DNA from: Bacteriovoracaceae bacterium
Lineage (GTDB): Bacteria > Bdellovibrionota > Bacteriovoracia > Bacteriovoracales > Bacteriovoracaceae
Length of the DNA: 13,367 bases
Assembly (NCBI GenBank): GCA_041586955.1
Contig: JBFGZE010000086.1
Location: 1-13,367, forward strand
Reading direction: 5' to 3'
The position numbers and the translations under genes are program-made. The notes beneath the pieces were generated by a model. It was not told where the DNA came from and ran no database searches. It saw nothing but the letters and a program-made list of their open reading frames with translations. This document shows positions 1 through 13,367 of the stretch, piece by piece; position 1 is the stretch's first letter; every line of letters starts with the position of its first letter.

Positions 1-1524
1 TACGTCACAGACCAGAAAATAAAAACATCTATTGGATCAAGTAATATCCTTCTGAGTGGTGTATTGAAGGTGGTCAAAGTACTGATGACCAGAAAAGTTA
101 ACAAAGTTTTTAATAAAGCTTTAAAGAAAACATTAAGGAAAATATCAAACTCATTTGAATTTAACGAAGAACTAAGAAAACCTACTCCTGAATATTTAAA
201 GTATTCCGTTGATCAATTGAGTGATGATGACCTTCTTGCAACCATACTAAATATAGAAGAAAAGATTCATAAGCAAAATTTATCCAACGGGATTTTAGTG
301 GGTTCGGTACTGAGTAAGGATGATACCTCTACCTGGTATGAGGCCTATGGCCCTAATGGAACAGGTAATAAAGGGGAGGTCGTCGCAATCGAAGGGTATG
401 GTGACTCCGCAATTTGGAGCGGCACTTATTTGGCCTCTCAGGCGTTCAGATATTCTGTCATGAAAGATAAAGAAGCCCTGAAGAGCGTCAAAATGGCACT
501 TGGTGGTGTTGAACACCTTCTTGGAGTTAACGGCTTCACAGGGCTACTTTCAAGGGCCGCAGCTCCTATTAATAGTATGCTTGGTAAGTCTATTCAAAAA
601 AGCAAGTTTTATACAACTAGCACCTATATGGGAGAGCGCTGGGTAAATTATCATGGTAATCGTAACGGTATTTCTCGTGATCAATACACTGGTGTTATTT
701 TTGGCCTGAGCTTGGCCTATGATCACGTCGATGATCCTGCAGTAAAAAAGAAGGCGGCCTATTTAATAAAAATAATTATGGATTATATTATTGGGAATAA
801 TTGGCTTGTTTTTGAAGATCGTGGAGACTTAACAATTGCGAGAAGCATTTCAGGAAGAACAAGTTTTCCGACTCAATGGTTTATGATCAATTATCAGCGT
901 TTAAATATGTTAGTCATTGCCGATCATATCCACCCCGGCAGATATGAAAAAGAATTAGAAAAATACAGTAAACTTTCAGAAACCGCTGAATTCTTTTTGT
1001 ACTTTTCCTCGATGGATAATCATCATGGTTATTATAAATTTAATCTCTTTAATACAAGTATCTATAATTACTTTAGGTTAGAAAAAAATCAAAAAAGAAG
1101 AAAAGATATAAAGAGCGCTTATGATATGGTTAATACTCATATCGGGCACCATGACAATTCTTATTTCAGTCTTATTCAGTATAGTTTTGCTCCAAAAGAG
1201 GTATCACTAGAAAAGCGACAACGAATCAAAACAAATATTTTTAGACTATTGCAACGAGCTCATCGATATATTTCGATTCCTGGTGCTGATTATACTGATA
1301 TTGAGTACATCACAGTTCCGGGACGGCATTCAGGCGATGAGGATGTCAGGATTTCAAAATATCCACTCGATGTGAGACAAAGGAATGGTTCGGGCAATTT
1401 CATTTGGCAAAGAACTCCTTATGAAGTTGGCAAACCATTTAGTGGTAGAAATATTAAGAGAGAGACTCCGGGGATTGATATTACTCTCATTTACTGGATG
1501 GGACGCTTTCACAAACTTTTCTAA
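1..1524 (+). CDS. Uncharacterised protein, 5'-truncated; probable all-helical (alpha/alpha)-barrel, glycosidase-like C-terminal region
   Basis: Frame 1 is open from base 1 (YVTDQKIKTSIGSSNILLSGV precedes the TTG at 64), so the true start is probably upstream of the window. Motif-like blocks: GDSAIWSGTYLASQAFRY, GLLSR, SRDQYTG and C-terminal PGIDITLIYWMGRF. The fold assignment is inference. Confidence 0.6.
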   Translation, partial: YVTDQKIKTSIGSSNILLSGVLKVVKVLMTRKVNKVFNKALKKTLRKISNSFEFNEELRKPTPEYLKYSVDQLSDDDLLATILNIEEKIHKQNLSNGILVGSVLSKDDTSTWYEAYGPNGTGNKGEVVAIEGYGDSAIWSGTYLASQAFRYSVMKDKEALKSVKMALGGVEHLLGVNGFTGLLSRAAAPINSMLGKSIQKSKFYTTSTYMGERWVNYHGNRNGISRDQYTGVIFGLSLAYDHVDDPAVKKKAAYLIKIIMDYIIGNNWLVFEDRGDLTIARSISGRTSFPTQWFMINYQRLNMLVIADHIHPGRYEKELEKYSKLSETAEFFLYFSSMDNHHGYYKFNLFNTSIYNYFRLEKNQKRRKDIKSAYDMVNTHIGHHDNSYFSLIQYSFAPKEVSLEKRQRIKTNIFRLLQRAHRYISIPGADYTDIEYITVPGRHSGDEDVRISKYPLDVRQRNGSGNFIWQRTPYEVGKPFSGRNIKRETPGIDITLIYWMGRFHKLF

Positions 1525-1550
1525 AGTTATTATTGTGGTTTGAGATGCTC

Positions 1551-1563
1551 TAATTACCTGATT
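1551..1563 (-). promoter_or_regulatory. Candidate IHF-binding site
   Basis: The reverse complement AATCAGGTAATTA matches the IHF consensus WATCARNNNNTTR. It is intergenic, upstream of the Trp-rich gene. Chance matches are plausible in AT-rich DNA. Confidence 0.3.
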
Positions 1564-1606
1564 TCTTTGCTTGTTCTTAGGTATGGAGATTGTCCATTAT
1601 TTCCTA

Positions 1607-1659
1607 TTGAATAAAGTTTAAAGCTTCCTTAGAGTTATTATTATAAATAATAAAAGGAG
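1607..1659 (+). promoter_or_regulatory. Putative sigma70-type promoter and Shine-Dalgarno sequence of the Trp-rich gene
   Basis: TTGAAT (1607-1612), 17-bp spacer, TAGAGT (1630-1635). SD AAGGAG at 1654-1659, 6 nt before the second ATG (1666). Confidence 0.45.
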
Positions 1660-1662
1660 TAA

Positions 1663-1923
1663 ATGATGGAAAGTAATTGGACAGCTCAAGTAAAAGTAAA
1701 GTGGCTTGGAAACAACACACCCGAAGATTGGTCTTGGTTAAAAGATTGGTCAGAAGTTAAATGGGCCTGGTCGACAATGGGTGAATGGGATATGACGCTT
1801 TGGTTAAATGTAAACAATCCGAATGAACTAGAAGAATTTGTAACAAATAAACTTCGTTCAAAAGATTGGGTTTCAGACACTTGGTCGACCTGGGTTAAAG
1901 ATGTTTGGCATCAAGCGGCCTAA
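1663..1923 (+). CDS. Stand-alone Lrp/AsnC ligand-binding (RAM) domain protein, tryptophan-rich
   Basis: The pattern L..WSEVKWAWSTMGEWDMTLWLNVNNPNELEEFV..KL....WVSDT.S fits the AsnC C-terminal pattern (L...peV......tG.yD....v...d...l..f....l....gV..t.t). No HTH. Strong SD; SD spacing favours the ATG at 1666 as start. Confidence 0.8.
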   Translation: MMESNWTAQVKVKWLGNNTPEDWSWLKDWSEVKWAWSTMGEWDMTLWLNVNNPNELEEFVTNKLRSKDWVSDTWSTWVKDVWHQAA

Positions 1924-1940
1924 AATAAAAATAAAATTAA

Positions 1941-1979
1941 CGAATGGTTAGGCCTAGTTGTAGATGCTCTGGCCATTCG
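1941..1979 (+). terminator. 3' stem-loop downstream of the Trp-rich gene (terminator or stabilising hairpin)
   Basis: CGAATGGTTAG (1941-1951) pairs with CTGGCCATTCG (1969-1979), including two G-U pairs, and there is an inner CTA/TAG stem. No clear U-tract on the + strand. Confidence 0.45.
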
Positions 1980-2313
1980 CTTAAGCATACTAAAAATTAA
2001 TTTGTTAGATCAATTGAAAGTAAAGCGATCCTTTAACTAACTTTAAACTTTATCAAATAAGATATAGCTTCTGCCCAAGTTTATGAGGATTAAGCTGGCA
2101 TTGGTCATGTCAGTTCTGAAGAAACTATCCATTCATGCTCTTCATCAAGAAACACTAAACCTTTTAATAATTTTTCTTAGCTACTAAAAAAAATAATAGG
2201 AAAAGAATATTTCTAATTCCGCTAAGTGAAAAGTATTTGCAGATCTATTTACCTTTGTGTCGATGGATTTTAATGTTAAGCATAGGTTCGCTATTTTGAC
2301 CTGTTTACATTTG

Positions 2314-3972
2314 CTAGATAATATTCTTGGCGAATTTTTCCATGACTTTCACCAAAGCGGGTAATTTTCGTTTGGCATATTGAATACACGTTTGGCCATT
2401 AGGGTCTTTATCATTGGGGTTGGCACCATTTTTTAAAAGAGCTATGGCCGAGGCGATGTCTCCACGTTGAATCGCCAAATGTAGATAGGTGCGCTCTTTA
2501 TAGCGGTTTTGAATACGGGCGCCTGCTTTCACTAGAAACTCGATAGCGGGAGGGTGACCCCCGAGTACCGCTTCGAGTAGAGGTTCTCTTTTTTCATCAT
2601 CTTTATCGTGAATCTTTGCTCCCTTGGCGAGGAGGATTTCGCAAATTTTTACATGGCCATTTTTTGCAGCGTAATGGAGTGCTGTTTTACCATCGGGGCT
2701 TTTGAGTTTTAAGTCGCCACCCTTTTCTAAGAGCGCCTTAATAATTTCTTCATTACCTTGTGTGGCATAAATCATTAAAGGGGTTATTCCATGTGCCGTT
2801 CGGCGGTTGACATCATCGCTTTCCATTTGTTCGATCACTTCAAGGAATGACTTTTTCATTATGTTTTTATGAGATTGACTATTTGTGCCCCCCCCTGAAC
2901 CTTTCACCCGAATAATATCTCCCGACGTATCTTCATATTTTCCTTTTAGATGATAAATCTGATCTTTAATTTCTTCAGGCCCTAAACCTTTAATCAGATT
3001 TTTTTTGGCGAGTATCGCCTGCGCGGGGTGGCCTTCTGTCAGGAGGACTTCATCATGATAGATTTCTCTATTTTCTGTAATTAAGGAACCAATGTTAAAA
3101 TGTTCATCTAGAGTTTGATTTAGCGCTGATTCAAATTCATTGAGGGGGTCATTGGATTGGGCGGTATCTTTAGTATACTCGACAATAATATCGGGTTCAG
3201 CACAGATCGTCTCTGGGGATTCAAGCCATGTGCGAACCTTTTCTGCCATTTCCAAGATGGAGCCTTTTTTAAATGGCTTGATAAGGGCATCAAGGACGAG
3301 GGTACTACGCTCAACAATTCGCTGGCCTTCTTCTTTTTTAAGGTATTGGCTGGTGATAATAAGCGGTATATTTTTATTAAGGATATTATCTTCACTTTCA
3401 ATATATTGAATGATTGAATCACTCGTTTGGTTGACTCCGAGGATGACGTCGAGAAAGCCACACAAGAAGGGGACATGCTTGAGAAGATATTCAGCTTGCT
3501 CCGAAGTTTTACAAGTATAGAGACGGTAATTACTGTGGTGGGTATCAAATTTAGCAAATGCGAGGATATCGGGATCATCGTCGACAATCAGGATATTCTT
3601 TAAGGGTGATCCCTGGATACTATTGAGGATCTGAGCTTTTGAAATAGGTTTTTTTAAGGTATCAACAATTTGAATACCCTTCTTTTTTAATTTTATTCCA
3701 TAATCCGTTTGCATATGAGCGGACATGACGATGACTGGAGGGGACGAAGGCATTTGCTTTAATTTGCTAAGCACCTTTTCGCTGGTGAGGTTTTTACCCA
3801 TGACAATATCAAGAAAAACACACAGAAATTGGTTTTCATCCAATTGTTTTATGGCCTCTTCAGGATTCTTCGCCGCAACCATTTCATAGGAGTGACCACT
3901 AATTGCAATATTAAAAAAGTTGAGAATATCTTGGTCATCATCTACAACCAAAATTTTTGGTAACATTTTCAA
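2314..3972 (-). CDS. Response regulator with two receiver domains and about five C-terminal ankyrin repeats
   Basis: REC1: ILVVDDD..FLD55..MSA..KP. REC2: ILIVDDD..FLD175..TS..KP. Ankyrin starts GITPLM, GKTALHYAAKNGH, REPLLEA, RTYLHLA and GQTCI are spaced 32-33 aa apart. An AGGA SD lies 7 nt before the TTG; ATG at 3966 is an alternative start. Confidence 0.9.
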   Translation of the reverse strand: MKMLPKILVVDDDQDILNFFNIAISGHSYEMVAAKNPEEAIKQLDENQFLCVFLDIVMGKNLTSEKVLSKLKQMPSSPPVIVMSAHMQTDYGIKLKKKGIQIVDTLKKPISKAQILNSIQGSPLKNILIVDDDPDILAFAKFDTHHSNYRLYTCKTSEQAEYLLKHVPFLCGFLDVILGVNQTSDSIIQYIESEDNILNKNIPLIITSQYLKKEEGQRIVERSTLVLDALIKPFKKGSILEMAEKVRTWLESPETICAEPDIIVEYTKDTAQSNDPLNEFESALNQTLDEHFNIGSLITENREIYHDEVLLTEGHPAQAILAKKNLIKGLGPEEIKDQIYHLKGKYEDTSGDIIRVKGSGGGTNSQSHKNIMKKSFLEVIEQMESDDVNRRTAHGITPLMIYATQGNEEIIKALLEKGGDLKLKSPDGKTALHYAAKNGHVKICEILLAKGAKIHDKDDEKREPLLEAVLGGHPPAIEFLVKAGARIQNRYKERTYLHLAIQRGDIASAIALLKNGANPNDKDPNGQTCIQYAKRKLPALVKVMEKFAKNII

Positions 3973-3981
3973 GACATCTTC

Positions 3982-4284
3982 CTATTCAAAAGTTATTTGT
4001 AATGTATTCATGAATTGCTGGTATTCAGTAATTAAGTTTATCATATCATCTTCTTTCTGTTGCATAGCTGCAACTTCTAGCTTGGTCCCTAATTCTGATA
4101 AGTGACTAAGGCCATAGCTACCAGCATTACCTGCCAATTTATGCGCAATGGTTTCGATAATCTTAAAATCCTTAATTGATAAGGCCTCGCTTAGTTGAAT
4201 TAAATCTTTTCGGCGATTATCCAAAAACATGGGCATAATTTCTTCAAGGTCTTTATCAATACGAATCATATTTTGATCAGACAT
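3982..4284 (-). CDS. Stand-alone Hpt (histidine phosphotransfer) protein
   Basis: 100 aa helical protein with the Hpt signature AH48KLAGNAGSYG..LS.LG..LE. SD GGAGG. 9-bp gap to the REC-REC-ankyrin gene. Confidence 0.9.
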   Translation of the reverse strand: MSDQNMIRIDKDLEEIMPMFLDNRRKDLIQLSEALSIKDFKIIETIAHKLAGNAGSYGLSHLSELGTKLEVAAMQQKEDDMINLITEYQQFMNTLQITFE

Positions 4285-4310
4285 AATTTCCTCCGTCTTA
4301 GTTCTATTTT

Positions 4311-4323
4311 AATCAAGAATTTA
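4311..4323 (+). promoter_or_regulatory. Candidate IHF site in the divergent Hpt/OmpR promoter region
   Basis: AATCAAGAATTTA matches WATCAANNNNTTR. Overlapping TATAAT hexamers on both strands lie at 4327-4334. Confidence 0.3.
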
Positions 4324-4394
4324 AAAATTATAATACTTTATTTTTATTACCTATTTGAGGTAAAATTAGTGTAAAAGTCTCAAGGATATGCAGG

Positions 4395-5078
4395 GTGAAA
4401 AAAGTATTATTAGTTGATGATGATCTTGATATTCATAATATTATCAAGCATGCATTGCAGGGGGAATATAACGTCCTCGCTGCAGAGAACCTCAGTCAGG
4501 GCGCTCAGGTAATTTTGGAGCATGAAATTGATTTGATTGTTTTAGATGAAGGATTACCTGATGGTTCGGGTACAGCTTTCTGCTATAAACTGAAGAATGA
4601 AATGGGTAGGAAAAGAATTCCTATTCTCATGTTGACTAAACGGCAAGAGTTAAAAGATAAGATTATGGCCTTCAATTCAGGTGCCGATGATTATATTGTT
4701 AAGCCATTTGAGCCATTAGAGCTTTTAGCGCGCGTAAATGCCCGTCTAAGGGATATAGAAGAGCAAAATGACAACCTCCATTACTATGGAGATTTGGAAT
4801 TAGACCTAACTTTGCAACGTTTATCGATTCGCAAAGGCACCGAAGAAATACCTGTTGAAATGACCCCTATTGAATTTAAAATCCTCTACCAATTGACGTT
4901 AAGAGACAGTCGGGTGATGAGTCGTGAAGATATTCTTAATACCGTATGGGGAAAAAATTCTGTGGTTTCCGATCGTACCGTTGATCAACATATTTCTAAA
5001 ATTCGCAAGAAATTGGGGGCATCGAATTATACGATTAAATCGAGTCACGGTCAGGGCTATTTGCTAATTAAAGAGTAA
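4395..5078 (+). CDS. OmpR/PhoB-family DNA-binding response regulator
   Basis: REC domain (LLVDDD, LIVLDEGLPDG, MLT, GADDYIVKPF) plus winged helix (MTPIEFKIL, SREDIL..VWG, DRTVDQHISKIRKKL, GQGY). GTG start. Confidence 0.95.
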   Translation: MKKVLLVDDDLDIHNIIKHALQGEYNVLAAENLSQGAQVILEHEIDLIVLDEGLPDGSGTAFCYKLKNEMGRKRIPILMLTKRQELKDKIMAFNSGADDYIVKPFEPLELLARVNARLRDIEEQNDNLHYYGDLELDLTLQRLSIRKGTEEIPVEMTPIEFKILYQLTLRDSRVMSREDILNTVWGKNSVVSDRTVDQHISKIRKKLGASNYTIKSSHGQGYLLIKE

Positions 5079-6446
5079 TTGATGAAAACTCAGCATGCGC
5101 TATTTATTTGCCACCAGCCTTTATTACAAGATTTATTTTCTTTAAATCTCAAATGGTATCTTGGATTTGAAGTCTGCTTATGTGCCGACCCGGTTCAAGC
5201 GGATAGTTTTTACCAAAAGCGTAATTGGGACCTGGTGATCTCTCTGGACCGGATTGTTGGTCGGGATATGGGCAAGGCCATTGATGAATGGCGGAGAGTA
5301 AAAGCAAGCGATCATCCTATTTTCATTCTGGGGAAGAATTCAATTCTCTCTGATACGAGTGATATTATTACTATTGAAGGTAATCTCAATATTAAAAACT
5401 TTCTCCAAGTTATTGCCAAAGAGATGAAGGTTACGGCCAGGGAAATGGCACAACGTAAGACCAGTGAATTTGTCTCATTTCCTTTGCGTTTAATTAAGGC
5501 CAATAACCCCTTAACGGTGACACTTTTTATCCGCACTAATAAAGAGGGACAAACGGCCGAATATGCACCAATTGGCATGCCGGGACAAATTTTGGGTAGC
5601 AAAATAGAGCAATATAATAAACTAGGAATCGGTGAGATCTATATTCAATCTAATGATCGTTTATCTTTGGTCAATTCTCTCTCTACTAATATTCTACAAA
5701 CTTTAAAAAACCGCTCTGGTGCTTCAACGGCTGATCAATTGGGAGCCGCCGAATTAGGTTTTGAATTATTAGCGGAAAACTTAACTCAAGATGGCGCTTT
5801 AAAAAAAGAAATTATGGCATTGTCGCAAGAGTGCCTCGAGACTATTGATGAGATCGTTGAAGAAGTTCAAAGTTTAGGTGAATTAATGCGAGGGCTTAAG
5901 GCCCAACAAAGTGGAAACCTTTATTCTCATAGTATCTTTTGCTCCTTTGTGGCAACTAAGACTCTTGATCATCTGGAATGGGGCGCCAGGGAGCATAAAA
6001 ATATTTTAAATTTTGTCCTTTTTTATCATGACATTTTTCTTGCGCCTCTTTATGACCGGTTTCCGGACGTCGAAGTTGAGCATGAATTATTATTTCACCC
6101 GGGACTAACGGCCGAAGATAAAGAGTTAGTGATGAACCATGCCCTTTTAGCTGCCGAGGCCTTAAAGAAATACCCAAGGGCGCCTATCGGGGCGAGTAGT
6201 TTAATTCTCCAGCACCATGGTATGAGCGGTGGAGTTGGTGTCGCCTTAGAGTATAAAGACGATCTCTCTCCCTTGGCCAAAGTAACTTTAGTCTGTCATA
6301 TGGCCGTTGATTTATGGATGCAAAATCGTTCTAAACCAAAGAAGGAGCTGATGGTGATGATTTGCGGAGAGTTAAAAAAGACTTTCCCGCGGGCGACTTA
6401 TCGCGAAATAATTAAGGCCTTCTCTCAAGTTGATCTTGGTTCTTAA
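5079..6446 (+). CDS. Pseudo-receiver plus degenerate HD-GYP-like (HD-domain) protein
   Basis: N-terminal REC-like pattern without the acidic pocket (FICHQ..WDLVISL..PIFILG). C-terminal YSHS, FYHDI, MNH and QHHGMSGGVGV. It abuts the OmpR stop codon (TAA TTG ATG); ATG at 5082 is a possible start. Confidence 0.75.
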   Translation: MMKTQHALFICHQPLLQDLFSLNLKWYLGFEVCLCADPVQADSFYQKRNWDLVISLDRIVGRDMGKAIDEWRRVKASDHPIFILGKNSILSDTSDIITIEGNLNIKNFLQVIAKEMKVTAREMAQRKTSEFVSFPLRLIKANNPLTVTLFIRTNKEGQTAEYAPIGMPGQILGSKIEQYNKLGIGEIYIQSNDRLSLVNSLSTNILQTLKNRSGASTADQLGAAELGFELLAENLTQDGALKKEIMALSQECLETIDEIVEEVQSLGELMRGLKAQQSGNLYSHSIFCSFVATKTLDHLEWGAREHKNILNFVLFYHDIFLAPLYDRFPDVEVEHELLFHPGLTAEDKELVMNHALLAAEALKKYPRAPIGASSLILQHHGMSGGVGVALEYKDDLSPLAKVTLVCHMAVDLWMQNRSKPKKELMVMICGELKKTFPRATYREIIKAFSQVDLGS

Positions 6447-6454
6447 ATATCTAT

Positions 6455-7813
6455 TTATTTAATTAATTTTTTAAGTGCCAGCCAAGTTTCTTTAAAGTTT
6501 GCAGAGGTATAACCTTCCGGTAGATTATTAATAGAGGTTTTAAAACCTTGAATAGTTAAGCCTTCTAATAATAATTGATCCACCAAGTACCTATTTAGGA
6601 TAAAAAGACAACTGACAGGTGTCAGGCGGGCCGCCTGAACCATTCCTGGGAAGCCTTTGCCATCAGGCCTTTCATGATGCTCTTTAATAATAAATTCGAC
6701 ATCAGTAAAGCCAGTAAAATAGTGTGCCATTTGAGATGAGACTGTAGGGTGATTGAGAAATTCTTGTTTTTTATCATCTGAAATGGCGGCAAAAAGCGGG
6801 TCCATTGTATTGCTAATCATTAATAATTCATCATCTCGTATCATAATATCGTGAAGGATACTCGCGAGTCCCAACTTTTTACGGGTCGGGTCGCTATTCC
6901 ACTCTAGTTTTTGGCAGACCAATTCGCAAATATAAAAAAGTAAAAGGGCCTGCTCGGAATGATCTCTATTATCAAATTTAAAATTTTTGCAAAGGTCATT
7001 AAAACTCTTCATGGTTTTTGAGACAGCATTCACCTTTCCTACAAACTCCACAATGATATCGCACAGGTCATCACTGACTCCAATATCTTGGATATATTCT
7101 TGAATACTGGAAAGGAAAATTAATTGTGCTGAAATCGCCTGTTTCGTGTCAATATTTGGACTATCAAGTATACTGCGCGCCTTATCGATAGAGGACTCGA
7201 TAAAAGATAAGCGTTCGCTTCTTTCCATGTAGAGGAATCGGACATTTCTTTTGATCAGTTGATGGAGAGTGGAGAAATGGTATTTCTTATTTTTTGTAAT
7301 AGCTTTGACAAATTGGCCGGGAATGACTTCCATAAAAGCGTTAAAGGGGACGGAGTTAAATAATTTAAAATTGCGTAGGCGGATGGGGAGAAATTCATCC
7401 TTTTGGAGATCGACGATATCTGAACTAAAATTATTATTTTGGGTCCAGATCGCAGCATTTTTTAATTGTTCTTCAAAATGAATTTGTTCGATGGGTCTGA
7501 GTATTGTATTGACAAAGTCGAACTCACTACAAAAATCTTGGTCCACATAATCCGTAAGAGAGTCGTCCTTGCCGATAAAAAGAATGGGTCTCTCACCAAA
7601 TTTTTCCAAAATAGTTTTGGCAAATTCGGTGGCATGATCGGTTTTAAGCCCGGCCTCAATAATAATCAAGCAGATATTGCCTTGTACGGTGAGAGTATTG
7701 AGAGCGTCGGTGCCTTTGATTGTACAAATAAGGTCCCATTGAGGGTGTGGTTTAAATAATTCCCGTATATCACGCCAGAAATCTTTTTGGTCTGAGACCA
7801 AAAGTGTCTTCAT
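6455..7813 (-). CDS. Receiver-like plus HD-GYP-like domain protein
   Basis: N-terminal MKTLLVSDQ..LIIIE..PILFIG..RP (Glu at the phosphoacceptor position). C-terminal ILHDI, LNHP and EHHERPDGKGFP. SD AAAGGA. Confidence 0.8.
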   Translation of the reverse strand: MKTLLVSDQKDFWRDIRELFKPHPQWDLICTIKGTDALNTLTVQGNICLIIIEAGLKTDHATEFAKTILEKFGERPILFIGKDDSLTDYVDQDFCSEFDFVNTILRPIEQIHFEEQLKNAAIWTQNNNFSSDIVDLQKDEFLPIRLRNFKLFNSVPFNAFMEVIPGQFVKAITKNKKYHFSTLHQLIKRNVRFLYMERSERLSFIESSIDKARSILDSPNIDTKQAISAQLIFLSSIQEYIQDIGVSDDLCDIIVEFVGKVNAVSKTMKSFNDLCKNFKFDNRDHSEQALLLFYICELVCQKLEWNSDPTRKKLGLASILHDIMIRDDELLMISNTMDPLFAAISDDKKQEFLNHPTVSSQMAHYFTGFTDVEFIIKEHHERPDGKGFPGMVQAARLTPVSCLFILNRYLVDQLLLEGLTIQGFKTSINNLPEGYTSANFKETWLALKKLIK

Positions 7814-7843
7814 AAAAAATCCTTTCTTATATATTACTCTATT

Positions 7844-8359
7844 TTAGGCCGGTTGTTTATAGGTGGGAAACCATTGTTTCCATTCGGAGGGATCGTCCTG
7901 TTTTAGTTTAAGGCATAATTGTGGTGTCCATTTAGGTTCTCTGGGCCTTTTATTGGGAAACATCCGCGCTTCGTGGGGGAGTTTGTCACCTTTTCTGGTG
8001 TTGCATTTAGCACAACAGGTGACTATATTTGTCCAGTTTGTACCACCGCCTCGGCTTTGGGGGATGACATGATCAAAAGTTAGGTCTTTATAATTAGATT
8101 TGATATTGCAATATTGGCAAGTATATTTATCGCGCCAAAAAACATTCGCACGCGAAAATTTCACTCGGCGATGGCCTTGGTGGCGGCCAAAAAGACGGAG
8201 GATTTTGGGGAGTTTAAAACGCGTATGGGTGGCCTGAATATAGCGGTCGTTATATTCTGTTACAATCTCGGCCCTACCCGTAAAAATGAGTAATAAGGCC
8301 TTTTGCCAATCAACTACCTTCACTGGGTAAAAGGTGGCATCCAAAATGAGTGTTCTCAT
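7844..8359 (-). CDS. HNH endonuclease (McrA-like, Zn-binding)
   Basis: RDKYTCQYC..LTFDHVIPQSRGG..WTNIVTCCAKCNTRKG. The N-terminal TLILDATFYPV..WQKAL and LPKILRL blocks are typical of a widespread stand-alone HNH family. Confidence 0.93.
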   Translation of the reverse strand: MRTLILDATFYPVKVVDWQKALLLIFTGRAEIVTEYNDRYIQATHTRFKLPKILRLFGRHQGHRRVKFSRANVFWRDKYTCQYCNIKSNYKDLTFDHVIPQSRGGGTNWTNIVTCCAKCNTRKGDKLPHEARMFPNKRPREPKWTPQLCLKLKQDDPSEWKQWFPTYKQPA

Positions 8360-8402
8360 TCCACCGTCCTCGTCAATGCTCTCTTAGGAGCAAATATATC
8401 TT

Positions 8403-8411
8403 ATTTTAACA
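8403..8411 (-). promoter_or_regulatory. Possible extended -10 promoter for the HNH gene
   Basis: The minus strand reads TGTTAAAAT (TGn plus TAAAAT), about 45 bp upstream of the HNH start. Confidence 0.25.
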
Positions 8412-8460
8412 TAGATTTGGCAATTACGAGGGCCCGCCATAAATAGCGGAAAAAAAGTGG

Positions 8461-9312
8461 CTAGTGGGATTTATTGGCGGGATAAGGTGCCAAAAAAACG
8501 TGCATCAGCTCCTGGAGCTGCTTCCAAGCGTTGAAACCTAGGGTATTTTGATCGATAATGAGATGATGAATGTGATCTTTGGTTCCCACTGGATTGGTCT
8601 CCACTGGATGTAATGTCCAGGGCAGCTCTGGATATCGTTTGAGGAGACGCTTAATTTCTTGGTAATTCACTAATTTGTCTTTTGGATCCATGACGATGAG
8701 TGCCGGAATCGATTTGAAAGATTGCCAATTTTGATCAATGCTTTTTCGAGCATCGCCCATCGCCGTATAGGCCTGTAATGGTGTGGAATTGTAGAGGCGG
8801 TATTGCTCTAAGTTAAAGCTGGGTAGGGAAAAGCTAGGAGCGATGAAGGCCATTAATTCGGGAATCTTAGCATACCATGGAATTTTTATTGCAGGGGCCA
8901 AGAAGATCATTTTTTTAAAGAGAAATTGCTTTTTATGGGCCTTTAAAAAATTGAGAAAACTTAAAGCACCGAGAGAATAACCTAGAGCATAGAGCGGAGT
9001 TTGTGGTGGCAAGCTATACTTCAAGCGGCAGGCATCTTGAAAAACATCGTCTACCCACTGCTTTGAGGAAACTTTTTTAAAGCTCTCATAGGTCCCACGA
9101 TGGCCGTGGAGGTGACCAATAATGGGATAAATTTTACGGTCTTTAAACCAATCAGCTAAAAAACCCATCTTTTCGGGTTTTAAATTGAGTCCATGTAAGA
9201 GTAGAACACCGGCCTTATAACCAGTGATTGGCGTCTGATTGGTGGGAATGCATTCTTTCGCTATTAAAAGAGGAAGAGTGAAAAAAAAGATCAAACTTGC
9301 CAGGATATTCAT
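8461..9312 (-). CDS. Secreted alpha/beta-fold serine hydrolase (esterase/lipase-like)
   Basis: Hydrophobic N-terminal signal (MNILASLIFFFTLPLLIA), LLLHGL oxyanion region, L.GH motif, GYSLG nucleophile elbow, candidate catalytic Asp (DPKDKLV) and His (HIHHL). Confidence 0.88.
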   Translation of the reverse strand: MNILASLIFFFTLPLLIAKECIPTNQTPITGYKAGVLLLHGLNLKPEKMGFLADWFKDRKIYPIIGHLHGHRGTYESFKKVSSKQWVDDVFQDACRLKYSLPPQTPLYALGYSLGALSFLNFLKAHKKQFLFKKMIFLAPAIKIPWYAKIPELMAFIAPSFSLPSFNLEQYRLYNSTPLQAYTAMGDARKSIDQNWQSFKSIPALIVMDPKDKLVNYQEIKRLLKRYPELPWTLHPVETNPVGTKDHIHHLIIDQNTLGFNAWKQLQELMHVFLAPYPANKSH

Positions 9313-9350
9313 TATTATATTTTAAATAAGTGTTAAATGATCAGCAAGAC

Positions 9351-9752
9351 TTATTGGAAGGTGATTGGATGCCTTAAGAAGAACAAGGGAATGGTAATCC
9401 AAAAATGCTCTCCATGACTATCAATCATTTCAAATTTACCACGCATATTACCAGTAGTCGTGCGCAAAGGGCAGAATGAGGTGTATTCGTAATTGCTACC
9501 TTTTTTAATAAAAGGCATTTTTCCTAAGACGCCTTCACCTGAGACAACTCTCTCAGTACCATTGCCGTCACGGATAACCCACTTACGTGATAATAATTGT
9601 ACATCTTCGCCGCTATTATTCGTAATCTTGACTTTATAAGCATAAAAATATTTTTTTTCTTCGGGTTCACTTTTTTCTGGAAGATAAAATGGAATCACGT
9701 TGACGTGAATTTTTTCTGTTGTCTGGGAATATTGAAAAATGGCCTGTCCCAT
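9351..9752 (-). CDS. apaG: ApaG (CorD) family protein
   Basis: YFYAYKVKITN..VQLLSRKWVIRD, GEGVLG (GxGxxG), YEYTSFCPLRTTTGNMRGKF, IP.F.L. Confidence 0.95.
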   Translation of the reverse strand: MGQAIFQYSQTTEKIHVNVIPFYLPEKSEPEEKKYFYAYKVKITNNSGEDVQLLSRKWVIRDGNGTERVVSGEGVLGKMPFIKKGSNYEYTSFCPLRTTTGNMRGKFEMIDSHGEHFWITIPLFFLRHPITFQ

Positions 9753-9900
9753 AGGAACCCCTTTTGTCGTATTTAAACTGGCGATAGTTTACTCAAAATA
9801 GTACTAGTTTCAAGGGCCCATGGAGAAATGACACAATGGGCTAGTTATTCTGGTAATAGCCTAACTGTTTGTAATTATAAGGGTTTCTTCTCGGCAATGA

Positions 9901-9919
9901 GTTGAGCGTCCAGCTCAAC
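9901..9919. repeat. Perfect 7-bp inverted repeat in the apaG/glycosyltransferase divergent intergenic region
   Basis: GTTGAGC-gtcca-GCTCAAC. Confidence 0.5.
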
Positions 9920-10001
9920 AAAAGGGGGTTAGTTTTTCCAGCTTATAAAGAAGAATTAAGTCAATTAAACTATAATTAGCATTAAAGGGAGTTTAAAGGT
10001 T

Positions 10002-11147
10002 ATGCGAATACTTCATGTTGGAAAATACTATCACCCCTTCCGCGGTGGAATGGAGTCGATTGTTAAAGATATTTGTGAAGGCCTAGCGATTCGCAATTGG
10101 AAAATAGATGTTCTTTGTGCTAACGAAGGTCCCATGCCGGCCAATGAAGTCATCAATCAGGTGCAAGTACACCGCATGGCACGTTGGGGTGTGCTCTATT
10201 CACAAACTATTACTCCGCAATTACTATTCCTACCCAGTCTTGCTAAAAATTACGATATGGTTCATATCCATTCTCCGAATCCTATGGCCGAATTGATGGC
10301 CCTTAAGATTCCTGCTCATATTCCTGTCGTGGCGACCTACCATAGTGATATTATCCGCCAAAAAAAATTAAAGTTACTTTACACTCCATTGCAAAAGGCC
10401 TTTTTGCGTCGATTGCAGAAAATATATGTACCCACAGAAAACCATATAAAATTTTCGGAAGTTCTACCGCTGTTCCGCGATAAATGTGAAATCATTCCCT
10501 TTGGTATTAACCCTAATCAATTTCCAAATAATTCCCGCGTGAAAACTCACAGAGAAAGTATTAAAAAAGAGTTTGGCCGTTACGCTTTATTTGTCGGTCG
10601 TTTAGTAGGGTATAAGGGCGTTGATATTTTAATCAAAGCGGCGCAAGAGGTTGATCAGCATATTCTTATTATTGGTTCAGGACCAAAAGAAGGTGAGTGG
10701 CGCCGTTTATGTTTAAGCGCCGGGGTGGCCGCCCGAGTTCATTTTTTGGGTAAAATTGAAGATGTCGATCTCTTTAGCGCGTATATGCGCCAATCTGAAA
10801 TGCTGATCCTGCCATCGATTAGTAATAACGAAAATTTTGGAGTGGTTCAAATTGAGGCCATGTCTTGTTCAATTCCGGTTATCTGCTCTGATCTAGAAAG
10901 TGGAGTTTCTGCAGTCGGTGAACACGGAAAAACAGGTTTTCTTTTCCCTCCCGGCGATTATGATGCCTTGGCCAAAAATATGAACATACTTTTTAATAAT
11001 GAGGCCTTGGCGGCGGAGATGGGAAAAAATGCCAAAAAGCATTTTCTTGAGAGATACACTCTTGAAACCATGATCAATGCCCACGAAAATTCTTATCGCC
11101 AATTCAGCGGTGATGAATTTAAGAAAAAAACTGTTCTCGCGGCTTGA
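10002..11147 (+). CDS. Glycosyltransferase family 4 (GT-B fold, WfcD-like)
   Basis: MRILHVGKYY..GGME, HIHSPNP, TYHSDI, LFVGRLVGYKG, ENFGVVQIEAM (EX7E motif), G.TGFLFPPGD..ALA. Confidence 0.93.
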   Translation: MRILHVGKYYHPFRGGMESIVKDICEGLAIRNWKIDVLCANEGPMPANEVINQVQVHRMARWGVLYSQTITPQLLFLPSLAKNYDMVHIHSPNPMAELMALKIPAHIPVVATYHSDIIRQKKLKLLYTPLQKAFLRRLQKIYVPTENHIKFSEVLPLFRDKCEIIPFGINPNQFPNNSRVKTHRESIKKEFGRYALFVGRLVGYKGVDILIKAAQEVDQHILIIGSGPKEGEWRRLCLSAGVAARVHFLGKIEDVDLFSAYMRQSEMLILPSISNNENFGVVQIEAMSCSIPVICSDLESGVSAVGEHGKTGFLFPPGDYDALAKNMNILFNNEALAAEMGKNAKKHFLERYTLETMINAHENSYRQFSGDEFKKKTVLAA

Positions 11148-11180
11148 CGCTTTCTTTTACCTAAGAGAAAACAGAAAGGT

Positions 11181-11939
11181 ATGAAGACCTATCTGATTGA
11201 CTTAGAATATCTAGGGAAACCTTATTTCGGTGTAACCTTACAAAAGGACGAAGAGACGATTTTCTCGTCTTTGCGAGATGCTTTTGCCAACGTTCATCAA
11301 ACTCCCATTTTGAAAATACAAACTGCGGCGCGTACTGACCGTTATGTTTGTGCCTATCAAAACTTTATTCGCTTTAGTGTTAAAAAAGAAGCAGCATGGA
11401 ATTTAATTGCCTTAAATCAATTTTTAGGGCCGGGGATTATCCTTCATGGAATTAAAGAAATCTCTTATTCCTTTAATCTTATTGGTGGCTCTAAAGAAAA
11501 ACATTATATCTATCATTTCCCCGTAAAGTATAACCACCCTAAGGAAGGAATTATCGAATTGACCCCCTTAATGGACATTATCTCTGAGGTAGCCTCTTTT
11601 TTTGTAGGAGAAAAAAGTTTTCATAATTATCAATACCGGAGTGCCAACTCTAACTTTATGCGTATTATCGATACCATCAATATTATACCGGCGATTGATT
11701 TTCAAAACTCCCGCGGTGCTTACCCCTTTACGGAAGGTTATATTATGGAAGTGAAAGGCAAGGGCTTTTTACGTCATCAAATTCGTTTGATGATGGGTAA
11801 TTTAATTGACTATGGTTTGGGTAAATTTGATCGTGCGGCGTTTGAAAGTACGTTTGATCCTGATGTGACTCTCAAGTTAGGCCACCGCGCCCGCGCTGAA
11901 CACCTTTACCTTAATAGCATTATATTAAAAAGTTCCTGA
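11181..11939 (+). CDS. truA: tRNA pseudouridine synthase A family protein (divergent)
   Basis: Y.G..Y.G...Q near the N-terminus, catalytic RTD, K.Y.Y, FVGEKSF, R.I, GKGFLRHQIRLMMG, LYL..I. Confidence 0.82.
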   Translation: MKTYLIDLEYLGKPYFGVTLQKDEETIFSSLRDAFANVHQTPILKIQTAARTDRYVCAYQNFIRFSVKKEAAWNLIALNQFLGPGIILHGIKEISYSFNLIGGSKEKHYIYHFPVKYNHPKEGIIELTPLMDIISEVASFFVGEKSFHNYQYRSANSNFMRIIDTINIIPAIDFQNSRGAYPFTEGYIMEVKGKGFLRHQIRLMMGNLIDYGLGKFDRAAFESTFDPDVTLKLGHRARAEHLYLNSIILKSS

Positions 11940-12680
11940 TTGGATTTGTTGACCTATCTTATAGAGTAGGCGAATGGCCGCTATTGACAGCGCTCCCTTA
12001 AATATTATCTTAAAAAATTGATCACTAACTTTATTTAATAATTGAACTCCAATTTTGGTGCCAAAAAGGGCCATGATGGTCATCGCCATAATCAAAAAAC
12101 CATAGTCCTGGTAATGAAACCCTAGGCCAATAAAGGTCGGTATTTTAATTAAATGTGCGAGGGTTTGTAGTATTGATTTCGTAGCGACAACAGTTTTTTT
12201 ATCAAAGTCATCCCGTAGAAAGAAAGGTGCTAGAAATGGGCCTACAGCGCCAATTAAGGGGGCCAAGACGCCAGTAATGACACCGACAAGAAAAAATGCG
12301 GGAAAGGGAATACTTAAATGTGGCAGCCTTTTGGGTTTAAAAAGGGAGTATAGAATTAGCCCGGTAATGAGGCATTGAGGCAATAGCTTGGAGTCGATAT
12401 TTTGTATGAGCCAGAGGGCGATAAAGGCACCTAGGGGGAGTCCTAAGGCATAAAACTGCAGAACCTTTTTATGAATATGAGCGCGCAAGAGATAGCAACG
12501 GGCGCTATTAGATATTAATTGCACCATACCGTGAATGGGGATAACAACCGCCAGGGGGAGAAAAAAGGTCATCAAGGATAAGAGGACTACGCCGCCGCCC
12601 ATGCCACATATTGCGGAAATAATAGAAGTACCAAAAGAGAAAAGGGTTAGGATCGAAATTGCCAGGGCAGAAAGTGCCAT
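11925..12680 (-). CDS. Sulfite exporter TauE/SafE (TSUP) family membrane protein
   Basis: 251 aa, highly hydrophobic, with two repeated glycine motifs (ICGMGGGVV and LIGAVGPFLAP). Its 3' end overlaps the truA 3' end by 15 bp. Confidence 0.88.
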   Translation of the reverse strand: MALSALAISILTLFSFGTSIISAICGMGGGVVLLSLMTFFLPLAVVIPIHGMVQLISNSARCYLLRAHIHKKVLQFYALGLPLGAFIALWLIQNIDSKLLPQCLITGLILYSLFKPKRLPHLSIPFPAFFLVGVITGVLAPLIGAVGPFLAPFFLRDDFDKKTVVATKSILQTLAHLIKIPTFIGLGFHYQDYGFLIMAMTIMALFGTKIGVQLLNKVSDQFFKIIFKGALSIAAIRLLYKIGQQIQSGTF

Positions 12681-13366
12681 TAAGATTCCTTTTGGAATAG
12701 GTAGAGTTTATGGATTAATTGCCCTTTGAAGTCCTGGGGGATACTTTGAGCAGTGATATCTTTTGGGCGATAATTCGTTTGAATTTCCTCATTCAGTTTA
12801 AATTTGCGTTTATTATTACTAAAAAATAAGTGACCGCCAGGCCTTAATGCTCGCATACAACGGTCAATAATAAACTTTTGATCCCGTTCGACATCGAAGG
12901 TGGTATCCATGGATTTAGAATTAGAAAAGGTCGGTGGGTCGAGGACAATGATATCAAAGGTGTTGGCCTGGAGCTCTCGTAGATAATCTAAACAGTCTTT
13001 TTGAATAAATTCATGCTGTTTGACTGGGATATGATTGAGGATAAAATTTTCTTCTGCCCATTTGATATAGGTTTTTGATAAATCAACACTGGTCACTTTC
13101 TCCGCCTTTTCGCTGAGGACCACGGAGAGTGAACCAGTATAACAAAAAAGATTGAGAGCGTCTTTAACGCCGTTGAGCCTGGGGAGAATTTCCATACGCA
13201 AAGGGCGGTGATCAAGAAAGAGTCCAGTGTCGCGGTAATCTGAAAGATTGGTTTTATATTTGAATTGCCCCTCATTGATATTGACGATCAATTCATGCCG
13301 TTCGAGAGGTTCGTATTGTTTATCCTTGGATTGTACAAAGCGGTCTTTTAAAAGAATTTTATTTTC
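12680..13366 (-). CDS. rlmK: RlmK-type class I SAM-dependent 23S rRNA methyltransferase (C-terminal part of RlmKL-like protein), 5'-truncated
   Basis: The frame is open to the window edge (ENKILLKDRFVQSKDKQYE..). Motifs: NLSDYRDTGLFLDHR, LNLFCYTG, VDLSKTYIKWA..NF.LN, DPPTFSNSKSM, FSNNKRKF, SIPQDF. Whether it is fused to RlmL cannot be seen. Confidence 0.85.
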   Translation of the reverse strand, partial: ENKILLKDRFVQSKDKQYEPLERHELIVNINEGQFKYKTNLSDYRDTGLFLDHRPLRMEILPRLNGVKDALNLFCYTGSLSVVLSEKAEKVTSVDLSKTYIKWAEENFILNHIPVKQHEFIQKDCLDYLRELQANTFDIIVLDPPTFSNSKSMDTTFDVERDQKFIIDRCMRALRPGGHLFFSNNKRKFKLNEEIQTNYRPKDITAQSIPQDFKGQLIHKLYLFQKES

Positions 13367-13367
13367 A

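Follow-up and report, generated by a model that had tools for sequence, protein, structure and literature searches.

A tryptophan-rich stand-alone Lrp/AsnC ligand-binding (RAM) domain in a Bacteriovoracaceae bacterium and its relatives

The ligand-binding (RAM) domain of Lrp/AsnC regulators also occurs as a free-standing protein, as in SraA of T. thermophilus, a tryptophan (Trp)-responsive stand-alone RAM inhibitor of TrpD that is not known to be rich in Trp itself. Like SraA, the protein described here has the fold of a free-standing RAM domain and may be linked to Trp, but it differs in that TrpD scored above the cut-off in only 3 of 15 genomes carrying its family, the genome of the source organism not being one of them. 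The closest solved structures are P. horikoshii DM1 (2e1a) and PHS023 (2cvi), S. tokodaii STS042 (2zbc) and T. thermophilus TTHA0845 (2djw), which resemble it in size, in lacking a helix-turn-helix (HTH), in fold and in the G-x-x-D plus T-x-T/S ligand grip; unlike them, it belongs to a family set apart by ~23% identity, 10-15% Trp, almost no Tyr and a shortened first helix, which occurs in predators, in Legionella and chlamydiae, and in a giant-virus bin. Also in contrast to the DM1-type demi-FFRPs, the Trp-rich family often occurs in genomes in which full-length Lrp was not found. Full-length Lrp/AsnC proteins (FL11, Grp, DARP, NMB0573) have the same C-terminal domain and ligand-backbone contacts, together with a DNA-binding domain that is absent here. 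The residues holding the ligand backbone are G99, D102, T132 and T134 in Grp (PMC2504300) and G108, D111, T141 and T143 in DARP (PMC13628549); by hand mapping, the side-chain pocket has S37, P53 and V60 in our protein where DARP has Ile, Leu and Ile.

Two further systems offer partial parallels. The WWW motif of Chlamydia YtgCR sets the level of a regulator through Trp-codon control (PMC7755916); synthesis of the Trp-rich protein would likewise hinge on charged tRNA-Trp, but its Trp residues are scattered across a folded domain, and the family gene is not consistently co-transcribed with any gene downstream. NirDL (4czc) and coproheme decarboxylase show the two-domain packing seen in the model of a tandem relative, but are at most 13% identical to it, and the relative has neither HTH parts nor a conserved haem ligand.

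The gene lies at 1663-1923 (+) of the window, that is, of the whole 13,367-nt stretch of DNA analysed, and was recognised from Pfam, predicted fold and composition. Read from its first ATG the product has 86 aa; however, the Shine-Dalgarno (SD) sequence AAGGAG at 1654-1659 (+) leaves 3 nt to ATG 1663 and 6 nt to ATG 1666, a spacing that makes the latter probably the start, giving 85 aa, as in the public gene call for the same protein (P0002). This 85-aa product has a computed mass of 10.3 kDa, a net charge of -5 and a pI of 4.6. The gene's own SD had been pointed out in the first-pass annotation and recurs in the family, with an SD-like motif upstream of 48 of the 53 family genes examined. The 3' hairpin noted there is likewise present, as a 48-nt stem-loop at 1937-1984 (no strand assigned) before the convergent ORF at 2314-3972; its fold energy of -19.1 kcal/mol is given without a shuffle control, it has no U-tract, and a scan for intrinsic terminators returned 0 sites, leaving it unscored as a terminator. 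Candidate sigma-70-type promoter sites at 1607-1644 (+), namely TTGAAT-17-TAGAGT picked by eye and TTTAAA-16-TATTAT from a scan, are at chance level (3 found against 2.9 expected). Elsewhere in the window, the ORF at 64-1524 (+) encodes an uncharacterised 486-aa protein that has no Pfam or NCBIfam family; the Atlas clusters closest to it (score 0.95-0.96) consist of unnamed proteins from Acidobacteriota and Bacteroidota. A signalling cluster at 2314-3972 (-), 3982-4284 (-), 4395-5078 (+) and 5079-7813 comprises a two-receiver protein with ankyrin repeats, an Hpt protein, a response regulator (recognised from its sequence) and a convergent pair of proteins, of which one has an HD-like domain.

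Translation reproduces every detail of the composition first reported for the protein: 13 Trp in 86 aa (positions 6, 14, 23, 25, 29, 34, 36, 42, 47, 69, 74, 77 and 82), zero Tyr, Ile and Cys, and a single Phe. At a Trp frequency of 1.3%, the binomial probability of at least 13 Trp is ~1e-10; the mean over the 2,511 ORFs of at least 150 aa in the source genome is 1.09%. The protein ranks first in Trp among 3,335 non-overlapping ORFs of that genome, at 15.1% against 7.7% for the runner-up, two overlapping shadow frames of higher Trp elsewhere having been removed from this ranking as overlaps. Its computed molar absorbance is 71,500 per chain, and by simple arithmetic a chain making up 1% of cell protein would hold ~12% of the proteome's Trp.

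The protein is a member of the RAM domain family and no Lrp transcription factor. It scores 33.5 bits against PF01037 (cut-off 25) and matches no NCBIfam family, and its AlphaFold model (pLDDT 81) follows the order beta-alpha-beta-beta-alpha-beta with a short first helix. The best Foldseek matches are DM1 (2e1a, at the top with TM 0.74/0.83), PHS023, NMB0573, TTHA0845 and STS042, and the structural Z to Lrp/AsnC chains runs from 10 to 11.4; a fold search of BFVD returned nothing at E <=0.001. The family profile in turn finds archaeal stand-alone RAM proteins at E ~1e-8 and FL11 next. Both the Pfam score and the predicted fold thus bear out the stand-alone RAM assignment with which the gene was first described, and the HTH said to be missing is indeed absent from the ORF. 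The same holds for the 52 complete family loci (one partial locus of the 53 being left out), whose ORFs run to 83-94 aa, contain 11-15 Trp and lack an HTH; a PF13404 match was absent from the source genome, which is 88% complete.

Dimer geometry was seen only through the model of a tandem relative, P0027, one of the natural tandem forms of the family (P0023, P0025 and P0027). In this model (pTM 0.76) both domains align to the two-RAM chain NirDL (Z 13.4, rmsd 2.7, 151 residues), from which the usual RAM dimer packing is predicted. The top Foldseek match of the tandem model, ovorubin, was read as a shared barrel only, and a 209-aa open frame in G417 was rejected as a fusion, its extra length being an upstream run without a stop.

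Searches for relatives gave 288 sequences, of which 268 passed a filter of 60 bits and 70-200 aa (the 20 removed being fragments and ordinary RAM proteins) and 265 were unique. These contain 6-17% Trp (median 11.4%, a share biased upward by the Trp-weighted profiles that collected the members) and 0.5% Tyr. Of the 53 genome loci with close relatives, 49 bear Bdellovibrionota-group titles, and among 301 genomes of the source's phylum 53 carry the gene, each as one copy, across nine families, that of the source included. A sample of 150 genomes from the phylum to which a Parachlamydiales locus belongs had 4 with strong scores (one more genome going unscored), and 16 named Legionella species appear among the matches listed, a count of species named in matches that implies no absence from L. 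pneumophila, which is not named there. Tandem P0027 is encoded on a contig (24% GC) from a giant-virus bin; scans of viral contigs for the family turned up no other, and a scan for the neighbouring ATP-citrate lyase likewise led to this contig alone; plasmid and phage collections held no family match. On that contig (L055:72-8617) the tandem RAM gene lies among genes for a glycosyltransferase, a UDP-glucose dehydrogenase, a pyridine nucleotide-disulphide oxidoreductase and a single-chain ATP-citrate lyase, all without upstream SD motifs, its viral origin resting on the bin label and locus features.

A quick-method tree of 87 columns, from which we read no transfer donor or direction, sets the family apart from five ordinary RAM proteins and groups its members into Legionella, chlamydial/KWKxG, tandem and Bacteriovoracia forms, half of the forks being open. 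The titled rows closest to the source copy in it belong to the Bdellovibrionota group, in keeping with a source that is likely a Bacteriovoracaceae predator. One locus titled Flavobacteriaceae (L002) carries a family gene that groups with the Bacteriovoracaceae copies, possibly through mis-binning or transfer. The literature covered, which took in few subscription journals, contained no description of a Trp-rich variant and none of SraA.

What the family has kept speaks to what it may do. The ligand contacts of Grp and DARP (PMC2504300; PMC13628549), transferred by hand through the FL11 alignment, fall on G40, D43, T73 and S75: the first two in G-E-W-D (codons 40-43; 1780-1791, +), the loop by which Lrp-family structures hold the alpha-amino and carboxyl groups, and the last two in T-W-S (codons 73-75; 1879-1887, +), which supplies the T-x-T/S carboxylate grip. 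Across 257 aligned single-domain members these positions are kept in 98% (G40), 97% (D43), 96% (T73) and 97% (S/T75), the pocket surroundings S37, T38, P53 and V60 in 89-93%, and the surface residues K13, E57, K79 and P53 in 94%, 93%, 86% and 91%; outside the Lrp grip no conserved His, Cys or catalytic residue was found in the same alignment. No His is conserved across clades either, as a haem ligand of Ahb/NirDL-type tetrapyrrole enzymes would be.

The Trp positions of the first-pass annotation are in good part conserved among relatives: W6, W42, W69 and W77 stand at 95-98% and W29 and W36 at 83-85% of the 257 members. Five (W6, W36, W42, W69, W77) are common to all four motif-defined clades (114, 20, 18 and 105 sequences), and the extra Trp sites are clade-specific; each clade nonetheless stays at 10-14% Trp, with 0.2-0.6% Tyr against 3.4% in ten ordinary RAM-bearing proteins. 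Members of the Legionella clade combine 7.0% Met with 10.2% Trp. Against FL11, W29, W36, W42 and W77 align with Tyr, Tyr, Tyr and Ile, and W69 replaces a Gly; none of the mapped side-chain pocket residues is replaced by Trp in the source copy, and positions 9 and 11 of strand 1, occupied by Phe and Leu in FL11, carry polar residues in the largest clade, with W34, W36 and W47 adjacent. Because the old sensor site is intact and aromatic positions have turned to Trp throughout, we infer selection on the number of Trp residues. The suggestion of a repurposed function is only half right, the ancestral amino-acid grip being among the best-kept features of the family.

The surroundings of the gene suggest little in the way of a fixed partner. 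Neighbours are not conserved, the commonest clusters occurring at no more than 12 of 54 loci, and in other families the 42 genes immediately adjacent show no relation to one another; no redox genes recur among the neighbours. We read as local synteny a divergent OPT peptide transporter cluster that recurs at 12 of 54 loci, chiefly within one subclade, prpB/prpC/prpD beside 5 of 13 true Legionella-type loci, and MFS transporters next to the gene in genome family f14. A Trp attenuator or leader ORF was also set aside, since no co-oriented trp-related gene lies downstream, the next gene is convergent and neighbours vary. At one locus (L064:2662-10241, genome G030) the family gene lies amid genes for tryptophan dioxygenase (TDO), an FAD/kynurenine monooxygenase-like protein, kynureninase and a cyclase, a kynurenine-pathway neighbourhood found at that locus alone (1 of 66). 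Single copy, an own SD and unrelated neighbours are as expected if no fixed partner is needed.

Partner tests covered 61 genomes, 15 carriers and 46 non-carriers. Full-length Lrp is present in 9 of the carriers and was not found in the other six, which include the source genome (88% complete) and four at 98-100%; a link within genome family f1 did not hold (8/12 vs 12/25, p 0.32). A trpA match above the cut-off occurs in 3/15 carriers vs 2/46 non-carriers (p 0.09), and 12 of the 15 carriers have neither trpA nor trpD above the cut-off. In three genomes of family f3 (G038, G047, G055), TrpD-like genes above the cut-off occur without a trpA match. TDO looked promising at first, in 13/15 carriers vs 19/46 non-carriers, but the link faded when 301 genomes were counted (43/53 vs 172/248, p 0.10), and in genome family f15 only 1 of 7 carriers has the gene. 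On these co-occurrence counts, mixing with full-length FFRPs and inhibition of TrpD are excluded as general roles.

Upstream sequences offer leads to expression in a non-growing stage. Bdellovibrio has the attack-phase FliA consensus TTAAG-N16-CCGATA (PMC3627812), for which we scored upstream regions after CGATA boxes had been spotted in them by eye. A score of at least 8/11 was reached by 25 of 51 family loci and 10 of 187 neighbouring genes, in counts that treat related loci as independent though they are kin; at 9/11 the figures are 6/51 and 7/187, and a FliA-like -10 box precedes 28 family genes against a shuffle mean of 8.6. The motif is spread across many subclades and is missing upstream of the source copy. 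A held-out set from other families, in which one start was mis-picked and one locus had no upstream DNA, gave 7/26 vs 5/50 (p 0.09), or 5/26 vs 2/50 (p 0.04) at a stricter score, one copy being a perfect match to the consensus. For Legionella-type loci, two of 14 having been dropped (one without upstream DNA, one a weak match), the RpoS-like -10 CTATACT (PMC3923258) is matched at 6/7 in 7 of 12, against 3 of 40. In the source genome at large, a CCGATA-like box precedes 219 of the 1,164 genes that have an upstream gap, and 19 match the FliA consensus at 10-11/11; many of these look like lipoproteins or secreted proteins, which suggests a FliA-type attack-phase regulon there.

Our preferred explanation, held tentatively and as possible rather than probable, is that the protein is an amino-acid-gated RAM oligomer, selected for its number of Trp residues and made late in the growth cycle, that serves as a Trp gauge or reserve. 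The Trp-packed domain would form the predicted dimers, and an amino acid filling the kept dimer-dimer pocket would likely assemble them further. With many charged tRNA-Trp needed for synthesis, its accumulation would be confined to times of ample Trp. Once assembled, the ring would be stable, and when ligand is lost dimers would be released for turnover or signalling; the protein may be made for the non-growing, host- or prey-seeking stage. This reading draws on the kept grip (G40, D43, T73, S/T75) that matches the Grp and DARP contacts, on the clade-by-clade difference of extra Trp sites at 10-14% Trp with Tyr near absent, on the FliA-like and RpoS-like motifs of many relatives, on the 12 of 15 carriers without trpA or trpD above the cut-off, and on the NirDL-like packing of the tandem model together with a single-copy gene, its SD and unrelated neighbours. 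Two of the functions floated in the first-pass annotation, Trp storage and Trp-dependent translation, would agree with the way Trp sites turn over from clade to clade. Carried further, the idea becomes a partner-free, mobile "tryptophan capacitor", a ring derived from Lrp that would be made, assembled and broken down in response to amino-acid supply and would be wired into the infectious non-growing stage of unrelated prey- or host-dependent microbes (through FliA in Bdellovibrionota and RpoS in Legionella, and in chlamydiae and a giant virus), carrying Trp between hosts; this we consider rather unlikely. Several points count against the preferred reading. Legionella makes its own Trp, a Trp reserve is hard to make sense of in a giant virus, and carriers show no enrichment of auxotrophy (trpA in 3/15 vs 2/46). 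The source copy lacks the FliA-like motif and the held-out promoter test is weak, and several shared Trp sit at core Tyr, Ile or Val positions of FL11 and may be purely structural.

In a plainer account, also possible if doubtful, the protein is an ordinary free-standing amino-acid sensor regulating some widely present protein partner, its Trp serving a stable core and a partner surface rather than being selected for number. The stand-alone proteins DM1-3, STS042 and TvDM do respond to amino acids (PMC2995911), and the kept grip, the conserved K13, E57, K79 and P53, and the substitution of W29, W36, W42 and W77 for canonical hydrophobic residues all suit a sensor. Such an account leaves the turnover of extra Trp between clades and the near absence of Tyr unexplained, however, and with Lrp, TrpD and TDO not tracking the gene, the common partner would have to span Bdellovibrionota, Legionella, chlamydiae and the virus bin. 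That the protein mixes into full-length Lrp octamers as a demi-FFRP, inhibits TrpD as SraA does or regulates tryptophan dioxygenase seems very unlikely: the DM1-FL11 hetero-octamer is documented (PMC2995911), the closest solved structures are of the DM1 kind, Lrp is present in 9 of 15 carriers and one locus sits amid kynurenine-pathway genes, but Lrp was not found in six carriers, TrpD reaches only 3/15, the TDO association stands at p 0.10 with 1/7 in genome family f15, and that neighbourhood is 1 locus in 66.

Explanations that look to the chemistry of Trp itself fare variously. An abundant, very stable oxidant sink for an extracellular or entry stage, in which exposed Trp (and in Legionella Met too) would be sacrificed to reactive oxygen species, agrees with the stage-linked promoter motifs, with 7.0% Met beside 10.2% Trp in the Legionella clade, and with occurrence in amoeba-associated lineages and the giant-virus bin; we judge it unlikely, as a sink has no need of an amino-acid grip conserved at 96-98%, Tyr, Cys and His are scarce, and redox neighbours do not recur. 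Quite unlikely, too, is a new site lined by Trp for a non-amino-acid ligand (a nucleotide, a tetrapyrrole or an aromatic metabolite) or for chemistry, as in other dimeric alpha+beta barrels. The polar positions 9 and 11 beside W34, W36 and W47 in the largest clade would suit such a site, the tandem model is similar in fold to NirDL, coproheme decarboxylases and monooxygenases, and DM1 is reported to respond to 2-oxoglutarate as well (PMC2995911); yet no His, Cys or catalytic residue is conserved beyond the Lrp grip, barrel positions vary by clade, and single-domain searches rank Lrp/AsnC first. UV absorption and redox hole-hopping, both raised when the gene was first noticed, are highly improbable. 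A molar absorbance of 71,500 per chain is high, but a screen fails on arithmetic, since a chain amounting to 10% of cell protein would still take up only ~1% of light at 280 nm across 0.3 um (200 g/L protein assumed), and a hole-hopping wire would find no cofactor site to feed the chain, conserved cofactor ligands being absent from the 257 aligned members.

Stand-alone RAM proteins have few known jobs, and here a small, soluble, Trp-rich variant keeps the sensor pocket across predators, Legionella, chlamydiae and a giant-virus bin, spending the costliest amino acid in hosts mostly unable to make it. Should the protein prove to be a Trp gauge or store gated by ligand, it would represent a new way of managing an amino acid across a feast-famine life cycle.
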